Source: an uncultured bacterium | GTDB taxonomy: Bacteria > Patescibacteriota > Minisyncoccia > Moranbacterales > UBA2206 | Direction: 5' to 3' | NCBI GenBank assembly: GCA_903937035.1 | Contig: CAIZXS010000005.1 | Span: forward strand, 1-60,745 | Length of the DNA stretch: 60,745 nucleotides | Shown: positions 1 through 60,745 of the stretch, one piece after another | Position numbering within the stretch: the first letter of the stretch is position 1 | Layout of the letters: every line of letters starts with the position of its first letter | Notes under the pieces: generated by a model | Database searches by the model: none | The model's input: the letters and a program-made list of their open reading frames with translations, nothing else | What the model was told of the DNA's origin: nothing | Translations under genes and position numbers: made by a program

Positions 1-188
1 AAAGAAAAAGAGAAATATTATGTTACAGATTACAAAAGAGAGTGGCAAAGAAAGATTGAGGTGACTGAATGTGATATCACCATATAGGTTCTAGTGGGAG
101 ATGGAAAATGGATTCTTTCTCCTCTAGAGTTTATCTAAATCGGTTAGGTAAGCTAGTTATTTAAAAAGTGAATACGAGGAGAGCAAAA

Positions 189-602
189 ATGGAAACATCG
201 GAAAAAATTAGACTGGCAGAGCTAGAGAGTGCTGTAGAAAAAATGACGAATACTATAATTGCAGCATTTATTAGGAGCTTATTCGGATCCATTGATAACG
301 GCGGAATGTACCAAATCAATATTCAAGACGATATCCTAGTTGTTGCGAAACAATCATGGTACACGGAGTGTAGTAGCGGTAGGTGCGGTGGTTCTACCAC
401 CGACTACTCAACCAGATACACAGTTATCGTAGACCTAAACGAACCGCCCCATGTCATTGGAGATCGTTACGGAATGAGCTTATACCGAACAACTCATGAT
501 GGAGTGGTTGCATCTAGGATGCCAACAAGGTTAATGTCGGCACGAAGGGAAGGAAAAAAAGTCATGATCCGCTTCGAATGTGAGAATGAATTCGAGGTTT
601 AA
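189..602 (+). CDS. hypothetical protein
   Basis: Open ORF. ATG at 189 follows a GAGGAGAG Shine-Dalgarno-like motif (the track starts at GTG 168). No recognisable motif. Confidence 0.6.
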   Translation: METSEKIRLAELESAVEKMTNTIIAAFIRSLFGSIDNGGMYQINIQDDILVVAKQSWYTECSSGRCGGSTTDYSTRYTVIVDLNEPPHVIGDRYGMSLYRTTHDGVVASRMPTRLMSARREGKKVMIRFECENEFEV

Positions 603-618
603 AAAGGAAGTGATTATC

Positions 619-720
619 ATGGCGGGAGCAAACACAGGCTCTGGCGGGAAGGGGAAAGACATTAGCCCCAAGCCCGCAACGACTTCGAGTCACGTCGTAA
701 AAAATGACTCCAACAAGTAG
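619..720 (+). CDS. putative 33-aa small protein (MAGANTGSGGKGKDISPKPATTSSHVVKNDSNK)
   Basis: Read by hand. AGGAAG lies upstream of ATG 619, stop TAG 718-720, and it fills the gap between two same-strand ORFs. Confidence 0.35.
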   Translation: MAGANTGSGGKGKDISPKPATTSSHVVKNDSNK

Positions 721-833
721 GGGTTCCCGGGCAATCAAATCAGCAAATCTAATCGCCCTTTCAATTAAGATTGCAAAATGATTTGCAATTTTATAGCAAG
801 CAAGCACTTTTTAAAACTACACAGGGAGAGCTT

Positions 834-1154
834 ATGAAAAAAATAGTAAGGCCATGTATTCGTCATGAAATGATATCTTTCGACAGTGTTCTGAGTCTAA
901 CATTGACTTGGGGGGTTAACCTGGCCCTGACGGTTTACATCAGAAACTCACTAGCAGAAGACGGTTCTCTCCAAAAAGCCTATGATTTGATCATAGGCGA
1001 AATGGAAAAAACATTGAACGAATGTCAAACAGAGGAAGATTTTGAAAAATACTTCCTCAAAAAATACAACCTTTCAAACTGGTTGATGGATTTGTCTGGT
1101 AAGCTAAGACCAGTGACATCAAGAAAGGAGGCGATAGAAATAATGTCGAAGTAG
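834..1154 (+). CDS. hypothetical protein
   Basis: ATG 834 follows AGGGAGAG. ORF is open to TAG 1154. Confidence 0.6.
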   Translation: MKKIVRPCIRHEMISFDSVLSLTLTWGVNLALTVYIRNSLAEDGSLQKAYDLIIGEMEKTLNECQTEEDFEKYFLKKYNLSNWLMDLSGKLRPVTSRKEAIEIMSK

Positions 1155-1275
1155 GTTTTCCGGGCAAACAGATCAGCGAATCTGCTCTTGCCAGAAATAG
1201 TACCACAAAAAGACTTCAAGCCAAGTCTCTAAACATGGCTTTTTTTATTTTGTTTTTTTTATAGATTCTAACCCT

Positions 1276-1409
1276 GTAGAGATGCATTTCAATGCGTCTT
1301 GGTGTGAAATTCCATCTTAGCCCATTATCGCATTTTGGGCATGACCTGATTTTTGCGATTTATTAATTTCACCTTCTGACCCACAAGACGCAATAAATTG
1401 CGTCTCTAC
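1276..1409. repeat. inverted pair of GTAG-type REP-like palindromes (REPIN-like doublet)
   Basis: GTAGAGATGCATTTCAATGCGTCT (1276-1299) and AGACGCAATAAATTGCGTCTCTAC (1386-1409) in inverted orientation. Confidence 0.7.
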
Positions 1410-1540
1410 AAAAAAATTCCACATAACTTCCCTCGACAGCCTTCCCCTCTCATGCTAATATATCTAAGTAAGCTAGACTTGGTCTAGATTTTACGTGTCT
1501 TTTTTGAAATTATTTTTAATCCTTTTTTAAATAAAATCTC

Positions 1541-2200
1541 ATGAATATTCAATATTACGGGCATTCTTGTTTTAAAATCTCTCTAAAGCCTGCGGGCAGA
1601 GGTCAAAATGAGGTAGTTTTTTTCATTGATCCTTTTGACAAATCAGTCGGACTTCGCCCACCACAGGGACAAGCTGATTTTGTCCTTGTTTCACATGACC
1701 ATTCGGACCACAACAATGCAGAGGCCCTAAAAGGCGAACCGCGCATCATCGACCTGCCTGGCGAATATTCAGTCAAAGGAGTTAATGTAATCGGCATCCC
1801 ATCATTTCACGACGACGTCCTTGGAAAAGAAAGGGGCTTAAATACGATATTTCTCATTGATAGTGAGGAAATGAAAATTTGTCATCTTGGTGATCTCGGA
1901 TCTGACTTGAACGAAAAACAACTAGAAAAAATTGGCACAGTCAATGTCCTCATGGTTCCGATTGGCGGAAAATACACCATTGATTATAAAAAAGCCATCG
2001 AAACGATAAAAAAGATAGAACCAAATATTATTATCCCGATTCATTTCAAAATGAAAAATTCTAGCGCCGATATCGATGATGAAAGTAAGTTTTGCTTGGA
2101 AATGGGATATTGCGTCAAAGAAAGGCCCTCGAAGCTAAACCTAAAAAGCAAGGATTTAGAGGGCAAGAACATGGAGATATTGATAATGGGTATTGAATAA
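1541..2200 (+). CDS. MBL-fold Zn-dependent hydrolase (Lactamase_B_3-like)
   Basis: N-terminal GHSCF, IDPF, metal motif SHDHSDHN, HLGDLG and C-terminal IPIH. Confidence 0.85.
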   Translation: MNIQYYGHSCFKISLKPAGRGQNEVVFFIDPFDKSVGLRPPQGQADFVLVSHDHSDHNNAEALKGEPRIIDLPGEYSVKGVNVIGIPSFHDDVLGKERGLNTIFLIDSEEMKICHLGDLGSDLNEKQLEKIGTVNVLMVPIGGKYTIDYKKAIETIKKIEPNIIIPIHFKMKNSSADIDDESKFCLEMGYCVKERPSKLNLKSKDLEGKNMEILIMGIE

Positions 2201-2213
2201 TTTCCGTTTTGTC

Positions 2214-2534
2214 ATGAATATTCAAAGAAGATTAGAGGAAATCCGACGAAAACCGGAACATATCAAATTGCGCTACACCTACATAGCCGTAGCTATTTCA
2301 ATGTTTTTTATTTTGATTTTGTGGTTTTTTTCCCTAGCAGATACAATCAATAAAACCAGAACGCCAAAAAACGAAAATGTTTTCAAGGATATGCAATCTC
2401 AAAAAAAATCCCTAAAAGACGCCACGACTGATGTGAAAAAATCACTCGATGACTTAAATAAGAGCCTCAAAAGTGATGGAACCCAGCCAGATGAAAGTCA
2501 ACTAGAACCAACTAGCAAAGAGATCTTACCTTAA
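2214..2534 (+). CDS. single-pass membrane hypothetical protein
   Basis: Basic N-terminus, one hydrophobic helix, then a coiled-coil tail. Lies between the MBL gene and gyrA. Confidence 0.65.
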
Positions 2535-2562
2535 TATTAATCAATTCTTAGAAAAAACTCCT

Positions 2563-5007
2563 ATGGAAATGAAAATTGAGCTGGAAAATATCCAAGCCAG
2601 AGAAATAACCGAAGAAATCCAACAATCCTACTTGGATTATGCCATGAGCGTCATTGTTTCACGTGCTCTGCCTGATGTTCGTGACGGAATGAAGCCAGTT
2701 CACCGCCGAATTCTCTATTCCATGTGGAACACGGGTCTCCGCGCCAATGCTAAATTTCGTAAATCCGCCACAGTAGTTGGAGAGGTGCTGGGAAAATATC
2801 ACCCACACGGAGACGTCGCAGTTTATGATTCAATGGTGCGTATGGCCCAAGATTTTTCCCTTCGCTATCCACTTGTGAAAGGCCAAGGAAACTTTGGCTC
2901 AATGGACGGTGACTCGGCAGCGGCCTATCGATACACTGAAGCCAAACTTTCTGCCATTTCCGAAGAGATGCTGATTGATATTGAAAAAAATACGGTTGAT
3001 TTTGTGCCCAATTTTGATGGACAACACAAGGAACCCACCGTACTGCCAGCTAACTTACCCCAGCTACTCCTAAATGGATCAATGGGAATTGCGGTTGGCA
3101 TGGCAACGAACATTCCGCCACATAATATCACTGAACTAATCGAGGGAATTGACCATCTTATTGATAACCCGAATGCTACTGTCGAAGATCTTTGCGAATT
3201 CGTAAAAGGTCCCGATTTCCCTACCGGCGGAATAATTTACAACAAAAAAGACATAATTGAAGCCTACAGAACTGGTCGTGGCAAAATTCTTACTCGAGCA
3301 AAAGCCGAAATCAATGAAACCAAGGCTGGCGCATTTCAAATTATCGTAACCGAGATGACTTATGCCACCAATAAGTCCACGATGATCGAAAGAATGGCTG
3401 ATCTTGTGAAAGAAGGAAAGATTGTTGGCATCCGCGACATCCGCGATGAATCAGATAAAGATGGTGTGAGACTCGTCATTGAACTCAAAAAAGACGCTTA
3501 TCCACAAAAAGTGCTCAACAAACTCTATGACCTCACTGATTTGCAAAAGAATTTCAATGTCAACATGCTGGCTTTGGTTAATGGCATCGAACCAACTGTG
3601 CTCAATTTGAAATCAATTTTTGAATACTATATTATTCACCGCAAAGAAGTTATTACCCGAAAAACTAAATTTGATCTGGAAAAAGCCAAAGATCGCGCTC
3701 ATATCCTCGAAGGCTTGAAAAAGGCCCTTGATCACATCGACGCTGTCATTGAAACCATCAGAAAATCTAAAACAAAAGAAGAAGCACATGTGAATTTGAT
3801 GAAGAAATTCAAATTCTCCGACCGACAGACCACTGCCATTCTCGAGATGCGCCTGCAAACTCTCGCTGGCCTGGAACGCAAGAAAATCGAAGACGAGCTA
3901 GCCGAAAAACTGCGCATTATCGCCGAACTGGAAGCCATTCTCAAAAGTGAAAAGAAAATTCTGGGCATTGTCAAAAGCGAACTCGATCGCGTGAAGGAAA
4001 AATATGGCGATGAGCGAATGACTAGAATTATTAAATCCGGGGTCACAGAGTTTAAACAAGAAGACTTGGTTCCCAATGAAGAGGCCATCATCACCATTTC
4101 CAAGGAGGGTTACATCAAAAGAATGAACCCAACCGTTTATAAGGTTCAAAAACGTGGTGGAAAAGGTGTAATTGGCGCAACAACTAGAGAAGGAGATGAA
4201 ATTGAAAAACTCCTAGGTGTTATGACACACGACAACCTCCTTTTCTTTACAAATAGTGGAAAAGTTTTCCAAACCAAGGCCTATGAAATCCCAGAATCAT
4301 CCAGAATCTCCAAGGGTCAATCAATTGTCAACTTCCTCCAATTGTCAGGAGAAGAAAAGGTGACCGCTGTCATTGCTTTCAATAAAGACGACAACTATAA
4401 ATTCCTCTTTATGGCCACCGAAATGGGCACAGTCAAAAAAACTACCCTCGAAGAATTCGAAAATGTTCGCCGTTCAGGACTAATCGCCATCAAACTAGAC
4501 AAGGGAGATGCTCTCCGTTGGGTAAGCGCCACAACAGGCACTGATGAAATTTTCATCACCACCTCACATGGACAAGCAATTCACTATAAAGAAGCTGATG
4601 TCCGTTCAATGGGACGCTCAGCGACAGGCGTTCGTGGCATTAAACTCAAAAAAGATGACCTCGTTGTAGGAATGGACGTCTTTTTCAAGGGCCAAAAAGG
4701 CAATCAGCTCCTCGTTATCACTGAAAATGGTTATGGCAAAAGATCTGATGTTAAATACTACAAAATCCAAAAACGTGGAGGATCTGGCATTAAAACTGCA
4801 TCTGTTACTGCAAAAACAGGAAAATTAGTCGGAGCAAGCATCGTCAACATCGACAACCTTGATGCCGATCTCATCCTCACTTCCGACAAAGGTCAGATTA
4901 TCCGCATCCCTCTCGTCAGCGTCTCAGTCCTCGGCCGCGCCACGCAAGGAGTGAGGGTAATGCGACCGCAAACTGGAGATAAAGTCAGCGCGATCACTGT
5001 ACTATAA
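2563..5007 (+). CDS. gyrA: DNA gyrase subunit A
   Basis: [30 protein letters not shown], catalytic AAAYRYTE, GyrA-box QKRGGKG and C-terminal pinwheel repeats. Confidence 0.98.
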
Positions 5008-5031
5008 GGTTATCCACAAATTAGACACCAA

Positions 5032-5059
5032 AAAAAAGACACCTCGTGGTGTCTTTTTT
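5032..5059. terminator. bidirectional intrinsic terminator
   Basis: AAAAAAGACAC-CTCGTG-GTGTCTTTTTT between convergent gyrA and the TrmB-like gene. Confidence 0.75.
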
Positions 5060-5081
5060 CTTTATTTAAAATAAATCAACC

Positions 5082-5819
5082 CTATTTATTTTCCGGCAAC
5101 GAATTCCAAGCAAGTTCAAAGATATTTCTTAAACTTTTATATATCTTCGGACTTTCGATGATGAGTCCCATACCTTCTTCATAGGATACAATTCCTACTT
5201 TACTTTTTCCATAAAGAAGAATTCCAACTTCAATATTAAAAATAGCTTGAGAAATTAGTTTTGTTTGACGCAATTCTGCTTTATCGCGTCTAAAATATTC
5301 TTGCATATCCGCAGTATCAGGCGCAATCGCCTTCACCCAAATCTTTTTCGCTAGTCTTTTTTTAATATAATAATCATTAAAAAAATCCTTATCATCCTGA
5401 ACAAGCAGAGCGGGAAACCAAGAAAGTATTTCCTGATCAGGATATAGTAGCGTATCTCGATATACATCTTCAACTGCCCGCTTTTCTTCGAAATACTTTA
5501 TTCTCGGTTTTATATTAGTAAAATTCGTCATCGACAATAATTCTGGCAGAATCTTTTCAATAGCCGATTTCCTCTGCTCCATCTTTTCCGCAATTTTACG
5601 TGGATCCTCTGAAACATACAAAGTCTTATTGCCCTTTTTAATCAGACCAATGAGGCCCTTCTCTTGCAAGGATTCAATCAAGAGATAGACCGTTGTGCGC
5701 TTTATTTGGGCTTTTTTTGCTAGTTTTGCGATGCTCGTCTCCCCCATTTCAAGGCAAGTCAAATACACCCTTGATTCCCGCTCGCTTAAACCAGCATTTT
5801 GCAGTTCTTTTTCAAGCAT
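5082..5819 (-). CDS. TrmB-family transcriptional regulator
   Basis: N-terminal wHTH (GLSERESRVYL...LAKKAQIKRTTVY..L..KGLI) and a PLD-like effector domain. ATG at 5819 preferred over TTG at 5837. Confidence 0.85.
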   Translation of the reverse strand: MLEKELQNAGLSERESRVYLTCLEMGETSIAKLAKKAQIKRTTVYLLIESLQEKGLIGLIKKGNKTLYVSEDPRKIAEKMEQRKSAIEKILPELLSMTNFTNIKPRIKYFEEKRAVEDVYRDTLLYPDQEILSWFPALLVQDDKDFFNDYYIKKRLAKKIWVKAIAPDTADMQEYFRRDKAELRQTKLISQAIFNIEVGILLYGKSKVGIVSYEEGMGLIIESPKIYKSLRNIFELAWNSLPENK

Positions 5820-5939
5820 AATATTTTTTGTCGCCAATTATGTCAACATTTACATTATAGCATAGCCACAAAAATAGTCAATATTATAGCGTTATATTAG
5901 GCTTTTTTCATTAAATACTAAATTATATTGACGTGATTA

Positions 5940-5968
5940 TTGACGTTTTACTAAAAACTTGCTATACT
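5940..5968 (+). promoter_or_regulatory. sigma70-type promoter
   Basis: TTGACG-N17-TATACT with extended -10 TG. Confidence 0.7.
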
Positions 5969-6080
5969 ATGTTGTTACGATGAGATAAGAAAGAAATGAA
6001 AGAAACAACAGATCCTTTAAAAATCAATACCGCAATTGCCCGCACCCGAGGCCAAAGATAAATATCTGGGAGGAGGAAAT

Positions 6081-6533
6081 ATGATATTTCTGACAAGCGA
6101 CTCTGATTACAACTATGTAGTAGAAAGTATTGTTGACAAAACTGAGTGGAAAAAAGATTCAGTTGAGCAAGTAGTGATACTAGCCTATAAATCCATCCTC
6201 TACATCTTGCCAGTTGAAAACAACGAAGACTCCTGTACTGTAGTAAAGAGGTTTATTAATGAACACGGTAAACTAGATAGAAAATATCATAGAAGAGAAC
6301 AGTTTTATTGCGCAGAAGACAAATATAGGCTTGATGGCGATGATGAGGAAGTAATTATTATTGGTGATTATGTCACAAAAAATAATAAATATCCCCATAC
6401 ATTTCTCTGCTACCCACGCAGGTACGCAGATGAACCCTTGCAAGCCTCGAAAAACGACAGCTGGGCGAGAGAATGGCTAATCGAAGTCAACCCCAGAGGA
6501 GAGTTATTTCTTAAACTAGCAAATCTTCTGTGA
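6081..6533 (+). CDS. hypothetical protein
   Basis: ATG 6081 follows a strong GGAGGAGG SD. Has its own promoter and terminator. Confidence 0.65.
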   Translation: MIFLTSDSDYNYVVESIVDKTEWKKDSVEQVVILAYKSILYILPVENNEDSCTVVKRFINEHGKLDRKYHRREQFYCAEDKYRLDGDDEEVIIIGDYVTKNNKYPHTFLCYPRRYADEPLQASKNDSWAREWLIEVNPRGELFLKLANLL

Positions 6534-6539
6534 CACAAA

Positions 6540-6575
6540 CCCCGAACTGACAACATTCAGTTCGGGGCTTTTTTT
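6540..6575 (+). terminator. intrinsic terminator
   Basis: CCCCGAACTGA-CAACAT-TCAGTTCGGGG followed by a T-tract. Confidence 0.8.
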
Positions 6576-6608
6576 ATTTCAATATTAAACAATAAATAAA
6601 TCTATTTG

Positions 6609-8588
6609 TCAAATCAGGCGATTTCCTCCTTGCTTTTTCCCAAATGTTCCACGTGGAACATTTGCGTGGAACAATTTCCATAAAAACAGAATAAACAAAA
6701 CCAACCCAACAATCCCCCATTCTGACCAAATTAAAAGAAAAACATTATGCACAGGCTGATATTGCCAGATCTCGAGATTTGAAAATAGCCTCTCTGTGGT
6801 CATAATAAACTGACCCGTACCAACTCCAATAATCGGATTATCTGCAATGATTCGCTCTGAGATAGACAAATACAAACCCCTTTCCACGATTGACTTCACA
6901 AATAAAGCGTAAAATTCAACTCTAAGAAAAAACAATCCTGTCAATACGGCCAGTCCCAAGGCAAGTAATATCCTAAAATGTTCCACGTGGAACATTTTTT
7001 TTAAACTAATCCGCCTAATTGTTCCACGTGGAACATTTATGTATGCAAAAGCTATGACCAGCGCTAGGACAGCTGCTTTGGAAAAAGAAAGAATTATCCC
7101 AACAGCTTGAATCGCCAGAACGAGTTTGATTAAGCTCAATCCAATTGTTCCACGTGGAACATTTGGGATAGTTTTATTCCTCAAATTGTTCCACGCCTGC
7201 CCGCCGGAGCTTTGGCGTAGGCTGGTGGAACAATTTGCATTATTTTGCTCATCAAAATGTTCCACGTGGAACATTTTTTTATAAAGCATTGTCACTATGA
7301 TTGAAAAAAACAAAAATCCACCCAAAAGATTGGGATGCGGAAATAAGCCATAGGCTCGAATTACGGGGTGATAATTAACGACAATCTTTGCCACTCCGGG
7401 AATATCTTGTCCAACTAGGCTTTCTTTGAGGGAAAATAGTCCAAGCGAGTGCTGAACGACAAATTGAGCAATTCCAATCAAGGATTGCACGACACCAATA
7501 AGCACGATAATAGCAAAAAGAATACCCAGGACATTAAATGTTCCACGTGGAACATTTTCAGTATTTTCAAGTCGCAAATTGTTCCACGTGGAACAATTTC
7601 CTGGGCTAGGATATTTGACGAAACCAAAACCTGCTAAAATACCACAAATTAACCAAAATAAGACTTGACCTTGCCAGATATCCCACAAATAGTGATCAAA
7701 CAGCGCAATCACTGCAAGACCAAGTAAGATTGCGCGGAAATATTGAACTATTCTCTGAAAAACATAGTTAAATTGTTCCACGCCTGCCTGCCGGAGCCTC
7801 GGCGTAGGTAGGTGGAACAATTTAGCATCATCACCATCAGCTGCATTTGAAAATGTTCCACGCTTGACTGCCAAAGCCCTGGCGTAGGTTGGTGGAACAT
7901 TTTCAACATTTCCAACCCGCAAATTGTTCCACGTGGAACAATCATTTAAAGATAATAGAAAATAGGGCACGAATCTAATAGCAACATAAAGATACACCAG
8001 ATATAGCTCTAGAAATTTAACAGCCCGATAAACACCAATTACTCTACTTTCCGACCAAAAAACTGACGCGAATGACCAAATAACCAACAGAAGGGGAATC
8101 AGAAAAAAACCTGAATAATACAAATTGTTCCACGTGGAACAATTTGTATTATTTTTCTCCGTGGAATGTTCCACGTTTGCCCGCCGAAGCCCTGGCGTAG
8201 GAGGGTGGAACAATTTAGAAAATAATGCTTTAATATAGGCAATTATTCCTATGGATAACTTCTGAGCAAGTAAACTATCCACACTTTTTGTGTAATCTAT
8301 CTTGTGGATAAGTCCTAAGGTGTCATCACTGCCCATTGACTTATTTACTATTTTATTGTATAATATAGATATAAACCAAGCGACAATCGTGAAATACAAA
8401 AATATATCGGAAGCATAAACATATGCGCCGGTATATTCGTTAAAAGCTCCTTTCAAAGGAAGGTACAATATTACCTTTCTGACCCCAAGCGTAAAAGTCA
8501 ATAAAAACAAATAGAAAAACCAAATGTCTTTTGGCTGTTTTTTGGCTTCTTTCCAGATATTCCCCATCTTTTCAGTTAAATTTGCCAT
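6609..8588 (-). CDS. O-antigen ligase/Wzy_C-like polytopic membrane protein containing parS-derived peptide insertions
   Basis: Motifs RAYGLFPHPNLLGG, LSFSKAA, NPIIGVGTG and PVHNVFLL, with many TM helices. The repeated peptides VPRGT, CSTWNN and FHVEH come from the DNA palindrome. Confidence 0.8.
   Translation of the reverse strand: MANLTEKMGNIWKEAKKQPKDIWFFYLFLLTFTLGVRKVILYLPLKGAFNEYTGAYVYASDIFLYFTIVAWFISILYNKIVNKSMGSDDTLGLIHKIDYTKSVDSLLAQKLSIGIIAYIKALFSKLFHPPTPGLRRANVEHSTEKNNTNCSTWNNLYYSGFFLIPLLLVIWSFASVFWSESRVIGVYRAVKFLELYLVYLYVAIRFVPYFLLSLNDCSTWNNLRVGNVENVPPTYARALAVKRGTFSNAADGDDAKLFHLPTPRLRQAGVEQFNYVFQRIVQYFRAILLGLAVIALFDHYLWDIWQGQVLFWLICGILAGFGFVKYPSPGNCSTWNNLRLENTENVPRGTFNVLGILFAIIVLIGVVQSLIGIAQFVVQHSLGLFSLKESLVGQDIPGVAKIVVNYHPVIRAYGLFPHPNLLGGFLFFSIIVTMLYKKMFHVEHFDEQNNANCSTSLRQSSGGQAWNNLRNKTIPNVPRGTIGLSLIKLVLAIQAVGIILSFSKAAVLALVIAFAYINVPRGTIRRISLKKMFHVEHFRILLALGLAVLTGLFFLRVEFYALFVKSIVERGLYLSISERIIADNPIIGVGTGQFIMTTERLFSNLEIWQYQPVHNVFLLIWSEWGIVGLVLFILFLWKLFHANVPRGTFGKKQGGNRLI
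6645..8212. other. parS: cluster of parS-like centromere sites (TGTTCCACGTGGAACA)
   Basis: Nine intact 16-bp palindromes start at 6645, 6979, 7020, 7146, 7258, 7539, 7580, 7925 and 8126. Four copies are split by 30-nt inserts (7187-7232, 7774-7819, 7854-7899, 8167-8212), and there is a half-site at 6665-6673. Matches the widespread parS consensus TGTTNCACGTGNAACA and lies about 51 kb from dnaA. Confidence 0.85.
7195..8204. repeat. four copies of a 30-nt hairpin micro-element inserted in parS centres
   Basis: 7195-7224 GCCTGCCCGCCGGAGCTTTGGCGTAGGCTG; 7782-7811 GCCTGCCTGCCGGAGCCTCGGCGTAGGTAG; 7862-7891 GCTTGACTGCCAAAGCCCTGGCGTAGGTTG; 8175-8204 GTTTGCCCGCCGAAGCCCTGGCGTAGGAGG. Confidence 0.85.
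8250..8311. promoter_or_regulatory. DnaA-box cluster
   Basis: TATGGATAA (8250-8258, 1 mismatch), CTATCCACA (8275-8283, 1 mismatch) and TGTGGATAA (8303-8311, perfect). Confidence 0.5.
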
Positions 8589-8655
8589 AATAGTAGTCCA
8601 GATAATTACTAATAGTGTAGTATTTTTCCACTATAATCGCAAATTAAGATTAAAA

Positions 8656-8683
8656 TTGACTATCTCGCGTTAACTGTTATGAT
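8656..8683 (+). promoter_or_regulatory. sigma70-type promoter of tRNA cluster
   Basis: TTGACT-N16-TATGAT with TG extension, 25 nt upstream of tRNA-Ala. Confidence 0.6.
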
Positions 8684-8708
8684 TGATAAGGCGATATTTA
8701 TTTAAATC

Positions 8709-8781
8709 GGGCCTGTAGCTCAGTTGGTAGAGCGCTTCCATGGCATGGAAGAGGCAAGGAGTTCGATCCTCCTCAGGTCCA
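8709..8781 (+). tRNA. tRNA-Ala(GGC)
   Basis: Cloverleaf: acceptor GGGCCTG/CAGGTCC with G3:U70, anticodon arm CTTCC-ATGGCAT-GGAAG, T-loop TTCGATC. Confidence 0.95.
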
Positions 8782-8793
8782 CAGATTTAGTTT

Positions 8794-8867
8794 GGATGAT
8801 TAGCTCAGCTGGTTAGAGCGCACGATTCACATTCGTGAGGTCACTGGTTCGAACCCAGTATCGTCCA
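8794..8867 (+). tRNA. tRNA-Val(CAC)
   Basis: Acceptor GGATGAT/ATCGTCC, anticodon arm CACGA-TTCACAT-TCGTG, GGTTCGAACCC. Confidence 0.93.
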
Positions 8868-8891
8868 CAATTAAACATTCGCGTTATCCAA

Positions 8892-8963
8892 GCCTTCATA
8901 GCTCAATGGATAGAGCAAATCCGTCCTAAGGATGAGATGTAGGTTCGATTCCTACTGAGGGCA
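8892..8963 (+). tRNA. tRNA-Arg(CCT)
   Basis: Acceptor GCCTTCA/TGAGGGC, anticodon loop GTCCTAA, GGTTCGATTCC. Confidence 0.92.
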
Positions 8964-8974
8964 CATTATGAGGG

Positions 8975-9047
8975 GAGCAAATCCGTCCTGAGGATGAGCT
9001 GTAGGTTCCCTGCCTGCCGGCAGGCAGGGATTCCTACTGAGGGCACA
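8975..9047 (+). pseudogene. partial duplicate of tRNA-Arg with a 20-bp palindrome in the T-loop
   Basis: Near-identical copy of the 3' two-thirds of the preceding tRNA, with CCTGCCTGCCGGCAGGCAGG (9009-9028) inserted at TTC^GA. Confidence 0.85.
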
Positions 9048-9052
9048 AAAAC

Positions 9053-9081
9053 TTGCCAAAACGAAAAAGATGGAGTATACT
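9053..9081 (+). promoter_or_regulatory. sigma70-type promoter (rpsA)
   Basis: TTGCCA-N17-TATACT. Confidence 0.6.
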
Positions 9082-9266
9082 CAATTTACGTTAATTATTA
9101 GGAAAAATGAATAGGGGAATGCTTTAATTCCTGACTTTTCTGCCGAACAAGGCTTTTCTTAGTAATTTCCTCAAACCCAGGAAATTTTTTATTTTTACAT
9201 AAAAGTTTGGACATTTTTTAATTTTTATCCCGTAGCCCTGATGTCAGCTACAAAAAATTTAATCAA

Positions 9267-10643
9267 ATGAACGATATACTCTCAAAATTAGCAACAGAAG
9301 TCGACAAATTGAGTGATGAAAAGACAGTTGCGCCAGTAACCACAGCAAAAGCAAACGAAAAAACAGCCAACGAAGAAAAGAAGCTTTCTTTTATGGAACA
9401 ATTGCTCCTAGATAACCCAATTGAATTTCCTGCTATTGGCAACACGATTATTGGGACAGTTCTTGAAGTCTCTTCAAGTGAAATTTATCTCGATCTTGGA
9501 CCATTTGGGACAGGATTGGTTTTGGGAAAGGAAATTAAGGATGGAATGGGAACCAATAAGCTAAAAATGGGGGACAAGGTTTCTGCTACTGTGACGGACT
9601 TGGAAAATGAAGAAGGTTATATCGAATTATCTATCCGTGAAGCCTCTTATGAAAAAGCTTGGGAAGATATCGAAAAGAAGAGAAATGCTGGAGACAAAGT
9701 TAAAACTAAGGTTATCAGCGCAAATAAAGGAGGACTACTCATCGAAATCAATGGTATCGCTGGATTTCTACCGGTTTCACAACTTTCCAGCAAGAATTAT
9801 CCTCGCGTTGAGGATGGCGATAAGAACAAAATTCTTAACTTGCTTAAAAAATTGGTCGGAAAAGAGCTTGAAGTTTGCGTGCTCGACATTGACCGTGAAG
9901 CTGAAAAATTGATTGCAAGTGAAAAAGCTGCTCAAAGCGACAAGGAAAAGGAAACTATTTCTAATTTCAAGGTGGGCGATGTCATTTCTGGCGAGATCAG
10001 CGGCGTAGTTGATTTTGGTGCTTTTGTGAAATTTTCTCCAATTAATGAATTTGGCGAAGCCAATGAGAAGGAAAAAGTGGAAGGATTGGTTCATATTTCA
10101 GAATTGGCTTGGCAACTAATCGAAAATCCAAGAACAATCGTGAAAGTAGGGGACAAGGTTGAGGCAAAAATTATCGGAATTGATAATGACAAAATTTCCC
10201 TTTCTATCCGTGCTTTGCAAGCTGACCCATGGAGTGAGGCAACTAATAAATATAAGGTAGGGGATATCGTTACTGGAAAAGTGCACAAAATTAATCACTT
10301 TGGTGCTTTCGTTTATCTAGACAATGATATTCATGGACTTGCACACATCAGCGAAATGCTTGATACGCATCCAGGAAAAAACATCAATGACCTAATCAAG
10401 ACCGGTGATGATTATAGCTGGAAAATACTTTCCATCGAACCAAGAGAGCACCGCATGGGGCTAACTCTAGTTTCTGACAAAGAAAAACCAACCAAAGAAG
10501 TGAAGGAAAAGAAAGTTAAGAAAGAGAAAATTGAAAAAGAAGAAAAAGCAGAAGGGAAAACAGAGGAGACAAGGGAAGAACCAGAAAAACCATTGGAGAA
10601 AAAAGTAAAGAAAGTTGAGAAGGAGAAAAAAGAGAAAGAATAA
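9267..10643 (+). CDS. rpsA: 30S ribosomal protein S1 (four S1 domains, charged tail)
   Basis: S1 repeats GFLPVSQ, DFGAFV..EGLVHISEL and HFGAFV..GLAHISE. Confidence 0.93.
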   Translation: MNDILSKLATEVDKLSDEKTVAPVTTAKANEKTANEEKKLSFMEQLLLDNPIEFPAIGNTIIGTVLEVSSSEIYLDLGPFGTGLVLGKEIKDGMGTNKLKMGDKVSATVTDLENEEGYIELSIREASYEKAWEDIEKKRNAGDKVKTKVISANKGGLLIEINGIAGFLPVSQLSSKNYPRVEDGDKNKILNLLKKLVGKELEVCVLDIDREAEKLIASEKAAQSDKEKETISNFKVGDVISGEISGVVDFGAFVKFSPINEFGEANEKEKVEGLVHISELAWQLIENPRTIVKVGDKVEAKIIGIDNDKISLSIRALQADPWSEATNKYKVGDIVTGKVHKINHFGAFVYLDNDIHGLAHISEMLDTHPGKNINDLIKTGDDYSWKILSIEPREHRMGLTLVSDKEKPTKEVKEKKVKKEKIEKEEKAEGKTEETREEPEKPLEKKVKKVEKEKKEKE

Positions 10644-10679
10644 ATTTAACGTAACAAATTTATTTTTAAAAACTAAAAT

Positions 10680-11237
10680 ATGATCATTACTATTACTGGA
10701 GAACCCGGTAGTGGCAAGAGCACTATTGGGAAAAAGTTAGCTCAAGAATTAGGCTATGACCATTATTATATCGGCCAGATCCGCAGAGACGCTGCAAAAA
10801 AAAGAGGGATGACATTGGCAGAATATAATAAATATGGGGAAACCCACCCCGAGACAGATATTGAAGTAGACGATTATCAAAAAAATCTCGGCAAAGAAAA
10901 AGATAACTTTGTGATTGAGGGGAGAACCAGCTGGTTTCTAATTCCTCATTCCACAAAAATCTATATTACGGTCGATCCAGAAGAAGGAGCAAGGAGAGTC
11001 TTCAAAGAACTTCAGGTAGACAATAATCGCAACGAGGACAACGGACTACTAACATTGACTGACGTACTAAGAAGTCACCGAGAAAGAGAGGCGAGTGATA
11101 TGCTGCGCTATCAGAAGTACTATCAAAAAAATTGTTCAGACAAAAACAACTTCGATTTAATAGTTGACACGACCAAACTAACTCCCAAGGAAGCTTTCGA
11201 CTCAGTTTGGAGCCATATCAAGGAAACAATCAAATAG
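10680..11237 (+). CDS. cmk: cytidylate kinase (archaeal-type family)
   Basis: MIITITGEPGSGKSTI P-loop, AKKRGMTL, VIEGR and DLIVDTT. Confidence 0.8.
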   Translation: MIITITGEPGSGKSTIGKKLAQELGYDHYYIGQIRRDAAKKRGMTLAEYNKYGETHPETDIEVDDYQKNLGKEKDNFVIEGRTSWFLIPHSTKIYITVDPEEGARRVFKELQVDNNRNEDNGLLTLTDVLRSHREREASDMLRYQKYYQKNCSDKNNFDLIVDTTKLTPKEAFDSVWSHIKETIK

Positions 11238-11255
11238 GCCTGCGCATTTATTCAA

Positions 11256-12203
11256 ATGAAAAAAAACCTGATCAAGAAAATCCAAAATTCTATTTTTGCC
11301 AATTCACTTTTTGAAAGAGGCGCAAAAATTATTTTAGGAGTTTCCGGAGGACCAGACTCGACGCTCCTGCTTGATGTATTTTCCAAATTACAAAAGAAAT
11401 ATGCGCTCGAACTTTCCATCGCCCATGTTAATTATCATCTGCGAGGATATGATAGCGAGAGGGATGAGCGCTTTGTGGAAAAGTTAGCGGAAAAATACGG
11501 ATTGTCTCTTGATATTCTCGATGCCCGAATTAAAGAGCAAGATAAATCAGAAGAAAAATTGCGTGATGTTCGTTATGTTTTTTTTGAAGAGCTGCGCAAG
11601 GAAAATAAATTCGACCTGATTGCTGTCGCGCACAACTGCGATGATCAAGCAGAAACGGTTTTGATGCGACTGATTCGTGGAACGGGCCTCAATGGTCTTT
11701 CTGCAATGCAAGCAAGAAACGGAAAAATTATTCGACCATTACTTGAAATTCCGCGCAAAGAAATTATTACATATTTAAAAACAAACAATTTAAGCTACCG
11801 AATCGACAAGACCAATAAACAGTCAATCTATCTGCGAAATAAGATTAGAAATAAATTAATTCCATATCTAGAGAAGAACTATAATCCAAACTTAAAACAA
11901 GTACTTGCAAAAAGTGCCAAAACTTTTGGAGAAGATTCCGCTGTGATTGAAGGGCTGACAAAAAAAGCTTGGCTGGAAAATAAAACATTAAGCGTTAAAA
12001 AAATCCTCGCGCTACCAGTTGCAATTCAAAAAAGAATTTTGCAAAAAGCGTTAGCGCAACTAAGACCCTCTGACACTCATGAGAATTTCACCCAGAGCGA
12101 AGAAATCCTGAAAGCATTGAGAAGCACAAAGAACAAAAACCAGACCGTCAAATGCGCGGGATTGAAAATGACAAGGTATGGTGATAAGATTATATTAGAA
12201 TAA
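11256..12203 (+). CDS. tilS: tRNA(Ile)-lysidine synthetase
   Basis: SGGPDS PP-loop, AHVNY, AHNCDDQAET, IIRPLL and RNKIR. Directly upstream of ftsH as is typical. Confidence 0.95.
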   Translation: MKKNLIKKIQNSIFANSLFERGAKIILGVSGGPDSTLLLDVFSKLQKKYALELSIAHVNYHLRGYDSERDERFVEKLAEKYGLSLDILDARIKEQDKSEEKLRDVRYVFFEELRKENKFDLIAVAHNCDDQAETVLMRLIRGTGLNGLSAMQARNGKIIRPLLEIPRKEIITYLKTNNLSYRIDKTNKQSIYLRNKIRNKLIPYLEKNYNPNLKQVLAKSAKTFGEDSAVIEGLTKKAWLENKTLSVKKILALPVAIQKRILQKALAQLRPSDTHENFTQSEEILKALRSTKNKNQTVKCAGLKMTRYGDKIILE

Positions 12204-12215
12204 TTTTAATATTTA

Positions 12216-12366
12216 CAGGATTTAAACATTTGCCAAAAACAAGCTTTTCTATAGCCAAAGTTGATTGAAAAAATCCTTGATGGTTTCAGGGGTAAGAATA
12301 AGCAAAAGACAAACTCTAAGAAGCCATGCGCTTTAAAGATTGTTTTTGGTAAATGTGTAAATCATA
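12216..12366 (+). mobile_element. MITE-like element, copy 1
   Basis: About 150 bp, aligning with 51197-51345 (shared blocks TTGCCAA.AACAAGCTTTTCTATAGCCAA and GCGCTTTAAAGATTGTTTTTGGTAAA). Degenerate terminal inverted repeats. Confidence 0.7.
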
Positions 12367-12389
12367 ATTCATATAACCAAACAAACTCT

Positions 12390-14285
12390 ATGAAAAATCT
12401 GCTCAGAAACGTTAGCTATGTTTTATTCTTTTTTGTATTTGTTGCGGGCATTCTAATTTTATTCAGTAACCCAGAAAAAAAACCGGAAGAAATTTCACTC
12501 TCCACGCTCGTTACGCAGATTAATGATCAAAAAATAAAAGAAATCACAGTTACGAACGACGAGCTCAGTGTCACTATGGTTGATGGGAAAATTGAAAAAG
12601 CCCTAAAGGAAAAAGAAGCTGGGATTACGGAAACATTCAAAAATTACGGAGTAGACCAGGAAAAGCTGAAAGGGGTTAACATATTAGTCAAAGGAGAGAG
12701 CGCAAGCAGTCTTTGGCTTGGAGCGATCCTACCATTTCTTCTACCATTTCTCTTAATCGCTGGCTTTATTTGGTTCATGCTTCGTCAAGCACAAAGAGGC
12801 AACAATCAGGCACTATCCTTTGGTATGTCCAAGGCACGCGTGTCAGATCCAAAAGACAAAAAGAATCGTGTCGTCTTTAATGATGTCGCGGGAGCGAAGG
12901 AAGCTAAGGAAGAACTCTATGAAATCGTAGAGTTTCTCAAAACTCCCAAAAAGTTTCTTAATCTTGGGGCAAAAATTCCTAAGGGCGTCTTATTGCTTGG
13001 CTCACCTGGAACAGGAAAGACCTTAATCGCAAAAGCAGTGGCAGGCGAAGCTAATGTACCATTTTTCAATATTTCCGGTTCTGAATTCGTAGAGATGTTC
13101 GTTGGAGTTGGCGCCAGCCGCGTGCGTGATCTCTTCAAGCAAGCCAAAAAAAATTCACCAGCGATTGTGTTTATCGATGAAATTGATGCTGTTGGAAGGC
13201 ACCGTGGAGCAGGACTCGGCGGGGGACATGACGAACGCGAGCAAACTTTAAACCAAATTCTTGTGGAAATGGATGGTTTCGACACAAATACAAACGTAAT
13301 TGTTATTGCCGCTACAAACAGACCAGATGTACTTGACCCAGCGCTCCTTCGCCCAGGCCGCTTTGATCGCCGAGTAGTGATGGACCTGCCAGACATTGAA
13401 GAACGCGCAGCAATCCTCAAAATTCATGCCAAAAACAAGCCTCTCGTCAAGGAAGTTGATTTACGCGTTATCGCCCAAAGAACTCCTGGATTTTCTGGCG
13501 CTGATCTATCAAATTTGCTCAATGAAGCTGCCATCCTTTCCGCACGACGTGGCAAAAAAACGATTGGAATGACTGAACTGGCTGAATCAATCGAAAAAGT
13601 CATTCTTGGGCCGGAACGAAAAAGTCGACGCATTGATGAAGAGGAGAAGAAAATCATCGCCTATCACGAGGCAGGCCATGCTCTTGTCGCCGCCACATTA
13701 ACACATGCAGATCCGGTTCAAAAGATTTCCATCATTTCTCGTGGAAATGCCGGCGGATACACACTAAATGCACCAACTAAAGACAAGACACTCCATTCTC
13801 GCAATTATTTCATCGACGAGCTATCAGTCTTTTTGGGAGGCTATCTCAGCGAAAGATTGACCTTTGGCGATATTACAACGGGGGCATCTAACGACCTCGA
13901 AAGAGCAACTGCCATCGCCAGAAATCTCGTTACGCGCTATGGAATGAGCGATCTCGGCCCTCGCACTTTTGGACGTAAAGAAGAAATGGTCTTTTTGGGC
14001 AAAGAAATGCATGAAGAAAAAAATTATTCAGAAGAAACTGCCCGCGAAATTGACAATCAAGTTACAAAATTCATCGCTGATGCCTATAAGGTTGCCGAAA
14101 AAATCCTGATTGATAAAAAAGAACTATTAGACAAAATCTCAAATGTTCTTTTGGAAAAGGAAACCATTGAGCAAGCTCAATTCAATGAAATCATGGGGAT
14201 TGCCCCTGTAGAAAAAAATGAAGAAGAAGTATTTACAGAAAAAATAGAAGACGAAGCCGAGGTTATCGAAGTAAAAACAAATTAA
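12390..14285 (+). CDS. ftsH: ATP-dependent zinc metalloprotease FtsH
   Basis: Two TM helices, Walker [28 protein letters not shown] and HEAGH. Start moved to ATG 12390 because the upstream in-frame stretch is the MITE. Confidence 0.97.
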
Positions 14286-14306
14286 AAATCGAACAACATC
14301 ATATTT

Positions 14307-15302
14307 ATGCCTAATATCGATTATCTAAAAATTTTCCGCGACGCGTGGAAGATCACTTGGAAAAACCGCTTTTTGTGGTGGTTTGGCTTTTTTATGTTAG
14401 CTTCTGGAGGATTGAATTATAACTATTTCTCTTCTGGAAACGAAAAACCGCAGAAAGATTGGCAAGCTTTTACTGAAAAAATTGATTTGCAACAATTCCT
14501 GCTAGAGCACGCCACTCTCATAGCAATCGGACTAACCCTACTGGTTATACTTTTTCTTGTTTTTTTGATTTTAAATTTTATCGCCCGTGGAGCGCTAATC
14601 AAGTCGACGCAGAAAATACTAAAAAAAGAAGTCGCCAATTTCAGCTCCGGTTTTCAGGATGGTAAGAAGTATTTCTGGAAGATACTCTCTATCTTCTTTT
14701 TTTCAGGATTACTCATTTTTATTTGCTTTATTGTGCTTTTTACGCCAATCATTATCTTATTCCTGGCAAAATCCTATGTCATTGGGACAATCCTTGCGAT
14801 TCTCGCGCTAGTAATCGTCATTCCACTACTCATCCTCACAAAATACATCCAGTCTTACGCAGGCTATTACGCTGTTTTGGCCGATTTAAAACCTTGGCTT
14901 GCAGTAGAAAATGCCTATGCTCTTTTCAAGAAAAACATACTGGCCAGCATAATTATGTCTCTACTCTTCATTCCCATTGGAATTCTTTCAATTTTTATTG
15001 CTATAGCGATTATACTAGTGACCATCATTATTTTTGGTCTCATTGGTTTGGCCCTATTTTTCGCCATAAAAGACACGGGCGTGATTATCGCCGTCGCACT
15101 AGGACTGATATTTTTCATTCCCGCAATAATTCTTTTCTATTCAATATTTAGCACATTTTCTGAAGTTGCCTGGGTTTTGTTTTTTCATGTTATTGCAACG
15201 CCAAAAGAAAAAGAAAAGATTGTTGAAAAAATCTCAGAAGAAGAAAAATCTACAATTTTGCCCGCAACGGAAACGATAAAAACAGCTGAGATTGATGAGT
15301 AG
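14307..15302 (+). CDS. polytopic membrane protein of unknown function
   Basis: Multiple hydrophobic helices; N-terminal AWKITWKNRFLWWFG. Confidence 0.75.
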   Translation: MPNIDYLKIFRDAWKITWKNRFLWWFGFFMLASGGLNYNYFSSGNEKPQKDWQAFTEKIDLQQFLLEHATLIAIGLTLLVILFLVFLILNFIARGALIKSTQKILKKEVANFSSGFQDGKKYFWKILSIFFFSGLLIFICFIVLFTPIIILFLAKSYVIGTILAILALVIVIPLLILTKYIQSYAGYYAVLADLKPWLAVENAYALFKKNILASIIMSLLFIPIGILSIFIAIAIILVTIIIFGLIGLALFFAIKDTGVIIAVALGLIFFIPAIILFYSIFSTFSEVAWVLFFHVIATPKEKEKIVEKISEEEKSTILPATETIKTAEIDE

Positions 15303-15304
15303 TT

Positions 15305-15333
15305 TTGACGGGGATTGTTTTTTACGGTAGGCT
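15305..15333 (+). promoter_or_regulatory. sigma70-type promoter of second tRNA cluster
   Basis: TTGACG-N17-TAGGCT. Confidence 0.55.
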
Positions 15334-15362
15334 AAATAAGTATTTTGGCCCATAGTTCAGTC

Positions 15363-15480
15363 TCACTCCACACCATTTTTTGGGTCTGTAGCTCAGTTGG
15401 TTAGAGCGCTACATTGACATTGTAGAGGTCTCCAGTTCGAGTCTGGACAGACCCACCGTTTTAAAAATGGTGTGGAGTGA
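15363..15480. repeat. perfect 18-bp inverted repeat enclosing tRNA-Val(GAC)
   Basis: TCACTCCACACCATTTTT (15363-15380) and AAAAATGGTGTGGAGTGA (15463-15480). Confidence 0.85.
15382..15455 (+). tRNA. tRNA-Val(GAC)
   Basis: Acceptor GGGTCTG/CAGACCC, anticodon arm CTACA-TTGACAT-TGTAG, T-arm TCCAG-TTCGAGT-CTGGA. Confidence 0.93.
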
Positions 15481-15481
15481 A

Positions 15482-15556
15482 GTTAGAGCGCTACATTGAC
15501 ATAGTAGAGGTTTCAGAGGTTCCCTGCCGGCAGGCAGTGAGTCCTCTCACACCCAC
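15482..15556 (+). pseudogene. decayed tRNA-Val-like copy with a palindromic insert in the T-loop
   Basis: GTTAGAGCGCTACATTGACATAGTAGAGG..AGAGGTTC[CCTGCCGGCAGGCAGT 15523-15538]GAGTCCTCTCACACCCAC. Confidence 0.75.
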
Positions 15557-15565
15557 AAATAAAAA

Positions 15566-15641
15566 GGGACCATAGCTCAGCGGTTAGAGCAGGAAACTCA
15601 TAATTTCTTGGTCGCTGGTTCGAATCCAGCTGGTCCCACCA
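15566..15641 (+). tRNA. tRNA-Ile2(CAT) (lysidine-modified; elongator Met less likely)
   Basis: Cloverleaf with CTCATAA loop and encoded CCA. The body TAGCTCAG.GGTTAGAGCAGG..ACTCATAAT...TTGGTCGCTGGTTC closely resembles known bacterial tRNA-Ile2. Confidence 0.85.
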
Positions 15642-15655
15642 TATTCACTATTCAT

Positions 15656-15689
15656 TTGGTCGTCCCGCCGAGGCAGGGCTGGTCTCACA
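15656..15689 (+). pseudogene. remnant of the tRNA-Ile2 3' end with the T-arm replaced by a small palindrome
   Basis: TTGGTCGT-CCCGCCGAGGCAGG-GCTGGTCTCACA versus parent TTGGTCGC-TGGTTCGAATCCA-GCTGGTCCCACCA. Confidence 0.55.
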
Positions 15690-15756
15690 AATTCAAAAAA
15701 ACCACTAAATTAATTAGTGGTATTTTCATATAATCCCTTAAGTAATACTGTAGTGG

Positions 15757-16020
15757 CTATGATTTATCATCACACTCTTCAGTTAGGACAATAGGCTCTT
15801 CGTCGTCATCCTCAGCCTTATCTTCAGATTTATCATCTAAACCTATGGAAGCAGCAAATTCCGCACCGCCTAAAGCTAAAATACGCTCCGCCTCTTTCCT
15901 GTCTAGAGAACTGACTTTCTCCAGTGGCTTTTCTGATCCACCAGGTCTTGTGCCAATTTCAGCATAATCCTTTTTCGCATTTTTACCACTATTGATTAGT
16001 TCTGGAGTCTCGTGTCCCAT
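15757..16020 (-). CDS. small acidic hypothetical protein
   Basis: 87-aa ORF with an A-rich leader, co-directional with the xer gene. Confidence 0.5.
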   Translation of the reverse strand: MGHETPELINSGKNAKKDYAEIGTRPGGSEKPLEKVSSLDRKEAERILALGGAEFAASIGLDDKSEDKAEDDDEEPIVLTEECDDKS

Positions 16021-16092
16021 AATTTTGATTTTTTATAATTATTTAACCCCTCCCTATCATAACATACTGGCATCTTTATCTAAATAACCATA

Positions 16093-17028
16093 CTATTTTT
16101 TTCTCCTCGAATGAAACGCCTGATGTACCTCCTTTAGCTGTTTATTGGTAACATGTGTATAAACCTGCGTTGTCGTAATCGACGAATGTCCAAGCATCGC
16201 CTGCACGGAGCGAATATCGGCGCCGTTAATCAATAAATCAGTTGCAAAAGAATGACGCAGGGTGTGGGGATGGACATCTTTCACGATCCCAGCTTTCACG
16301 GCATAGTATTTTACGATTCTTTGGATTGATCTTGGCGTTAACCTCAAGTTATCCACAGTTTTTTTGGCATTTTTGCCTTCAAATTTCTTTAGTCCAGCAA
16401 CATCTCGCACAAAAAGCGCCGAATCAGTGTCTATTCGCTTGTCTAGATATCGACTTATTGCCTGAGAAGCAGAATCAGAGATGAACACCACGCGCACTTT
16501 ATCCCCCTTACCTCGCACACTAAGCTCTTGCCGCTTAAGATCAATTTTCTCGCGATTAATACTGGTCAATTCAGAAACTCGAAGACCAGCAGAAAACAAT
16601 AGCTCTAAAATAGCTCGATCACGCAAACTTTTTAGATCTTGCCCGCCTGCCTGGGAAAGAATTCGCTCTACCTCTTCCATTTCCAAAAAATCCACCTCTC
16701 GCGTTGACGACCTACCAATTTCAATTTTCTCGGCCTGCAAGGACTTTATATCTCTTTTAGCTAAAAATTTCAAAAAACCACGAATTGCAATCACATAATA
16801 GCTTTGGGTAATTTTTTTAAGCTTTTGACCATTTGCATCTTCATAGCGATTAAGATAAATACGAAAGTTCCTCACAACTTCAGATGTAATTTGCTCAGGC
16901 TTGGAAATTTTTGACCATTCCAAAAAACGCCTGAGGTAGTGATCGTAATTTTCAATTGTTTTCTGAGAACGACCCTTCTCAATCTCTAAATGCTCCAGGA
17001 ATTGAATCTCAAGTTCTTTGATTTGCAT
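16093..17028 (-). CDS. XerC/XerD-family site-specific tyrosine recombinase
   Basis: SAM-like N-domain (SQKTIENY), GLRVSEL, GKGDKVR, HTLRHSFAT and LGHSSITTTQVY (R-K-H-R-H-Y). Confidence 0.92.
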   Translation of the reverse strand: MQIKELEIQFLEHLEIEKGRSQKTIENYDHYLRRFLEWSKISKPEQITSEVVRNFRIYLNRYEDANGQKLKKITQSYYVIAIRGFLKFLAKRDIKSLQAEKIEIGRSSTREVDFLEMEEVERILSQAGGQDLKSLRDRAILELLFSAGLRVSELTSINREKIDLKRQELSVRGKGDKVRVVFISDSASQAISRYLDKRIDTDSALFVRDVAGLKKFEGKNAKKTVDNLRLTPRSIQRIVKYYAVKAGIVKDVHPHTLRHSFATDLLINGADIRSVQAMLGHSSITTTQVYTHVTNKQLKEVHQAFHSRRKK

Positions 17029-17054
17029 ATCCCTATTCTATACCAAAATCATGA

Positions 17055-17083
17055 TTGACAAAAATCCCCTAGCAAGCTATACT
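17055..17083 (+). promoter_or_regulatory. sigma70-type promoter
   Basis: TTGACA-N17-TATACT. Confidence 0.7.
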
Positions 17084-17263
17084 GTCTAGCAGGTAAAAAT
17101 TAGGGTTTTAGGACTAAGGTTTGCTCAGTTATTCCCGCCGGGAAAAGGCAAAATTCTTGCTAAAACCATATGAAAGGTTAATTGTATTAGTAATCTAATT
17201 CAAACAACTTCTCGAACTATCTTTTGTAGAAAAAATTTAAAGACCCTTGTTACTAAAGTTTTT

Positions 17264-18364
17264 TTGGCACAAAAAAACATCGTAACCTTCATAAAAAAGC
17301 GCCGAACGGTGAAGCTTTTGCATATTTTCAGAAATTATTCCTCATTTGTTGTTGTTGCTTCAAGTGCGCTTTTAGTTTCCGCTACCAACCTTGCTGCCGG
17401 ACAAAACTCCAGTGGTTTTTTATTTGGCTATCTTGGTAGTAGCGACAATTACGCCAGTCCCTTGGAAAATAAGATGTTTTTGACAGCAAACAAGAAAACC
17501 TCTCTCGCTCTCGCACCCCTTTTGGAAGCAGAAGCGGTTCCCAATCCAATGTTGAAAGCCACAGAAGATCCAACCGATCCAATGCTTATGCAAGGAAATG
17601 CCCTAGTTTGTGAAAACAGCCCAGTCCTGAAGGATCCTGAGGAAGATGGCGGTGTTGTTATTTATGAGGTAAAAGAAGGTGACACCGTGAGCTCAATTGC
17701 CGCCGCTAACAATGTCAGCACCAATACATTACTATGGGCCAACGCCATCGATGATGTAAACTCCATTATGCCAGGAGACAAGATATTCATCCTCCCAGTG
17801 TCTGGATTAGCCTATACTGTCAAAAATGGCGATGATATCAACAGCATTGCCAAGGAATTCAAGGCTGATAAGGATAAAATCATAGCATTTAATTCACTTC
17901 ATCTTGATGGAGAATTAAAAGTCGGAGAAACAATAACGATTCCGGATGGACAAAAAGAACTTCCTAAGCCAAAACCAGTAGAAAACCCAATTGGAATCGC
18001 TCAACGGCCATATGAAACATTCGAATCAGCTGGTAAGACTCTGAGTGGTTCTGGCGGAACCAGCCACAGATTCCCCTATGGTTATTGCACTTGGTATGTA
18101 GCTCAGAAGAGAAACGTTCCTTGGGGTGGAAATGCTGGAACATGGCTATATCATGCCAAGTCTGCTGGATACGCAACTGGAAAAACTCCAACTGTCGGAT
18201 CAATTATGGTTTCTTCTGAGTCTTGGTGGGGACACGTTGCCCTCGTGACCAGTGTCAGTGCTGACAGCTTTACTGTTTCGGAAATGAATTATAAAGGCTG
18301 GGCCAAAAAATCAACTCGCACGATTGCCAAGGGTAGCCGGGTAATCAAGGGGTTTATTCGCTAG
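17264..18364 (+). CDS. LysM x2 + CHAP-domain peptidoglycan hydrolase
   Basis: LysM repeats YEVKEGDTVSSIA and YTVKNGDDINSIA; CHAP GYCTWYV...WGGNA...GHVA..V.EMN. Start uncertain. Confidence 0.9.
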   Translation: MAQKNIVTFIKKRRTVKLLHIFRNYSSFVVVASSALLVSATNLAAGQNSSGFLFGYLGSSDNYASPLENKMFLTANKKTSLALAPLLEAEAVPNPMLKATEDPTDPMLMQGNALVCENSPVLKDPEEDGGVVIYEVKEGDTVSSIAAANNVSTNTLLWANAIDDVNSIMPGDKIFILPVSGLAYTVKNGDDINSIAKEFKADKDKIIAFNSLHLDGELKVGETITIPDGQKELPKPKPVENPIGIAQRPYETFESAGKTLSGSGGTSHRFPYGYCTWYVAQKRNVPWGGNAGTWLYHAKSAGYATGKTPTVGSIMVSSESWWGHVALVTSVSADSFTVSEMNYKGWAKKSTRTIAKGSRVIKGFIR

Positions 18365-18385
18365 CACCTACTTTGATATAGACAC

Positions 18386-18419
18386 AAAAAACGTCCCGGA
18401 TTATTTTGGGACGTTTTTT
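18386..18419. terminator. bidirectional intrinsic terminator
   Basis: AAAAAACGTCCCGG-ATTATT-TTGGGACGTTTTTT between convergent genes. Confidence 0.75.
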
Positions 18420-18610
18420 GTTTTTTTTGGGGAAAGATCAATAGGACAAGTGAGGGAAAAGGGTGTTGCAATAAAAAACTATACATAAAAAGTGTTAACT
18501 GGTCATTGAAAGGCCCCTTCCTTATCTGGCTTTCAGCCACCAGCCTGCAACGCTTCGCGTAGCGATACGGGCAGAGCATCTCCCTAATGAAGAAGGGGAA
18601 ATAAATAAAG

Positions 18611-20779
18611 TTATTCTATTTTTCTAATCGGTGCTAAAGAACTGGAAAGTTTTTTTAGTCCCACAGCCTTGAAAGCCACAGTAATGATGTCGCCCTGAGA
18701 AGAAATCACTAGTCCTTCACCAAATTTTTCATGACTAATGCGTTCTCCACCTTTATAGCAGACTTTCATTCCGACAAGAACGGTTTTTTTTCTTTCTCCC
18801 ATAAACTTCTGTGCGCAAGCATTAATCATCGACAGCTCCGCGTTTTCCACCAGTTCGGCCGGAATATCATCTAAAAAGCGCGAGGGAGCATTAATTTGCG
18901 TTGAACCATAGATCGTGCGCATCTTAGTGAAAAGAAGATAAACTTTTTGTTTGGCACGCGTAATACCAACATACATCAGGCGCCTTTCTTCCTCCATTTC
19001 CACTTCCGAAAGCATACTGCGAGAATGAGGCAAGATTCCTTCTTCTAATCCAATAATGAAAACGTACTGGAATTCAAGACCCTTGGCGCTATGAAGAGTC
19101 ATTAAATGAACAGCTTCGCTCGATTGATCTATACTGTCAGTATCAGCAACTAAAGCCACTTCCTCCAAGAAAAGTCGCAGACCTTCGCCATCAGGAAATT
19201 TGTCATACTTCTTCGCAACAGTAAGAAGTTCACGCACATTTTCAGCGCGCATTTGCCCCTCATCGGTACCATCAAGCAATTGCCGCTCATAACCACTTTT
19301 TAGAAAAACATCCTGGATGAAATCCGCGAGAGTCAGATCAGCCCTCACATCGTGCATTTTATTTATAAACTGGCAAAATTTGGCTATATTATCGAGCTTA
19401 GTCTTTATAATTTTCGTGCTGACCCCTTTCGATTGATCCGAAATCATGAGTCCAGCCGTTATCAAATCAAGCTCATTAATCTTTGCGAAAGACACCCATT
19501 TCTCAACCGTTTTGTTACCAATCCCTCTTTTTGGCTCATTAATGATTCGTTCAAGAGAAATCTCATCATTAAAATTTTGAATTAAGCGAAGATAGGCGAT
19601 AATATCCTTAATTTCTTTTCTTTGATAAAACTTTAACCCACCAATAATCCGATAGGGAATCGAATCGCCCAGCATAGCCTCTTCAATAATTCTCGATTGA
19701 GCGTTTGTTCTGTAGAGAACAACAATGTTGTTCAACTTTATGCCCTTATTTCGCAAGGATATAACCTCGGAAACAATAAATTGCGCCTCGTCACTCTCAT
19801 CATCCGCTTCATATGAAACAAGCAATTGCCCAGCCTTATTATCTGTCCAAATTTTTTTATCTTTGCGATTAATATTTTTGGAAATAACCCCATAGGCGGC
19901 GTCCAGTATTTGCTGAGTTGAGCGATAATTTTGCTCCAATTTAATCACTTTTGCTGCCGGATAATCCTTCTCGAAATCGAGAATGTTTTGGATATTGGCT
20001 CCACGCCAAGAATAAATCCCTTGCCAATCATCACCTACAACGCAAATGTTTTTATTTTTATCTGCAAGCATTTTTATGAGAACATACTGAGCATGATTAG
20101 TATCCTGATATTCATCTACCATAATATAATGGAAAATATTTTGATATTTTTGGAGCACTTCTGGATACGACTGAAAAATCTGCACCAAAAGCATGAGAAT
20201 GTCATCAAAGTCCAAAGCGTTATTCTTTTTGAGTCTTTCCTGATAAGCAAGATAAACTTTCGACACGACATCTTCCCAATATCCACCAACTGCCGCTTGA
20301 AACATTTTCGCGTCAATCAATTCATTTTTAGCCTTAGAGATTGCCCCTAAAATACTCTGCGGACGAAATTGGGTCGGATCGACGCCCAATTCTTTCATTG
20401 TTTTTTTCACAAGGCTCTGCTGATCCTGAGAATCAAAAATATTAAAATTGCTTTCAAATCCAATTTTTCCAATTTCCGCGCGTAAAAGTCTTGCGCAAAT
20501 TGAATGAAAAGTACCTACCAGTGGGAGGCTGCCCTTAAAATTATGCTCTGCGAGCAACTGAGCAATTCGTTCTTGCATCTCTTTCGCCGCTTTATTTGTA
20601 AAGGTGACGGCCAGAATTTTCCCTGGTCGCACGCCTTTATCGCAAATTAAATAGGCCGTGCGAAAAGTCAACGCTCGAGTTTTCCCCGAACCAGCGCCCG
20701 CAATAACAAGAACTGGCCCTTCAGTCGTTTCCACCGCCTCTCTTTGCGAAATATTAAGGTTTTCTAAAATATTAGTCAT
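18611..20779 (-). CDS. pcrA: ATP-dependent DNA helicase PcrA/UvrD
   Basis: AGAGSGKT, TFTNKAA, VDEYQDTN, QNYRS, TLHSAKGLEF and EERRLMYVGITRA. Confidence 0.96.
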   Translation of the reverse strand: MTNILENLNISQREAVETTEGPVLVIAGAGSGKTRALTFRTAYLICDKGVRPGKILAVTFTNKAAKEMQERIAQLLAEHNFKGSLPLVGTFHSICARLLRAEIGKIGFESNFNIFDSQDQQSLVKKTMKELGVDPTQFRPQSILGAISKAKNELIDAKMFQAAVGGYWEDVVSKVYLAYQERLKKNNALDFDDILMLLVQIFQSYPEVLQKYQNIFHYIMVDEYQDTNHAQYVLIKMLADKNKNICVVGDDWQGIYSWRGANIQNILDFEKDYPAAKVIKLEQNYRSTQQILDAAYGVISKNINRKDKKIWTDNKAGQLLVSYEADDESDEAQFIVSEVISLRNKGIKLNNIVVLYRTNAQSRIIEEAMLGDSIPYRIIGGLKFYQRKEIKDIIAYLRLIQNFNDEISLERIINEPKRGIGNKTVEKWVSFAKINELDLITAGLMISDQSKGVSTKIIKTKLDNIAKFCQFINKMHDVRADLTLADFIQDVFLKSGYERQLLDGTDEGQMRAENVRELLTVAKKYDKFPDGEGLRLFLEEVALVADTDSIDQSSEAVHLMTLHSAKGLEFQYVFIIGLEEGILPHSRSMLSEVEMEEERRLMYVGITRAKQKVYLLFTKMRTIYGSTQINAPSRFLDDIPAELVENAELSMINACAQKFMGERKKTVLVGMKVCYKGGERISHEKFGEGLVISSQGDIITVAFKAVGLKKLSSSLAPIRKIE

Positions 20780-20811
20780 AAAAGTATTGTAGCACAGGAA
20801 ATCAAAACGGA

Positions 20812-20835
20812 TAGAGACGCAAGATTTTGCGTCTC
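20812..20835. repeat. GTAG-type REP-like palindrome
   Basis: TAGAGACGCAAGATTTTGCGTCTC, same family as 1276-1409 and 32674-32698. Confidence 0.65.
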
Positions 20836-20980
20836 CGGGGGAACCATTTTATATAAAACAATACCAAAAAAATGGACACACACTCAAAAACGTGCTATAC
20901 TAAACATGGTAATCTGAAAAGGCGGGTGAAAATTCCTGTCTTTTTTGTTTTTTAATTCAAAATTCAATAAACATAAAAAT

Positions 20981-21916
20981 ATGAAAAATTTAGTGGAGGG
21001 GGCGATGGGAATGGCTAAAGAAATAAAAAAATCCGTCCAAGAAAAATGGAAGATGTTTAAGGAAAAATTCGACGGCACAAAAAATGAAATGGCGAAAGAA
21101 GTGGCGCAAGCCGAATCACCAGAAGACCTAATCGCAGCAGGGGAAAAACTCATAGAGCAAGGCAAAGCGTTAAAAGCAGAAAAGCAAGAAGTGCAAGAAG
21201 AGGAAAACTTCGAGAAAGAGGGCAATCTAGCAGAAGAAGAGTTAGCAGTAACTGGAAATAATGAAAGGATTAGTGAATCAATAGATAAGGGGGAGCGAAT
21301 AGCAGCCCAAGATACAGCCGAAAAACAAGCGACGTGGGAAGAAGAAAAAAAGACAGCTGCGGAATATGCCGCAAAAAGCAAAGCGTCTGATGAGGCTAAA
21401 ATAGCCAAGACTCTGGCAAAATTGAACGTAGAAAAATCAGAATCTACGTCAGCAGAAAAAACTGAAGCAGTAAAACCTGAAAAAGCAGAGCCAGCAAAAC
21501 AAGAAAGTATTAAAAATGACCCGGAATATAAACAGCTTAAACTTGCTTTCGATGAGCGTAACAGAGGAAATTATAGCGCAGCGGCAGAAGAAAGATGGGA
21601 AGACCTCTCAAGAGAATTATTGCCAAAACTTAACACTATCGCAGATATCAAGGAGGCAGAATTTCATCTATCTGGAAAAGAAAAGGATATTGCAAAAGAT
21701 AGATGGGATGAGCTTTCTGAAAAAGAAGTTCAGGGAGCAAATTCGGAAGAAGAAATGCTAGAAGCTGTAAAAAATATCCGTAGCGGTGGATATGCAGAAT
21801 TGTTAAACCTAAAAGAGCAGGCATTTAATAAATTCCCGAACTTGAAAAAGCACTTTCCTCATAACTTCTCGCGTTCAGATTTTAGATATTTATCAGATAT
21901 TGAAGATGGTGATTAG
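20981..21916 (+). CDS. charged coiled-coil hypothetical protein
   Basis: Long E/K/A-rich ORF, ATG 20981, followed by the hairpin AAGAGCAGGTT-TTAC-AACCTGCTCTT. Confidence 0.7.
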   Translation: MKNLVEGAMGMAKEIKKSVQEKWKMFKEKFDGTKNEMAKEVAQAESPEDLIAAGEKLIEQGKALKAEKQEVQEEENFEKEGNLAEEELAVTGNNERISESIDKGERIAAQDTAEKQATWEEEKKTAAEYAAKSKASDEAKIAKTLAKLNVEKSESTSAEKTEAVKPEKAEPAKQESIKNDPEYKQLKLAFDERNRGNYSAAAEERWEDLSRELLPKLNTIADIKEAEFHLSGKEKDIAKDRWDELSEKEVQGANSEEEMLEAVKNIRSGGYAELLNLKEQAFNKFPNLKKHFPHNFSRSDFRYLSDIEDGD

Positions 21917-22187
21917 CAAGAACTTCGTGCAAATTAGTTAGGCACTACCAAAAATTCACCGAAACCCTAATTTGGCAAGAGCAGGTTTTACAACCTGCTC
22001 TTTTAATTTTCTTTCTTGCTAGATTGGATGAGCTTAGAGAGTTTTTTAATTTTCTTGCCATAATCACAAAAATCTCACAAAATTTGCCAAAAACCCAATT
22101 CTGGTCTATAGTTATTCTATAATAATTTATCATTAGCAAACATCAGTTGACGCATAGACGCAACTTCTGTTTTGCCTCAAAAACGCT

Positions 22188-22457
22188 ATGGCTCTCACAG
22201 GAAAGCAAAAAGCAAAAGTAACCGGCGATGTCAAAAGACACGAAAAAGACACTGGCTCACCAGAATATCAAGTCGCTCTTTTCACCGAACAAATCAAGAA
22301 ATTAACCGCTCATCTCAAGAAAAATGCCAAAGATTTTCATTCCCGCCGCGGACTTCTGAAAATGGTATCAAAAAGAAAGCGCCTTCTCGACTACTTGAAA
22401 AAAACTAATGAGAAAAGCTATAAGGCCTTGATTAAGAAATTGGAACTCAAGGGCTAA
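22188..22457 (+). CDS. rpsO: 30S ribosomal protein S15
   Basis: DTGSPEYQVA and KDFHSRRGLLKMVSKRKRLLDYL. Confidence 0.97.
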   Translation: MALTGKQKAKVTGDVKRHEKDTGSPEYQVALFTEQIKKLTAHLKKNAKDFHSRRGLLKMVSKRKRLLDYLKKTNEKSYKALIKKLELKG

Positions 22458-22515
22458 ACATTACTAATGCAAGACATATTAAGTCTTGCATTTTAGTTTC
22501 ATCCTCCATTTTTTA

Positions 22516-22641
22516 TCATCCTGAGCGAAGCCTAAGGATCTGCCATGAGCTATCCTAAGCATAGCTATAATTGCAAAGTTTACGATAACAGTGAGTAGAT
22601 CCTTCGACTTCGTCCGAGTACGGACTTCGCTCAGGATGACA
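22516..22641. repeat. inverted pair of TCATCCTGAGCGAAG..AAGGATCT repeats with a nested hairpin
   Basis: 22516-22541 TCATCCTGAGCGAAGCCTAAGGATCT; 22597-22641 AGATCCTTCGACTTC[GTCCGAGTACGGACTTC]GCTCAGGATGACA. Confidence 0.75.
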
Positions 22642-22675
22642 CCTCTTTTTTTATTAACAAATAAACAAAAACATT

Positions 22676-23173
22676 ATGAGCATTTACAAAGAACAACGCA
22701 TTGGTGTTTTAGTGGACATTCAAAATCTTTATTACAGTGCCAAGGTGCTTTATCAAAAAAAAGTTAACTTTGATCAGGTTCTGAAATCGGCTGTTGGCGA
22801 CAGAAAACTAATCCGCGCCATCGCCTATGGAATCAAAACTCTCGAAGGCCAAGAAGAAAAGTTTTTTGACGCATTGGAAAAAGTTGGTTATGAAGTCAAA
22901 ACCAAGGATCTACAAATCTTCCCAGGCGGAGCTAAAAAAGGAGATTGGGATGTAGGAATTGCTGTAGACGCCATCAAAATGTCTAAAACGCTCGACGCAA
23001 TAGTATTAGTTTCCGGCGATGGCGATTACATTCCACTAGTAAAATACATCCAATCAACAACTGGTTGTCGCGTTGAAGGAGTGGCCTTTATGGAATCAAC
23101 GAGCAACAAGTTAGTTGAGGAATTGGATAATTTCATCAACTTAAGTGAAAACAAGAAAAAATATTTAATCTAG
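22676..23173 (+). CDS. NYN/LabA (DUF88) PIN-like domain protein
   Basis: VDIQNLY, KGDWDVGIAVD and LVSGDGDY. Confidence 0.9.
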   Translation: MSIYKEQRIGVLVDIQNLYYSAKVLYQKKVNFDQVLKSAVGDRKLIRAIAYGIKTLEGQEEKFFDALEKVGYEVKTKDLQIFPGGAKKGDWDVGIAVDAIKMSKTLDAIVLVSGDGDYIPLVKYIQSTTGCRVEGVAFMESTSNKLVEELDNFINLSENKKKYLI

Positions 23174-23185
23174 CAATAAAACAGT

Positions 23186-23545
23186 ATGTATTTAGCCATT
23201 CCTGTTTTTTTTGGCCTATTCATTCTTTTTTTTAATTTTTTCAGATACCCTTTCTTCTTATCATTATTCATGACCCAAATGATCACGGGGTCTTTTTTTC
23301 TACTGATCCAGGGAAGGCTACTACAAGCCGTATTATATTTTTTCCTCTGGTCATTTGCTCTTTCTATTTATGAAGATGGCCGGCGACTTGATGTTAGGTT
23401 TAAATTTTGGCTTGCATTGCTTGCGTTAATCCTCCCTATCATTGGCATCCCGCTGTATCTACTACTTAGAAATAAGCTAAGTAGAAAAATTGGGAAAACT
23501 ATAAAATCCGAAGATGGAAAAATAACTTTTTTCAATAAACAATAA
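23186..23545 (+). CDS. small membrane protein
   Basis: Hydrophobic, with a C-terminal FWLALLALILPIIGIPLYLL hairpin of PLDc_N-like character. Confidence 0.55.
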   Translation: MYLAIPVFFGLFILFFNFFRYPFFLSLFMTQMITGSFFLLIQGRLLQAVLYFFLWSFALSIYEDGRRLDVRFKFWLALLALILPIIGIPLYLLLRNKLSRKIGKTIKSEDGKITFFNKQ

Positions 23546-23596
23546 CCACCATCACACCGCCAAAACGAAAAAAGGAGCTGTGAGGTAACCACCAAA

Positions 23597-24031
23597 ATGA
23601 ACGAACTAAATATTTCAAATGGACAAACATTGGCTGGGGGACCAATTATCGGAATAATCATTCTTTCCTTGTTAATCTTTTTTTTAGCCTACTATATCTA
23701 TATGTCTATTTGCTATTATAAGATAGCAAAAAAAACTGACACTCCAGATGCTTGGTTTGCCTGGATTCCGATTCTCGATATGCTACTAGCCCTTCAGATT
23801 GCCAAAAAACCGACCTGGTGGATTATTTGGTTTTTCGTCCCGCTAGCAAATATAATTACCTATATCTTAGTTTGGATGGGGATTTCAAAAACCCTAGAAA
23901 AACAAGAATGGCTGGGTGTTCTCATGATTATCTCCCCAATTAACCTCATAATCCCTGGTTATTTAGCTTTTTCCGAAACAGCAAAACCACTAACAATACA
24001 GGCGATACAAACACCACCAAGAATTGTTTAA
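23597..24031 (+). CDS. membrane protein (DUF5684-like)
   Basis: IAKKT...AWFAWIPI...IAKKPTWW pattern with TM helices. Confidence 0.7.
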   Translation: MNELNISNGQTLAGGPIIGIIILSLLIFFLAYYIYMSICYYKIAKKTDTPDAWFAWIPILDMLLALQIAKKPTWWIIWFFVPLANIITYILVWMGISKTLEKQEWLGVLMIISPINLIIPGYLAFSETAKPLTIQAIQTPPRIV

Positions 24032-24300
24032 AAAACATTTCGATGACTCGCATAAAAAACCCCGCTAGGGGATTTTTATTTTTCCTCAAATTAGCCAAAA
24101 ACTTGCTAAAACCCTCAAAACAAGCTAGACTTGAATAGTTAATAATTTATAGAAGTCCCGTTTTAAAGCGCAAATACGCCAATGTATGAGGATTTATGAA
24201 TTAAGGCCTACAACAATTGCGGTCCTCAATTCGTAAATCATCGTCATACGCCACACATTATTGGTCAACCTTAGCGCCCAATTTGACTTCAAACAATAGA

Positions 24301-26409
24301 ATGGATCAAAAAAAATGGTCACTCCAAATCGGAGGACGAATTTTAGAGGTTGAGACTGGCCTGTTGGCCGGACAGGCTAATGGCGCCGTCACCGTGCGCT
24401 ATGGTGACACAGTTGTGCTCGCAACAGCTGTTATGAGCAAAAAGGCCTCACGAATCAGCGGATATTTTCCTCTGATGGTAGATTTTGAAGAACGTTATTA
24501 TGCAGCCGGAAAAATCAAAGGCTCACGCTTTATTAAGCGTGAAGGTCGCCCTTCAGACGATGCTGTCCTTTCCGGACGAGCAGTTGATCGCACAGTTCGA
24601 CCACTTTTCAATCACCGCATGAGAAATGATGTGCAAGTAATCGTTACCGTACTCTCCTATGACGGAGAAAACGATCCAGATACACTGGCAATTATTGCCG
24701 CTTCAACAGCGCTTGCTATTTCCAATATTCCTTGGAATGGTCCAGTCGCAGCTGTAAGGGTTGGCAAGACTAATAATGAATTCGTACTTAACCCAGTCAC
24801 TAATGGAGAATTGGCAGAAGGAGAATTAGACCTTTTGATTTCTGGTAGTATCGACAAGGTTAATATGATTGAAAGTGGAGCGATGGAAATTTCCGAAGAA
24901 GAAATGCTTCGCGCTTTCACTTTTGGACAAGAAGCAATCAAGAAAATTGTTGGTTTTATCCTGGAAATCCAAAAAGAAGTGGGGAAAGTTAAAAGTGCCC
25001 CAGCGCTTGTAGCGGGAACGCCTGAATTTGAAGCTAAGGTCAAAGAAATTCTACTTTCAGAGAATCTTGCCGAAGCCCTTTATGACAAGGACAAAAAGGT
25101 AATTGAAGATAAGATGAGCGCAATTCAAGACAAAGTTAAGGAATATATCAAAGCAACGTTTCCAGAAGAAGTGGACAAATTGAAAGAAGTAGCTGAAATT
25201 GTCTTTGAAGAAGTGTCTGATGAAATTGTGCACAAAAATATCCTCGAAAAAGAACTAAGACCAGACTCAAGACGACTAGACGAAATCCGTCATATTGAGT
25301 GTCGCACAGGAATTTTGCCAAGAACTCATGGCACAGGACTTTTCACTCGCGGAGAAACTCAAGCCCTCACAGTAACTACACTTGGCTCACCTGGAGATCA
25401 ACAAATCATTGACACTATGGAGGTTGATATGAAAAAACGCTATATCCATCACTATAATTTTCCGCCATATTCTGTTGGCGAGGTCCGTCCAATGAGAGGC
25501 CCCGGAAGGCGTGAGGTTGGTCATGGAGCTCTAGCTGAAAAAGCGCTCGTGCCAGTTTTGCCTTCCAAGGAAGATTTTCCCTACACAATTCTTTTGGTTT
25601 CAGAAATTCTCTCTTCCAACGGCTCCTCTTCAATGGCTTCCACTTGCGGTTCGACTCTTTCGCTGATGGATGCTGGTGTACCAATCAAACGTCCAGTTTC
25701 TGGCATTGCCATGGGAATTATTGTTGGAAAAGATGATAAATTCAAAATCCTCACTGACATCCAAGGATTGGAAGATCACTACGGTGACATGGACTTCAAA
25801 GTAGCTGGTACAGAAAAAGGCATCACTGCTATGCAAATGGATGTGAAAGTGGACGGAGTCACATTGGAAATGCTTTCTGCTGTTCTCACACAGTCCCACC
25901 AAAATCGCATGGAAATTTTAAAAAAGATTACAGACACACTTCCAGCCCCTCGAGTTGAAATGTCTCAATATGCCCCAAGGATTATCACAATGCAAATCAA
26001 TCCTGAAAAAATCAGAAACGTTATTGGCTCTGGTGGAAAGATTATCAATGAAATCATCGACCAAACTGGCGTACAAATCGATATTGAGGATAGCGGCATG
26101 ATTTTTATCACTTCTCCTGATCAAGTTTCCGCTACAAAAGCGAAACAATGGATTGACAACCTCACTCATGAAGTAAAAGCTGGAGAACTCTTCAACGCGA
26201 AAGTGACTCGCATCATGGCCTTTGGCGCATTCGCTGAAATTCTCCCAGGACAAGAGGGATTAATTCATGTTTCTGAAATCTCAGACCGAAGAATCGAAAA
26301 AGTTGAAGACGTATTAAGCGTTGGGGATATCATTGCAGTCAAGGTGAAAGAGATTGATTCACAAGGACGCATTAACCTATCCGCCAGAATGGCAAAGCAA
26401 CCTGAATAA
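24301..26409 (+). CDS. pnp: polyribonucleotide nucleotidyltransferase
   Basis: ETGLLAGQANG, FPLMVDFEE, FTRGETQ, SNGSSSMAS, GDMDFKVAG, plus KH and S1 domains. Start ATG 24301. Confidence 0.98.
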   Translation: MDQKKWSLQIGGRILEVETGLLAGQANGAVTVRYGDTVVLATAVMSKKASRISGYFPLMVDFEERYYAAGKIKGSRFIKREGRPSDDAVLSGRAVDRTVRPLFNHRMRNDVQVIVTVLSYDGENDPDTLAIIAASTALAISNIPWNGPVAAVRVGKTNNEFVLNPVTNGELAEGELDLLISGSIDKVNMIESGAMEISEEEMLRAFTFGQEAIKKIVGFILEIQKEVGKVKSAPALVAGTPEFEAKVKEILLSENLAEALYDKDKKVIEDKMSAIQDKVKEYIKATFPEEVDKLKEVAEIVFEEVSDEIVHKNILEKELRPDSRRLDEIRHIECRTGILPRTHGTGLFTRGETQALTVTTLGSPGDQQIIDTMEVDMKKRYIHHYNFPPYSVGEVRPMRGPGRREVGHGALAEKALVPVLPSKEDFPYTILLVSEILSSNGSSSMASTCGSTLSLMDAGVPIKRPVSGIAMGIIVGKDDKFKILTDIQGLEDHYGDMDFKVAGTEKGITAMQMDVKVDGVTLEMLSAVLTQSHQNRMEILKKITDTLPAPRVEMSQYAPRIITMQINPEKIRNVIGSGGKIINEIIDQTGVQIDIEDSGMIFITSPDQVSATKAKQWIDNLTHEVKAGELFNAKVTRIMAFGAFAEILPGQEGLIHVSEISDRRIEKVEDVLSVGDIIAVKVKEIDSQGRINLSARMAKQPE

Positions 26410-26440
26410 AAATTAGTCAAAAATCGAATTATGTTTTATA

Positions 26441-26475
26441 ATAGAAGCGGATAAACTCCCGCTTCTATTTTTTTT
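26441..26475 (+). terminator. intrinsic terminator after pnp
   Basis: ATAGAAGCGG-ATAAACTC-CCGCTTCTAT followed by a T-tract. Confidence 0.8.
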
Positions 26476-26617
26476 GTTTGTTTTGTTTCTGATCATTTTC
26501 TAAATTTTGATTTTAATATCCAGAATCATTCTAATAACACATAAATAGCTTAATAAAAAACACTCTCCGCGTTGCAATTATAAACATAAAGCGATGGGGG
26601 ATAAAAAATAAAAAAAC

Positions 26618-27811
26618 ATGTTCGGCTTAACAAAAAATGATTCTCAAAATCCACTAGGCGCAAAAAATAATACTCAGCCAGGCTCAAGCCCGGTAAACAA
26701 TTTCAACTTTGCTGATGCGCCGATTCACACGATGCAAGACGATCTAGAGAAAATAAAAAATCCCAACGCTACAATTACCGACAGAGCCCAAGCAACAGCT
26801 CCAAAACAAGGCACTAGTCCATTTTCTGTTCCCATGAACGAAAACTCTCAAGCATTCAATCAACTAGAGAACAACTCAGCCAGAGCAAAAATAATTGACA
26901 AAGAAAGTAGCCAATCTTTCTTGAAAACAAGTGGAAGATTTGACGCTGCGAATCTATTTAACAAATCTAATCCAAAGGATGCTGGATCAAATCTAAAAGC
27001 CGCCGCCAATACTCAGATTGACCGACGCTTTATGGCCTTCTCAGTCCTTTCCGTTGTATTGCTAATAGCCCTAACTGCAGCTGGATTTCACTTTTTTAAT
27101 AACAAATCTGATCCACCAGAAGAAGAAATAATAATACCAATTGAAGAGCCAACGCAACCAATCGTAACGCCCATCGAAAAGCCAATCCCAACTCCAAAAC
27201 CCACATTTTCATTTTCAGAAACTAATCCCAACTATCTCCGAGTAGAAAATGGGGCCTTAATTGGAGATAAAATCAAATCAACGATGGGACAAGTGTCACA
27301 AGAAGGATATGTGCCACCGATTGAATTCATCATGACCGATACACAAAATAAGCCCATCACATTTAAAGCTTTTTCCGAATTACTCTCCATTAAGCTTTCC
27401 CCATTGGTCTTGGAGTCATTAAGCGATAATTTCAGCCTGTTCGTGTACAATGACCTTGCGGGACCAAAAGTTGGCATTGCCGTTGAATCAAAAAACGACA
27501 CCAATCTAGGAAAAGCACTCGCTCAAGAAGAAGCTGCAATGGCCGATGAAATCAATCCGCTATTTTTCAACAATAACTATAATAAAGCGAAGCTATTCAA
27601 TAGCAGTGAATACGGCGGAGCGAAGATTCGTTATCAAAATATAATTTCGCCAGAAATGCTATCAATTGATTATTCGATCTACAAAAATAAATTTCTAATT
27701 GGAACCACTAAATTAACGATGAGAGCAATTATCGACAGACTCAATAACATATCAGCAACTAGGCAAACCGAAACTATTCCACCAGTAACGGGAAAAACAA
27801 CCAACAATTAA
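26618..27811 (+). CDS. single-pass membrane hypothetical protein
   Basis: Disordered N-terminus (IHTMQDDL), one TM helix, Pro-rich linker and a globular C-domain. Confidence 0.75.
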   Translation: MFGLTKNDSQNPLGAKNNTQPGSSPVNNFNFADAPIHTMQDDLEKIKNPNATITDRAQATAPKQGTSPFSVPMNENSQAFNQLENNSARAKIIDKESSQSFLKTSGRFDAANLFNKSNPKDAGSNLKAAANTQIDRRFMAFSVLSVVLLIALTAAGFHFFNNKSDPPEEEIIIPIEEPTQPIVTPIEKPIPTPKPTFSFSETNPNYLRVENGALIGDKIKSTMGQVSQEGYVPPIEFIMTDTQNKPITFKAFSELLSIKLSPLVLESLSDNFSLFVYNDLAGPKVGIAVESKNDTNLGKALAQEEAAMADEINPLFFNNNYNKAKLFNSSEYGGAKIRYQNIISPEMLSIDYSIYKNKFLIGTTKLTMRAIIDRLNNISATRQTETIPPVTGKTTNN

Positions 27812-27955
27812 TATTACCTGCTCACTTGAGGCTCAGATAAAAGATAATTAAATAAATTACTTTAATAATTCTATAAAATTAGCATAAAACCATCAATCTT
27901 TTCGGAATTTTCCAAAGTCGAACCACTCAGCGTTTAAGCCAAATCATATTTTGCA

Positions 27956-27984
27956 TTGACCCAACACTTTTTTCCTGCTATAAT
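27956..27984 (+). promoter_or_regulatory. strong sigma70-type promoter with no downstream CDS
   Basis: TTGACC-N17-TATAAT with extended -10 TG. Confidence 0.75.
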
Positions 27985-27990
27985 ATATAT

Positions 27991-28565
27991 ATTGATCGTT
28001 AAAAACTCGCCAGTCGGAACGGTAAAACAATTTTCAATCGCAATTTCCCCCTATCTGCGATTGAAAATTGTTTTACTGTTCAAGTGTTTCGATCATCGCA
28101 TCGAAGCCGCTCTGATCTCTAACATCAGAGACCCCAAAATAAAAACAAAAATTGGTATGTCCGCTTAGGAGAATAAATAAGTTATTAATCTAAGAGGACA
28201 TGCCAAAAATTTTTCTTAAAAATAAAAATAAAAAGAAAAATCACTAGCATTGTCTAGACTGTACCTTAAATTCAAAGGTGAAAATTCACCAGAGAATGGT
28301 AAAACAACATTCCCAAGAAGTTAGACTGGGGATAAACTTGCGTCATACACATAAAATACAGGCGTGTTATGACATTCATGCCACTCACCCGGCTAAGATG
28401 TCTCCGCACCACCTGTTAGTATATGACAAACACTCGGGGCGTTTAAGCCAAATTTATTTTTTATTGGGCGTCGAACGCCCTGGGTTTCCATACCTTATGA
28501 GAATCCGGGGAGAATATTAATAATAAACACGCGCGAAGAGGCACCAAAGAAAGGGTGTTTTTTTT
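27991..28565 (+). ncRNA. candidate large structured non-coding RNA (~570 nt)
   Basis: Promoter upstream, about 10 successive hairpins with G-U pairs consistent with the + strand, a long-range helix and a terminator-like end. No credible ORF. Confidence 0.6.
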
Positions 28566-28597
28566 GTTTTCAAAAAAACATTTGCTATAATATCAAT

Positions 28598-28984
28598 ATG
28601 GCAATAACTCAAAAAAAATCCCTTGGAAACCTAGGCGAAACTATTTCCGCCAACTTTCTCAAAAACAAAGGCTATGAAATAATCGCGCTTAATTATACCA
28701 ACCCAAACGGACGCCAATTGGGAGAAATCGATATTATTGCCAAGGACACAAAAAAAGATGAATTTGTTTTTGTAGAAGTAAAGGCAAGGGAAATGCAAAA
28801 ATTTCTTCACACCAACCCAGAAGAAAACGTCAACTATCACAAACTCCAGAAATTGGACAAGATTGCCTATTTCTATCTCAAACTCAATAATCTCACAGGG
28901 CATAGTTATCGCTTTGACATAATTGCCGTGTGGATTGACTTAAACACTCGAAGAGCAAAAATTAAGCACATTGAGTCTATATAG
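28598..28984 (+). CDS. yraN: YraN/UPF0102 family PD-(D/E)xK nuclease
   Basis: LGNLGE..FL..KGY.II..N, GEIDIIA, VFVEVK.R and RFDII. Confidence 0.9.
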   Translation: MAITQKKSLGNLGETISANFLKNKGYEIIALNYTNPNGRQLGEIDIIAKDTKKDEFVFVEVKAREMQKFLHTNPEENVNYHKLQKLDKIAYFYLKLNNLTGHSYRFDIIAVWIDLNTRRAKIKHIESI

Positions 28985-29069
28985 GCTAACTTAAAAAACA
29001 ATAGACAATAGCCCGTTTTTTTGCTAAGCTAAAAGCGTAAGAGAAATAATCAACTAACCAAATCTCAAT

Positions 29070-29417
29070 ATGGATAAAAACATTCAAAATGAGCTTAAAG
29101 CTCTTTTATTAAAAGAAAGGGCCGATTTAGAAGATAACCTTGGGAGAATAGCAAGGCCAGTTGATAAGGAAAAGGGCGATTATGAAGCCACTTTCGACAA
29201 TATCGGAACTGATCGCGAAGACAACACAACAGAAGTCGAAGAATACACGGAAAATCTTCCAGTGGAAATGACCTTAGAAAAAAAACTTCAGGATGTAATT
29301 GGCGCATTAGACAGAATAGAGAATAGCACCTATGGAAATTGCGAAAATTGCCAAAAAGAAATTGACATCGAAAGATTAAAAGCAAACCCCAGCGCAAAGA
29401 CCTGCATTAAATGCTAA
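29070..29417 (+). CDS. DksA/TraR C4-type zinc-finger protein
   Basis: ALDRIENSTYGNCENC...IERLKANPSAKTCIKC. Confidence 0.9.
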   Translation: MDKNIQNELKALLLKERADLEDNLGRIARPVDKEKGDYEATFDNIGTDREDNTTEVEEYTENLPVEMTLEKKLQDVIGALDRIENSTYGNCENCQKEIDIERLKANPSAKTCIKC

Positions 29418-29851
29418 AATCAAAAAAATTGATGCTGTTTAGCCAAAAAATCAAAAAAAAAGCAGAATTATCCCTGATCGCTCTCTCTTTAATCATACTC
29501 GACCAATTGACCAAATATTTAATCCGCTTTTTTGGCGGATTTTATATTTGCAACAAGGGGATTGCATTTGGAATAAGCCTGCCGCATTGGTTAATATTAG
29601 GACTTATTATCGCTATTATTTTTTTTACTGGTTTTTTAATTTTAAATTTGAAATTAGAAATTTTAAACCAATTTTCAAATTATCCTCTCGTTTTAATCCT
29701 ATCTGGCGCTATTTCCAATCTATTTGACCGATTATATTTCGGTTGTGTAATTGATTTTATCGATCTAAGAATCTGGCCTATCTTCAATTTAGCTGATATT
29801 TTTATTTGCCTGGGAGCTTTTCTTTTAATAATAAAATTAAATAAAAAATAA
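29411..29851 (+). CDS. lspA: lipoprotein signal peptidase II
   Basis: DQLTK, N.GIAFG, GAISNLFDR, VIDFI and FNLAD. Confidence 0.92.
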   Translation: MLKSKKLMLFSQKIKKKAELSLIALSLIILDQLTKYLIRFFGGFYICNKGIAFGISLPHWLILGLIIAIIFFTGFLILNLKLEILNQFSNYPLVLILSGAISNLFDRLYFGCVIDFIDLRIWPIFNLADIFICLGAFLLIIKLNKK

Positions 29852-29855
29852 ATTC

Positions 29856-31382
29856 ATGTCTGCAAAAGTCTTTTCGGCCGCCGTTATCGGCCTCAAGAGC
29901 GCATTAGTCGAAGTAGAAGTAGACACGCTTTCTGCTGGAATGCACCACTTTAATATTGTGGGACTGCCAGACACCGCAATCAAAGAATCACAAGATCGCG
30001 TCAGCTCGGCCATCAAAAATAGCGGGTTAATCGCGCCTCATCGCTGTGGTAGGATCACGGTCAACCTCGCACCAGCCGATTTGCCGAAAGTCGGCCCTCT
30101 GTATGACCTGCCGATTGCACTCGGATTCCTGCTTGCCACAAAACAAACTTCTTTTGACCATACAAACAAGCTCTTTATTGGTGAACTCTCTTTAGACGGG
30201 AGGATTAGACCTGTGAAGGGAGTTCTGCTTGTCGCATTACTCGCCAAAGAAAAAAACATTAATACACTCTTCGTTCCATCAGAAAATGCCAAAGAAGCTT
30301 CGATTATTGAAAATTTAAACATCATTGCCGTCTCGAATCTCAAAGAATTACTTGATCACCTAGAAAATAGATCGGCAATAAATCTATTCCCCAAAACTGA
30401 TTTAGAAAAACTCTTTCAGGAAGAAAATCATCTATATGACATGAAAAATATCAAAGGCCAAGAGCACGCTAAAAGAGCATTGGAAATTGCATCGGCAGGC
30501 GCGCACAATATCATTCTTAATGGCCCACCAGGTTCAGGCAAGACACTTCTTGCTAAAACAATGACTTCAATATTGCCCAGACTCACCGTTTCAGAAGCGC
30601 TAGAAGTAACGAAGATATTTTCAGTTGCGGGCTATCTTCCCAAAGAAAATAGCCTCATCACAAAAAGGCAGTTTCGTTCACCTCACCATAGCGCTAGCGC
30701 GGCTTCTTTGGTTGGTGGCGGAACATTCCCAAGGCCAGGAGAGATTAGTCTTGCTCATCGTGGTATACTGTTTTTAGATGAGTTTTCCGAGTTTTCTCGC
30801 GCGGTCCTTGAAAACCTTCGCCAACCACTTGAAAATGGCATCATCACAATTTCCCGCGCTCAAGGCACATTGGAATTTCCCGCTCGTTTTACGCTCGTGG
30901 CCGCGATGAATCCGTGTCCCTGCGGAAATGCAACTGACCCAGAAAAGGCTTGTTCCTGTAGCCCGGGGAATATCATCCGCTATCAAGCCAAAATCTCCGG
31001 ACCAATCCTTGATCGCATCGATCTTCACATCGAAGTTCCCAGATTAAAATTTGAAAAACTGTCTGAGGACAGCCAACAAGAAAGCTCGGATAGTATTCGC
31101 AAGCGCGTTGAAAAAGCCCGCAAAATCCAAAAGGATCGCTTCCTGGATTCAAAGATCATTTCTAATTCAGAAATGGAGAGCGAACAAATCAAAAAATATT
31201 GCCAACTAGACGAAGCCGGAGCTGAACTCATGAAAAACGCCCTATCTCGATTTTACCTCAGTGCCAGAGCTTATTTTCGCATAATTAAAGTCGCAAGAAC
31301 AATCGCCGATCTCGAAGAAGCAGAAAATATACAAACCAACCATATCGCTGAGGCCATCCAGTATCGATTCAAAAGCGAATGA
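29856..31382 (+). CDS. comM: ComM/YifB Mg-chelatase-like AAA+ ATPase
   Basis: IVGLPD, NLAPADLPK, GPPGSGKT, FRSPHHSAS, PGEISLAHRGILFLDE and AMNPCPCG. Confidence 0.93.
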   Translation: MSAKVFSAAVIGLKSALVEVEVDTLSAGMHHFNIVGLPDTAIKESQDRVSSAIKNSGLIAPHRCGRITVNLAPADLPKVGPLYDLPIALGFLLATKQTSFDHTNKLFIGELSLDGRIRPVKGVLLVALLAKEKNINTLFVPSENAKEASIIENLNIIAVSNLKELLDHLENRSAINLFPKTDLEKLFQEENHLYDMKNIKGQEHAKRALEIASAGAHNIILNGPPGSGKTLLAKTMTSILPRLTVSEALEVTKIFSVAGYLPKENSLITKRQFRSPHHSASAASLVGGGTFPRPGEISLAHRGILFLDEFSEFSRAVLENLRQPLENGIITISRAQGTLEFPARFTLVAAMNPCPCGNATDPEKACSCSPGNIIRYQAKISGPILDRIDLHIEVPRLKFEKLSEDSQQESSDSIRKRVEKARKIQKDRFLDSKIISNSEMESEQIKKYCQLDEAGAELMKNALSRFYLSARAYFRIIKVARTIADLEEAENIQTNHIAEAIQYRFKSE

Positions 31383-31398
31383 GCGTGTTTCAAGAAAA

Positions 31399-32352
31399 AT
31401 GCCCAGAAAACCCATCAAATCCTTTTTTAAGCTTATTCTTTTCCTATCCATCTCCTATGTTTTATGGACCATTTTTTTTCATGCCCCAAAAAGAGAATTA
31501 CTTTTTGAGTCGAGGACTAAATCCGTCACTCTTTCTGATAATGGGCTTAAAACTAGGCTAAATACGAGTGCGCAGACTGTGGATAACTTTCTTACGGAAC
31601 AAAAGATCGCCCTTTCCGCTCAAGATGAACTAATCCCTGACAAATCCCAGGTGATTCTACCAGGAGAAAATATCACTATCCGCAGAGCACTAAAAATAAA
31701 AATATTGGTTGATGGAAAAAAGATTGAAAATCACACCTTATCAAATAGCCTCTCCTTGGCCTTAAAAGAAAACAATATCATATTGGGTCGCCTAGACAAA
31801 ACTGTCCCAGATATAAATGGCCTCCTAGAAAACAATTTGGAAATCACAGTTACTCGCATTAATGTGGAAGAAAAGATCATTCCGGAAGATATCGCTTTCA
31901 AAACTACCGAAAAAACTGATAGTAAATTGAGCTGGAGAGAAAAGAAAACAGAAATCACAGGGGAGAAAGGCATCCGTGAAGTTAAATATAAGATTACTTA
32001 CAAAAATAATAAAGAAGTTTCCCGCGTCATTTTGGAGAAAAAAATAACTAAAGAACCGGTGGCGGAAGTAATCACACAAGGAACATATGTCAAAACCGGA
32101 GCAGCCAAAAAAGGTCAGGGGACTTGGTATGCTTTCAAGGGAGGGCTGTTTGCCGCCAGCACCACCATTCCAAGGGGTGGCTACGCCAGAGTGACCAACA
32201 CTGCTAATGGCAAGTCAGTCATGGTTCAAATCAACGACTACGGCCCCCAAGGCAAAGGCCGCATCATCGACCTCGACAAAGTCGCTTTCGCCAAAATTGC
32301 CTCACTTGGCGCTGGAGTAATTGGCGTTAAAGTTGAAGAGGTGCTAAATTAA
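31399..32352 (+). CDS. DUF348 + G5 + RlpA-like DPBB cell-wall protein (YabE/RpfB-like architecture)
   Basis: TM anchor, ubiquitin-like DUF348 repeats, G5 (GEKG..EV.Y...EPVAEVITQGT) and DPBB (VTN..NGKSV.V.INDYGP...RIIDL). Lies upstream of rsmA. Confidence 0.85.
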   Translation: MPRKPIKSFFKLILFLSISYVLWTIFFHAPKRELLFESRTKSVTLSDNGLKTRLNTSAQTVDNFLTEQKIALSAQDELIPDKSQVILPGENITIRRALKIKILVDGKKIENHTLSNSLSLALKENNIILGRLDKTVPDINGLLENNLEITVTRINVEEKIIPEDIAFKTTEKTDSKLSWREKKTEITGEKGIREVKYKITYKNNKEVSRVILEKKITKEPVAEVITQGTYVKTGAAKKGQGTWYAFKGGLFAASTTIPRGGYARVTNTANGKSVMVQINDYGPQGKGRIIDLDKVAFAKIASLGAGVIGVKVEEVLN

Positions 32353-32378
32353 CTATCACCCAATAATCTTAGCAATAT

Positions 32379-33209
32379 ATGACAACAACCAAACCAAAAA
32401 AATCCTTAGGTCAAAATTTTCTCCGGGACATTGCTGTTTTGGACAAAATCATCGAGTCTGCCAATTTAAGCGTGGCTGATTTTGTGATTGAAGTTGGGCC
32501 TGGAGAAGGAGTTTTGACAGAAAGATTAATGAAGCGTGCCAAAAAAGTGGTCGCGATTGAAATCGACAAGGACTTGGCCTTGAGACTGGATTCCCGCCTA
32601 CGCGGGAATGACAAAGTGGAGATTATAAATGCTGATATCTTGGAAATTAATTTACCGGAATTGATTGAAGCCAAGACGAGGCAATGCCTCGTCTCTACGG
32701 ACATTAATAATTATCCATACAAAGTCATTGCCAATATCCCTTACTACATCACTTCGCCGATTATTCGCTTGTTTTTGGAAACCAAATATCCACCAACAGA
32801 AATGCTCCTCATGGTACAAAAAGAAGTGGCCGAGCGCATCTGCGCCAAAGCGGGAAAGTTGAGCATTCTTGCCCTGTCTGTTCAATATTATGCCACGCCG
32901 GAATTGCTTTTTACTGTCCCAAAAACAGCATTCTTCCCTGTGCCAGAGGTTGATAGTGCTATTATCCGCATCACAAGAAATAGCAATCAGGAAACAGTAA
33001 ACAACGAACAAGAAAAAAAGAAATTTTTCAAAATTGTCAAGGCGGGATTTTCCGCCAAAAGAAAAACGTTAGTTAATAATCTTTCCAGTAGCTTGCAACT
33101 AGAAAAAGCTATTATCGAAGAAGAATTAAAACAAATTGGGATTTCTCCAAATCAAAGGGCGCAGGAATTGCAGCTGGAAGACTGGAAAAGCTTATCTAAA
33201 TCTCTATAG
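32379..33209 (+). CDS. rsmA: 16S rRNA m6,2A dimethyltransferase KsgA, with repeat-derived in-frame insertions
   Basis: KKSLGQNFL, EVGPGEG, ANIPYYIT, QKEVAER, FFPVPEVDS and KRKTL.N. Confidence 0.96.
   Translation: MTTTKPKKSLGQNFLRDIAVLDKIIESANLSVADFVIEVGPGEGVLTERLMKRAKKVVAIEIDKDLALRLDSRLRGNDKVEIINADILEINLPELIEAKTRQCLVSTDINNYPYKVIANIPYYITSPIIRLFLETKYPPTEMLLMVQKEVAERICAKAGKLSILALSVQYYATPELLFTVPKTAFFPVPEVDSAIIRITRNSNQETVNNEQEKKKFFKIVKAGFSAKRKTLVNNLSSSLQLEKAIIEEELKQIGISPNQRAQELQLEDWKSLSKSL
32586..32698. repeat. two REP-like palindromes inside rsmA
   Basis: CTGGATTCCCGCCTACGCGGGAATGACA (32586-32613, LDSRLRGND) and AGACGAGGCAATGCCTCGTCTCTAC (32674-32698, KTRQCLVST). Confidence 0.8.
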
Positions 33210-33218
33210 GGCAAAAAA

Positions 33219-34829
33219 TTAAACAAAAATGATCTTCACCGCTAGAAGGCCATAAAGAGAAACTACGGCCAGAATCCACCAAAAGACACGCCTTGGGTGG
33301 ATTTTTTTGTTGATCATAATCAGGAAAGCCGCACTACCAAACAAAATCGCCCACCAGAAAAGCCGAAATTCATTGAGGAAAAAAATGCTTAACATGAACG
33401 AGATAAAAATCCCTGACGCCACAATTAGGCGTCCCTTTTCTTCTCCAAAAATCACCGGAACAGTGTACACCCCATCTTTTTTGTCGCCTTCAATATCCTT
33501 GAAATCCTTTATTGGCAATGAAAATGTATATGCGATAATTAGCAAAAAAATCACTCGCCAAGACAGATTGGTAATGGTTTGATCTGGTGAGAAAAAAATA
33601 AAGCCAGAAAAAAACACCGTAAGCAACGTTAACGCGCTGAGCAAAGAGGCAATAAGTGCAAATCTTTTCAAGCGAAATGGTTCCGCTGAATAAAACCAGG
33701 CCATAATTTGGTACACCAAAAGCAATATTCCAAACTTGTAGTGCACCAATAGTCCACCAATAATCGAAAGAAAAAACATAATAGCGCCTAATTGCACATA
33801 TTGGCTAAAAGTAAAAATACCTCTTTGCAAGGGTCTCTCTGGGTTAGAAAGCATATCCACGCGATAATCGAAAATATCATTAACAACCACCGACGCCTCC
33901 CAAGCAAGAAGCACGCTACTCAAAATCACAACAACGGCCAAAAAGGAGAACAAATTCAAACTAAAATTTTCCGGATATGTAATAAGTCCTATTCCAAGCC
34001 CCAAAAACAGTAAGCCCCCGTGGAAGATAACCTGTGGATAACGAAGATTGCGCATGACTGCCCAAAACATTTTTGACTCTGACTTCCAAAAGAAATAGAC
34101 CAAAATAGCCAGACTGAGAGGGAAATAAACCAAATTCAAATTGTGGGCCAGGGTATAGGCTGGATCGGAAAGCGCAATACCAAAATATTGAGCTTTGGCA
34201 AAAAATTGAACAATCTCAAATGAATGTAGAGATAAAATTGCCTTTCGCTCAATCAAACAAGAAAAATAATAACAAAGCGAAGGAAAGGCAGCCATGAAAA
34301 ATAATGCCGAATATGTGCCAAGTGCGGTAAAAATGGTCCTTGAAACTTTCCGAGTCTTCATTCCAACCAAGGCTGTCATCACCAATATCCCAATAATAAA
34401 AGTGATTTTTGTGCCAAAATATACCACGCCAGAAGGAAGATGCCCGAAAATAGTCACGTATTGCCAAGACAAATCAACTGGAGTGCTTATGAGATAGAAA
34501 CTCCAAAACACTTCGCTTCCGGTTCGAATGAGGTCAAAAATGGGTGGAAAAATAATTGCCAGTGACGCCCAAAGCATGAGATAGGCGAGATCAAAGGGCT
34601 TTTTTTTGAGGATTACGCATAAAACAATCCAGACAAGAGCAAAAGAGAGAAAAAAGAAAAGTAGGTTATGAATATCCATCACCAGATCAAACAGGGGAGA
34701 GTTAGACTTTGCGATAAATTTGTCTACATATAAACGAAGGACGATGATCCCGGAAAAATTCAAACACCAAAAAACCGGGTCAATCTTTTTTCCCAAAACA
34801 TTATCAATAAATTTCACCAATTTATTCAT
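33219..34829 (-). CDS. UbiA-superfamily prenyltransferase with an N-terminal membrane extension
   Basis: NDIFDYRVD...NPERPL..G, YSAEPFRLKR and KDFKDIEGDKKDGVYTVP. Confidence 0.85.
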   Translation of the reverse strand: MNKLVKFIDNVLGKKIDPVFWCLNFSGIIVLRLYVDKFIAKSNSPLFDLVMDIHNLLFFFLSFALVWIVLCVILKKKPFDLAYLMLWASLAIIFPPIFDLIRTGSEVFWSFYLISTPVDLSWQYVTIFGHLPSGVVYFGTKITFIIGILVMTALVGMKTRKVSRTIFTALGTYSALFFMAAFPSLCYYFSCLIERKAILSLHSFEIVQFFAKAQYFGIALSDPAYTLAHNLNLVYFPLSLAILVYFFWKSESKMFWAVMRNLRYPQVIFHGGLLFLGLGIGLITYPENFSLNLFSFLAVVVILSSVLLAWEASVVVNDIFDYRVDMLSNPERPLQRGIFTFSQYVQLGAIMFFLSIIGGLLVHYKFGILLLVYQIMAWFYSAEPFRLKRFALIASLLSALTLLTVFFSGFIFFSPDQTITNLSWRVIFLLIIAYTFSLPIKDFKDIEGDKKDGVYTVPVIFGEEKGRLIVASGIFISFMLSIFFLNEFRLFWWAILFGSAAFLIMINKKIHPRRVFWWILAVVSLYGLLAVKIIFV

Positions 34830-35049
34830 GAGTTCAGCTCGCTTATTCTTTTTTTAATTATACAGAAAGACCCCAAAAAAATAAAGGCTTCGAAAAACGA
34901 AAATGCCCACTCTTTTGTCGATTAATCTAAGCCAATAAATGGCAAATGTGAAAAAATATATCCGACTACTTTTTGAAACTAAATTTGATTTCGAAAAATC
35001 CATTTTGGCCCTTCACAGATTGATAACTATTGTGGTATAATTTCGCTAT

Positions 35050-36165
35050 ATGAAAATAAAAAATATTAGCCTTCCTTTTTTCATTCTCGCAATTCTGATT
35101 GTCTCCAGTTTTGCTTTTTATGTTGGCGCAGAAAACAATTCTACTAAGAGTATTTTTCTTGATAGCGACCAAGATGGCCTTTCCAATGAAGAAGAGGTCG
35201 TTTATGGTACAAACCCAAACAATCCCGATACCGATGGGGATGGATATTCTGATGGAGCCGAAGTACGCAGCGGTTATGACCCAACAAAAAAAGCTCCTGG
35301 TGACAAGCTCGCCGGATTTGCGACAGCGTCAAAGACAGATTCTTCCGGCGTTGCTGGCGACAGTGACCAATCCAATGCCGTCTTGGGAGACTCCTCAGAA
35401 AAAAACCTCACGATAGATATTGCCCAAAAAATAAGTGAGCTCGCTGAAAAGTCATCTACCGACAGCACTCCGATTTCCCTAGATGAATTGCAAGCAACAA
35501 TCAACCCCGCTCTTGATGCCAGCGCAATCTCAGAAGATGATCTTCCACAAGTTGATCCAAAAGACATAAAGATAAAAAAACAAAACTACACCAATCTTAG
35601 CACTGAAAAAGCTACAGCCAAGAAAAAAGAGGATTGCGTTGACTACTTAACTGCTATAGCATACATCTTCACTAGCAACTCACCAGAACCAATCACAAAA
35701 CTACCAGATGCCTCTGATATGATTTCAAAAATCACAAGAACAATCACAACAGCGGTTACAACACAAAGCTCGGCTGGACTGAAAGAACTCGTTGCTAGCC
35801 AGCAAAAAGTCGTGGAACAACTAAAGGCTGTGGAAGTTCCCGAAGACTTGGTAGACATTCACACTAAGGCGCTGCGCTTCGCACTATATTCAGAAGGCTT
35901 AGGATCGCTTTTTCAAGCAAAAGCAGACGACCCAATGAGCAGCATCGCCAATCTTTCCAAGCTACAAGGATTCATTTCTGTTTTTAGCGATTTTTCCACA
36001 GAAGCGCAAAGCAAATTCTCAGAATATGGCCTGACCTATGATGAAAGCGTTCAGAAAAAGTTGAAAAGCTATGGCATCGATGCGCCAAAAGATTTGAGCG
36101 GGCTAGAAACACTATTGAAAATTGACACAACGACAACAACTGCAACAGAGACCACAACGCCATAA
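35050..36165 (+). CDS. exported protein with a thrombospondin type-3-like Ca-binding repeat
   Basis: N-terminal TM/signal; [33 protein letters not shown]. Confidence 0.8.
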
Positions 36166-36247
36166 CATGAGATGTAACGCTTTTTGCAAGCAAAAAAACA
36201 AAGACACACTAAATTTTCCGTGTCTTTGGGGTCTATATCAAAAAAAA

Positions 36248-37266
36248 TGCAAGAAAACTCCAAAAAACAAAAAAACTATTTTTCAAAAAAATTCACAGCT
36301 TTCTTGCTTTCTTTTGTGTTGTTTTTTCTTACTCTTTCTGCTCCACAAAAAGCTGCTGCTTGGGACGCCATTCCTGGAGCAATCTTCAAGCAAGCCACGG
36401 AAGAAATCTCCTATTCTATTAAAGGCATGATGATGGGATCATTGAAACAAGCCGCGATTAAAATGCTTTCCAAGCAAATGGATCGCTTCATTTCAGGCGT
36501 TTCGGGAAACGGCGCAAAATTTATCACCAATTGGGAAGACTATTTGATTGATAACCCAACAAGAAACGCCCAGCGCTATGCTAATGACTATGTCAGTCGC
36601 GCTCTTTCTGGCAAAGGCAGCGTCAGCTATAAAAAAGCCAGCAATTCTGTCTTGGGCGCCAGCACAATTGCCGGGGAAGGATTTGGAAAAGAGGCAGTTC
36701 TCGGCGACTCAGCTGAAAGCGTAAATTATGCCGAAACAATCCAAACTATGGCCCAAGATGAAATTCTCGAGCCAAAGGAGTGGCAGCTTAGTTACCCAGA
36801 TGATCCAAAAGACATGTTCGAAAGTGATACACTTGCCAATATGAATCTCTATATCAATGGAGATGGCAATGGCGGAAACACAATTTGGAACGCAGAATCA
36901 GCAGTGGCCAAAGAATATGCAACAAAACTGGAAAATGAAAAAAGTCAGGCTTATGCCGAAGGTGTTTCGGGTCAAGGCTTTTTGGGTGAAAAAATCGATG
37001 GAATGGTGGCAAAACCAGGAATATTGTTCAAAGAAATGGAGGCCAACATGGAAAATCTTCCAAATCTCGCCATTTCCAGTGCAACAAGTATCGGAGAGTT
37101 GGTTGCCGCCACTGTTTCGAAGGCAATAACGGGAGTTATCAATAAAACCATCAGTGGAGTGGAAAAAACTATCAACAAAGAAGTGAACAAGATTACAGAT
37201 AAGGCCGTCAAAGAAGTCAACAAAAAAGTCAACTCCTACGGACCAGGAGCACTATATACAAAATAG
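36248..37266 (+). CDS. exported hypothetical protein (T4SS-like locus)
   Basis: Signal peptide ending AAA-W; co-oriented and tightly coupled with the next gene. Start uncertain. Confidence 0.7.
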
Positions 37267-37268
37267 CT

Positions 37269-39485
37269 ATGTTGTTTTTCTTGAAATTGAAACAAAAAAT
37301 ATCAAAAACAATATTAACAAGATCACAAAAAAATTATCTTGCTGTTTTGTCTTTGGTGCTTATGTTTGTTTTTCTATATCCACATAGTGCTCTAGCTATC
37401 GACAATCCTGTCACATGGGCAGTTAAACTCCTACTTCAAGCCGTCCTTCAATTTTGTTCTCTGCTTCTTTCTATGGCAGAAACTATTTTCAAATGGATTG
37501 TCAATGCGGACAATATGAAAGCCGTTATGGATAATGATATTGTCTATGGAACATGGCGCACAGTACGCGATGTTTTTAACGTGGCATTCATTATGGTGCT
37601 CCTCTTTTCCGCCTTTGCAACCATCTTTCAAGCTCCTTCCAATTTTAATTACAAAAAAATCCTACTCAATCTAGTTATTATGGCCCTTTTGGTTAATTTC
37701 AGTTATCCAATTGCACGCTTCATTATTGACGCATCAAATATGATGATGTTTGGCTTTCTTAAAAATCTTGGAGGCACAAACTCATTTATGAAAATCATAG
37801 AAGATAGTCATATCAGTGGGATATTCACTGCAACTAAGCCAGACCTCCTCTATCTACTTTCTGCTATCGTTTTTACCTTCATTTTTGCTGTAACATTACT
37901 CGTCATTGCAGTTCTCTTGGTAATCAGAACCATTGCACTCACAATTTACATCATTTTTTCACCAATTGCATTTATTGGACCAATCGTACCAGGCACAGCG
38001 ATTGCTTCCGCTGGCAGTGACTGGTGGAAAGAATTCATGAAATATTGTTTCTCTGGACCGACAATGATTTTCATGTTGTACATCGCCAGCCGCATGTTTT
38101 CCGCCATAAGCTCACAGCAGATACAAATGGGTACCATAGCACTAACGCAAGTTCCAGGTGCCGATGTCACACCAGCGTTAAGTAATTTAATTCGTGATGC
38201 ATCTTTTTTCTCCTTGCCAATTGTCATCCTCTGGCTCGGCATTATTCAAGCTCAAAAATCTGGCATTGCTGGGGCTGGAGCAGTGGTTGCAATGGGCACA
38301 AAGGCAATAAATAAAGCAGGGAAATGGGCGAGTGGAGGGCAATTCGCCAGCAACGCATACAAATCTTACAGCTCGAGAAGGGCAAAAGCCAAGGAAGATG
38401 ATTGGTCAGCAAAATTGGGCAATTGGGCTGGAGGAAAAGTCGACCAGGGTCGCGGAAAGCTTTGGGGTGGCAGAGATGCTCGGCTGCGCTATGAAAATGA
38501 TGATGCATCAAGAAAGAAAAAAGAGGCAGAAAGAATGGATACCGCAAATATGGGCATCAATGATTTGCACAACCTTGCGACATCTGGAAATAAATACCAA
38601 AGCGCAGCTGCAATTGAAGAATTAATTAATCAAAATTCCTTCGACATGAGCGACCCAGCAAGCGCAGCTGCTTATGCAAAAATGCGCCAAGAATTTGGAG
38701 AAACAAGTCAAGTCTTCAATCAAATTAACAACAAACTCAAAGCTTTTGATCCTGTTTCTGCCTTTGCGCACATAACAAATGCGACCGAGAGACAAGCCAG
38801 AACAGTTGAATATATAAATAGCAACAAATTCAAGGCTGACAACCTAGGAGCGAACTCACTTGGCAATGCAGCCTTCATGGAAACGGCTTTCAAAGAAAGC
38901 GCCATCACCAATGATGATCTTGAAAAACTAAGGAAGAAGAGCGCAGCACACGAAAGAAACATGCTTTCATCATTAGGAGCTACCGCAAACAATGTTGGCG
39001 ATCCTGGCATGCTAGAAAATAATATCGCGGCATTAAGGACACAACCGCAAACAGCAGATAGGGATGCGCAAATAGCACAGATGGACAGAGACTTGAGAAT
39101 AGCTCGAAGTGTCCATACTTCCCACTTTGCCCAAACTGGAAACTTCCACAGCTCTTTAGCTGAAGATCCTAGCATAACCGATCAAACAGAGATAGACATG
39201 CGGCAAGCATCAAGAGCACACATCATAAGCCGATTAAAACCAGACACTATGAAAAGAATGCAAAGAATCAATACTGGAGACCCTGGAAGAGATGAGGCGC
39301 AAAGAACAGAATTTGTGGAAAATCTCAATTCAAATAGATTCAAAGCTATAATGACCAATGACGAATTGGATGGAAATGTAGCAGCCGATCTTCTTAATAC
39401 AGCGCGAATGATGCCATCAACAGGCCCAGGAGGAAAGAATACATACAAAGCTGACCATGACATTGATTTGTTAAATATACGATAA
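37269..39485 (+). CDS. VirB6/TrbL-like polytopic membrane protein
   Basis: W..VRD..N..FI..LL..AFATI, ALLVNFS..IAR.IIDA, R.IAL..Y.IFSPIAF and WWKEF, with a long helical C-tail. Confidence 0.65.
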   Translation: MLFFLKLKQKISKTILTRSQKNYLAVLSLVLMFVFLYPHSALAIDNPVTWAVKLLLQAVLQFCSLLLSMAETIFKWIVNADNMKAVMDNDIVYGTWRTVRDVFNVAFIMVLLFSAFATIFQAPSNFNYKKILLNLVIMALLVNFSYPIARFIIDASNMMMFGFLKNLGGTNSFMKIIEDSHISGIFTATKPDLLYLLSAIVFTFIFAVTLLVIAVLLVIRTIALTIYIIFSPIAFIGPIVPGTAIASAGSDWWKEFMKYCFSGPTMIFMLYIASRMFSAISSQQIQMGTIALTQVPGADVTPALSNLIRDASFFSLPIVILWLGIIQAQKSGIAGAGAVVAMGTKAINKAGKWASGGQFASNAYKSYSSRRAKAKEDDWSAKLGNWAGGKVDQGRGKLWGGRDARLRYENDDASRKKKEAERMDTANMGINDLHNLATSGNKYQSAAAIEELINQNSFDMSDPASAAAYAKMRQEFGETSQVFNQINNKLKAFDPVSAFAHITNATERQARTVEYINSNKFKADNLGANSLGNAAFMETAFKESAITNDDLEKLRKKSAAHERNMLSSLGATANNVGDPGMLENNIAALRTQPQTADRDAQIAQMDRDLRIARSVHTSHFAQTGNFHSSLAEDPSITDQTEIDMRQASRAHIISRLKPDTMKRMQRINTGDPGRDEAQRTEFVENLNSNRFKAIMTNDELDGNVAADLLNTARMMPSTGPGGKNTYKADHDIDLLNIR

Positions 39486-39499
39486 ATTAAACTCTGCTA

Positions 39500-40675
39500 A
39501 TGAATAGCTATATAGAAAAAAGAAATAAATTACCAAAACTCTTAAGAGAATTCATACTATCCGATATTCCAAGATATGAAGTTGAAAGAGTTTGTTTCAT
39601 GTATGCCCTAAAAGAAGAAGAAATTCGTGCAATCGCTAGACCTATTGCTCTTATATTTATTGGTGAATTAAAATTAGTTGACTATCCAGCACTAATTTTC
39701 AAGGAGTTGAAGCAATCAGAACAAATAATTTATGGTATTTCGTTTGAGATAAACCAAAGAATTTTCGCTCGTTATCCAGATTTTTTCAAAGATTCACAAG
39801 ATCTACTAGAAGAATGGCTTAGAAAAAAAGCCAACCCACTCCTAAGCGAAGACGCTGCTTGGCAAAAAGTCCTAGAGCTAGAACCAGAAATCCAAGAAAG
39901 GAAACAGGAAAAAGAAGCAGAGAGAAAGGTAGAAATGAAAAAAATGGAAATATATAAAGCTCAATTGGAAAACCTGCCGATTGACACTGCCTTGGAAAAA
40001 TATCCCGAACTGGGAGAGCAACTGATCACATCCAATCATATCAAACTTAAAATGTTTCCTGAGCCAGTTAGGCCGTCAATCAAAAATTGGCTCTCTGATT
40101 ACACATTCACTATTGGACTCAGTAATCACGACCCGATTGTGCGCGGAAACTACTTGTTCAAAGGAGAAAATACACACACGCTTTCTATTCAAGACCGCGA
40201 AAAACTAACCACGATTATCGAATCTTTTGAAGAAAAATATCCACTCTCAATAAACACCAAAACTAAGCAAATAATATTTATCGCTCCCGAAAGAAAAGAA
40301 ACACCACAAATCCCAATAAGACCAGCCATTAACCAAAATATTGCTCGCAGAGATTTGGAGCCAACCGAAATCAGAAGGGGACAAGAAAGCTATCCGCAAA
40401 AAGAAATCTTGCCTCAGCCACAAAAAAGATTCCAATCAGACGAAGAAAGAATCAGTGCTTGGAGAAAGGATTTGCCCGAAAAAAGAGTGCAAACCGATGA
40501 AAGCCGGAATGAAAATATCAGATTTTCTTCCCCCCAAACACTCTCCACTGAAAAACCACCAGAAATTCCTCGCCCAGTCGCACCCAACTATCAAGCCCAA
40601 AAACCAGTTGCCAGAATTAATTATGCCACGCCAAGACCAATGCCAAGAAATGTGGTAAACTTAAGAGAAGAATAA
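39500..40675 (+). CDS. hypothetical protein (T4SS-like locus)
   Basis: 391-aa ORF in the operon, with a Pro-rich tail ending NVVNLRE. Confidence 0.7.
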   Translation: MNSYIEKRNKLPKLLREFILSDIPRYEVERVCFMYALKEEEIRAIARPIALIFIGELKLVDYPALIFKELKQSEQIIYGISFEINQRIFARYPDFFKDSQDLLEEWLRKKANPLLSEDAAWQKVLELEPEIQERKQEKEAERKVEMKKMEIYKAQLENLPIDTALEKYPELGEQLITSNHIKLKMFPEPVRPSIKNWLSDYTFTIGLSNHDPIVRGNYLFKGENTHTLSIQDREKLTTIIESFEEKYPLSINTKTKQIIFIAPERKETPQIPIRPAINQNIARRDLEPTEIRRGQESYPQKEILPQPQKRFQSDEERISAWRKDLPEKRVQTDESRNENIRFSSPQTLSTEKPPEIPRPVAPNYQAQKPVARINYATPRPMPRNVVNLREE

Positions 40676-40677
40676 AC

Positions 40678-40779
40678 TCATGCAGCATGCAGCATGAAAC
40701 ATGTAACAAAAAAACTAGCGAACATGCTATCTATTGTTGCCTGTTTCATGCCTCATGCTTCATGCTTCATGCTTCATGA
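40678..40779. repeat. inverted heptamer tandem arrays
   Basis: (CATGCAG/CATGAAA)n at 40678-40708 facing (GCTTCAT)n at 40735-40779. Confidence 0.65.
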
Positions 40780-41174
40780 TATTCAACGTCCCACAATTTA
40801 TTGATATTGAAGACAAGATTGTCGGTCCGCTCACAGCCAAGCAACTCGGCTGGGTTGCAGCCGGTGCGGTCCTTGCATTGCTTAGCTATGCAATGTTCGA
40901 CAAATCAACCTTCATCGTTTCCGCCCTTATTCTCGCAGTAGTTTTTGGAGCGCTTGCCTTTTATCGTCCCTACAACCAACCGCTCATTAAGTTCATCCTC
41001 TCCTCAATCGCATTCATCATCCGTCCAAAAATGTATATTTGGAGACGAACGCCAGAAAAGGTTCAAAGGGCCGTTGCTAAAAAAGAAGACAATACTCCAA
41101 TAATCACCAGGAAGAAGTTCGATTCCCAAAAAGTCTCTGACATTTCAGCTCTGCTTGACCACCAAGGCCGCTAG
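40776..41174 (+). CDS. PrgI-family (VirB3-like) protein
   Basis: FNVPQFIDIEDKIVGPLT.KQ and two TM helices. Start ATG 40776; the upstream in-frame stretch is the heptamer repeat. Confidence 0.85.
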   Translation: MIFNVPQFIDIEDKIVGPLTAKQLGWVAAGAVLALLSYAMFDKSTFIVSALILAVVFGALAFYRPYNQPLIKFILSSIAFIIRPKMYIWRRTPEKVQRAVAKKEDNTPIITRKKFDSQKVSDISALLDHQGR

Positions 41175-41195
41175 ACTACAAACCGCTGATTGCCC

Positions 41196-41395
41196 CGTGT
41201 TATTCCCGTACCCGTTTCACGAGTATAAGCTCCGACGAGAATCCAGGTGCCTCGGATTTAACATAAAAAGAAAACAAATTACTGCAATGGATGCAAACTG
41301 GATAGAAATAATAAAAAGTGAAAAAAATATAATTCGATTTTGTATAATTCATAGCCTTGTGGAGCCTGGATCACCGCCTTCGCGGGGATGACACG
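41196..41395. repeat. inverted pair of GTCAT.CCCGC..GCGG.ATCCAG-type palindromic repeats
   Basis: 41196-41247 CGTGTTATTCCCG[TACCCGTTTCACGAGTATAAGCTCCGA]CGAGAATCCAGG; 41365-41395 CCTGGATCACCGCCTTCGCGGGGATGACACG. Same family as the rsmA insert at 32586. Confidence 0.7.
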
Positions 41396-41404
41396 CGGAA
41401 ATTT

Positions 41405-42091
41405 ATGGAAAAACTTTATTCACAAAAACTCACAAAACAAGCTGCCACATCGCCGACGCAACAATACTTGGATGTAGCAGAGGTAAAAGAAGATGTTATT
41501 GTCCTCAAAAACGGCTCAATGCGTGTTGTACTTGCCGTTTCAGCCATCAATTTTGACCTCAAAGCCACAGACGAACAAGAAGCCATCATTAGTCAATATC
41601 AAAACTTTCTCAATTCAGTTGATTTTCCATTACAAATCCTAATCAGCTCACGAAAATTAAACATCGACACCTATATTGAGTTTCTAACAACCAAAGAAAA
41701 GCAACAAAAGACTGAATTGATGCGCTTGCAAATATCTGAATATAAAAATTTCATCACACAGCTAGTCTCTATGTCTGACATTATGGATAAAGCTTTTTAT
41801 CTAATTGTACCGTTTTCTCCGATTGAAAATGAGGAAAAAAGCTTTTTCAGTAATTTTTCCAATATGATTAACCCAAAAAGAGGTATTTTGGAAAAAAGAG
41901 AAACATTTGAGACCTACAAAAGTCAACTCTATCAAAGAGTCGACCATCTAACGGCCGGTCTTTCTGGTATTGGCGTCAAACTCGTCCCACTAAAAACCAA
42001 GGAACTCATCGAACTCCTGTTTAATTCCTATAACCCAACAGTATTTGATTCCAAGGGCTATATTGATACGGAAAAAATGGAACTCAAATAA
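41405..42091 (+). CDS. TraC/VirB4 N-terminal-like protein of the T4SS-like locus
   Basis: TQQYLDVAEVKEDV.VLKNG...INFDLK..EQEAII..YQNFLNS.DFP.QI; lies between prgI and virB4. Confidence 0.7.
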   Translation: MEKLYSQKLTKQAATSPTQQYLDVAEVKEDVIVLKNGSMRVVLAVSAINFDLKATDEQEAIISQYQNFLNSVDFPLQILISSRKLNIDTYIEFLTTKEKQQKTELMRLQISEYKNFITQLVSMSDIMDKAFYLIVPFSPIENEEKSFFSNFSNMINPKRGILEKRETFETYKSQLYQRVDHLTAGLSGIGVKLVPLKTKELIELLFNSYNPTVFDSKGYIDTEKMELK

Positions 42092-42199
42092 AAAATTTGA
42101 AATTATAAATTTGAAATTTAAAATCAATTTTAAATGCTCAAATTAAATAATTTTAGATTTAGTGATTTTGATTTTAATTCAAATTTCTAATTTAAGAAA

Positions 42200-44047
42200 A
42201 TGTTAAACCCATTCGCCAAAAAAGATACGAAAAACACAACTCAAACAAAAAAACCATCTCCACCACAAGATGAAGTTTTAGAGTCGGAAAAATACTACCA
42301 AGAGGGCCTCGCAAAGCTCAACGACATCATCGCTCCAGCCGCCATCCAGATTATGCCAAAATCAATCCGTATTGGAGAGACGATCGCTCAAACCATCTTT
42401 ATCATTGCCTATCCCCGCTACCTGCATAGCAATTGGTTTTCACCAATCATAAACATCGACATGCCGATTGACATCTCCATGTTTGTTCATCCGGTTGATA
42501 CTTATGATATCCTAAAAACCCTGAAAAAAAGCGCTACCCAGGTTGAATCACAAATTCAAATTGAGCAAAGCCAGGGAATCATCAGAGACCCTTCCTTGGA
42601 AACTGCTCAACAAGACATAGACGAGCTGCGAGATAAGTTGCAACAAGGAACTGAGAAATTTTTTCGCTTCTCCCTCTACATCACAGCTTACGGCGACAGT
42701 GAACAAGCCGTCACTAAAAGCATAAAAGCGATTGAGGCAATCCTTGAAGCGCAACTCGTCTACGTCAAACCTGCCGTATTCAAGTCCGAACAAGGATTCA
42801 ACTCATCACTACCGCTTGCCAATGATGAGTTAGATGTGGGCACCAACATGAACAGTTCGCCGCTTTCCACGACATTTCCCTTTGTCTCATCGACTCTTTC
42901 TTCTAACGCGGGAATTCTTTATGGCATCAATCGCCACAATAACAGCCTAATTATCTTCGACCGTTTTCAAATGGAAAACGCAAATATGGTCGTTTTTGCC
43001 AAATCCGGTGCCGGAAAAAGCTATACTGTTAAGCTTGAAGTTTTGCGCTCAATGATGATCGGAACAGATGTGATTATTATTGATCCGGAAAATGAATATC
43101 GCCATCTTTGCGATACTGTAGAAGGCACTTTCATCAAAATATCCCTCAATTCTCCAAATCATCTCAATCCATTTGATCTGCCAAAGGTCGGCGAAGATGA
43201 TGATCCGGAAGATATTTTGCGAAACAATATTGCTAATCTCCTGGGACTACTGCATATCATGCTTGGATCAATCACCCCAGAGGAAGACTCTGTCTTAGAT
43301 CGTGCTATTCACGAAACCTATAGCATTAGAGATATTACTGCCGAAGTGGATTTCAATACTCTAAGCAAGGACGCTTTCCCAACCATGTCAGACCTCTATC
43401 AAGTCTTGCGTAGTCTTGATGGCGGTGAGGTTCTCGCTATTCGTCTTGAAAAATATACAGAAGGCATTTTCGCTGGATTCCTCAATCATGCCACCAACAT
43501 TAGAGTAGACAATCAATTGGTCGTTTTCAATATCCGCGACATGGAAGAGGAACTCCGACCGGTTGCAATGTATATTGTTTTGCAATTTATCTGGAACGAA
43601 ATGCGCACCAATATGAAGAGGCGTTTGGTTTTGGTTGATGAAGCCTGGGTTATGATGAAATATGAAGACGCCGCTTCCTTTCTTTTTGGCCTAGCTAAGC
43701 GTTGCCGCAAATATTTCACCGGCCTCACAACAATCACGCAAGACGTTAATGACTTTCTTTCTTCTCGCTATGGAAAAGCAATTGTGACCAATTCCTCTTT
43801 GCAATTACTTCTCAAACAATCTCCCGCTGGAATTGATGTGATTTCCGACACTTTTTATCTCACAAATCAGGAAAAATTCTTACTCCTAGAAAGCAACGTC
43901 GGAGAAGGCATCTTCTTTGCCGGAACCAATCACGTTGCAATCAAAGTCATCGCCTCCTATTCAGAGGACCAGATTATCACAACAGACCCCTCACAACTCC
44001 TAGACATTGAAAGAGCCAAAAAAGAGCTCAGTGAAGAGGAAGACTAA
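42200..44047 (+). CDS. VirB4-like secretion ATPase
   Basis: GINRHN, Walker A AKSGAGKS, IDPENEY, LNPFD, Walker B VLVDEAW, RKY and ITQDV.D. Confidence 0.9.
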   Translation: MLNPFAKKDTKNTTQTKKPSPPQDEVLESEKYYQEGLAKLNDIIAPAAIQIMPKSIRIGETIAQTIFIIAYPRYLHSNWFSPIINIDMPIDISMFVHPVDTYDILKTLKKSATQVESQIQIEQSQGIIRDPSLETAQQDIDELRDKLQQGTEKFFRFSLYITAYGDSEQAVTKSIKAIEAILEAQLVYVKPAVFKSEQGFNSSLPLANDELDVGTNMNSSPLSTTFPFVSSTLSSNAGILYGINRHNNSLIIFDRFQMENANMVVFAKSGAGKSYTVKLEVLRSMMIGTDVIIIDPENEYRHLCDTVEGTFIKISLNSPNHLNPFDLPKVGEDDDPEDILRNNIANLLGLLHIMLGSITPEEDSVLDRAIHETYSIRDITAEVDFNTLSKDAFPTMSDLYQVLRSLDGGEVLAIRLEKYTEGIFAGFLNHATNIRVDNQLVVFNIRDMEEELRPVAMYIVLQFIWNEMRTNMKRRLVLVDEAWVMMKYEDAASFLFGLAKRCRKYFTGLTTITQDVNDFLSSRYGKAIVTNSSLQLLLKQSPAGIDVISDTFYLTNQEKFLLLESNVGEGIFFAGTNHVAIKVIASYSEDQIITTDPSQLLDIERAKKELSEEED

Positions 44048-44106
44048 AAAACTAAAAAGAACCAATCAATCACGAAATAGAACCGATAGCTTATTTAGCC
44101 ATAAAT

Positions 44107-44634
44107 ATGTCACAAGAAACCGAATATAAAAACAACCTAAACAGAGAAAGAAGTGGGCGAAATTCTGGCGCAATGAATCCGAAAAATTCACTCAATAAAA
44201 TCGCGAAAAACGTTGCCACCTCCATTTCAATTATTGGACTACTTGAAATTACGGATATATTTTTTCTCGTAGCTATAATGGCTGCCATGGCTAAGGATAT
44301 TCTTGACTGCCTTGTCATTCCCGCTTTTCCTGTCATAGGAACAGCGCTGACGCTTATGGCCTCATTCACTATCATGGCCGCAATGTTTATTTGTGGGGCC
44401 AGCTCAACTCATCGCTCCAAGATGGAGAATCTCGTGGGAAAGGCTGTTAAGAAATGGGGCGTGCTGGCAGCGGGAACTTGTTTTGAATTTTTCTTTGGAT
44501 TAAATTTCATCCCAACAGAAACAGTTACCGCCGTCATCATTTTTGTTTTCATTCTTCAGGAAAGGAAAGTGTCCAGAGAAGAACAAAAGAAGGAGGAAGA
44601 GGAAAATGCCCAAATGGCAGGCGCATATGCCTAA
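44107..44634 (+). CDS. membrane hypothetical protein
   Basis: Three to four hydrophobic segments; in the operon. Confidence 0.65.
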   Translation: MSQETEYKNNLNRERSGRNSGAMNPKNSLNKIAKNVATSISIIGLLEITDIFFLVAIMAAMAKDILDCLVIPAFPVIGTALTLMASFTIMAAMFICGASSTHRSKMENLVGKAVKKWGVLAAGTCFEFFFGLNFIPTETVTAVIIFVFILQERKVSREEQKKEEEENAQMAGAYA

Positions 44635-44646
44635 TAAAACCAAAAA

Positions 44647-45324
44647 ATGTACCACTACCACCAAAAAATACCAAAAACAAAGCAAGGTTTTTTTTCTATT
44701 AATCAAGAACTGCTGATTAGTTTTGCTGTGGCTATATTTTGTTTTTTTTCAAGCTCCTTTTTCCCCGCACAAAATACTGCCCAAATTATTACAAAAAACA
44801 TATTCTTTTTAGTTCTGATTCCGAGTCTCTACATCAAATTAATCCTAAACAAAAATCTCTCCGATTTTGGTTGGAATCTCAAAAATAACGCGCTATCGCT
44901 TCGCTGGAGTATTGGCGTCACTGTTTTTACGCTTTTGCTTTTTTATTTAATGCTCAATTTTACCCAATTTAAGTCCGACTACGTCCTAGAAAACTACCTA
45001 AAAAACAGCTTTTGGCTTTTTCTGGTTTATGAATTAATCATCATTAATTTTCGTATTTTTATTTTCAGCTATTTTTTTCAAGGCTTTCTTCTTTCAATTT
45101 TTCAAAAACAATTTGGACAACTAGCCATTGCTATCCAGGCAGGGCTATTTTTTGCACTCTTTTTCTTTACTAAAAATATCTCTTGGCAAACAGCACCCCT
45201 AATTCTCCTTTCAATTACAGGAGGATTTCTCGCCTATAAAACAAAATCATTTTTCTATTCGTATTTTATGAGTATTTTTGTTATAATAATCTTAGATGCG
45301 TATGTTATTTATTTATCCAAATGA
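44647..45324 (+). CDS. CPBP/Abi-like membrane protein, catalytic motifs degenerate
   Basis: LSDFGW, SYFFQGFL (at the EExxFRG position) and GFLAYKTKS. The expected EE and His residues are absent. Confidence 0.55.
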   Translation: MYHYHQKIPKTKQGFFSINQELLISFAVAIFCFFSSSFFPAQNTAQIITKNIFFLVLIPSLYIKLILNKNLSDFGWNLKNNALSLRWSIGVTVFTLLLFYLMLNFTQFKSDYVLENYLKNSFWLFLVYELIIINFRIFIFSYFFQGFLLSIFQKQFGQLAIAIQAGLFFALFFFTKNISWQTAPLILLSITGGFLAYKTKSFFYSYFMSIFVIIILDAYVIYLSK

Positions 45325-48188
45325 AAATTAAAGTGAGAAAACTACTATTCACAGTTTTTGCCATAATTAATATCTTTTCCTTCGCTATATCCCCAGTACT
45401 GGCAGGATTTGATATTGTTAGTATTGCCAATCCAGTTCAGATGATGGACGATGTATTTGAAGATCTCGGTGTTGATAAGAGTGAACTGCAAAATACCATC
45501 AAAACCGTCAACGTATCTAGGCGAAAAAAGAACCCACCACAAGTTTCTTTAACTTTCGACCCAGCTAATCCTGTGCCGGGAGAAAAGGTTGCCGTTACCG
45601 CTATGCCGACTTATTTCATTAATACCACAGAAGATCTTTATTTCACCTGGTACATTAGAAGCAAGCGCTGTGATAGCCCCACAGCAGCTGACAAGGCCAT
45701 GTGCGACCTCAATAATGATGGCAGTGTCAATATTAAGGATTATAAAATCAAAGCTACTCGCATTTTGGTTAATAATGATTATCTCTGGGACCAAACCCCC
45801 TCTCCATACTCTAGCCATAGCGATAACGACGGATATTCCTCCGCTCATGGCGGTGATGACCAAAGAGGAAAAGAAAATCCCCATTGCTATATTCATGATG
45901 TTAATTCTGGCGATGAGTTTGAGCTCGGAGGTTGTGATGACACAAAAGATGGGCACCTGTTTCCTCAAACAAATAATGGAGACACAACGGGAGATGGGAC
46001 TTTTGGTGCAAGTGAAGAAGAGTTTTGGCATACCAATCCTAATAATAACGATACTGCCGGGACAGGAAACACCGATGAAGCCAATGTTGCTGGGCTAGGA
46101 GAGAATATATTTACCTTTACCTATACCGAAGGTGACATGGTTGGCGTTGCTGTCGAAGGATCATCTGTAGAGCCAACGCAATATCAAGACGCCTCATATA
46201 AAACGATGTGGGCCTTTAGCAAGAATAAATGCGAAATCGATCCCGACAAAGGCAGCACCGGTGGCTATCCGAAAACCACGACAACCGGTCCAACGACGTA
46301 CACAAACACAAAAGCAGATCATTCCACCACGCCAGGCGTTCCTCCTGTTCCCTACGCAGCAACTGACTACACCACAACCGTAACCATTACAGTTGTCGAA
46401 GATATTGTCCCAGGAACGCAAGTTAATGATAATGCTGACATTAGGACAAAAACGACAACACTAACTACAGTTACTTACGTCGGAACAGATCCAGATCTTC
46501 TCCTAACTAACCCTGTGCTTAACGAAACCACTCTATCTTCCACTTGCCCATCGAGCCTTGCTGAGTCAGGCGGAAGTCTCGATGGCTATGTATGCGTCGG
46601 GTCAGACGCAATCAGTGATCCAAACAATCCAATCAACATGACCGAGATGACCGTTCAAGACTTGAACGACTGTCTTATCTCTAATCTCGTCGCACCATCA
46701 GAAGGTGGAGGCGCAACTGAAAAGCTCGATCTTTCACTGAAATACACGCCAGAAAATCCCATTAACGATCCTAGTACTAATAAAAATGGTGACGAACTGT
46801 CTTTCACCGCCTCAGCCGCTAACGCAACAAACATCTCCTATCTAAATTACACATGGGAAGTCTTCGCAAGTAACGAACCAAATCCAGACAGCTGGGGAGC
46901 AGCCCTTACAAAAACCGACCTAGATGGCGCCACGCAAACATCAGGACTTGGGATAGATACGCTCAAATTTAATCTGAACTTTACCAGTCCTAAAAAATAT
47001 TTAAAAGTAATGGTAACAGCAAAAGACACTGTAACAGGAGGAGAAAGAGAGGGACACGCTAACGTCGTTGTTCCAATTTTTTCTTCGGATGAAAGAATTA
47101 AGGTCTACACAGCTGGCGCATATTTTAAATCAACTGACCTATCATCACCTCCCTACATCAAACTTGCAGATGAAATATCCAGCACACCAATTCAGGAAAG
47201 ATGTCTCTTTGAAGACCCCGCTGATCCAACCATTAAAACACCCCAATCAACTTGCGAAGTAGCCAAAGATGAGCTAATCGCGCTTGAAATTGATAATGCA
47301 GACGACTTCAAAGATATCCTTTGGACGATCGACGGAAAAACCCAAATATGCCCACCGGACCCAACTGATTCAACAATCAATAAGTTTGATGGGTGTGTTG
47401 ATTCAACCACGGGAATGGCAACTTCACGGACGTATTTTCCAATCTTAAAAGAACCCGGAAGCCAATACAACGTCACACTATCAGCGTTAAATAAAACAAC
47501 GGGTGAAAAGCTAGACCTCGCCAGAGTGTTTAAGGTCTATGTGCCTGAAGTGCAAATCATTCCCGTGGCACAAGTTGGCGGCACAACCGACACTTGCCTT
47601 GGACTATTCTTGGGAAACTACCAAGACATTAAAGGCACCCTATATAAAGATCGTAGCGACACAAAATTTCAAGCACTAACAGGAAGCAATATTGAAATTG
47701 CCCCCAAATTTTATGGGACAACTACTCCAAAAGTAATAGTTGCTGATGACTATAGCTACCAATGGAACGTTGATGGAAAAGTAATTACAATTGATAATTT
47801 CAGAGAATATGGTTATAGTATTGATCTTAATAATTACGGAAAAATAATCCTTCCCCCAAAAGATAATGGTGAAGTTTATCTCATTTCATTTTCCACAACA
47901 TTCGCCACAACCACCGCAAACAAACAAGTGCTTAACAAATATTGGAATACGACCTATAATGAATTCTATGAAAAGAAACTAGCTGATAATATTGAAATTG
48001 AGATGGTCAGCACGGGACCACTTGTTCTGAAAGACAGCCCAACAAGAAAAATATTTGCCACAGTTTCTTCTGGAATCCCCAGCTACATCGCCTTTCTTTT
48101 CCGCATTGCACTTTCAGGATCGGCAATCATTCTTGCGTTAAAAATTATTTTTCATATCTTACCTAAAACAAAAACTGATGAATTTTAA
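45321..48188 (+). CDS. large Cys/Thr-rich surface protein with Ig/PKD-like segments and a C-terminal TM anchor
   Basis: Signal peptide, DLNNDGSVNIKD EF-hand/dockerin-like motif, TNPNNNDT motif, Y.W motifs and a C-terminal hydrophobic helix. Confidence 0.75.
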   Translation: MKIKVRKLLFTVFAIINIFSFAISPVLAGFDIVSIANPVQMMDDVFEDLGVDKSELQNTIKTVNVSRRKKNPPQVSLTFDPANPVPGEKVAVTAMPTYFINTTEDLYFTWYIRSKRCDSPTAADKAMCDLNNDGSVNIKDYKIKATRILVNNDYLWDQTPSPYSSHSDNDGYSSAHGGDDQRGKENPHCYIHDVNSGDEFELGGCDDTKDGHLFPQTNNGDTTGDGTFGASEEEFWHTNPNNNDTAGTGNTDEANVAGLGENIFTFTYTEGDMVGVAVEGSSVEPTQYQDASYKTMWAFSKNKCEIDPDKGSTGGYPKTTTTGPTTYTNTKADHSTTPGVPPVPYAATDYTTTVTITVVEDIVPGTQVNDNADIRTKTTTLTTVTYVGTDPDLLLTNPVLNETTLSSTCPSSLAESGGSLDGYVCVGSDAISDPNNPINMTEMTVQDLNDCLISNLVAPSEGGGATEKLDLSLKYTPENPINDPSTNKNGDELSFTASAANATNISYLNYTWEVFASNEPNPDSWGAALTKTDLDGATQTSGLGIDTLKFNLNFTSPKKYLKVMVTAKDTVTGGEREGHANVVVPIFSSDERIKVYTAGAYFKSTDLSSPPYIKLADEISSTPIQERCLFEDPADPTIKTPQSTCEVAKDELIALEIDNADDFKDILWTIDGKTQICPPDPTDSTINKFDGCVDSTTGMATSRTYFPILKEPGSQYNVTLSALNKTTGEKLDLARVFKVYVPEVQIIPVAQVGGTTDTCLGLFLGNYQDIKGTLYKDRSDTKFQALTGSNIEIAPKFYGTTTPKVIVADDYSYQWNVDGKVITIDNFREYGYSIDLNNYGKIILPPKDNGEVYLISFSTTFATTTANKQVLNKYWNTTYNEFYEKKLADNIEIEMVSTGPLVLKDSPTRKIFATVSSGIPSYIAFLFRIALSGSAIILALKIIFHILPKTKTDEF

Positions 48189-49125
48189 ATTAAAACAAAA
48201 ACTCTGTCTTTTATTTCTGCTTTTATTCTTACTAATTTGCTTGCCCAAATTTTCCTACGCCGTTACTGATACCAAGAACTTCAACTACACCCCAATGGAA
48301 GAAATTCCCGGCTTTAGCAGACCAGCTTCATATGAGGCCTATATCTTAGCGGTTTACAAATTTGGCCTCTGGACCGTTGGCATATCGGCTATGCTCATGA
48401 TTTCTATCGGCGCCTTCATGTACATAACAAGCGCTGGGAACACTAGCACGACAGGAAAAGCCAAAGAAATCATCTTTGATGCTATTGCTGGTGTGATTCT
48501 CGCGCTAACTTCCTATGTCCTTCTTTACACAATCAATCCTAATCTGCTCGATATCAAAGGCGTCAATCAAATGATCGATGATGCGGCCAGGAGCTACGAC
48601 GGCACATATCCAACTATTGATTCGCCATTGCCAACAACCTGCACTGACTCGAAATGGAAGGATATTTTTTCTTCAGTAGCAAGCTCGAGCGGTCTTGACG
48701 CATGTCTCCTGGAAGCTGTCACAGCCAAAGAATCAAGTTGCAACCAACAACCATCTAGAACTAATGGTGGCCAGGATTGCGGCGCCATGCAAACCAGAGC
48801 CAGTGGATGCCCGGGCGCACCAAGTTGCAGTGATCTCGAAACAGACCCCAAAAAAGCTGTCGAATGTGGAGCGTACTACCTAAAACACAATTATGTGCCC
48901 AATAGACCAAGTCCACCAGAACAAGTCATTCACGATATGTATGCTGGATATAATGGCGGTCCAGGCGCCTTGGCCTGGAGCGGAAGTTGTGGCGACGAGA
49001 TGAAAAATAGCTACGGCAATAAATATGAGAAATGGGACTGCCCCAAAGACTGTGGTGGATATTGCGTAGTGCCAGCGAGAACAGCTACCGTACTCAATTA
49101 TTACAATAAGTGCAAGAATCCCTAA
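48178..49125 (+). CDS. VirB2/TrbC-like pilin fused to a lytic transglycosylase (SLT) domain
   Basis: Pilin pattern I..G.F.YITSAGN.....KAK..I..AI.G; SLT motifs KESS, GAMQ, GAYYL and AGYNGG. Confidence 0.8.
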   Translation: MNFKLKQKLCLLFLLLFLLICLPKFSYAVTDTKNFNYTPMEEIPGFSRPASYEAYILAVYKFGLWTVGISAMLMISIGAFMYITSAGNTSTTGKAKEIIFDAIAGVILALTSYVLLYTINPNLLDIKGVNQMIDDAARSYDGTYPTIDSPLPTTCTDSKWKDIFSSVASSSGLDACLLEAVTAKESSCNQQPSRTNGGQDCGAMQTRASGCPGAPSCSDLETDPKKAVECGAYYLKHNYVPNRPSPPEQVIHDMYAGYNGGPGALAWSGSCGDEMKNSYGNKYEKWDCPKDCGGYCVVPARTATVLNYYNKCKNP

Positions 49126-49142
49126 TTTATTTACACAATACA

Positions 49143-50027
49143 ATGAACCTAAACATGAAAAGTAATATTTTTATTATTATTGCTGTTTTTGGATTTCTAT
49201 TGACTGCGTCAAATGCAAGCGCTGCCAGCGGTCTCGTGCCTTGCGGACTCGGATCAAATGACCCGTGTACGCTGTGCCATCTGATTGTTGGAACTCAAGG
49301 CCTAATCCAATGGGGAATGGGCATTCTAATCGCGCTTTCTATTACAGCAATTTCAATTGCTGGCGTCATGTATGTCGTCTCATCAGGCGACCCAACATTC
49401 ATAAAACAAGCTAAGAGCTTTGTCACGAGCGCGATCATCGGCTTCGCTTTAATGCTAGGAGCTTGGCTCATTGTCAACGCTACGCTTTGGGTGTTTTCCG
49501 CCAAAGAAAAATCATCCGGTAATTATAACCTGGGACTGGATAGTGAGAACTGGTATACGTTCACATGCTCCACGGTCAGCTCATCAACCGGCGCCACGAC
49601 AACAGGACAAGGAGGCGTTGCAGCAGAACCACTTGCCACAAATTTTGATTGCGCAAATTTCAATTATCAATCCGGCATTAAGGCCCAATGTGATGCTGGA
49701 GATGCCTCAACCGAGCTCCAAACCCTAATGATGTGTCTAAAAAGCAAACTCGGTGCCAGCATGACAATCAATTCTATTTCTGATAGCGCAGGATTATCCA
49801 CCTGCACCACTAGTTATTCAAAACCACCATGCGCTCACGCAAAAAGTTCCTGCCACTATGGAGGGACAGCTGGTGGAAAATCTGAGGCAGTTGACATTTC
49901 TACCAGAAACTTAGATGCGAATGCTATTCTTTCGGCCGCAACAGAATGCGGCGCCGGTTACAAAAAAAATGAGGCGGCTTCTGCCAATCACATCCACATC
50001 AGCACAACTGCTTGCATGAATAATTAA
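49143..50027 (+). CDS. VirB2/TrbC-like pilin fused to a putative M15-type (Hedgehog/DD-peptidase fold) Zn peptidase
   Basis: GLVPCG..C.LC, AGVMYVVSSGD....QAK....AIIG...L.AWLIVN; C-terminal SCHYG..AVD and HIHIS. Confidence 0.7.
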   Translation: MNLNMKSNIFIIIAVFGFLLTASNASAASGLVPCGLGSNDPCTLCHLIVGTQGLIQWGMGILIALSITAISIAGVMYVVSSGDPTFIKQAKSFVTSAIIGFALMLGAWLIVNATLWVFSAKEKSSGNYNLGLDSENWYTFTCSTVSSSTGATTTGQGGVAAEPLATNFDCANFNYQSGIKAQCDAGDASTELQTLMMCLKSKLGASMTINSISDSAGLSTCTTSYSKPPCAHAKSSCHYGGTAGGKSEAVDISTRNLDANAILSAATECGAGYKKNEAASANHIHISTTACMNN

Positions 50028-50041
50028 AATTCACAATCCGC

Positions 50042-51190
50042 ATGTCTATTAGTAAGAAAATATTCATTTTTTCATTGACGCTATTTTGCATTACCATGCT
50101 TTTCTTTGGCATATATAATTTCGCCTTCAAAGGTCCCACCGAAGAAATTCCTGTGGAAGAAAAAAAGGCACCAGAAGTCGTCATCCCGAAAGTTCCACCG
50201 AAAGTCAGCACCACCCCCATAACTGCAATTTCCGATGAGCCAGTGCTAGCGCCAACGCTTGCCAAAGACACCGCCGCGATCAAATATTACGCCAAAAATA
50301 GTGGCCGAGTCTATCAGATTGACTTTAATGGAAATGGGAAAAGAGTTTTTTCTGACAAGGAATTAATCGGACTAACCGATGTAATTTGGTCACCAGACAA
50401 AAATAAGGTGATTACCGAGCTCACAACCGCCGGAAAAACAAAATTCTATTACTACGACCATATCGAATTAAAAAGCATACCAATCAAGGATAATGTCGAT
50501 GAAATTGCTTGGCAAAATAGTGGCAATCGCATTTTCTATAAATACTACGAAACCGCCACAAAGAAAAGGACCTTGAGTATTTCCGATCCTGATGGAACAA
50601 ATTGGGTCAAGTTGGCCGATATCGACTTTCGCAATATTTCAATCGCTCAAATCCCTCAAAGCAGTCTTGTTTCTTTTTGGAATAAGCCAGATGCATTCTT
50701 TGAGACAATTCTCAAATCTGTCCCCGTGGTGGGAGGAGAAGAAAAAATTCTCCTTAAGGGCAATTTTGGGGCTGATTATCTCTGGAACCACAACGGAACA
50801 TCCGCTATTGTCAGCCACTCTGACGCCAAGGGTGGAACAAAAATTCAACTTTCAATCATCAATTCCAATGGTGGCGAATTCAAAAATCTCGACTTGCCGA
50901 CACTTGCTTCCAAATGCGTTTGGCTGAAAGACAATACAAACCTCTTTTGCACAATGCCAGGTAAAGTTCCACCGTCCGCCATCATGCCCAATGATTATGA
51001 TCAGGAAAAATTCCATACTGCCGATACTTTTTGGAAAATCAACACTGTAACGGGAGAAAAAAACAGAATAATTGAGTTAGATAAAATTAGCGGAGAATAT
51101 GACGCCACTAATTTATTTTTAAATACTGATGAGAGCATCCTCTTTTTCACAAACAGAACAGATGGAAAGCTTTATCGACTGACTCTCTAG
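50042..51190 (+). CDS. membrane-anchored beta-propeller (TolB-like) protein
   Basis: N-terminal TM; repeated WSPD, W.N.G and DPDG blades. Confidence 0.7.
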   Translation: MSISKKIFIFSLTLFCITMLFFGIYNFAFKGPTEEIPVEEKKAPEVVIPKVPPKVSTTPITAISDEPVLAPTLAKDTAAIKYYAKNSGRVYQIDFNGNGKRVFSDKELIGLTDVIWSPDKNKVITELTTAGKTKFYYYDHIELKSIPIKDNVDEIAWQNSGNRIFYKYYETATKKRTLSISDPDGTNWVKLADIDFRNISIAQIPQSSLVSFWNKPDAFFETILKSVPVVGGEEKILLKGNFGADYLWNHNGTSAIVSHSDAKGGTKIQLSIINSNGGEFKNLDLPTLASKCVWLKDNTNLFCTMPGKVPPSAIMPNDYDQEKFHTADTFWKINTVTGEKNRIIELDKISGEYDATNLFLNTDESILFFTNRTDGKLYRLTL

Positions 51191-51196
51191 CCAGAG

Positions 51197-51345
51197 CAGG
51201 ACTTACGTGCTTGCCAAGAACAAGCTTTTCTATAGCCAAGGTTGATCTGGAAAACTTTAGTAATTTTAGGGTTTAAACCAAACAAAAATAAGCTCTAAAT
51301 AGCCACGCGCTTTAAAGATTGTTTTTGGTAAACGCGCAAGTCATA
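51197..51345 (+). mobile_element. MITE-like element, copy 2
   Basis: Ends CAGGACTTACG...CGCAAGTCATA form an imperfect inverted repeat. Aligns with 12216-12366. Confidence 0.75.
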
Positions 51346-51366
51346 TAGAAATTGAAAAATAAAAAA

Positions 51367-52524
51367 TCACAACAAAGCAAATAAAAGCCAAAAAATCACA
51401 GCTAGATCATTCTTGAAATAAGTAGTATCAACTAGGCCATGCACAAGAATATAGCCCATAATTCCCAGCCCAATCAGTTTTAGGTTGGGATTTTTTTGTG
51501 ATTTAGAAAGACAATAGAACCAAAAATAAACTAAAGACAAGAACCCCAATAATCCAAATATGCCACCATAAAGCCAAAATGCCAAATAGACATTGTGAGG
51601 ATGTGGCACCGCCCATTCTAAGTATGGTGGGAAATATTTTTGATAGGCTAAATATTCTTTTTGAAAGTTACCAGCGCCAATCCCCAAAAACCAATTACTT
51701 TCAAGTATTTTTTCAGCCGAATGCCAAATCATCACTCGAGAGGAAATGGAAGATCTGCCATTGCCACTAATCAAGTCGGCAAACTTATTTTTTTCCACTT
51801 GAGAAAGAAGTAGGATAGCGAATAAAAATAAAACGGCTGACCCTCTTTTCATATTCTTCCTTGATTTAACTGCTAGTAAAAACAAAAACACAGCCACAAC
51901 TGCAATCCAACTTGAATATGAGCATGTCAAATATAGCGCCAAAAAAATAGCCGAGCCAGACAATCCAAAAAATATCTTTCTTTTGGAACTTGCTTCTGCG
52001 AACAATCCATAGCCAATAAAAAATGCCGGTGCCAAATACATTGCCAAGTAATTAGGAGAATTAAAAAAGCCCTCAAGTCGCATATCATATGTCTTAAGGC
52101 CTAATATAAAAAAACCAAGAGAAATCAGTGCAACGACAAAAGCAGATAAATAATACGCAAAAAAAACATTTTTAAGCTTATCCTCCATAATCACTGAACG
52201 AATAACTACTAAAAATAGAATAGGGAGCACAAACCAACTCTTAATAATCCCAAGCCCCATTGTGTAATTTTTTGCCACTAAAATCGAAGCAACTAAACCA
52301 ATAAAAATCACCCCAATAGCCATGATAATTGGTTTAAATTTCAAAATATCTCGCTGTAAATCATTCTTTTTATAGCTTGCTAAGATCCAGATAACGACGC
52401 ATGCAAAAATCAGCCAATCCAGGACATTTGTCGGAAAGCCCACGATATTAAAGCGCAAAAGATAGGTTGGTAGCGCCAAAATAGTCAGGTAAATTAAATT
52501 CTCCAGATTAAATAGTTTTTTCAT
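51367..52524 (-). CDS. O-antigen ligase/Wzy_C-like membrane protein
   Basis: RLEGFFNSPNYLA, R..IW, GIGAGNF and HPHNVYL. Confidence 0.85.
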   Translation of the reverse strand: MKKLFNLENLIYLTILALPTYLLRFNIVGFPTNVLDWLIFACVVIWILASYKKNDLQRDILKFKPIIMAIGVIFIGLVASILVAKNYTMGLGIIKSWFVLPILFLVVIRSVIMEDKLKNVFFAYYLSAFVVALISLGFFILGLKTYDMRLEGFFNSPNYLAMYLAPAFFIGYGLFAEASSKRKIFFGLSGSAIFLALYLTCSYSSWIAVVAVFLFLLAVKSRKNMKRGSAVLFLFAILLLSQVEKNKFADLISGNGRSSISSRVMIWHSAEKILESNWFLGIGAGNFQKEYLAYQKYFPPYLEWAVPHPHNVYLAFWLYGGIFGLLGFLSLVYFWFYCLSKSQKNPNLKLIGLGIMGYILVHGLVDTTYFKNDLAVIFWLLFALL

Positions 52525-53770
52525 CTACTTGAGCTAGGCGACTAAGGCCTGCAATAATCAAAAATAACGGCAAAACAACTGGCGAATATAGCGACGTCTC
52601 CACGAGCGAATGAGCGGAAAAAATAATGACACTTAACGCTGCGCAGAAAAATAGGATATCTTTTGATTTAACGATAAAAACCAGCAGTAATGAAACCGAG
52701 AAACCTAACCATAAAATAAGACTAAAAAGGCCGGTTTCCGCTGCGATGTCCAAGTAATTGCTATGCGCATAAATCGGATCTCGATAATTGGCAGTCGCAC
52801 TAATTTCCAATGGATAATTCCCAATCCCCACACCAATAAGTGGATGACTCACAATAACCTCACTAGCTTTTTTCCAAGTTTCAATCCTGCCTTGATTAGA
52901 GCCCTCTTGAAAGTCAAAACTAGAAAAAAATCTTTCTGAAAGTGGACCAGGAATTAGCAGAAGAATACCCACCGAAATGGCAAGAATTACTATTTTTAGC
53001 CTATAATCTTTTCTTAATTTATGCCATAACAAAAAAAATGCGGCCATCGCTCCAGCAAATAAGCCAAGATAACCACCTCGCGAGAAAGTAAGGAGATCTG
53101 CTAAAAGCACCGTAAAAAAAACCACCAAATAAATCCTTCGGTTTAGTTTTAAAAATAGTCCAAAAGCAAGAGGCAAGAGCATCCCTAGAAAAAATGAAAA
53201 CATATGAGGATCAGGAAATGTCGCAATGGCACGCAAATATGTCTCCCCAGAAATATTCACTAGCCAACTAGGATTTTTGAGCACCGCAGCTGTCACATTC
53301 TCGCCCAAAAAAAGCGGGGAAATGTAATTCGCCCAAAATCCATGTGTCCCATTAAGCCCGATCGCAAACTGCAATACAAATTGAAAAATGCCCACAATCG
53401 CAACAAAAAATCCACCAAAAACAAGATATTTAACCAGTCTTTCCATTTTTTCCCGCGTATCAATCAAATCCGCAACCACAAAATAAAGCGGGAAAACTGA
53501 AAACAAAAACAATAGCTTTCTCATCGACCAGCCGCTATTTTGGGAGACAACCAAGGAAAAAAGGTTAAAAAACAGGAAGCTTACAAGAAAAAAATTGAGC
53601 TTACTACTTTTCACAAAAAACGTCCGCCGCCTAAGGCTCTCCATGAGCCACACAAAAAAAAGCAAAAGAATAAAAACCCGCGAACTTGCCAAATCCACGC
53701 CAGCACTTGGATTTAGCGCAAACTGAAAAGGCAGGTAGCAACAAAAAATTAACAACAATCCAGTTAACAT
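52508..53770 (-). CDS. O-antigen ligase/Wzy_C-like membrane protein
   Basis: RAIATFPDPH, TFSRGG, GRIETW, PLIGVGIGN and AHSNYL..AAETG. Confidence 0.85.
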   Translation of the reverse strand: MLTGLLLIFCCYLPFQFALNPSAGVDLASSRVFILLLFFVWLMESLRRRTFFVKSSKLNFFLVSFLFFNLFSLVVSQNSGWSMRKLLFLFSVFPLYFVVADLIDTREKMERLVKYLVFGGFFVAIVGIFQFVLQFAIGLNGTHGFWANYISPLFLGENVTAAVLKNPSWLVNISGETYLRAIATFPDPHMFSFFLGMLLPLAFGLFLKLNRRIYLVVFFTVLLADLLTFSRGGYLGLFAGAMAAFFLLWHKLRKDYRLKIVILAISVGILLLIPGPLSERFFSSFDFQEGSNQGRIETWKKASEVIVSHPLIGVGIGNYPLEISATANYRDPIYAHSNYLDIAAETGLFSLILWLGFSVSLLLVFIVKSKDILFFCAALSVIIFSAHSLVETSLYSPVVLPLFLIIAGLSRLAQVDEKTI

Positions 53771-53784
53771 ATAGGCTATAAAAT

Positions 53785-53833
53785 TATGACTTACGCGTTT
53801 ACCAAAAACAATTCTTAAAACGCGTAAGTCCTG
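53785..53833 (-). mobile_element. internally deleted MITE-like element, copy 3
   Basis: Reverse complement CAGGACTTACGCG-TTTTAAGAATTGTTTTTGGTAAA-CGCGTAAGTCATA retains both ends of the 150-bp element. Confidence 0.75.
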
Positions 53834-53840
53834 AAAATAA

Positions 53841-54629
53841 TCAAAAACTAAATAATCTCAAAAATTTCAAAAGCACTGTCTGGAATAATCCCAAATGCTT
53901 TCTGAAATAGTAATCCTGTGAAAGATAATAATTTTTCTTTTGATTTTTTTTCAACAAAAAGCTTTTTCCGCCATGATGCAGCACTGAAAAACCAGGAAAA
54001 TACACAACTTTCTTATCAAGAAAATGCATACGACAACAAAGATCGACGTCCTCAAAATACATAAAAAAATTCGAGTCAAACCCCCTAAGCCTTAAAAATA
54101 GCTTTTTTGGAATAAACAAGGCAGTTCCAGCAACCCAAAAAACTTCAACCGGCCTTTCGCTCTGCCAATGACGACTATCCCTAACGCAATTTAAGTTATT
54201 CGCCAGAATATTCCAAAGACTAACTTTGGTTCCCGCAATCCATGGTTGAACATTTCCATCTGGTAACACTAGACGGGAACCTAAGATGCCCATTTCTGGA
54301 TCTTTCTCAAATGCCTGCATAATTTCAGAAAAATCTTGAGAGATAATTTCAGCATCAGGATTGAGGAAAAAAAGGAGCTCCCCAGTAGCCACACCCACTC
54401 CCAGATTATTTGCATTTCCAAATCCCTTATTTGCTACGCATTGCAGAATTTTTACCTCGGGATACAATGTCGCCAAACCCTCCATTTCAGCCGCTACGCC
54501 ATTATTAACCACAATAACCTCTATTACTACCTCTAAATCATTTTTTGCAAAAATAGAAGCCAAACACCTATCTAGATAGGCCCGACACCTATAGTTGACA
54601 ATTATTATTGAAAGTTTTACTTTTCGCAT
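53841..54629 (-). CDS. GT2-family glycosyltransferase
   Basis: SIIIVNY, N.GFG.ANN, FLNPD and FFMYFEDVDLC. Confidence 0.92.
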   Translation of the reverse strand: MRKVKLSIIIVNYRCRAYLDRCLASIFAKNDLEVVIEVIVVNNGVAAEMEGLATLYPEVKILQCVANKGFGNANNLGVGVATGELLFFLNPDAEIISQDFSEIMQAFEKDPEMGILGSRLVLPDGNVQPWIAGTKVSLWNILANNLNCVRDSRHWQSERPVEVFWVAGTALFIPKKLFLRLRGFDSNFFMYFEDVDLCCRMHFLDKKVVYFPGFSVLHHGGKSFLLKKNQKKNYYLSQDYYFRKHLGLFQTVLLKFLRLFSF

Positions 54630-55489
54630 TTCACATTCTTAAAATCCCAATACGCCCGTTGCACAGAGAGATTCATTTCTGTTCTATTCCTGCGCACGTC
54701 ATTCCAATTTTTCATTCTACGCAAGATGGTATAGATAAAAACTCGCAAGCTAAGGTGCGCTGGCGTGTTTTTTTTAAAAAATAATAAACCAGAAAGAACG
54801 AGCCAGTAGACCTTCTTAGGCCTATTTATCTCACTTTTTTCCAAATGACAAATATGTGAATTTGCCACCACTACAAGCGAATAGCCGGCTCTTTTTGCTC
54901 TTACGCTGAAATCAACATCTTCCCAATACAAAAAGAAATCCTCATCTAGTAATCCAATTTTGGCAAAAACTTCAGCCCTAATCAGCATAGCGCAACCGGA
55001 AATAAAATCAGAACTAACAGAATCATACTTTAATTCTTCAGTGCCGTGAAAACTTTTCATGCGCAGCCAGTCAATCTTCCCCCCAGAAAACCAGATATCT
55101 TTATTGTTCTCGGAAAAAATCTGTGGACTAAAAAGGCCAGCCTTCTCATTTTCCAAGGCGCTTACGACTAATTGCTTTAAAAAATCCCTCCTTACCTCCG
55201 TATCATTATTGAGCAAAAGCACGAAATCAGCTGTTCTTTCTAGGGAATATTTAATCCCCACATTATTACCAGCTGAAAAGCCGAGGTTTTGCTCATTTTT
55301 AATAAAAGTTGCTTTTGGGAAATCAAGTCTTGCTGATTCGAGAGAGCCGTCTCCCGAATTATTATCCACCACAACAACTTCAAAATTTGGATAATCCACA
55401 CAAAAAAGACTAGCTAAGCAGCTCTTGAGACAACTCTTGCCATTATAATTCAAAACGACAATATTAATTTTCGGATATTGGCTTTTCAT
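54617..55489 (-). CDS. GT2-family glycosyltransferase
   Basis: VVLNYN, VVDNNSGD, NLGFSAGNN, LLNND and FFLYWEDVDFS. Confidence 0.92.
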   Translation of the reverse strand: MKSQYPKINIVVLNYNGKSCLKSCLASLFCVDYPNFEVVVVDNNSGDGSLESARLDFPKATFIKNEQNLGFSAGNNVGIKYSLERTADFVLLLNNDTEVRRDFLKQLVVSALENEKAGLFSPQIFSENNKDIWFSGGKIDWLRMKSFHGTEELKYDSVSSDFISGCAMLIRAEVFAKIGLLDEDFFLYWEDVDFSVRAKRAGYSLVVVANSHICHLEKSEINRPKKVYWLVLSGLLFFKKNTPAHLSLRVFIYTILRRMKNWNDVRRNRTEMNLSVQRAYWDFKNVKCEK

Positions 55490-56915
55490 ATTCCTTGATT
55501 CCCTCTTTGCTTATTATACTAGTTATTTCAGAAGTTTCCACTGCTTGAAACATCCAGATTGCTAAGATGTAAACAATGGCACTGCTAAAGCCAAGGAAAT
55601 AAAAATTTCCGTGCCTAAAAATAAATAGATAAATCGCCATCAATAAACCAGAGAAAAGGATTCTGCCAACTTTTTCTGATTTTGGGACATAGCCTAATTG
55701 TTTAAAAACCAGATAACCTGAAGCTAGCGCAACAAAAAGCTCCGTAGCCATAGATATGATTGCCGCTGCTATATAAGAAAAAATAGGAATAAAGATTAGA
55801 TTAGCAGAGACATTGAAAATGGCCGCTGCAGACAATACAAACATCAACTTCTTCTGAAGATTGCCAGCAACTAAAATAGCATTGAAAAAATTACTAAAAA
55901 ATATTGCAGCCAAAGCAAAAACAAGTATACGAAGAACCAGCGCCGACTCATCAAATCCAGCGCCACCAATTAAATAGATAAGTCCATTAGAAAGGAATAG
56001 TGTCCCAACAATCAGGGGCACCACAAGCAAAATAAACACTTTGAAGGTTTTATTGGCTATGTCAGAAAAATTGCCCTTATTGCTAAAAATATGCTCAGAG
56101 ATAATGGGGAAAATAAGCCCAACAATCATCGCCGGAAAAAATGAGATATTTTCCAAGACCTTATAAGCTACGTTATAAATTCCGACTTCGGCACTACTTT
56201 TGATAATCGAGAGGAGAATTGTATCAATCTTGAAATAGATAAAAACCACGATCGCCATGACACCAATAGGATAGGATTCTGTCAAAAAACGCTTCCAGTA
56301 GCTAAAATCAAACCTAAATCCCAGTTTGACGTATTTCTTAGACCAAAAATATACCAAAATAAAACTAACGAGCATATTAAAAAGTAAGGAGGCTATAATC
56401 CAAGAAAAGCTCAATTTCAGCTTAACAGCCAAAATTATCACAGCCAGTTGCACAATTTTACCCAAAAGTTCTGAAACAGCCACTTTATCCATAGCCAAAT
56501 TCTTTTGAAAGACGCCATTTAGGATCTGATAGCCTGAAGAAAAAACAAAGGACGCCGCAATAATAACGACGCCGTATTTCACTTCCTGCGAATATGGCAA
56601 GAAAAGAATAAGCACGAAAGAAAACAAAAATATAACCAAGGATGAAATAACTCTCAAAGAGAAGGCATTTCCCATTATTTCGTTCACATTAGCACCAGGA
56701 CGAGATATCTCCCTTGTAGAGAATTGATAGAGACCCAAGTCAGAAACGGCAGAAAAGAAAGACAAGAAAGCCAAAATGGTAGCATAATCACCAAAACCCT
56801 CTTTGCCTAAATATCGCGTAATAAAACCAATAGAGGCAAGCGCGAGTGCGGTTGACAGTATCTTAGAGATACTACTCACTAGCACATTGTAGGCTATTTT
56901 CCTGGCAATAACCAT
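55464..56915 (-). CDS. Wzx-type polysaccharide flippase (MOP superfamily)
   Basis: RYLG...FG.Y, DLGL and ID.ILLS....VGIY..AY, with about 12-14 TM helices. Confidence 0.88.
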   Translation of the reverse strand: MVIARKIAYNVLVSSISKILSTALALASIGFITRYLGKEGFGDYATILAFLSFFSAVSDLGLYQFSTREISRPGANVNEIMGNAFSLRVISSLVIFLFSFVLILFLPYSQEVKYGVVIIAASFVFSSGYQILNGVFQKNLAMDKVAVSELLGKIVQLAVIILAVKLKLSFSWIIASLLFNMLVSFILVYFWSKKYVKLGFRFDFSYWKRFLTESYPIGVMAIVVFIYFKIDTILLSIIKSSAEVGIYNVAYKVLENISFFPAMIVGLIFPIISEHIFSNKGNFSDIANKTFKVFILLVVPLIVGTLFLSNGLIYLIGGAGFDESALVLRILVFALAAIFFSNFFNAILVAGNLQKKLMFVLSAAAIFNVSANLIFIPIFSYIAAAIISMATELFVALASGYLVFKQLGYVPKSEKVGRILFSGLLMAIYLFIFRHGNFYFLGFSSAIVYILAIWMFQAVETSEITSIISKEGIKEYEKPISEN

Positions 56916-56995
56916 AAAAGATACCTTAGCTACTTCTCAAATTAATAACAAGCAAAAACCAATAACGATCCAGTAGGCCCTAAAATTGATTGCAG

Positions 56996-57487
56996 TTAGA
57001 CTATTTCGATTGGCTTAATCACGATTCGACGTGATTCACCTTCGCCGATACTTTCCGTTTTAATCCGGTCATTTTTCGACAATTCCATATGCACAATCCT
57101 TCTCTCATATGCAGTCATTGGTCGCATAACGATTTCGCTCTTTCCACTAATAACCTCTTCTGCTAAATTTCTCGCCAAACGCACAACCGAGTCCTTCTTT
57201 TCCTGACGATAAGAATTAACATCTAAAATAAAATTTACAGGTTGAATAATTTTTTTTCTTATTATCACTCTTGCAATATGTTGCAATGATTGAAGATTTA
57301 GCCCATATTGACCAATTAAAAAGCTCGAGTCTTCAGTTTTAATATTACAGATAATCACATCCTCATCCTCTTCTGCTTTTTTCATTTCTATGCTTGAGAC
57401 AAACCCCATCTTAGAAATCAACCCCTTAACAATTGCAACGATTTCCTGCTCCACATTTTCCTGTTCCATATTATTTAATATACCCAC
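56996..57487 (-). CDS. jag: Jag/KhpB-like KH + R3H RNA-binding protein
   Basis: LIGQYG..LQSLQ, DVNSYR and PMTAYERRIVH. Conserved position after yidC. Confidence 0.88.
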   Translation of the reverse strand: MGILNNMEQENVEQEIVAIVKGLISKMGFVSSIEMKKAEEDEDVIICNIKTEDSSFLIGQYGLNLQSLQHIARVIIRKKIIQPVNFILDVNSYRQEKKDSVVRLARNLAEEVISGKSEIVMRPMTAYERRIVHMELSKNDRIKTESIGEGESRRIVIKPIEIV

Positions 57488-57570
57488 CCCTTTCTATCTT
57501 TAATCTTCGATCAATAGAATAAAAGGTCAAGATGGGCTTATTTAAATTTATAATTATCCAAAAATTGAAA

Positions 57571-58356
57571 CTACGCGCCCTTCGTCATTCTCATTTTTTT
57601 CTTTTCTAAATATTCCTGTTGAGTAATCATAAATAGCGTTGAGACAAGCCAATAAAGCGCAAGTCCAGCTGGAAACTTTATCCCGATAAAAAGAGTCATT
57701 ACTGGGGCCAGATACAACATTTGTTTTGACATCACTTGAGCAAAATCAGGCTCCTTGTCATCCTTTTTTCCCTCACTAGCAGTTTTTTTCTCTTTTGTGG
57801 CCATGAGCATTTTTGTTTGGATATATTGAGCACCCGCGGCCAAGATTACCAGAATAATATGGGCAATGTTCGCAGCACTAAAATTTTTAAAATCCACAAT
57901 ACTCGAAAGGTCAATCAGTCCCAAGAAAAGATGATTTATTTGGCCTGGATTTTGAATAAAGGCATACAAATCGCTCCCATTAACCATCAGTCCATTATTT
58001 GAAATATTAAATAAAACACGATAAATAGCGATTAGAAAGACTAACTGAAAAATCATAGGGAGGCAGCCGGAAAAAGGATTAGCCTTATTTTCCTTATAAA
58101 ATTCCATAAGTGCTCGACTTTGCTTCTCCTTGTCATTTTTATATTTATCCTGAAGCTCCTTTATTCTAGGCTGCAACTCCTGCATCTTCTTCTGAGACTC
58201 TATTTGTTTTCTACTAAGGGGAATGAGCAAAAATTTAATTATCACAGTAACTAATACTATAGCGACACCAAAATCATGCAAAGGCAAAAAGTTATATATA
58301 AAAATCAATAGATTGTAGATTGGACGATAAACAAATTCGTTAAATAGAAATGCCAT
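57571..58356 (-). CDS. yidC: membrane protein insertase YidC (short form)
   Basis: LQPRIKELQ.KYK, NPFSGCLP..Q and GLALYW. Confidence 0.93.
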   Translation of the reverse strand: MAFLFNEFVYRPIYNLLIFIYNFLPLHDFGVAIVLVTVIIKFLLIPLSRKQIESQKKMQELQPRIKELQDKYKNDKEKQSRALMEFYKENKANPFSGCLPMIFQLVFLIAIYRVLFNISNNGLMVNGSDLYAFIQNPGQINHLFLGLIDLSSIVDFKNFSAANIAHIILVILAAGAQYIQTKMLMATKEKKTASEGKKDDKEPDFAQVMSKQMLYLAPVMTLFIGIKFPAGLALYWLVSTLFMITQQEYLEKKKMRMTKGA

Positions 58357-58372
58357 TTTGTGTTTGCTCCAA

Positions 58373-58735
58373 CTACTTTATATTAGTTGTTGGAGATATA
58401 TTTTTAATTAAACCACACTTAGCTAAGCACTCTCCTAGCTCTGAAAGCGGATATCCGCTCTCACCCCAACCTTTTTGTACAATTACCACAACATCCCAAG
58501 AAGGTTGAATTTTTTGCAGATTCTTACTAAAAAACTCCCTTATTTGACGCTTTGCTCGATTTCGCACAACTGCCTTTGGGGAATAGCTAATACCAACAGA
58601 TATCCCCAATCTAACCACATCTAGATCGCTTCTCCTTGTCTTCAGAATCAACTTACCACAAAAAAGGGCTCTTCCTTGGCGACAAACTAACCCAAAATCA
58701 GCATTTTTCCTAATTCTGTTTCTTTGTGGCAACAT
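58373..58735 (-). CDS. rnpA: ribonuclease P protein component
   Basis: RLGISV and KAVVRNRAKRQIRE (RNR motif). Confidence 0.9.
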   Translation of the reverse strand: MLPQRNRIRKNADFGLVCRQGRALFCGKLILKTRRSDLDVVRLGISVGISYSPKAVVRNRAKRQIREFFSKNLQKIQPSWDVVVIVQKGWGESGYPLSELGECLAKCGLIKNISPTTNIK

Positions 58736-58761
58736 TGTCCGATCTTGAAAAGTTAAAAAAC

Positions 58762-58899
58762 CTAAACAGTCGTCAGCTTTGCGCGACCCTTCCTTCTTCT
58801 TGCTTTTAGCACATTACGGCCAGAAGCCGAGCTATTTCTTTCGATAAACCCATGGCTCCTCTTCCTTTTAATGCTCTTTGGCTTATATGTTACGCTCAT
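58762..58899 (-). CDS. rpmH: 50S ribosomal protein L34
   Basis: Not in the ORF track. Hand translation MSVTYKPKSIKRKRSHGFIERNSSASGRNVLKARRRKGRAKLTTV, in the canonical position divergent from dnaA. Confidence 0.95.
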   Translation of the reverse strand: MSVTYKPKSIKRKRSHGFIERNSSASGRNVLKARRRKGRAKLTTV

Positions 58900-59236
58900 T
58901 TTTTCTTAAGTTAAATTATTTATAGCTAACCAATTGAAAGTTTACCAATTATTTAATCAAAAGTCAATTAGAAAGCCCTTTTTGGCAAAAACCCAAAGTC
59001 CCATTCAATATAGGCCAAAAGCAGATAGCCCGATCCCGTAAAAGGCCCCAAACACTTGCTTTTTCATGTGCCCTATATTAACTTTAATATATTCACAGCT
59101 TATTAACAGTTTCCTCACTATTTCCAATTATTGACTTTTTTTCTCCTGTGCTATACTTTTTTCAATACTAAAAAAGTAACTCCCACCAAATACAAGCCTC
59201 TAGCTGTGCAAAATCATTAATCCTTTTTATAAATGA

Positions 59237-60619
59237 ATGCTCAATGAAGAACTTTGGCAAACAGCCCTTAGCGAAATAGAGCTTTTTATTTCCAAGGCCA
59301 ATTTCATTACCTGGTTCAAAAACACCAAGGTTGTTTCCAATGAAGAAGGTATTGTTATAATTAGTGTCCCAAACGGTTTTGCAAAAGAATGGCTAGAAAA
59401 CAAATACAATGCCTACATACTAAAGGCGCTAAAAAATATTCAGCCGAATATAAAGACGGTCTCATGCGTCATAGCAACGCCAAAAGAAAATCAAGCCCCC
59501 CAAAGAAGAGAGTCAATGGTTGATGCAATTGTCGCTCCAAAAAATTACAACCAAAAAAATCTCGAGAAAAAAACATTTTCTGTCAATCTAGAAAACAATC
59601 TTAACCCTAAATATACTTTTGAAAAATTTATTGTTGGCGGAAATAATGAACTAGCACACGCCGCTTGCATTGCCGTCTCACAAAATCTGGGAAAAATATA
59701 TAACCCCCTATTCATTTATGGTGGCGTAGGATTGGGAAAAACTCACCTAATCCAATCGATTGGCAATGAAATCCTAAGAAAAGACCACTCCTTTAAGGTA
59801 AAATATATCACTTCCGAAAGATTCACGTCTGAGCTCATAAACTCCCTGCAAGAACAAAAAATCAATGAATTTAAAGAATATTATCAAAAAATTGACATCC
59901 TAATTATCGATGATATCCAATTCATCTCAGGCAAAGAAAAAACTCAAGAAGAATTTTTCCATATCTTCAACTATCTATATCAACTCAATAAACAAATAGT
60001 GCTTAGTAGTGATCGACCCCCTAAGGCAATTCAAATTCTCGAGGAAAGATTACGCTCTCGCTTCGAAGGTGGAATGATTGCTGATGTCTCAAAGCCAGAC
60101 CTAGAAACAAGATTGGCTATTTTACAAAAAAAGGTGCTTGATGAAAATCTGGAAATCAGCCAAGAAGCACTAAACTTCATCGCAACAAACATCACAAACA
60201 ATATTCGCGAACTAGAAGGTGCCCTAAACCGACTCATTGTTTCAGCGCAACTCACCAAAAAAGAAATAACCTTGGATTTTGCCATAAACCAACTATCAGA
60301 ATTAATTTCAAGCGGAAAGAAAAAAGGCATTACCTATAAGCAAATATTAAAAACTGTTTCCTCCTTTTATGATATAACCCTGGATGATTTAATTTTGAAA
60401 AATAGAAAAAAAGAAGTTGTTAGGCCAAGACAAATTGCTATGTACCTCATGAGACACGAATTACAATTTTCCTATCCAGGTATTGGAGAGAAATTAGGAG
60501 GAAGGGATCACACAACAGCAATCCATGCTTTTGAAAAAATCTCCAAAAACTTATTAGACGATGAAAAGTTATCCGAAGAGATTAATCAAATTCGTGAGCA
60601 GATATATAAAATAGATTAA
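59237..60619 (+). CDS. dnaA: chromosomal replication initiator DnaA
   Basis: LNPKYTF, YNPLFIYGGVGLGKTHL, IDDIQF, RLRSRF and GGRDHTT. Confidence 0.98.
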   Translation: MLNEELWQTALSEIELFISKANFITWFKNTKVVSNEEGIVIISVPNGFAKEWLENKYNAYILKALKNIQPNIKTVSCVIATPKENQAPQRRESMVDAIVAPKNYNQKNLEKKTFSVNLENNLNPKYTFEKFIVGGNNELAHAACIAVSQNLGKIYNPLFIYGGVGLGKTHLIQSIGNEILRKDHSFKVKYITSERFTSELINSLQEQKINEFKEYYQKIDILIIDDIQFISGKEKTQEEFFHIFNYLYQLNKQIVLSSDRPPKAIQILEERLRSRFEGGMIADVSKPDLETRLAILQKKVLDENLEISQEALNFIATNITNNIRELEGALNRLIVSAQLTKKEITLDFAINQLSELISSGKKKGITYKQILKTVSSFYDITLDDLILKNRKKEVVRPRQIAMYLMRHELQFSYPGIGEKLGGRDHTTAIHAFEKISKNLLDDEKLSEEINQIREQIYKID

Positions 60620-60745
60620 ATCCACACCATTTCAAAGCAAAAAAGAGGATAATTTGTGGATAAGTTGTTTCTAAACAACCGAAAAACACTGATTAAACAT
60701 ACAGTAAGCCTGTTCATGATAAAAGTAAAGTTCAATAGCTTTATT
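60620..60745. other. probable start of the oriC region downstream of dnaA
   Basis: Perfect DnaA box TGTGGATAA at 60655-60663 with degenerate neighbours in AT-rich non-coding DNA. Truncated by the window end. Confidence 0.5.

Follow-up and report, generated by a model that had tools for sequence, protein, structure and literature searches.

Locus structure and the parS array

The window analyzed here is the whole stretch of 60,745 nucleotides (contig CAIZXS010000005.1) from an uncultured member of the Moranbacterales, and the coordinates of its features are given in Table 1. A motif scan of the window retrieved nine exact copies of the 16-mer TGTTCCACGTGGAACA, all of them within a single minus-strand ORF that encodes a polytopic membrane protein. 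None of 100 shuffled sequences contained a match (i.e., nine exact copies were observed versus zero expected). At these nine sites the 16-bp palindrome matches exactly the parS consensus (TGTTNCACGTGNAACA), and each intact site is in fact a 22-bp palindrome in which the 16-mer is flanked by AAW and WTT. When the complete 1.22-Mb genome was scanned with up to one mismatch, nine of nine sites were located in the host ORF, which extends to the genome the claim of an earlier note on this DNA that the motif was not seen elsewhere in the window. Allowing up to two mismatches, nine of ten sites were in the ORF and the tenth, with two mismatches, was in gyrA (window position 2716). That is, every parS of the genome (up to one mismatch) lies within one functional WaaL/Wzy_C-type gene.

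Table 1. Coordinates of the features described in the text (window positions)
Feature	Position	Strand	Remarks
Host ORF, Wzy_C/WaaL-like polytopic membrane protein	6609..8588	-	659 aa; Pfam Wzy_C
parS 1, exact 16-mer	6645..6660	.	Frame 2, VPRGT, near C-terminus of ORF product
Lone extra right half-site GTGGAACA	6666..6673	.	5 nt past parS 1; read from sequence
parS 2	6979..6994	.	FHVEH; 41-bp pair with parS 3
parS 3	7020..7035	.	VPRGT; commonest slot, filled in 17/26 aligned orthologues
parS 4	7146..7161	.	VPRGT
Split copy 1	7183..7236	.	30-nt GC-rich hairpin insert; DNA fold -17.3 kcal/mol, z -4.8
parS 5	7258..7273	.	FHVEH
parS 6	7539..7554	.	VPRGT; 41-bp pair with parS 7
parS 7	7580..7595	.	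CSTWN
Split copy 2	7770..7823	.	30-nt hairpin insert
Split copy 3	7850..7903	.	30-nt hairpin insert
parS 8	7925..7940	.	CSTWN
parS 9	8126..8141	.	CSTWN; centre of 40-nt palindrome 8114..8153
Split copy 4	8163..8216	.	30-nt hairpin insert
Three tRNAs	8709-8963		Rfam, above gathering
Bac_DnaA domain of dnaA	59600..60082	+	Contig GC-skew minimum ~60 kb

The start-to-start spacings of the intact sites (334, 41, 126, 112, 281, 41, 345, and 201) are irregular, ranging from 41 to 345 bp, and the array does not form a constant-period head-to-tail repeat of the iteron (sopC-like) type. As had been claimed, the palindrome is used in all three reading frames, with three sites in frame 0 (CSTWN), two in frame 1 (FHVEH), and four in frame 2 (VPRGT), and hydropathy places the peptides from all nine intact sites in hydrophilic stretches flanked by hydrophobic helices. 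The perfect 40-nt palindrome described around the last site was also recovered, and it folds into an 18-pair stem (z -8.1).

The same note had counted 13 parS palindromes in this ORF, nine perfect and four split. All 13 parS-type sites were found within its limits, but only nine of them are intact palindromes, the remaining four being interrupted by a dispersed GC-rich hairpin. In each of these 54-nt split copies two parS half-sites are held exactly 30 nt apart. The hairpin insert occurs in 20 copies of a 21-nt form and in three further 30-nt copies elsewhere in the genome, where it inserts into coding DNA. Dispersed copies are characteristic of selfish repeats of coding regions (RPE/MITE-like), and they are found for the GC-rich hairpin and not for the 16-mer. 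We conclude that each split copy is a parS site into whose centre a separate dispersed repeat has inserted, and that this insertion probably inactivated it.

The host gene

The host ORF matches Pfam Wzy_C (8.5e-14, 52 bits versus a cut-off of 31.7), a cut-off that was passed by eight of nine scanned ORFs of relatives (the ninth, L011, scored 26.5 bits). There are five Wzy_C genes in the genome, and parS sites are present in only one of the five. Since the AlphaFold model of the window protein itself was poor (pLDDT 51; left out of the fold search), loop placement rests on hydropathy and on the model of an orthologue (pLDDT 87.6). The top PDB match of this orthologue model was WaaL (7tpg_B; E 1.1e-5, TM 0.49/0.56), followed by SEDS proteins. 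The predicted fold and the Pfam assignment above cut-off thus liken the protein to the WaaL (PDB 7tpg)/Wzy_C family. It differs from WaaL in its low identity (13%), in that a profile search of PDB sequences (profile A1) returned nothing at E up to 1, and in that no NCBIfam model matches the host ORF. The lineage presumably lacks lipopolysaccharide.

Across 81 orthologues 14 columns are invariant, and the invariant residues R198, H205, R340, and H385 (L041 numbering) are located in conserved loops. The invariant columns, along with the WaaL-like fold modelled for the orthologue, indicate that the host gene is real. Strain SNPs within the ORF (six synonymous and five non-synonymous) provide weak evidence of within-species purifying selection. 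The parS slots fall in loops, most of which are placed on the cytoplasmic side by the positive-inside rule. In the genus to which the window belongs, inserts encoded by parS have enlarged the loops, and the two C-terminal helices now lie in mid-protein.

Partition proteins and position of the origin

A search for parA and parB retrieved a canonical operon that encodes ParA (332 aa) and ParB (319 aa). The latter matched ParB_N (9e-34) and solved Spo0J/ParB chains (4.5e-54 to 2.6e-47), and the alignments showed LGRGL, GERRF, and a helix-turn-helix. It also passed TIGR00180 (parB_part), and it scored 255 bits with the Noc model, under the cut-off of 315. The genome thus encodes cognate ParA and ParB, as is expected of a ParABS centromere. 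The array had been described as near oriC, with dnaA about 51 kb away, and both the Bac_DnaA domain and the GC-skew minimum of the contig agree with this placement if their region is taken as the oriC region. The distance from the array to dnaA and the skew minimum is about 51-52 kb (4% of the genome), and in the four relatives (of five) that have both on one contig the array is 16-52 kb away. Sites are therefore confined origin-proximally and not dispersed, which is also expected of a ParABS centromere. No SMC hinge was matched in the genome and the only SMC_N match above cut-off was a 798-aa ORF, so ParB-dependent SMC loading is uncertain.

Conservation across Moranbacteria and beyond

Among 41 genomes from the order, 34 show tight clustering of the 16-mer, at least one site was within the ORF at 29 of 30 orthologue loci, and in a set of 80 public Moranbacteria loci all of the orthologous ORFs found (78/78) carry 1-19 parS-like sites, counts in which the relatives are not independent and the genomes with G handles overlap the public loci. 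In the other two public loci (L067 and L108) sites are present and no ORF passed the filter. Overall, 587 sites fall in 136,938 bp of ORF versus four in 412,809 bp of flank (three times as much sequence). Within the protein, the sites map to loop slots that recur among orthologues; the reading frame is constant for each slot, and many slots are shared across families. The number of sites in these slots varies among orthologues (1-19). The suggestion that parS copies accumulate in tolerant loops holds as far as the loop slots are concerned, and is refined in that many slots are old and cross-family. By topology inference the slots would mostly be in cytoplasmic loops. Individual sites are gained and lost. 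The arrangement is an old, lineage-wide trait of Moranbacteria and not a local oddity. Moreover, traces of the same parS-in-gene arrangement were found in other classes of Patescibacteria, and the association with the Wzy_C/WaaL-like gene family recurs across classes. One other genome (L164) has a regular 48-bp non-coding array.

Some arrays have no gene around them. In five genomes (G028, G030, G025, G032, and G154) 5-12 sites lie in AT-rich sequence that lacks a long ORF, and synteny links the array of G028 to the intact gene of G039. Some lineages have kept the array after decay of the ORF. Because ParB_N was found in 38 of the 41 genomes, with or without parS, a ParB co-occurrence test is uninformative. 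The consensus parS was absent anywhere in four relatives that have ParB (G016, G019, G026, and G038), and G027 has two sites but no ParB_N match at 99% completeness. The pairing is thus not universal in the sample, or else the assemblies or the consensus miss sites.

Selection on DNA versus peptide

All three frames are used not only in the window ORF but also in the orthologues. Where the parS variant differs, so do the encoded peptides (NVPRGT/FHVEH versus NVSRET/FHVKH), and sites with A at position 12 are never in frame 0 (0 of 41), where A would create TGA, versus 126 of 507 for sites with G at this position. The AAW/WTT flanks are conserved over 561 sites whatever the frame. No synonymous recodings of the peptides were present among 548 sites, a set selected by the DNA motif. 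We infer that selection acts at the DNA level. Since the sites are translated in all three frames within a functional gene, this DNA would be under two constraints at once.

A predicted centromere and its alternatives

The array is probably a ParB-loading ParABS centromere embedded in a functional gene, a prediction made from sequence. The dual coding proposed by the earlier note (a membrane enzyme that is also a putative ParB platform) finds support in all of the sequence-based checks that the note suggested: the confinement of the 16-mer, the parA-parB operon, the position near the origin, the orthologues, and the independent assemblies. By analogy with the ParB family, each of the nine intact parS sites would nucleate a ParB dimer, which would then form a closed CTP clamp and spread from parS, and the spread ParB would form a partition complex to be moved by ParA. 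Translation of the same DNA would yield short peptides within loops, with use of each of the three frames, and a small dispersed GC-rich hairpin would repeatedly land at the parS centre.

The sites could instead be operators, bound by ParB or by another CACGTG-binding factor, that control the WaaL-like gene (e.g., as a tie between glycan ligation and the cell cycle) rather than segregation. All sites being within one transcription unit would suit such a role, as would the recurrent tie to this gene family across classes and the ParB-dependent repression near parS that is reported for Pseudomonas. However, arrays persist without the ORF, so that sites are kept with no gene to regulate, and the presence of up to 19 sites in an origin-proximal position fits a centromere. 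We consider control of the gene in place of segregation unlikely, and note that operator and centromere roles are compatible, not mutually exclusive. Much less probable still is that the palindromes are selfish insertion elements (RPE/MITE-like) that spread in coding DNA because they are stop-free and merely resemble parS. They are indeed stop-free in all frames and translated, their copy number differs between species, and a true dispersed hairpin that enters coding DNA does exist in the genome. A selfish element would nevertheless be dispersed as that hairpin is, while the 16-mer is absent from all other genes of this genome (the gyrA copy has two mismatches), equals the universal parS consensus, occupies slots common to families with a fixed frame each, and keeps to a single orthologous gene, as 78 of 78 ORFs show. 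With no copy outside the ORF, we rejected this explanation for the 16-mer.

The recurrence of the peptides NVPRGT, CSTWN, and FHVEH at conserved loop positions might also be read as a selected loop motif, with the DNA palindrome as a by-product. This is highly improbable, as a single DNA word gives rise, depending on the frame, to three unrelated peptides, the peptides change together with the DNA variant, the flanks are conserved regardless of frame, and some arrays persist in DNA that no longer codes for protein. It was rejected on the strength of frame use and co-variation. The least credible explanation, with almost no probability in our judgement, is that assembly or binning of a repeat-rich region produced the array as an artefact. 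Short-read graph contigs do break at the palindromes and odd strand-switch joints were seen, and a skip joint from 7164 to 7919 has just 21 letters on one side. Nonetheless, the array is reproduced by independent assemblies: positions 7079-8112 are matched without any difference by a contig from another sample, contigs of another study span 6674-8135 and show no more than 7 differences in any one record, and the same architecture is present in 80 loci from many independent assemblies.

Comparison with known systems

In most descriptions, a bacterial centromere consists of a small number of parS sites that are dispersed around the origin and are mainly intergenic. The predicted centromere of Moranbacteria shares with the ParABS systems of Corynebacterium glutamicum, Bacillus subtilis, Caulobacter, Pseudomonas, and Myxococcus the 16-bp consensus, the kind of ParB, and several origin-proximal sites. 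In C. glutamicum (PMC7083940), ten parS with a B. subtilis-like 16-bp consensus are spread over 35 kb, nine of them intergenic, and parS1, within trpCF, is an example of a single intragenic site. In contrast, here nine intact sites lie in 1.5 kb of one ORF, all of them translated, and the arrangement is kept lineage-wide with up to 19 sites per gene. The plasmid arrays F sopC and R1 parC have many sites in 0.5-2 kb that form one compact partition complex. They consist of regular tandem iterons that do not code for protein and are bound by dedicated proteins. The sites of Moranbacteria are likewise densely packed, but they are irregularly spaced, of the chromosomal parS type, and in protein-coding DNA. 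Rickettsia palindromic elements are in-frame repeats within protein genes, dispersed through many genes, with no function known at the DNA level. As in the arrays described here, palindromic DNA is tolerated and translated within otherwise conserved proteins, for the most part in loops or at the surface; unlike these elements, the 16-mer is limited to a single gene and corresponds to a site known to bind a protein. A closer analogue of these elements than the 16-mer is the GC-rich hairpin found in the four split sites. No publication of a parS array inside a coding gene was found, in a comparison that excludes the parS survey of Livny et al. 2007.

This lineage of uncultured bacteria with reduced genomes thus packs its entire predicted centromere, with up to 19 sites, into one conserved membrane-protein gene. 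It offers a natural, many-fold replicated case of simultaneous selection on DNA for protein binding and protein coding, in which the dual constraints can be read from frame use, avoidance of stop variants, and co-variation of peptide and site. The arrangement raises the questions of whether RNA polymerase and ribosomes can pass through a ParB-loaded array, whether the host gene contributes to origin positioning, and how parS sites multiply. In practice, it provides a simple marker by which the origin region can be located in assemblies of Moranbacteria, and a defined ParB-parS pair to be studied in a heterologous host. A more speculative idea, which we hold to be rather improbable, is that the location of the centromere is no accident: the partition complex might be coupled to the membrane by transertion (insertion of the protein during its transcription and translation), and/or ParB occupancy might gate, once in every cell cycle, the expression of an envelope glycan ligase, with the further twist that recombination between palindromes might invert or reshuffle gene segments. 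If true, transertion through the gene of a 12-helix membrane protein would provide these tiny cells with an anchor for the origin that needs no tether of the PopZ or DivIVA type, and palindrome recombination could explain why the helix module was relocated, as well as the strand-switch joints in other populations.

Other signals in the window

No RNA data set is listed among the 19 runs considered. An Rfam scan at E up to 0.1 retrieved only three tRNAs above gathering. Hairpin-shaped, microRNA-like matches were far under gathering, and known RNA families were rejected as an explanation. Promoter and terminator scans were no better than shuffles (7 versus 7.1 and 5 versus 2.7), and the parS palindromes themselves score as terminator-like.

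An array of parS sites translated within a single gene

Contig C5, whose first 60,745 bases make up the window, belongs to an assembly of 26 contigs (1,222,898 bp, 98.7% complete, 40% G+C). Nine exact copies of TGTTCCACGTGGAACA were found in the window, and matches occurred in none of 100 dinucleotide-preserving shuffles. Four further copies are split into 8-nt half-sites exactly 30 nt apart, and all 13 copies lie within one ORF. Of the nine intact sites, three are translated in frame 0 (CSTWN), two in frame 1 (FHVEH) and four in frame 2 (VPRGT), and all nine fall within hydrophilic stretches separating hydrophobic helices. One of them sits inside a perfect 40-nt palindrome. The earlier note had described the intact and split copies, the ORF, the use of all three frames and the palindrome, and all were recovered. 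Its suggestion of a genome-wide count was borne out as well: every site with at most one mismatch (nine of nine) is in this ORF, as are nine of ten at two mismatches and nine of 15 at three. The sole other site at two mismatches lies within gyrA, 4 kb from the array. Among 481 start-to-start spacings of neighbouring sites in 81 loci, 41 bp was by far the commonest (42 cases), followed by 49, 37 and 50 bp; the prevalence of 41 bp may reflect a two-site module that has been conserved, or a preference for a certain helical phasing. Three tRNA genes stand directly upstream of the array ORF on the opposite strand, and a short stretch of 98.7% identity, a putative tRNA, also flanks the orthologous locus in two relatives (G028 and G039).

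Coordinates of the array and associated features (window positions unless a contig is named; G000 is the window's own genome)
Feature	Position	Strand	Remark
parS-bearing ORF	6609..8588	-	659 codons, Wzy_C family
Nine intact parS copies	6645-8141
Four split parS copies	7183-7236, 7770-7823, 7850-7903, 8163-8216
parS in 40-nt palindrome	8126
41-bp parS pairs	6979/7020, 7539/7580
gyrA site	2716-2731		two mismatches
Three tRNA genes	8709-8963	+
LFDHYLWDIxQG helix pair	about 7557-7794		ORF residues ~265-344
Hairpin repeat, 21-nt form (example)	9008-9028
Hairpin repeat, 30-nt form elsewhere (n=3)	G000 C3:40957, C5:137092, C18:1478
Two Wzy_C paralogues	51538-53122		side by side, without parS
Bac_DnaA domain	59600-60082		domain match
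SMC_N ORF	G000:C20:13298-15586		798 aa

Partner genes and position relative to the origin

A parA-parB operon, the partner genes that the earlier note had proposed to look for, is present on contig C19. The ParB aligns with solved Spo0J/ParB chains (4.5e-54 to 2.6e-47), with an N-terminal LGRGL motif, a GERRF box and a helix-turn-helix, and passes the NCBIfam parB_part model; its score against the NCBIfam Noc model is under the cut-off. By analogy with the ParABS family, the array would serve as a centromere: ParB dimers would nucleate at each intact parS and, once closed as CTP clamps, spread from there, and the complex would be moved by ParA. On contig C5 the cumulative GC skew reverses near 60 kb, where the DnaA domain match also lies. 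This puts some 52 kb (4% of the genome) between the array and the likely origin, in agreement with the proximity claimed previously. No SMC hinge domain was found in the genome, and in the sole SMC_N match above cut-off the hinge was undetected, so SMC may be shortened in this genome, or missing from it.

Conservation in Moranbacteria

Public record titles name the lineage Candidatus Moranbacteria or Moraniibacteriota (Patescibacteria). The 16-mer, at up to one mismatch, was found in 34 of the 41 genomes of the order (the window's included), always in tight clusters of 1-13, and the orthologous gene is present in 39 of them. When orthologues were compared, the best ORF carried at least one parS-like site at 29 of 30 loci, the window being one of the 30. 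Two genomes without a match at one mismatch (G010 and G012) have four and three sites of the TGTTNCACGTGNAACA form. The whole-genome count, taken at one mismatch, equals the in-gene count, taken at two, in G001 (8), G003 (8), G005 (10), G007 (9), G008 (13), G011 (11), G013 (10), G017 (10), G018 (8) and G020 (9). A protein-alignment scan of 185,579 species genomes gave 347 relatives. The 80 best loci were analysed further; these overlap the genomes just mentioned and form a non-independent sample. The ORF was identified by our filter in 78 of these 80 loci, and all 78 carry 1-19 sites, for a tally of 587 sites in 136,938 bp of ORF versus four in 412,809 bp of flanks. The two loci with no ORF passing the filter (L067 and L108) hold 13 and five sites.

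In Corynebacterium glutamicum the ten parS sites span 35 kb and all but one are intergenic, so that single intragenic sites are already on record (PMC7083940), as opposed to the 9-19 sites in one translated gene here; published counts are 22 sites in Myxococcus and ten in Pseudomonas. Our literature search, the 2007 survey of Livny and co-workers aside, returned no case of a whole centromere, 9-19 sites in number, that is translated as part of a single conserved gene throughout a lineage.

A double constraint on the DNA

Several observations indicate that selection preserves the DNA word itself. Two or three frames are in use in every genome. Over 561 sites the upstream flank of the 16-mer is conserved (A 0.73, A 0.88, W 0.99), the downstream flank is its mirror image, and this holds independently of frame; what is conserved is therefore a palindrome of 22 bp. 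In lineages that use the TC..GA variant the encoded peptides are NVSRET and FHVKH/Q, versus NVPRGT and FHVEH/Q in CC..GG Moranbacteria. Among 548 sites in 85 ORFs, frame 0 is used by none of the 41 with A at coding-strand position 12, where TGA would arise, and by 126 of the 507 with G. CC..GG is the sole form that is stop-free in all frames, and may have allowed the expansion of parS in this lineage.

In an alignment of 26 orthologues, which was partly guided by the parS-encoded peptides themselves, sites occupy recurrent columns (slots) with one frame per column. By window residue, the slots at ~521, ~441 and ~348 are filled in 17, 15 and 14 orthologues, and those at ~334, ~465 and ~479 in 12 each. 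Ten genomes of other genera and families also fill a slot near residue 578 (NVSRGT), which is empty in the window. In the modelled orthologue (G021) the slots correspond to inter-helix loops at 84-89, 138-141, 228-236, 273-303, 348 and 412-419, four of which include low-confidence blocks. Helix parity and the positive-inside rule place all slots but 348 in K/R-rich loops on the other side from the conserved ones (27-53, 166-205 and 354-386), from which we infer that these slot loops would be cytoplasmic. The earlier idea that copies accumulate in tolerant loops therefore stands as to placement, but many slots are old and recur across genera and families.

Split copies and independent assemblies

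The split copies contain a 30-nt G+C-rich insert exactly between the half-sites, in either orientation, and insert and half-sites together fold as a long hairpin. Such inserts also occur in G001 and G011, and the protein alignment places those of G001 at slots intact in the window, and vice versa; inserts of the same kind (20-45 nt) interrupt parS centres in other species. The hairpin repeat is dispersed through coding and non-coding DNA of this 40% G+C genome, with 20 copies of a 21-nt form. This dispersal, together with the insertion at parS centres, points to the split copies being parS sites into which a small hairpin element has inserted, with a preference for the centre of the palindrome. 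With half-sites 30 bp apart, they probably do not nucleate ParB.

The stretch or part of it was present in 19 DNA metagenome runs from eight studies, the main ones being labelled lake water or freshwater. An assembly artefact, which the earlier note had considered, is contradicted by contigs from another sample, which cover 7079-8112 with no differences; contigs from another study cover 6674-8135 with at most seven differences per record. The 11 SNPs within the ORF (six synonymous, five non-synonymous) all lie outside parS. An opposite-strand joint (6674/8167) was seen in two runs of one study (X3 and X6) and a second (6616/8216) in one of the two, each resting on only nine shared letters. The simplest reading is that in this population the last parS is hairpin-split as well, and an inversion between palindromes is the alternative.

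The host gene and arrays beyond it

The product of the array ORF belongs to the Wzy_C family (Pfam 8.5e-14, 52 bits versus a cut-off of 31.7). Of the five Wzy_C genes in the genome, the array ORF alone contains parS sites; two paralogues lie a few kb from dnaA. The predicted structure of the window's own protein is poor (pLDDT 51), and that of the shorter G021 orthologue (473 aa, 81-sequence alignment) reaches pLDDT 87.6 and pTM 0.88. Among solved structures, the latter matches WaaL O-antigen ligase best (7tpg_B; E 1.1e-5, TM 0.49/0.56), and the SEDS proteins RodA and FtsW come next. The LFDHYLWDIxQG helix pair is mid-protein in the window's genus; elsewhere, in other genera and families, it stands at the C-terminus (G017 residues 643-680, G039 residues 471-523). 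Two module orders exist within the genus (G003, G007 and G009 versus the window, G010 and G012). The membrane protein has thus been rearranged in a permutation-like manner, and parS sites mark the junctions.

Arrays without a long ORF were found in G030 (7 sites), G028 (7), G025 (12), G032 (5) and G154 (12), spanning 0.6-1.2 kb of AT-rich DNA. The G028 array, at a locus containing an N run, is bordered on both sides by the DNA that also flanks the intact gene of G039, from the same family. At these loci the array has outlasted the gene. Elsewhere in the class, an exact consensus site was found in 32 of 145 other genomes. Among 24 class loci, sites lie inside an ORF passing Wzy_C in five (G115, G143, G051, G072, G107), and one further locus scores under the cut-off. 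Pairs of sites at most 120 nt apart occur in 16 of 401 phylum genomes (order 5/5, rest of the class 1/19, other classes 10/377). Among 11 loci outside the order, sites lie within a Wzy_C ORF in three (G315, G251 and G227, the last with seven) and adjoin one in G367; five of the remainder are intergenic arrays (L164-L167, L169). The Wzy_C-borne sites outside the order thus show that parS became associated with this gene family before Moranbacteria arose; in the genomes sampled, dense arrays are typical of that order only. One intergenic array from the same class, L164 (G134:C3:41545-41752), consists of five TGTTTCACGTGAAACA sites with an exact 48-bp period, non-coding and iteron-like.

Follow-up and report, generated by a model that had tools for sequence, protein, structure and literature searches.

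The window analysed here, a stretch of 60,745 nucleotides from a Moraniibacteriota-like genome of 1.22 Mb (G000; relatives are indicated by similar codes), contains a membrane protein gene in which many parS sites are embedded, four of them split at the centre by a 30-nt GC-rich hairpin. The locus raises the question of how the split sites arose, that is, whether a mobile repeat entered several parS sites separately or the split unit was duplicated after a single insertion, and of what directs such a repeat to the centre of a parS palindrome.

Intact and split parS sites in the window

Chromosomal parS sites are 16-bp palindromes of the TGTTNCACGTGAAACA type. Exact or one-mismatch copies of such a palindrome, TGTTCCACGTGGAACA, are found in the genome at nine positions only, all confined to 1.5 kb of the window, with neighbours frequently 41 nt apart. 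Together with the four split sites they bring the genomic total to thirteen, all located in frame within one Wzy_C gene. The features of the region are the following:

6609-8588, minus strand: host gene, ORF for a 659-aa Wzy_C (O-antigen-ligase-like) membrane protein, open through 13 parS units and four inserts
6645-8141, no strand: nine intact TGTTCCACGTGGAACA sites, starting at 6645, 6979, 7020, 7146, 7258, 7539, 7580, 7925 and 8126
7187-7232, plus strand: split parS 1, arms 7187-7194 and 7225-7232, 30-nt hairpin insert 7195-7224, minus-strand peptide CSTSLRQSSGGQAWNN
7774-7819, plus strand: split parS 2, 30-nt insert 7782-7811, minus-strand peptide LFHLPTPRLRQAGVEQ
7854-7899, plus strand: split parS 3, 30-nt insert 7862-7891, minus-strand peptide NVPPTYARALAVKRGT
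8167-8212, plus strand: split parS 4, 30-nt insert 8175-8204, minus-strand peptide LFHPPTPGLRRANVEH
9008-9028, plus strand: copy of a 21-nt hairpin family, CCCTGCCTGCCGGCAGGCAGG, directly downstream of the tRNA cluster 8709-8964

The TGTTCCACGTGGAACA sites have, at the sequence level, the properties expected of parS: the palindrome is of the right type, a ParB gene is present in the genome (ParB_N, PF02195, E 9e-34, 115.7 bits, at G000:C19:35001-35273, within a 326-aa open frame), and the sites cluster near the putative origin. The dnaA gene lies at 59600-60082 of the window, about 52 kb from the parS cluster, and the cumulative GC skew falls up to the last bin, 59001-60000.

A search of the window for the pattern TGTTCCAC-N{20,40}-GTGGAACA returned four matches, all on the plus strand and all with a spacer of exactly 30 nt, while none of 100 dinucleotide-preserving shuffles contained a match. 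The inserts (GCCTGCCCGCCGGAGCTTTGGCGTAGGCTG, GCCTGCCTGCCGGAGCCTCGGCGTAGGTAG, GCTTGACTGCCAAAGCCCTGGCGTAGGTTG and GTTTGCCCGCCGAAGCCCTGGCGTAGGAGG) lie in the same orientation, and any two of them differ at 5-8 of the 30 positions; the reading frame is preserved across them, the four encoded peptides all being found in the minus-strand ORF. On each of these points the locus is as a sequence-only reading had described it, namely four parS sites split by exactly 30 nt, with diverged inserts in the same orientation and the frame kept. Because of an ambiguity of one G at the junction, the insert may have entered at C8^G9, which is the dyad centre, or at G9^T10. This single G is all that element and target have in common, and no target-site duplication was found at the four junctions. 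Folded as single-stranded DNA, the 46-nt split units form hairpins of -13.4, -13.2, -8.7 and -9.8 kcal/mol, with z-scores of -3.6, -3.1, -1.6 and -1.8, respectively. All four split sites are also covered, with no indel, by contigs from four other public runs (three studies), so that an artefact of a single assembly is excluded; no filled/empty polymorphism was seen in these contigs, in which rare alleles cannot appear.

Two families of dispersed hairpins

The 30-nt insert is a member of a dispersed hairpin family with about 25 copies in G000. Collecting the genomic copies yielded, beyond the window inserts, about 21 further ones on 13 contigs, in keeping with the non-autonomous repeat that had been postulated from the sequence. 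The set of 25 members was curated from 85 raw matches obtained at up to 2 mismatches, by excluding noise by eye and by leaving out, by rule, the GCCTTAGCTTTAGCGGTGG family. The consensus is approximately GCYTGCCYGCC-GRA-GCYNNRGC-GWA-GGYRGG, folding into a 6-bp outer stem, a 3x3 purine-rich internal loop, a 3-bp inner stem and a 2-nt loop. The 5' end reads GCYTG, ACTTG, ATTTA or GCTCG, while GTAG is internal and often replaced by GAAG, GGAG or GCAG. Among 41 aligned copies, the pairs (9,34) and (11,32) are both CG in 22 and TA in 12, and pair (20,23) is TA in 25 and CG in 13; as a control, sliding the 3' partner by 1-2 columns makes the pairing collapse. By this comparison, the hairpin stem is maintained through compensatory changes. 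An Rfam search of positions 6000-9000 (E <=1) detected only three tRNAs and no known RNA family over the hairpin; miRNA and sRNA matches in the same interval were rejected, as they scored far under the gathering thresholds and are due to the palindromes.

The second family, 21 nt in length, splits parS sites in related genomes. In G000, the set used comprises 20 copies, derived from 23 matches by dropping two with 4 mismatches and one opposite-strand duplicate.

Copies of the 30-mer are frequently located within coding genes. In-frame hosts include genes for a class I tRNA synthetase (tRNA-synt_1), PheRS beta, HSP70, ATP-synt_ab_N (two copies), GrpE and UDPG_MGDP_dh. Only one of 14 genomes of the genus has the insert in the class I tRNA synthetase gene, and the ATP synthase loop holds differing subtypes or orientations in 6 of 13 genomes. 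Thirteen of the 25 copies lie within ORFs of at least 150 aa, 12 antisense to the gene and one sense. The GCYTG strand coincides with the C-rich strand in 18 of 25 copies. For the 12 non-coding ones alone the ratio is 7 to 5, so the strand bias follows gene orientation and not replication. Being a multiple of three in length and free of stop codons in its usual orientation, the 30-mer may thus persist in frame in gene-dense genomes, as it presumably spreads within those of the Moraniibacteriota.

Comparison across the genus

Orthologous genes from 12 genomes of the genus were compared, and 16 split sites were found at 10 orthologous positions, a count obtained from a single MAFFT alignment of the proteins of a repeat-rich gene, and from genomes that are related and not independent. 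Each of the 10 positions is intact in most of the other genomes, and five of them are split in 2-3 genomes by inserts of different type (30 or 21 nt) or of opposite orientation. In all 16 cases the insert is at the parS centre; only one other copy of these families occurs in the 12 orthologous loci, and it is located outside the gene. In other genera, hairpins of 20-45 nt sit at the same central point of parS.

The inserts of the window do not form a group of their own. For each of them a dispersed copy at least as near exists, at 2-6 differences out of 30; the insert of split parS 2, for instance, differs at 2 of 30 positions from a copy inside grpE (G000:C3:40957). No homology beyond the unit was found among the flanks of the four split units.

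Since the positions are intact in most relatives, and inserts of different type or orientation occur at the same position, these data argue for many separate centre-directed insertions and not for a single insertion with duplication. The proposal of independent insertion at the palindrome centre, one of two put forward by the sequence-only reading, is thereby supported, while its alternative, a single insertion followed by duplication of the unit, is rejected as a general explanation. Local events are nevertheless indicated in some genomes: G001 contains two identical 30-mers at neighbouring sites 71 nt apart, which match those of G011, and the two inserts of G011 differ by 2 nt, so that local gene conversion or duplication appears to contribute there.

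Genomes with 30-nt splits have 32-40 matches to the hairpin core, and the six genomes with 7 matches or fewer have no split; yet G003 and G007, with 24 and 44 core matches, also lack 30-nt splits. In G023 and G043, which belong to other genera, nested "Russian-doll" parS palindromes were found, composed of four left half-sites, one intact parS and four right half-sites; these arrays look like the outcome of repeated centre insertions.

Fate of the split sites

An insert separates the two ParB half-sites by 30 bp and probably kills the site, to judge from the decay of the arms in one relative, G009. In this genome all three split sites carry 1-3 arm mismatches, while all seven intact sites are perfect; in one of the split sites a mirrored T>C change on both arms preserves complementarity. 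Outside G009, by contrast, all 13 split sites keep both 8-nt arms perfect, and could still be functional. Inactivation of parS by the inserts, as claimed earlier, is therefore favoured indirectly by G009 and not by the other 13 sites. The number of intact parS per gene is 7-12 in genomes both with and without splits, which gives no support to the further suggestion that parasitism selects for parS amplification. The cell would tolerate split sites because 7-12 intact ones remain in the same gene.

Target preference at dispersed copies

The sequence-only reading had proposed that the element targets the apex of palindromes or cruciforms in general. This was not borne out by the dispersed copies. 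In a test that scores directly adjacent pairing only and misses offset or imperfect stems, 6.3% of 5000 random controls had flanks complementary over at least 4 bp; the dispersed hairpins did so in 2 of 20 cases for the 21-mer and in 4 of 21 for the 30-mer, which does not amount to a convincing enrichment. Neither a palindromic nor a sequence-defined target was found at dispersed copies. An empty site was reconstructed for one copy, that of the class I tRNA synthetase gene, and proved non-palindromic; none of the 60 CACGTG sites located outside intact parS in G000 is split. As dispersed copies lack a palindromic target, parS is, on present sequence data, a specific hotspot and not an instance of a general palindrome rule.

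Proposed mechanism and candidate enzyme

The explanation that we favour, and hold to be probable, is that the inserts are non-autonomous, REP-like, GC-rich hairpins, each of which entered separately at the dyad of an existing parS. Given separate entry of each copy at the centre, the integration step would strongly prefer the middle of the parS palindrome. The most likely route would be strand transfer on single-stranded or distorted DNA, at palindromes that are ParB-bound, hairpin-prone and origin-proximal; such a route would leave no target-site duplication.

A RAYT-type HUH tyrosine transposase encoded in the genome is no more than a candidate for the enzyme involved. A six-frame genome search with Y1_Tnp at E <=1e-3 found nothing, while a looser search combined with a scan of whole ORFs detected a RAYT-like gene, split by an insertion. 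The ORF (G000:C5:135322-136038) matches NF047646 with E 4.8e-17 and 62 bits, below the model's cut-off of 80, and Y1_Tnp with 32.2 bits against a cut-off of 23; it contains an HxH motif and a tyrosine motif aligning to TnpA-REP 4er8. It is interrupted by two inverted GTAG-tagged repeats of a different family (GTAGAGACGCATT..AATGCGTCT), and neither the 30-mer nor the 21-mer is present in its flanks. Across the genus, Y1_Tnp matches do not follow hairpin abundance, G006 having 5 such matches and 5 hairpin core matches, and G009 having 0 and 17, respectively. The link between the RAYT-like gene and the hairpin family is weak.

A broader proposal, which we regard as rather unlikely, is that a system by which hairpins integrate into hairpins operates in the Moraniibacteriota and is directed at the dyad of the ParB-bound centromere site. 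It would mobilise any hairpin with a 5' tag of the GCY type, even one with a complete parS at its tip, and the targeting factor would be ParB, or the fork stalling and DNA distortion that it causes. If this were true, the parS arrays of the Wzy gene would have been built, split and rebuilt by selfish hairpins, and the nested palindromes of G023 and G043 would be explained.

Alternative explanations

Two alternatives derive the split sites from one another. That a single parS was invaded, and the split unit then duplicated within the array, is highly improbable: the window inserts are no nearer to each other than to dispersed copies, homology stops at the unit, and the four positions are intact in the orthologues of most relatives, other genomes being split elsewhere. 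Duplication could account for the identical pair of G001, and for the common orientation of the four window copies, which however also fits the genome-wide coding bias of 12 antisense to one sense. Alternatively, after few primary insertions per genome, the split allele may have spread among parS units by non-allelic gene conversion, with the identical arms and the AT-rich flanks as homology. In favour of conversion, inserts within a genome tend to be more alike than those at the orthologous site elsewhere, as in the G011 and G001 pairs, and the parS arms evolve in concert, TGTTTCACGTGAAACA being found in G010 and G012 at positions orthologous to TGTTCCACGTGGAACA sites. We still consider it unlikely, as the available homology is about 11 nt per side, the inserts of G000 are diverged, with copy 2 just 2 nt off the grpE copy, and neither first insertions nor different insert types or orientations at one position can be accounted for.

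The remaining alternatives do not involve an element that moves to parS, or assign the split sites a function. Breaks or nicks at the parS dyad, due for example to cleavage of extruded hairpins or to ParB-stalled forks, may have been repaired by template switching in which a GC-rich hairpin was copied from another place, the hairpins then being scars of repair rather than transposed elements. Several unrelated hairpin lengths at an identical point, the absence of target-site duplications and the failure to find a linked transposase are all compatible with this; it is made quite unlikely by the lack of evident microhomology of the parS centre to the sequences flanking dispersed copies, by the presence of the same families at non-palindromic sites in many genes, and by the fact that all inserts start with 5' GCY beside CCAC in one orientation, pointing to an element with defined ends. 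Selection by the host for functional variants, such as a centromere in cruciform or hairpin form, a hairpin in the RNA or a peptide loop that is of use to the Wzy protein, would explain the perfect arms of the 13 sites outside G009, the mirrored change in G009 and the compensatory changes in the stem, the last being equally expected if mobility needs the fold. We judge it very unlikely, as no split site is conserved genus-wide, arms decay in G009 and the same repeat sits in unrelated housekeeping genes.

Relation to known repeats

Separate insertion of REP-like hairpins, the preferred reading, calls for a comparison with known small repeats. Like REP, BIME and REPIN sequences, the hairpins are imperfect, GC-rich palindromes as short as 20-40 nt that occur in tens of copies around the genome, some of them within genes; as in REPs, an unpaired 5' tag precedes a hairpin with a stem mismatch, and the genome has a RAYT-like HUH/Y1 gene. 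REPs located inside genes are among those reported by Di Nocera 2013 (PMC3733652). TnpA-REP is described by Ton-Hoang 2012 (PMC3333891) as acting on single-stranded DNA only, requiring the GTAG tag and the stem mismatch, and cutting at C^T. The present family, in contrast, has no conserved terminal GTAG or CGTC tag, about half of its copies are in frame in genes, while REPs are mostly extragenic, and the RAYT gene is not flanked by either hairpin. Literature searches turned up no preference of REPs for the parS dyad centre.

A precedent for mobile DNA directed specifically into small chromosomal palindromes is provided by IS1397, ISKpn1 and ISPpu9/10, which are reported to target the centre of REPs (PMC1525189, PMC12288879); these are full-length insertion sequences with their own transposase and a REP as target, whereas here the REP-like hairpin is the insert and a ParB binding site the target. 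Assignment to MITEs, which depend on a DDE transposase and combine terminal inverted repeats with a target-site duplication, was rejected, as no duplication is found at the four junctions; an insertion of IS200/IS605 type was also rejected, as the inserts do not lie 3' of a fixed tetra- or pentanucleotide.

Rickettsia palindromic elements (RPE) are likewise palindromic repeats found in frame in essential genes of a small, gene-dense genome, where they add short peptide loops; the 30-mer shares with them the location in frame in conserved protein genes and the absence from orthologues. RPE-4 and RPE-6 are treated in PMC3733652 as intragenic REPs. The repeats described here are much shorter (21-30 nt), come from another phylum and have, in the parS centre, a defined hotspot that is hit repeatedly. 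RPE-1, for comparison, is roughly 100-150 bp long. The SDRs (21-27 nt) of heterocystous cyanobacteria, described by Elhai and co-workers in 2008, are reportedly tiny non-autonomous repeats nested in each other and in hairpins; this nesting recalls the parS/hairpin arrays, while the sequences are unlike those found here, and SDRs are not known to be linked to centromere sites. No report of hairpins inside parS was found in the literature searched, though supplementary lists, such as the intragenic REPs in Additional file 3 of PMC3733652, might hold cases. We rate the hairpin family as a variant of REP-like elements.

Significance

Sites for ParB binding are usually treated as passive, conserved landmarks. 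In the present data, parS is a recurrent target of tiny repeats in a whole candidate phylum, whose centromere sites form a natural series from intact through freshly split to decaying. The junction within the 16-bp palindrome, exact and free of duplications, would be a handy in vitro substrate. By means of the series it would be possible to test how many parS are required in a minimal genome, whether ParB can accommodate a hairpin of 30 bp at the dyad, and which enzyme moves REP-like hairpins, a point unsettled even for classical REPs. The family also illustrates how gene-dense genomes can come to retain repeats: their length is divisible by three, and they lie in the orientation that brings in no stop codon.

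The parS array and its split sites

The pattern TGTTCCAC-N{20,40}-GTGGAACA matches the window four times, always on the plus strand and with the two arms exactly 30 nt apart; 100 shuffled versions of the window yielded no match. The intact 16-mer TGTTCCACGTGGAACA, a perfectly palindromic form of the chromosomal parS consensus, is found in nine copies, the only ones at up to one mismatch in the genome (1,222,898 bases, 26 contigs). All 13 units are in frame within one membrane-protein gene, the C-terminal part of which matches Wzy_C (O-antigen ligase family, E 8.5e-14). Runs of units often have a 41-nt period, with 25-nt spacers.

6609-8588, minus: 659-aa ORF with the Wzy_C match, enclosing all 13 parS units
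6645-8141: nine intact copies of TGTTCCACGTGGAACA
7187, 7774, 7854 and 8167 (starts), plus: split sites holding inserts 1 to 4
59600-60082: dnaA

All four inserts are rich in G and C and have the same orientation; any two of them differ at 5-8 of 30 positions. When folded, they form imperfect hairpins that lengthen the parS stem, and they are translated in three different frames with no stop. The sequence-only reading, which described diverged, frame-preserving 30-nt inserts in one orientation at the exact parS centre, is thus confirmed. The split sites are all covered, without any indel, by contigs from four other public runs belonging to three studies. The inserts are therefore real, and they appear to be fixed in this population to the extent that contigs can reveal it. 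Two parS-related words were also noted: an orphan right half-site GTGGAACA (6666-6673), 5 nt past the intact parS at 6645-6660, and a degenerate word with two mismatches, TATTCCATGTGGAACA, inside gyrA (2716-2731).

ParB is encoded in the genome, and the contig that carries the array also carries dnaA, about 52 kb away. The cumulative GC skew is still dropping in the last bin of the window (59001-60000), which adjoins dnaA, so the replication origin is probably near that end.

Exact TGTTCCACGTGGAACA sites, 7-12 in number, are present in the same gene of 10 of the 12 genus genomes compared. In G010 (locus L022) and G012 (L024) only a variant word, TGTTTCACGTGAAACA, is found, replacing TGTTCCACGTGGAACA at orthologous positions; the parS word has thus changed in concert on both half-sites. 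Relatives of this organism carry the label Candidatus Moraniibacteriota (Moranbacteria) in public records. Other Moraniibacteriota loci hold up to 17 sites, with at least one site in 62 of 80 (counts drawn from L014-L024 and L060-L139).

A dispersed hairpin family

A fuzzy search, combined with a degenerate core pattern, detected about 21 further copies of the 30-mer on 13 contigs of the genome, in keeping with the non-autonomous element supposed earlier; 25 members were curated from the raw matches. Their common form is GCYTGCCYGCC-GRA-GCYNNRGC-GWA-GGYRGG. The outer and inner stems covary among 41 copies, and pairing is lost on shifting one partner by one or two columns; the fold itself is thus maintained.

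Stem pairs in 41 copies from the genome under study and its relatives
Pair (9,34): CG 22, TA 12
Pair (11,32): CG 22, TA 12
Pair (20,23): TA 25, CG 13

Thirteen of the 25 copies lie within ORFs of at least 150 aa, 12 of them antisense to the gene, while non-coding copies have no strand bias (7 vs 5). Hosts confirmed by Pfam are a class I aminoacyl-tRNA synthetase, PheRS beta, Hsp70, the ATP synthase alpha/beta N-domain (two copies), GrpE and a UDP-glucose/GDP-mannose dehydrogenase. Persistence in frame is explained by lengths of 21 and 30 nt, both multiples of three, and by a common orientation free of stops. The synthetase insert occurs in only one of 14 genus genomes; at the ATP synthase loop, 6 of 13 genomes have inserts, differing in subtype or orientation, and 7 have none. 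The 21-mer and 30-mer are thus small repeats that come and go.

Upstream of four copies (G000:C1:59760, C4:55688, C11:44467, C24:18063) lies the same conserved sequence of about 23 nt, ggcaagccacggagaatttactc; these copies may form the end of some larger repeat unit or RNA. Others adjoin tRNA gene ends or overlap them (tRNA-Ser, tRNA-Gly, tRNA-Ser/Pro) at G000:C1:81039-81068, C11:53229-53258 and C12:71190-71219.

Further repeats were found in the same genome. A second family, GCCTGCCTGCCGGTAGGCAGG, is 21 nt long and has about 20 copies; a third family of hairpins, GTAGAGACGCATT..AATGCGTCT, bears a GTAG tag and occurs at about 10 loci as inverted pairs.

9008-9028: 21-mer copy
1276-1299 (plus) and 1386-1409 (minus): GTAG-tagged pair
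G000:C5:135604 and 135767: GTAG-tagged pair, in frame within a RAYT-like gene

At about 14 loci (contigs C3, C4, C8, C11, C12, C16, C17, C23, C25 and C26), the repeat GCCTTAGCTTTAGCGGTGG forms part of a longer conserved context, either gtcattcccgcgaccgcgtgcc...agcaaggcgggaatccag or agtcgaccgcgtgcc...agcaaggatctac; in some of these longer repeats, that position is occupied by the 21-mer.

Independent insertion or duplication

The Wzy orthologue was found in all 13 other genus genomes and fetched from 12. The comparison was based on 12 genomes, this one and 11 relatives; G002, with a 458-aa ORF of 38% identity and no parS, possibly a paralogue, was left out. They contain 16 split sites in total.

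Split sites per genome
G000 (this genome): 4
G001: 5
G011: 2
G007: 1
G008: 1
G009: 3, arms mutated

The four window copies had alternatively been attributed to a single insertion followed by duplication of the split unit. Mapping by protein alignment assigns the 16 split sites to 10 orthologous positions, each intact in most other genomes; at five of these, two or three genomes have a split, but the elements differ (30 vs 21 nt) or are in opposite orientation. In G006, among the closest genomes for this gene (68% protein identity), none of 12 sites is split. Between the window copies, no flank homology was found outside the unit and its AT-rich margin, and each has some dispersed copy at least as close as its fellows, copy 2 differing from the grpE copy at just two of 30 positions. 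For these reasons, and given the divergence of the inserts, an origin by one insertion and later duplication is rejected; by our count, the pattern needs at least 14 separate events. The common orientation of the window copies is no evidence for duplication, because the genome-wide coding bias is the same (12 antisense, 1 sense). Some copies probably come from local conversion or duplication, since two neighbouring sites in G001 hold identical inserts and two inserts in G011 differ by 2 nt.

Target preference

Within the genus loci, all 16 hairpins inside the Wzy gene occupy the exact centre of a parS unit, and none lies in the 25-nt spacers; the one further family copy, in G009, is outside the gene. 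The spacers, equally insert-derived, should bear insertions equally well, so selection alone cannot account for the central position. Outside the genus, the same point holds GC-rich hairpins of 20, 21, 31, 33, 36, 39, 42 and 45 nt. One survey of 80 loci gave 18 split sites in 10 of them, two of these 10 being the same contigs as G001 and G011. Read in one orientation, every insert begins GCY beside CCAC; the junctions carry no target-site duplication, only a one-G ambiguity.

Nested palindromes were detected in two genomes of other genera, G023 (L011, about 1985-2160) and G043 (L006, about 2125-2225), where left half-sites, as many as four and each with GCTTGCCCCGTAGRA after it, precede one intact parS and mirrored right half-sites. 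Repeated entry of a parS-bearing hairpin into the parS centre would give this layout; mirrored tandem duplication is an alternative source.

The apex of palindromes had been proposed as a general target. Dispersed copies lack complementary flanks, their left flanks differ, and the genome's 60 CACGTG sites that lie outside intact parS are all unsplit; the preference therefore does not seem to extend to palindromes generally.

Candidate enzyme and related elements

The reading favoured here is a REP-like, non-autonomous hairpin repeat with an integration step that strongly prefers the parS dyad, probably acting on single-stranded or distorted DNA at origin-proximal, ParB-loaded, hairpin-prone palindromes; the pattern of insertions is demonstrated, the chemistry inferred. 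A 238-aa ORF for a RAYT-like HUH/Y1 transposase lies outside the window on the same contig (G000:C5:135322-136038). It was missed by a six-frame domain search at E <=1e-3; NF047646 matches it (E 4.8e-17), as does Y1_Tnp with a score above the Pfam cut-off, and TnpA-REP 4er8 aligns with its HxH and tyrosine motifs. The ORF is itself interrupted by a different, GTAG-tagged repeat, and its middle consists of repeat-derived sequence. No 30-mer or 21-mer flanks the gene, and Y1_Tnp matches do not track hairpin abundance across the genus; a link between this protein and the hairpin family is considered rather unlikely. TnpA-REP is known to act on ssDNA only and to require a tagged, mismatched hairpin (PMC3333891).

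Among known systems, REP/REPIN elements, some of them intragenic in the account of PMC3733652, are among the closest kinds to the 30-mer. However, the 30-mer lacks the defining terminal GTAG or CGTC tag and the extragenic location typical of REPs, and was therefore not filed as a member. Insertion sequences that target REP palindromes are also close and form the mirror image of the present case. No report of repeats splitting parS was found in the literature searched. Rickettsia palindromic elements and the very small repeats of cyanobacteria are likewise among the closest kinds to the hairpin family.

Consequences for parS

In G009, all three split sites carry 1-3 arm mismatches, whereas all seven intact sites are perfect, which fits a loss of constraint after splitting. 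The arms of the other 13 split sites are perfect, which fits recent insertion but is also compatible with retained function or concerted evolution. One decayed site of G009 (L020 2016-2061) shows mirrored T>C / A>G changes on both arms, TGCTCCGC ... GTGGAGCA, which are still complementary, though no longer matching parS. Intact sites number 7-12 per Wzy gene, with or without splits, and these counts give no sign of the parS amplification by parasitism that had been suggested.

The earlier interpretation as a whole is thus partly supported, independent, centre-directed insertion of a dispersed hairpin repeat being well supported and a general targeting of palindrome apexes not. That a centromere array should lie inside an open reading frame, as it does here, is unusual in itself.

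Follow-up and report, generated by a model that had tools for sequence, protein, structure and literature searches.

REP/REPIN elements are associated with RAYT (Y1 HUH) transposases and characterized by a 5′ GTAG tetranucleotide, guide sequences, and an arrangement as inverted doublets. Together with IS200/IS605-derived palindromes, they resemble the palindrome studied here (PAL) in being short and GC-rich, in occurring in dozens of copies whose number varies among relatives, in lacking target duplication, and in their link to single-stranded hairpins. In contrast, PAL is a perfect 20-mer without GTAG or guide sequences, its exact sequence crosses phyla, and inverted doublets of it were seen in one setting only, where both hairpins flanking a GIY-YIG gene contain it. 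Furthermore, no match to a Y1 transposase was found in its own genome, and in relatives PAL lay inside the ∼3.3–4-kb locus of a Y1-like ORF in just 1 of 12 loci. Rickettsia palindromic elements (about 100–150 bp, confined to one genus) share with relatives of PAL that palindromic inserts are tolerated inside genes. Homing endonuclease genes of the free-standing GIY-YIG type (e.g., segB in a tRNA gene region of phage T4) likewise link a nuclease with tRNA genes, and as in the present system their spread resembles allele replacement between related genomes; however, the nucleases of the present system, putative cutters, are bare UPF0213 domains of ∼85–115 aa without DNA-binding extension. Inverted repeats enclose their genes, whereas the tRNA cassettes contain no nuclease gene.

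Mitochondrial GC clusters and repetitive hairpin-forming elements are, in the excerpted account of PMC2800124, very small GC-rich hairpins that invade AT-richer genomes and, like PAL, are found in intergenic DNA and tolerant parts of RNA genes, scattered among relatives. They are organellar and of lineage-specific sequence, whereas PAL, a bacterial element, keeps a single sequence from phylum to phylum and prefers TC^GA and loops. Integrative elements targeting tRNA genes, as far as extracts of bioRxiv 10.1101/2022.07.05.498093 describe them, also restore a working tRNA and leave a dead partial copy; they are 9–121 kb long and integrase-encoding, and the fragment left behind is a single 3′ one. 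The pieces described here, in contrast, comprise 10–200 bp, may contain a whole tRNA between inverted repeats, lack an integrase, and land in D-, anticodon, or T-loops, leaving both halves. No description of PAL-carrying dead tRNA copies or of tRNA cassettes was found in the literature.

Results

Dead tRNA copies in the window

The window, i.e., the whole 60,745-nt stretch of DNA analyzed, was compared with 41 related genomes of ∼1 Mb (designated by G numbers); the 42 tRNAs of its own genome served as the live reference, and the Val/CAT locus was displayed in 12 genomes of the genus. ARAGORN called tRNA-Arg(CCT) at 8892–8964, tRNA-Val(GAC) at 15382–15457, and tRNA(CAT) at 15566–15641; Rfam confirmed these three and called no further tRNA in the window. 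The palindrome-bearing dead copies reported in an earlier note on this DNA are real and lie at the positions given there, and such copies are also present in independent metagenome assemblies. A contig that the same study obtained from another sample covers 8725–9088 without difference, and one from a different study (95% alike) contains the Arg copy with a variant of the palindrome. The 12-mer core of the palindrome (up to 2 mismatches) occurs seven times in the window, compared with 0.73 expected (at most 3 in 100 shuffles), and the reversed 20-mer gave no match in any of the 41 genomes searched. The Arg locus is composed as follows:

8892–8964, + strand: live tRNA-Arg(CCT) (ARAGORN; Rfam tRNA, 62.3 bits)
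8965–8974, + strand: 10-nt filler between live tRNA-Arg and dead copy (sequence; related fillers in G001 and G008)
8975–9008, + strand: dead tRNA-Arg copy, positions 22–55, from the 3′ strand of the D-stem to TTC of the T-loop (blastn-short, 32/34, 94%)
9009–9028, no strand: PAL in the dead T-loop at TTC^GA, perfect 20-bp palindrome CCTGCCTGCCGGCAGGCAGG (sequence)
9029–9046, + strand: dead tRNA-Arg copy, positions 56–73, running into the original downstream flank (18/18 identical)

PAL is inserted here without target duplication, and at the identical place in G001, G008, and G011. The flank aaaaacttgcc, which follows the dead copy in the window, directly follows the single tRNA-Arg in G006 and G004. 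No inverted repeats were found around the live gene, whose 5′ flank is the original one, and no intermediate with the copy but without PAL was found among the genomes compared; the 82-nt unit of Arg copy plus PAL is absent as a whole from a near-identical strain. Modeled as single-stranded DNA, the insert is predicted to stack on the T-stem (z −3.6). The Arg copy would have originated from the kind of gene replacement proposed below.

At the Val locus, the live gene lies inside the old one:

15347–15361, + strand: old resident tRNA-Val(GAC), decayed 5′ end as far as the D-loop (better kept in G011 and G008; one intact gene in G001)
15362–15481, + strand: inverted-repeat cassette within the old gene's D-loop, consisting of left repeat (15362–15381), live tRNA-Val(GAC) (15382–15457), and right repeat (15458–15481) (sequence, relatives)
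15482–15522, + strand: 3′ portion of the old tRNA-Val(GAC), D-loop to TTC of the T-loop (equals the intact G001 allele)
15523–15538, no strand: decayed 16-nt PAL, CCTGCCGGCAGGCAGT, at the TTC^GA site in the dead T-loop (sequence, relatives)
15539–15556, + strand: remainder of the old T-arm and 3′ strand of the acceptor stem (sequence, relatives)

Positions 15482–15511 match tRNA-Val positions 19–48 (29/30, 97%; blastn-short), and the PAL of this copy is the 20-mer minus 4 nt with one change. The cassette (∼110–120 bp) is bounded by inverted repeats of 18–20 nt with the ends ..CTTG-CCCC..GGGG-TGAA.., takes the place of a TG dinucleotide of the D-loop, and is predicted to fold into a single long stem (z −9.4). 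G001 has one intact gene, equal to the outer allele of the window; in G011, the cassette is nested in the D-loop while the outer T-loop GGTTCGAGTCC is intact and free of PAL; G008 carries the cassette and a 20-nt PAL with one mismatch; and G006 has the cassette and a strongly decayed outer copy. Judged from these alleles, the old gene was killed first by the nested cassette and struck by PAL later. The earlier proposal that the palindrome drives the duplications is thus contradicted at this locus, where the cassette precedes PAL.

In G001, the Val(CAC) gene is interrupted at the identical D-loop position by a cassette with these repeats and this tRNA body. The inner tRNAs of the two cassettes differ at two positions, one in the T-loop and the other at the first base of the anticodon (GAC to CAC), and the Val(CAC) gene of the window's own genome is uninterrupted; comparison of the two loci shows that the cassette has been used again in a second Val gene. 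The outer Val(CAC) gene of G001 also holds a GC hairpin in its dead T-loop, the third such locus.

The third copy and the end of the cluster differ in structure:

15566–15641, + strand: live tRNA(CAT) (ARAGORN, Rfam)
15656–15689, + strand: 3′ remnant of tRNA(CAT), with variable-region bases, GC hairpin, and 3′ strand of the acceptor stem (sequence)
15701–15721, no strand: bidirectional terminator-like hairpin closing the tRNA cluster (prediction)
16093–17028, − strand: tyrosine recombinase bearing the Xer-type domain pair Phage_int_SAM_1 and Phage_integrase (context only)

ARAGORN assigned the tRNA as Met(CAT). Its remnant consists of TTGGTCG (15656–15662), TCCCGCCGAGGCAGGG (15663–15678), and CTGGTCTCACA (15679–15689). 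The 16-nt GC hairpin stands in place of the 15-nt T-arm, as had been noted before, yet it is not PAL: it belongs to another, older, and shorter class, which replaces the T-arm and does not interrupt it. Of the 12 genus genomes displayed, 8 have the remnant and 4 do not, and its hairpin sequence varies (e.g., in G001); that of the window's own genome is mismatched and folds like shuffled sequence (z 0.12). Like the Arg copy, the CAT copy may be a product of replacement.

tRNA fragments at other loci

Partial copies are also present at other tRNA loci, in line with the earlier note: for 12 of the 42 tRNAs, a cognate fragment lies no more than 400 bp away (0 of 42 with reversed queries). Glu(TTC) is nested in an anticodon loop in the own genome and in G011, and G004, G003, and G005 show the empty site as a single gene; a Tyr tRNA is nested in a T-loop; and Ala(CGC) is nested inside an outer tRNA in G034 and G038. 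A G3:U70 pair is the identity mark of tRNA-Ala; the outer tRNA contains this pair, which we take to mark the same identity. Dead copies without PAL comprise Glu halves, two Thr(TGT) 5′ copies, and Leu and Ile copies, and 5′ fragments lie upstream of Lys, Thr, and Gln tRNAs. Behind Gly(TCC) and Gly(GCC) in the own genome, elements of 150–200 bp separate the full tRNA from a remnant truncated in the T-loop; similar ones lie behind Glu in G007, G006, G008, and G001 (two in tandem in the last). By presence pattern alone, insertions do not obviously follow the tree (Glu cassette in the own genome and G011, Val PAL in the own genome and G008).

Matches to the inverted-repeat motif of the cassette numbered 24 in the own genome, all paired (1 for the reversed motif). 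In three relatives (G009, G026, and G021), a repeat pair encloses a GIY-YIG match; these genes encode ∼85-aa UPF0213 proteins, and among UPF0213 structures, 1ZG2 and 1YWL are matched by the ORF of G009. None of the four small GIY-YIG genes of the own genome lies inside these repeats; two of the four lie beside a tRNA, and in G034 five of the seven GIY-YIG matches listed are within 300 bp of a tRNA match. PAL and GIY-YIG counts correlate across the 41 genomes (Spearman 0.61), which are related to each other, and the correlation may reflect overall repeat load only. From its place within the repeats, the UPF0213-type nuclease is a candidate mobilizer of the cassette. Among Y1, tyrosine recombinase, and GIY-YIG genes of the own genome, no enzyme tied to PAL or the cassette was identified.

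Spread and insertion sites of PAL

PAL was found in 32 of the 41 related genomes (0–91 copies each), and the exact 20-mer in at least 123 sequence stretches from many phyla, including cultured Bacteroidota, and in 40 stretches of viral contigs. Among the 20 copies listed for the own genome, 17 lie outside T-loops of tRNA copies, so T-loop specificity does not hold. The earlier claim that, within tRNA T-loops, the palindrome occurs only in dead copies agrees with this listing: PAL is present in two of six dead copies with a full T-arm, compared with none of the 42 live tRNAs (Fisher p ∼0.013).

Insertion is clean relative to the known empty sequence at the Val T-loop (G011 vs. G008) and at the repeat GTCATTCCCGCG..GGCGG^GAATCCAG, which has four filled copies. 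Target duplications of at least 4 nt at 5 of 194 sites (null mean 1.5, maximum 7) indicate none, and the half-site is TC^ in 71 of 388. Flanking stems of at least 5 bp were found at 19% of the 194 sites, but at 4.7% in flank-swap controls, which bears out the earlier view of a repeatedly inserting palindrome with some preference for hairpin loops. Because ∼80% of the sites lack such a stem, hairpin targeting is a tendency, not a rule. These comparisons directly establish the spread of PAL, its filled and empty sites, and the anatomy of the copies; PAL behaves as a separate tiny mobile hairpin, a minimal non-autonomous element in many bacterial phyla.

Discussion

Two independent processes, replacement of tRNA genes by small pieces and insertion of PAL, probably meet at these loci. 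In this lineage, a resident tRNA gene would be overwritten repeatedly by a small incoming piece carrying a complete tRNA of the same amino acid identity, or its 3′ part. The piece would land in the D-, anticodon, or T-loop and leave dead remains of the 5′ part, the 3′ part, or both next to the live gene; a UPF0213-type nuclease may cut the target, with the cargo tRNA keeping the host alive. PAL inserts at TC^GA-like sites without target duplication, preferring hairpin loops and palindrome centers. The T-loop (GGTTC^GAnTC) combines such a site with a hairpin loop and is thus an ideal target, and only hits in dead copies would persist because PAL in a live tRNA would be lethal. For this pathway, we infer both the enzyme and the strandedness of the intermediate.

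Could PAL have come first, striking live T-loops so that the survivors were those that had, or soon gained, a second tRNA copy? The dead Arg(CCT) copy carries PAL in all four genomes that have it (the own genome, G001, G008, and G011), and a hit might have been survivable for a while if other isoacceptors cover the Arg(CCT) and Val(GAC) codons by wobble. However, the untouched outer T-loop in G011, the intact old gene in G001, and the PAL-free Glu, Thr, Leu, and Ile copies argue against this order, as does the fact that removal of PAL restores a full tRNA call at just 2 of 242 sites; we consider it improbable. Somewhat less so, though still unlikely, is that phage- or island-like elements integrated in anticodon loops or T-loops, duplicated the 3′ part, and lost their interiors, with the GC hairpins as element ends. 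Such integration classically yields 3′ copies that begin in the T-loop or anticodon region, the 150–200-bp elements behind Gly and Glu tRNAs would fit, and the Val/CAT cluster has a tyrosine recombinase gene ∼400 bp away. Integration as a source of tRNA fragments is described in the sections of bioRxiv 10.1101/2022.07.05.498093 consulted. Yet the own genome has just two tyrosine recombinases, that of the window bears a Xer-type domain pair, and at no Val/CAT locus displayed in the genus does an island lie between tRNA and copy. Whole tRNAs nested with inverted repeats between the 5′ and 3′ halves of another (Glu, Val, Tyr, and Ala) are not yielded by such recombination, the upstream 5′ fragments (Lys, Thr, and Gln) are likewise unexpected, and PAL occupies many non-tRNA sites, also in other phyla. 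Of the earlier suggestion of integration and excision scars, it stands that the copies are scars of insertions; their source would be ∼110–120-bp cassettes and pieces of 10–200 bp rather than integrase-borne islands.

The terminator-like hairpin closing the cluster places the dead copies inside the transcription unit; they are probably cotranscribed and might be kept as processing signal, 3′ stabilizer, decoy, or terminator. Conservation of the CAT remnant in two-thirds of the genus genomes with differing hairpins could mean function rather than scar, and some hairpin variants hold G:T pairs, which fit a fold on one strand only. Against a functional RNA speak the lack of a T run or a called terminator-like site after PAL, the decay of the outer copies (window, G006, and G008), the mismatched CAT hairpin of the own genome, the near-identical strain without the Arg copy, and the lack of any Rfam family match; function is about as doubtful as a primary strike by PAL. 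Least credible by far is a chimeric or adapter-like artefact of assembly or library, which the identical 20-mer in assemblies of many laboratories and phyla might suggest. Orthologous copies decay by substitution (2 of 20 positions changed in G008; the Val copy of the window reduced to 16 nt), insertion points are exact relative to known empty sites, and the palindrome is present in independent assemblies and in cultured isolates, there on contigs of 0.4–1.0 Mb.

Two further arrangements were observed. PAL is present in both hairpins flanking one GIY-YIG gene. Within 7140–8200 of the window, 30-nt relatives of PAL lie in frame within an ORF, at the centers of 16-bp palindromes.

Dead tRNA copies in the window and across the genome

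The genome to which the window belongs comprises 1,222,898 bp in 26 contigs (here C numbers; the window lies on C5), has a GC content of ∼40%, and encodes 42 tRNAs and a tmRNA; the sequencing runs containing the stretch are labeled as lake-water or freshwater metagenomes. The earlier note had described three tRNAs in the window, each trailed by a dead copy with a palindrome in its T-loop. The Arg copy, the Val copy, and the tRNA(CAT) remnant are all present where it had placed them, and tRNA calling with ARAGORN, which it had advised, and with Rfam yielded five tRNAs in the window, where Rfam matched only the tRNA family. It had missed a complete tRNA-Val(GAC) nested in the older Val gene as part of a ∼120-bp inverted-repeat unit (hereafter, the cassette). 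The perfect 20-bp GC palindrome inserted in dead copies is referred to as PAL, and ^ denotes the insertion point.

Features of the window
8892-8964: live tRNA-Arg(CCT), followed by 10 nt of filler
8975-9008: dead Arg copy, tRNA positions 22-55, 32/34 identical
9009-9028: PAL CCTGCCTGCCGGCAGGCAGG in the dead Arg copy, perfect palindrome
9029-9046: dead Arg copy, tRNA positions 56-73, 18/18 identical
15362-15481: nested Val(GAC) cassette
15482-15511: dead Val(GAC) copy, tRNA positions 19-48, 3′ of live tRNA-Val(GAC)
15523-15538: 16 nt of PAL, splitting the dead Val T-arm at TTC^GA
15656-15689: tRNA(CAT) remnant, T-arm swapped for TCCCGCCGAGGCAGGG, 3′ of live tRNA(CAT)
16093-17028: tyrosine recombinase with the SAM_1 and Phage_integrase domain pair typical of Xer proteins

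The 12-mer core of PAL was matched seven times in the window (0.73 expected), and the Val(GAC) cassette folds as single-stranded DNA into one long stem (z −9.4).

Dead copies occur at other tRNA loci of the genome, too. When each tRNA was locally aligned with the 400 bp on either side, using a cut-off of 15.0 (the 99th percentile of non-cognate comparisons), cognate fragments were found for 12 of the 42 tRNAs, and for none (0/42) in the reversed-query control; two short cases below the cut-off, Asp(GTC) and the tRNA(CAT) remnant, were found by eye. Copies of the 3′ part accompany Arg, Leu(GAG), Ile(GAT) (twice), Gly (twice), and Asp, and copies of the 5′ part lie upstream of Lys(TTT), Thr(TGT) (twice), and Gln(CTG). 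Live Glu(TTC), Tyr, and the window's Val(GAC) are nested between the 5′ and 3′ parts of an older copy, and these three are flanked by inverted repeats, all of one family (Glu, ..CCCCACACCAATTTT and AAAATTGGTGTGGGG..; Val, CTCACTCCACACCATTTTT and AAAAATGGTGTGGAGTGA; Tyr, TCCCTCACCAATTT and AAATTGGTGAGGGA). The Gly, Ile(GAT), and Leu fragments are direct repeats of the tRNA 3′ part starting from the anticodon loop or the T-loop, a pattern that the nested cases (Val, Glu, Tyr) and the 5′ copies (Lys, Thr, Gln) do not follow.

Several further peculiarities of tRNA loci were observed. A conserved element of 150-200 bp separates a complete tRNA from a 3′ remnant starting in the T-loop (C11:18696-18859 and C11:53328-53521); it was also seen at loci cut from four relatives (L072 of G007, L070 of G001, L077 of G006, and L075 of G008), the tRNA 5′ of it being Gly in the own genome and Glu in the relatives, and in G001 two such elements are arranged in tandem, of which the second has a PAL-like insert. 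Rfam matched only tRNA in eight own and related tRNA loci, including these ∼200-bp T-loop elements, except for two sub-threshold Plastid-ycf2 matches on tRNAs. Upstream of several tRNAs (Gly twice, Trp, Pro) there is a leader hairpin, GCGGGCTTGCCCGC, the first bases of which equal the tRNA's own 5′ end, GCGGG (C11:18560-18622, C11:53175-53254, and C17:46350-46420). U55 of the T-loop is nearly universal in tRNA; among the loci compared (C12:64178-64250 of the own genome; L069-L076 of relatives), live tRNA-Glu(TTC) has C at this position (T-loop TCCGACT) in the own genome and in seven relatives of the genus, and TTCGACT is found in G005, G001, and the dead outer Glu 3′ half of the own genome.

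A cassette carrying a whole tRNA interrupts older tRNA genes

Twelve genomes of the genus were displayed at the Val(GAC)/tRNA(CAT) locus. In G001, tRNA-Val(GAC) is a single, uninterrupted gene with the sequence of the window's outer copy, and thus an empty site. In G011, the cassette lies between ..AGCTCAGT and GTTAGAGCG.. of the old Val gene, the outer T-loop of which (GGTTCGAGTCC) is intact; in G008, the cassette is accompanied by a 20-nt PAL (one mismatch) at TTC^GA, and in the window by a 16-nt PAL. This series indicates that the cassette killed the old Val gene first and that PAL came later. G006 carries the cassette with a badly decayed outer copy, and G005, G013, G012, G010, and G002 have single, differing Val alleles.

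The cassette has two different ends (CTTG-CCCC.. and ..GGGG-TGAA), which recur in the Glu cassette, where the tRNA points the opposite way; in both cases, two target bases were replaced, not duplicated: TG in the Val D-loop and, on the other strand, CA in the Glu anticodon loop. At the Glu(TTC) flanks, G004, G003, and G005 have one tRNA; the nested form is present in the own genome and G011. In G001, the neighboring Val(CAC) gene is interrupted at the same place of its D-loop by the repeats and tRNA body of the Val(GAC) cassette; the two inner Val tRNAs differ at only two positions, one T-loop base and base 1 of the anticodon (GAC to CAC), and the outer parts at Val(GAC) and at Val(CAC) of G001 are those of the respective resident alleles. 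The window's own Val(CAC) is uninterrupted, and the dead outer Val(CAC) of G001 carries a GC hairpin in its T-loop as well.

Cassettes are not confined to the genus. Two members of other families of the order, G034 and G038, have a tRNA-Ala(CGC) cassette within the anticodon loop of an outer tRNA. Naming this outer tRNA by excising the cassette and running ARAGORN was set aside, since a shift of the cut by 1-2 nt gives any anticodon; its acceptor-stem pair G3:U70, which we take to mark tRNA-Ala, was used instead. Cargo and interrupted gene had the same amino acid identity in each of the five or six independent cases seen.

The Arg(CCT) locus differs between relatives and between strains

Among the twelve Arg(CCT) loci displayed, the copy together with PAL is present in G001, G008, and the window. 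In G006 and G004, a single tRNA is followed directly by the same downstream flank, and six further genomes have no copy; an Arg copy without PAL was found in none of the twelve. G011 has a different live allele, which it shares with G007 and G017, followed by 11 nt and then by only GGTTC + PAL + GATTCCTACTGAGGGCAC of the first allele; this is another replacement that left a scar. Live Arg(CCT) has kept its original 5′ flank, and no inverted repeats were found around it. Gene order in the Ala-Val-Arg cluster (L008 from G011, L005 from G003) is variable: Val(CAC) between Ala and Arg is missing in G011, G004, and G005, and in G003 a Val(CAC)-like 3′ end lies behind tRNA-Arg, as if Arg had been inserted into the Val T-loop.

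A contig from another sample of the same study covers 8725-9088 with zero differences, and one from a different study, 95% alike, has the copy with a variant PAL, CCTGCCTGCCGTTAGGCAGG, that matches G008. A contig from a third study is identical over 2.4 kb of flanks and skips 8947-9028 (82 nt, 19 nt of which are ambiguous in placement), which leaves a single clean tRNA-Arg. Thus, near-identical strains differ by the whole unit of copy plus PAL. This allele is either a loss via the 18-nt direct repeat or an empty allele. Gaps in coverage over 8962-9033 in two sequencing runs (X4 and X7) were discounted by themselves; the evidence is the X4 contig that joins across the gap. In six metatranscriptome runs, 5-8% of the sampled words were present.

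PAL is a widespread insert with a preference for hairpins

Allowing two mismatches, PAL was found in 32 of the 41 related genomes searched across the order and in none of the other nine, with zero matches everywhere for the reversed control. Counts include 91 in G011, 55 in G019, 40 in G023, 27 in G030, 26 in G040, and 24 in G001; the own genome has 15. In a one-genome-per-species collection, at least 123 stretches contain the exact 20-mer; by rough expectation, a random 20-mer would have a few matches there at most. Among the matches listed were several Patescibacteria groups, Bacteroidota, Omnitrophota, Planctomycetota, Bdellovibrionales, proteobacterial MAGs, Thermodesulfovibrio, and Chloroflexi; cultured Bacteroidota (Winogradskyella, Flagellimonas, Longitalea, Flavivirga) carry it on large contigs. 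Another 40 stretches with the exact 20-mer are in viral contigs.

For the insertion statistics, 196 sites were collected, skipping those less than 20 nt from a locus end and overlapping matches, and two duplicates were removed. PAL inserts without target duplication; duplications of at least 4 nt were found at 5 of the 194 sites versus a null mean of 1.5 (maximum 7). The most common half-site was TC^ (71/388, versus about 6% if dinucleotides were equal), and T at −1 and A at +1 were rare (18/194 each). A flanking stem of at least 5 bp was present at 19.1% of the sites versus 4.7% (sd 1.5, maximum 11.9%) in 200 flank swaps. Contexts of PAL include exact palindrome centers, other PAL copies, and the variable loop of a tRNA-Met on a viral contig; in other Patescibacteria, they include tRNA D-arms and one T-loop.

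In the own genome, 20 copies were listed at up to three mismatches (the decayed Val copy falls below the search threshold). Four lie in the hairpin repeat GTCATTCCCGCG..GGCGG^GAATCCAG, three in the hairpin repeat GTCATCCTGAGCG..CGAAG^GATC, three in a triple-hairpin repeat, two in tRNA remnants (Arg; outer Tyr D-loop), and eight elsewhere. The triple-hairpin unit, ..CTCTCCC-TTYG-GGAGAG, PAL, GATGTC..GAC-GGTGAGGG, contains PAL in the own genome (C4:71134, C11:5633, and C11:16054) and lacks it upstream of Val(GAC) in relatives (L223, L224, and L226), and looks like another filled/empty pair.

The observation of the earlier note is confirmed, and its interpretation, namely, that a hairpin-targeting element repeatedly hits T-loops and is survived only by duplicated tRNA copies, is supported in part. 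None of the 20 own-genome copies is in a live tRNA, and loop-like flanks are more common than in the control. Within the own genome, two of six dead copies that keep the whole T-arm contain PAL versus 0 of 42 live genes (Fisher p about 0.013). However, the Val gene had been killed by the cassette before PAL arrived, and most PAL sites are outside tRNAs; excising PAL brought back a full tRNA call at just 2 of 242 sites. A role of PAL as terminator was dismissed because no terminator-like site was called at either window copy.

The hairpin of the tRNA(CAT) remnant is a class distinct from PAL. Hairpins of the type CCGC[C/G]-N2-7-[C/G]GCGG number 30 in the own genome. Five of them are found no more than 400 bp from a tRNA, inside remnants of Lys, Asp, Leu, and Ile(GAT) (two). 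They replace 7-15 nt instead of adding to the sequence: Asp and tRNA(CAT) have lost the T-arm to such a hairpin, Lys and Ile(GAT) the 5′ anticodon-stem strand, and Leu part of its variable arm. The tRNA(CAT) remnant is present in eight of the twelve displayed genomes of the genus (twice in G005) and absent from four, with a hairpin sequence that varies between genomes (e.g., G001), which argues that it is older. The hairpin in the own genome is mismatched and folds no better than shuffles. The remnant may be functional.

Comparison with known systems and candidate mobilizers

The dead copies resemble integrase attachment-site fragments as described in a preprint (bioRxiv 10.1101/2022.07.05.498093), but nested whole tRNAs do not fit this pattern. 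In such attL/attR arrangements, an element with its integrase lies between the complete tRNA and the 3′ fragment, whereas the window loci have spacers of 10-25 nt and no island; a search for tyrosine recombinases found only two in the own genome, one of them the protein with the Xer-type domain pair in the window. A protein-spliced tRNA intron of the archaeal type, which requires a splicing endonuclease and outer exons that stay functional, does not fit the cassette as judged by these exons: the outer Val copy decays (window and G006) and carries PAL, and G034 has an intact second tRNA-Glu(TTC). With miniature inverted-repeat elements (MITEs), the cassette has in common that its inverted repeats also enclose a candidate autonomous partner (a GIY-YIG gene in G009, G026, and G021), but MITEs generate target duplications of fixed length, whereas the cassette replaces 2 nt and PAL duplicates none.

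PAL works like the palindromes of REP and IS200-type systems, but RAYT, GTAG, and guide sequences, which define these, are lacking. REPs are imperfect palindromes following a conserved GTAG, occur mostly as inverted doublets, and flank the gene of their RAYT (a Y1 HUH transposase); PAL is perfect, starts with CCTG, is mostly solitary, and contains GTAG only inside one wobble variant. As in IS200/IS605-type elements, there is no target duplication and insertion is 3′ of a short sequence (TC^), but those elements have distinct left and right subterminal hairpins, guides, and TnpA, whereas PAL is a single 20-nt hairpin in a genome without TnpA. The own genome has no match to the Y1 family PF01797. 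Y1-like ORFs above the family cut-off were present in 24 of 41 relatives; PAL was found within ∼3.3-4 kb around the ORF at 1 of 12 such loci examined, and Y1 matches are absent from 10 of the 32 genomes with PAL. RAYT/IS200 was therefore rejected as the leading candidate mobilizer of PAL. In its behavior, PAL is also similar to mitochondrial GC clusters, but it is not organellar.

GIY-YIG homing elements have the nuclease gene at the target and exist as empty and filled alleles; here, such alleles and GIY-YIG genes adjacent to tRNAs are found, but the window cassettes contain no nuclease gene. In G009, the cassette inverted repeat, including the terminal TGAA, encloses an 85-aa GIY-YIG ORF that matches UPF0213 proteins (PDB 1ZG2 and 1YWL, labeled hypothetical), and repeat pairs enclose GIY-YIG matches in G026 and G021. 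The two other hairpin repeats favored by PAL also flank small GIY-YIG genes, in G030 and on C13 of the own genome. Two of the four small GIY-YIG genes of the own genome are in tRNA-fragment contexts (on C4 between two tRNA(CAT) genes, on C23 between two 3′ copies of tRNA-Ile(GAT)), and five of seven listed GIY-YIG matches in G034 are within 300 bp of a tRNA match. Across the 41 genomes, PAL counts correlated with GIY-YIG counts (Spearman 0.61) better than with Y1 counts (0.37), which is only a hint, since the genomes are related and GIY-YIG counts include UvrC. An autonomous partner sharing the ends of PAL was not found in these searches.

Because GIY-YIG genes occur within cassette-type repeats and beside tRNAs, we propose, as an inference, mobilization by GIY-YIG proteins. 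Bare nucleases of this type would mobilize repeat-bounded mini-elements into exposed loops, homing into single-stranded loops of hairpin-forming DNA, above all tRNA D-, anticodon, and T-loops. Non-autonomous members would carry a complete replacement tRNA and could thereby sit inside an essential gene, the cargo doing for the cassette what splicing does for an intron; retuning of the anticodon, e.g., from GAC to CAC, might adapt it to a new isoacceptor target. PAL, with two 10-nt arms and no cargo, would be the smallest member, spread over many bacterial phyla and viruses. That repeat-bounded UPF0213 GIY-YIG nucleases form an undescribed class of loop-homing DNA elements, with replacement-tRNA members and PAL as the smallest, is a tentative proposal that we consider rather unlikely to be correct as it stands.

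In the literature, the 20-mer had no match and the 12-mer was found only in two zebrafish nf1 papers; no description of these elements in bacteria was found in a search whose coverage excluded subscription journals. The cassette and PAL are probably two undescribed small mobile elements. If this reading holds, selfish cassettes that bring their own replacement overwrite essential single-copy tRNA genes of very small genomes, which would be a route to turnover of tRNA alleles, and even to anticodon switching, between species. One 20-bp palindrome would be a mobile insert common to distant bacterial phyla and viral contigs, which calls for a common insertion mechanism. The widespread UPF0213 GIY-YIG proteins, for which structures have been solved and for which we know of no function, would gain a testable role. 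In metagenome-assembled genomes, such tRNA fragments and palindrome inserts will lead tRNA annotation astray, and they could serve as fine-scale strain markers.

Other palindromes and repeats

The 16-bp palindromes TGTTCCACGTGGAACA, labeled "parS" in the earlier note, cluster at 7140-8200 of the window. At least four of them are split exactly at the center by ∼30-nt hairpins (e.g., 7783-7812 and about 7196-7225), which have a PAL-like start (CCTGCCTGCCGG..) and G:T pairs inside. The cluster lies entirely within a 659-aa ORF with a Wzy_C domain (6609-8588, minus strand), so that the 30-nt inserts are in frame. A second 16-nt palindrome family, TCCGCC(A/G)GCTGGCGGA, has eight copies (C16:23979, C19:10090, C19:26472, C20:50440, C22:5832, C24:19654, C6:5495, and C3:23641; see also loci L093 and L098), some at the centers of local hairpins, and it occurs beside PAL in records of other phyla.

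About ten intergenic elements of ∼95-126 bp have conserved inverted ends of ∼30 nt (ATCCCCCACCACTTTTTCGCTCGC..) and unrelated interiors (e.g., C12:19546-19662, C21:29493-29613, C18:10341-10464, and C5:137312-137431). Searching viral contigs with a 16-mer of the ∼110-bp repeat gave 58 single unpaired matches, taken as uninformative. The ends of these elements resemble the tRNA-cassette repeats, and one arm ends about 10 nt before the start codon of the gene that follows, so that it could mask the ribosome-binding region.

Follow-up and report, generated by a model that had tools for sequence, protein, structure and literature searches.

A large structured RNA of Moranbacteria with a conserved pair of mutually exclusive helices

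Introduction

OLE, ROOL, GOLLD and the raiA motif are bacterial RNAs of several hundred nucleotides that combine covarying helices and conserved unpaired nucleotides with a stand-alone gene, a lineage-restricted distribution and no function evident from sequence. The RNA gene described here is alike in all of these respects. Two smaller RNAs also invite comparison. 6S RNA is a stand-alone, abundant-type regulatory RNA, and the gene analyzed here adjoins one for an RNA-polymerase-binding-type protein; SRP RNA (4.5S RNA or scRNA) is a housekeeping RNA expected in every bacterium, and it is undetected in this genome. A different kind of precedent is found in rRNA-precursor leaders and in riboswitches and attenuators, where an upstream strand is transiently paired with a segment that goes on to pair with a partner further downstream, so that the two helices exclude each other.

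The locus lies in a contig (CAIZXS010000005.1, assembly GCA_903937035.1) of an uncultured member of the Moranbacterales; "the window" below means the whole stretch of 60,745 nucleotides that was analyzed. Its host belongs to the Patescibacteria (CPR), ultra-small bacteria which represent a large share of bacterial diversity. A preliminary description, made from the letters alone, had proposed that positions 27956-28565 encode a novel large structured RNA. The best explanation overall, to which we assign a probability of roughly 0.6, is an uncatalogued, vertically inherited stand-alone ncRNA gene, the product of which would be a trans-acting scaffold with a strand-displacement folding switch.

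The transcription unit

The predicted gene (27956-28565, plus strand; Table 1) encodes an RNA that is ~575 nt long here and about 260-640 nt long in relatives. Its near-consensus, TG-extended promoter, recognized in the preliminary description, is kept in the genus alignment, and a regular expression for TTGAC...TAYAMT recovers the pattern in 111 of 126 distinct homologues. We infer that transcription starts near 27991. At the other end, the proposed terminator hairpin and T-run are kept in sequence and are paired in 96.3% of cells in an alignment of 16 close relatives (A4). A motif upstream of the promoter, AAGCCAAAU, was considered and discarded: AGCC[AT]A occurs within 70 nt upstream in just 19 of 111 cases, mainly in this genus, and the identity between AAGCCAAAU and an internal segment of the RNA is absent in the nearest relative.

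Table 1. Predicted features of the RNA gene, in coordinates of the window
Feature	Position	Strand	Remarks
Promoter, sigma-70-type	27956-27984	+	-35 TTGACC, 17-nt spacer with TG extension, -10 TATAAT; 11/12 consensus positions
Leader	27991-28016	+	conserved GAWCRUUAAAAAC motif 27994-28006; near-invariant columns in A1 and A4
P1 hairpin, 26 bp	28017-28081 (28017-28042 with 28056-28081)	+	lower stem covaries
P2 hairpin	28088-28105	+	UUCGAU/AUCGAA; CCAACGCG-type loop in most relatives
P3 hairpin	28110-28130	+	CUCUGAU/AUCAGAG, loop UYUCURAC
A-rich linker, single-stranded	28131-28152	+	(ACCC)AAAAYAAAAAYAAAAA; A columns (nearly) invariant in A1 and A6
P4, lineage-specific insertion hairpin	28153-28207	+	UUGGUAUGUCC...GGACAUGCCAA
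P5 and small P6	28210-28257	+	P5 UUUUUCUU/AAGAAAAA, A-rich loop; P6 CUAG/CUAG
P7 enclosing P8	28261-28297; P8 28277-28290	+	P7 consensus GUUCUUU/AGAGAAU
mid segment	28294-28307	+	GAAUGGUAAAACAA; complementary to 28068-28081, the 3' strand of lower P1
P9 hairpin	28309-28333	+	AUUCCCA/UGGGGAU; length varies among lineages
Long-range rod	28344-28425	+	nested helices, conserved internal loops; apical hairpin 28380-28393
Long 3' hairpin	28432-28485	+	outer CYGGGGCGUU/GAACGCCCYGG, inner GCC/GGC, A/U-rich loop
GGUUUCCAUACC motif, then variable 3' tail	28483-28534 (motif 28483-28494)	+	conserved motif
Intrinsic terminator	28535-28565	+	GCACC...GGUGU hairpin (28535-28564 with T-run), then U-run

In line with the earlier statement that no ORF is credible, none is conserved. 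The plus strand holds only ORFs of 70 aa (TTG start) and 80 aa (GTG start), both of which span segments with insertions or deletions among close relatives. The plus strand folds at -182.9 kcal/mol (z -10.54), a value that none of 100 shuffles equals, and the minus strand of the region has a z-score of -6.15. The locus is single copy in the genome (G000) and its neighbours are conserved, with genes in the order PNPase, an uncharacterised protein of 397 aa, ncRNA, YraN, DksA/TraR and LspA. The P1 motif is absent from viral contigs when searched as an exact degenerate pattern.

These observations bear on the least attractive reading of the locus, in which it would be palindromic repeat debris, a mobile-element remnant or two small protein genes. 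That the first-look minimum free energy fold is dominated by perfect hairpins, and that two short ORFs exist, could be taken in its favour. However, the single copy, the fixed synteny, the conserved promoter and terminator, the lack of a P1 match in viral contigs, the compensatory changes in dozens of pairs (below) and the indels that cross both ORFs leave this reading close to untenable.

A hint of expression comes from metatranscriptomes, which contain contigs of relatives' homologues in three of four runs at a depth of up to 29.5; these contigs are short and could in principle represent DNA carry-over. They cover parts of the ncRNA in runs X2-X4, where the uncovered parts carry no information, and run X1 yielded no ncRNA contig.

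Relationship to known RNA families

The region was scanned against the 4227 families of Rfam 15, including RNase P, tmRNA, SRP, 6S, OLE, GOLLD, ROOL, group I and II introns and riboswitches. There is no match at the gathering score, and the only such matches in the whole window are 5 tRNAs, which agrees with the novelty proposed at the outset. With the threshold relaxed to E up to 10, 15 matches appear in the region, all at chance level; the highest score is 22 bits, where the cut-off is 50 bits. Nine homologous loci, distant ones included, give one unrelated microRNA-model match (E 0.075). The preliminary description had seen no signature of RNase P, tmRNA or SRP RNA. The first two are encoded elsewhere in the genome (RNase P RNA at C26:31844-32238, 117.5 bits; tmRNA at C18:2964-3394, 144.1 bits), and the small and large SRP RNA models match neither the region nor the genome. 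The same is true of the 6S RNA model.

Because neither 6S RNA nor SRP RNA is detected in this genome, both are candidates for a known housekeeping RNA so divergent that Rfam models miss it, and it may be relevant that a neighbouring gene encodes a DksA/TraR zinc finger of the RNA-polymerase-binding type. This identity is highly improbable, however: neither model finds a match in the region with E relaxed to 10, the consensus fold lacks a closing stem between its two ends, and the RNA is 2-6 times the size of either 6S or SRP RNA. An SRP RNA would, moreover, have no partner, since the SRP proteins are undetectable. For Ffh, the Pfam M-domain and SRP54 GTPase families and NCBIfam ffh were not found in the genome and a motif scan was also negative; FtsY is likewise undetectable. 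The sole weak P-loop match in the SRP GTPase search is an ORF that reads, from its sequence, as Mur-ligase-like.

The RNA has the marks of a large structured ncRNA, being longer than ~200 nt and non-coding, with covarying helices and conserved unpaired nucleotides. Full-text literature searches and term look-ups in ncRNA-discovery papers yielded no published description of it, nor of any lineage-specific structured RNA of Patescibacteria. The lack of an Rfam match, the presence of RNase P RNA and tmRNA elsewhere, the single copy, the conserved promoter and terminator and the compensatory covariation together support the view that the locus encodes an unrecognised large structured RNA, and is neither repeat debris nor a yraN leader.

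Covariation and consensus fold

Covariation among homologues is extensive. In alignment A2, the consensus pairs are formed in 90.0% of cells, compared with 35.6-46.7% in slid controls, 43 of 51 pairs show compensatory changes, and the covariation score of 0.421 (0.067-0.114 when slid) is reached by none of 500 shuffles. Alignment A1 has compensatory changes in 19 of 26 pairs, and A4 is 91.1% paired, against 38.1-44.0% in slid controls. The consensus structures and the pair counts were drawn from the same alignments, and because the relatives are not independent, the slide and shuffle controls overstate significance. An alignment of model matches (A5) was left out of model building because ~30 of its 71 rows are antisense matches to the palindromic P1.

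The chain of helices initially proposed is upheld as a structured RNA, with a correction to part of the 3' domain: when tested on the 16 close relatives, 8 of 11 proposed helices are supported, and a long-range rod takes the place of two. Imperfect pairs that are G-U on the plus strand, pointed out at the same time, are indeed frequent in the pair tables. The fold now comprises a 5' domain (P1, P2, P3 and an A-rich linker), a middle part (P5-P9) and a 3' domain (the rod and a long hairpin).

In the 5' domain, all three of the hairpins first drawn hold in A4. The 26-bp stem P1 is paired in 97.1% of cells, and its apical stem (CAAUCRCA/UGYGAUUG) and C-rich loop (AAUUUCCCCCUAUYU) are almost invariant. 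P2 (TTCGAT/ATCGAA) is 97.9% paired with two-sided changes in 6/6 pairs, and P3 (CTCTGAT/ATCAGAG) is 97.3% paired with compensatory changes in 4/7. P3 was assessed on A4 only and was omitted from model R1 because it has no single register in the MAFFT alignment A1. The A-rich linker is also present in distant-class homologues. For P4, proposed as TTGGTATGTCC/GGACATGCCAA enclosing CTTAGG/TCTAAG, the pairing is supported, but the hairpin is a lineage-specific insertion found in only 5 of the 16 close relatives; other lineages carry a different hairpin at this site.

In the middle part, P5 is 75.8% paired in A4 with 3/8 compensatory pairs, and P6, carried by 9 of the 16 sequences, does not vary among them. 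P7 is 86.4% paired with compensatory changes in 5/7 pairs across 80 sequences, and has two mismatches in this genus. The proposed helix TACCTT/AAGGTG is 86.5% paired among the 16 relatives, shows no two-sided change and competes with a helix supported in the wider set. P9, drawn from the start as ATTCCCA/TGGGGAT, is supported in A4 (89.7% paired; 5/6 pairs compensatory).

The 3' domain is where the fold had to be redrawn. The local hairpin GTCATACAC/GTGTTATGAC is paired in 71.5% of cells in A4, where its long-range alternative reaches 95.8% and 94.4%; the multibranch closure CTCACCCGG/CCGGGGAG is formed in 56%, with zero compensatory change. Rod helices 3-7 are 89-94% paired in A2, and nearly all of their pairs are compensatory. 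A four-way alternation between local hairpins and nested helices in the rod was also considered and rejected; in 6 sequences the outer helix has changed while the inner one has not, and the low occupancy of the local hairpin tells against it as an alternative state. UCACCC (28385-28390) is the invariant loop of the rod's apical hairpin, and the CACCC columns are invariant in 80 sequences. The helix CTCGGGGCGTTT/GAACGCCCTGGG from the preliminary description stands, at 96.6% paired (A4). The long 3' hairpin (helix 8) is 92.6% paired with 11/11 pairs compensatory (A2), and it is kept in distant homologues, where it is often the terminator itself.

Distribution and genomic neighbourhood

Homologues, which the preliminary description had suggested collecting, were found by BLAST in 56 of 61 related genomes, including 36 of 36 in family f1. 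Covariance model R2 recovers four of the five that BLAST missed, leaving G054 without a match. No fewer than 119 species-representative contigs, mostly titled Candidatus Moranbacteria, carry the P1 loop motif. The RNA is thus conserved, with a pair-preserving fold, throughout Moranbacteria, and the family is wider than one genome or genus. Outside the order, weaker homologues occur in 19 of 149 sampled Patescibacteria genomes (models R1, R2 or R3), a patchy set of detections that rests on rough E-values; in other orders of the same class, model R2 matches 0 of 145 genomes. The distant homologues are alike in architecture, as judged by eye, and often lie upstream of a DksA/TraR-LspA gene pair. 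R1 or R2 matches with E below 0.03 are found upstream, on the same strand, at 10 of 28 dksA-like loci.

This arrangement raises the question of a giant cis-acting leader or attenuator for yraN-dksA/traR-lspA (dksA/traR-lspA elsewhere), in which alternative pairing of P1 would serve as an expression platform. The position upstream of the gene pair in distant lineages and the U-run that directly follows the last hairpin in several of them are consistent with such a model. In this genome, however, the terminator is followed by TGCTATAAT ahead of yraN, the separate element on which the preliminary description had based its view that the RNA is not merely a leader. At least one distant lineage, L212, shares this layout, with a terminator and then a separate near-consensus -10 element ahead of the next gene, as in this genome. 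Some lineages have intervening genes (yraN, or an ORF read as Lgt-like from its translation), and in L202 about 1 kb of ORF-bearing sequence intervenes. Together with the absence of a match to any riboswitch or leader family, and with alternative helices that leave the terminator hairpin out, these features make a leader quite improbable.

Mutually exclusive helices

The mid segment lies about 215 nt downstream of the P1 3' strand, and a helix between the two excludes lower P1. Across 56 sequences, the mean complementary run between them is 10.98, as opposed to 8.33 +/- 0.22 when partners are permuted (200 permutations, none above 8.93), and the duplex energy is -17.19, as opposed to -11.35 +/- 0.38 kcal/mol. 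The two possible partners of the P1 3' strand divide it in a regular manner. At positions 1-3, mid pairs in 55, 54 and 54 of 55 sequences, and the P1 5' strand in 18, 39 and 46. At positions 4-13 both can pair, and from about position 15 the 5' strand alone does. In the 14 sequences listed with C at position 2, mid has G in 14/14 and the 5' strand in only 4/14. Among 12 RNAs from distant lineages, the P1 3' strand forms its best duplex with the homologous mid site in 10; z-scores for single sequences are modest, with between 0 and 109 of 200 shuffles as low as the observed energy. Since mid is both complementary to and covarying with the P1 3' strand, the helix appears to be a conserved, mutually exclusive alternative to lower P1, i.e. 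a switch.

It may be that the same RNA switches by processing. In such a scheme, a double-strand-specific nuclease of the RNase III type would cut P1 and remove the leader and the 5' strand, the apical hairpin might be freed as a small RNA, and the remaining 3' strand would pair with mid and so shield the newly made 5' end. Several features would suit a processed RNA: the 26 bp of P1 form a near-perfect duplex, complementarity to mid is confined to the lower 13 positions of the P1 3' strand, and the apical hairpin keeps its sequence to a far greater degree than pairing would demand. One relative's metatranscriptome contig nevertheless spans an intact P1 (it could be a precursor or DNA), and processing is, on balance, unlikely.

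Possible function

In the preferred reading, a strand-displacement switch within a trans-acting RNA, P1 would form first during transcription and hide its own 3' strand. The emerging mid segment could then bind three basal nucleotides, usually unpaired with the 5' strand, as a toehold, and displace the P1 5' strand over about 10 bp. This would yield a long-range helix of 13 bp, closing the 5' domain and stacked under the apical P1 hairpin, with the purine-rich P1 5' strand and the leader set free. Given the very high thermodynamic stability of full P1, processing or a helper may be required for displacement. In the predicted mature fold, three elements that hardly vary are left unpaired, namely the C-rich loop of P1, the A-rich linker and the UCACCC loop; they are putative sites at which a partner, protein or RNA, could dock. 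On this view the RNA would act in trans, as scaffold of a predicted Patescibacteria-specific housekeeping ribonucleoprotein.

A search of the genome for targets complementary to the C-rich P1 loop (up to three mismatches) gave scattered, unconvincing matches. One of these, of 10 nt, falls in a stretch of 16S rRNA that reads from the sequence as a paired variable region. Mimicry of the 16S 3' end by the C-rich loops was also considered and set aside; that end is standard in this genome, and a crude count over 690 long ORFs finds each Shine-Dalgarno-like motif at 10 to 25 of them, which lends the idea no support.

The boldest proposal is that the RNA forms the core of a Patescibacteria-specific ribonucleoprotein that replaces missing essential machinery, namely co-translational membrane or lipoprotein targeting in place of SRP. 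SRP-type GTPases are undetectable in every sampled genome of the phylum, and the gene adjoins lipoprotein-maturation genes across lineages (lspA, and in one lineage also the Lgt-like ORF). We regard this as a long shot.

Comparison with known systems

That an RNA of 260-640 nt is kept with its fold in genomes of ~1 Mb makes it very likely that it does something important, and it adds to the short list of large bacterial RNAs with open functions. Its covariance models and alignments provide a base for annotation, structure determination and the search for partners in the phylum's few cultivable members. Unlike OLE, ROOL, GOLLD and the raiA motif, to which it has no sequence or structure match, it has a Patescibacteria host and another architecture, and none of those four is known to have a conserved mutually exclusive helix. 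It differs from 6S RNA in lacking an end-to-end stem and a large central bubble, and is two to three times larger. Unlike SRP RNA, it has no domain IV-like match, and since Ffh and FtsY are undetectable, it cannot be a conventional SRP RNA.

The switch has its nearest counterparts in rRNA-precursor leaders and attenuators. In attenuators and riboswitches a terminator or ribosome-binding site is involved, whereas the alternative helices described here include neither. In contrast to rRNA leaders and attenuators, both partners lie within one ncRNA, in a toehold geometry that keeps three basal nucleotides free for the invader. This toehold-like alternative helix would be a natural case of programmed RNA strand displacement, and one that can be tested in vitro.

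Transcription unit and coding potential

The locus has the layout of an independent transcription unit (see table). The near-consensus promoter with TG extension and the 3' hairpin with T-run that had been proposed from the sequence are both recovered by a consensus scan and kept in the genus alignment. The other elements listed in the preliminary description are visible on reading 27600-28900, including the separate element claimed for yraN, which is preceded by a second TGCTATAAT. The promoter ranks first among 11 promoter-like sites in a 1.6-kb region (shuffles, 5.4 ± 1.9), and TTGAC...TAYAMT occurs at the expected site in 111 of the 126 distinct homologous sequences left after duplicate removal.

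The motif GCGUUUAAGCCAAAU at 27931-27945, about 11-25 nt 5' of the -35 element, may be an upstream promoter element. It is identical to 28438-28452 within the RNA, an identity not found in the nearest relative. AAGCCAAAU is conserved genus-wide at this site, and AAGCCA(W)-like elements are located upstream of the promoter in some other lineages, with AGCC[AT]A within 70 nt in 19 of 111 sequences.

Coordinates of features at and around the RNA locus
Feature	Position	Strand	Remarks
tRNA genes (five, in two clusters)	8709-8963 and 15382-15638		sole Rfam matches in the window
397-aa protein, immediately 5' of the RNA	26618-27811	+	disordered N-terminus, one predicted membrane helix
Promoter TTGACC-17-TATAAT with TG extension	27956-27984	+	consensus scan, 11/12 positions matched
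ORF, 70 aa, TTG start	27956-28168	+	ORF scan
ORF, 80 aa, GTG start	28278-28520	+	ORF scan
Terminator-like hairpin and T-run	28535-28564	+	consensus scan

The locus was said to lack a credible ORF, and the only two on its + strand, of 70 and 80 aa, both span segments with indels between close relatives. The folding energy of the + strand is -182.9 kcal/mol (z -10.54), which 0 of 100 dinucleotide shuffles reach; the z-score of the - strand is -6.15. The locus is single-copy, its sole second match being its palindromic stem read in antisense. That it represents debris or coding sequence can be given next to no weight, given the single copy, the indels across both ORFs and the compensatory changes described below.

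Secondary structure

Covariation bears out the proposal of a structured RNA. In an alignment of 83 5' domains, RNAalifold predicts 26 pairs over lower P1, upper P1 and P2 (helices are numbered P1-P9 from the 5' end), and 19 of these have sequences changed on both sides with pairing kept. For the middle and 3' domain (80 sequences), 90.0% of cells are paired in a 51-pair consensus, compared with 35.6-46.7% after a shift of the partners by 1-3 columns, and both-side changes occur in 43 of the 51 pairs. The covariation score reaches 0.421; shifted partners score 0.067-0.114 and shuffled alignments 0.201, with 0 of 500 shuffles as high. This margin is still large although the structure was taken from the alignment being scored and the relatives are not independent.

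In the resulting fold, a leader is followed by the 26-bp P1, with a near-invariant apical stem and a C-rich loop, and then by P2 and P3. The middle part consists of an invariant A-rich linker, a variable insertion site (occupied by P4 here), P5, P6, P7 around P8, a segment termed mid, and P9. The 3' part is a rod of nested long-range helices, with the CACCC of its apical UCACCC loop invariant in 80 of 80 sequences, followed by a long hairpin with an A/U-rich loop, the motif GGUUUCCAUACC, a variable tail and the terminator. A four-way alternative formed from the palindromic CAUG cores of the rod is ruled out because six sequences alter the outer helix alone.

Among 16 close relatives, eight of the eleven helices first proposed are supported and two are rejected; TACCTT/AAGGTG falls in neither group. 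The local hairpin GTCATACAC/GTGTTATGAC is paired in 71.5% of cells, against 95.8% and 94.4% for a nested alternative, and the closure CTCACCCGG/CCGGGGAG is paired in 56% with zero compensatory change. The TTGGTATGTCC/GGACATGCCAA hairpin (28153-28207) is a lineage-specific insertion present in 5 of the 16. The position following the A-rich linker is a hot spot for insertions: where this subgroup of the genus has one hairpin, other lineages (loci L016 and L058) share another, UUGGGACCUACCCGG...CGGGUAGGAUCCCAA, which is unrelated to it and conserved among them.

A conserved, stand-alone gene for a structured RNA with a defined fold is established. The RNA presumably acts in trans, with the C-rich loop, A-rich linker and UCACCC loop as putative partner-binding sites. 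Near 317 of contig C7 of the same genome, a 10-nt stretch is perfectly complementary to the P1-loop core; judging by its sequence, it is taken to be a variable region of 16S rRNA.

Comparison with known RNA families

In keeping with the claim of an unrecognised RNA, Rfam 15 at gathering thresholds finds nothing in the window beyond tRNAs, and with permissive filters the 15 matches to the RNA region up to E 10 are each far under their cut-offs. No family is matched in distant members either. In line with the lack of their signatures noted from the sequence, the RNA is not RNase P RNA or tmRNA, since both are located elsewhere in this genome (1.22 Mb, 98.7% complete) with good scores. The models for 6S RNA and both SRP RNAs have zero matches in the genome, the RNA region included. 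A divergent 6S or SRP RNA is highly improbable. No description of a large ncRNA specific to Patescibacteria was found in the accessible parts of the published literature; supplementary files may list candidate motifs. The available sections of two ncRNA-discovery papers (PMC5737381, PMC11109978) do not mention these phyla, and those of a Patescibacteria review (PMC11665869) mention neither non-coding RNA nor SRP.

The signal recognition particle itself seems, from sequence searches, to be missing from this genome and from the phylum sample. SRP RNA is found in 0 of 41 genomes (this one and 40 relatives). The genome, which has no N in its sequence, contains no match to the Ffh M domain, SRP54-type GTPases (Ffh, FtsY) or the ffh family, and a six-frame motif scan is negative. 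One weak P-loop match resembles a Mur ligase (GVTGTNGKTT-type P-loop). In the class, 3 of 81 genomes have an SRP54-type GTPase match above the cut-off, each a P-loop-only fragment; in the phylum sample, none of 151 genomes has a match at E 1e-10. The search controls are positive in 14 of 14 well-known genomes. SRP genes do appear in the available portion of a paper involving Saccharibacterium (PMC10768705), and are read as host genes because the locus tags share one prefix and the passage compares with naive host.

Distribution

Homologues are detected by BLAST in 56 of 61 related genomes, this one counted, including 36 of 36 from the same family, and a profile search recovers full-length homologues from about 50 loci. 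R2, a covariance model of the 3' core, finds the RNA in four of the five genomes missed by BLAST (G037, G040, G056 and G060), and has no match in the fifth (G054). In the genus alignment, many blocks are kept and hairpins show obvious compensatory changes. An exact degenerate P1-loop pattern occurs in at least 119 contigs among species-representative genomes, and has no match in viral contigs. Among the matches listed, titles are mostly Candidatus Moranbacteria/Moraniibacteriota or unspecific Patescibacteria/Parcubacteria. Some records are titled Bdellovibrionales, Micavibrio or Pacearchaeota (L068, L070, L080, L105 and others); these are probably mislabels, of a kind that the RNA could help to detect in public MAG records.

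The family is established to extend beyond Moranbacteria. In a class-wide sample R2 matches 6 of 6 genomes of the same order, this one included, and 0 of 145 from other orders; a phylum-wide sample adds five weak matches, in other classes. By eye, the entire architecture recurs in these five loci: the first hairpin is long and its loop is often C-rich, a AAAACAAAAAC linker follows, mid is complementary to the 3' strand of that hairpin, some loci have a UCACCC loop, and a terminal CGCC...GGGCG hairpin often doubles as terminator. Outside the order, R1 (5' domain) matches 9 of 149 genomes and R3 (a broader 5' model) 15 of 149. The union of the three models covers at least 19 of 149, in 12 families, a lower bound because E-values are rough and filters strict.

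Genomic context

Gene order within the order is fixed: PNPase, a protein of about 400 aa, the RNA, YraN/UPF0102, a DksA/TraR-type zinc-finger protein and LspA, followed by what, from its translation, appears to be ComM/YifB. The upstream protein has no Pfam match; neighbours of this type cluster in 29 of 35 loci examined, and it is a candidate partner of the RNA. Three of four distant loci again have the RNA upstream of DksA/TraR-LspA on the same strand. When 28 DksA-like loci across the phylum were scanned with R2 and R1, filters off, a match (E < 0.03) was found upstream on the same strand in 10, and an eleventh by eye. In one lineage a probable Lgt-like ORF, as read from its sequence, separates the RNA from the DksA-like gene.

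It could be that such adjacency marks a giant cis-acting leader of the downstream genes. However, in both the window and homologous locus L212, a terminator and then a fresh -10 element part the RNA from the next gene, making a leader quite improbable; the adjacency is therefore read as a conserved neighbourhood.

Expression

Six metatranscriptome runs in a run index each contain about 1/20 of the sampled words. Of four runs compared at >=80% likeness, three yield contigs of relatives' homologues, which hint at transcription; the contigs say nothing about strand, transcript ends or abundance, and they may stem from DNA carry-over. The stretch 28270-28360 is covered by two contigs of 162 and 180 nt, at depths of 14.5 and 29.5. 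Another crosses the P1 loop with the flanks of a relative, and in one more 28133-28151 is joined to 28268-28310, the arrangement that a relative lacking P4 should show.

Mutually exclusive helices

The mid segment (28294-28307, GAAUGGUAAAACAA) is a near-repeat of the 5' strand of lower P1, and is therefore complementary to the P1 3' strand at 28068-28081. The longest run of complementarity between mid and the P1 3' strand of the same sequence averages 10.98 over the 56 sequences in which both domains are aligned, against 8.33 ± 0.22 (maximum 8.93) for permuted partners in 200 permutations, and the duplex energy is -17.19 against -11.35 ± 0.38 kcal/mol. Among 12 distant RNAs, 10 have the homologous mid site as the strongest duplex partner for the 3' strand of the first hairpin. 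Between 0 and 109 of 200 shuffles attain the observed energy, and the significance of any single sequence is therefore weak.

Both partners pair with the 3' strand, over different extents. At its three basal positions (55 sequences), mid pairs in 55, 54 and 54, and the 5' strand in 18, 39 and 46. Positions 4-13 are paired by both, and from about position 15 the 5' strand is the sole partner. Where position 2 is C rather than U (14 listed sequences), mid has G in 14 of 14 and the 5' strand in 4 of 14; some lineages keep the mid helix through G-U pairs only. Because mid follows this C and is maintained even by G-U pairs, the sequences argue for pairing and not mere duplication.

The two helices thus compete for one strand, and at the level of sequence both are established to be under selection. 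The P1 5' strand would be a temporary mask, later displaced or removed, and the exchange could be spontaneous, helper-dependent or follow nucleolytic loss of that strand. Its removal by a nuclease rather than displacement is unlikely. For displacement, the predicted geometry is that of toehold-mediated strand displacement, with 3 nt free for the invader, about 10 bp swapped and about 3 bp gained overall.
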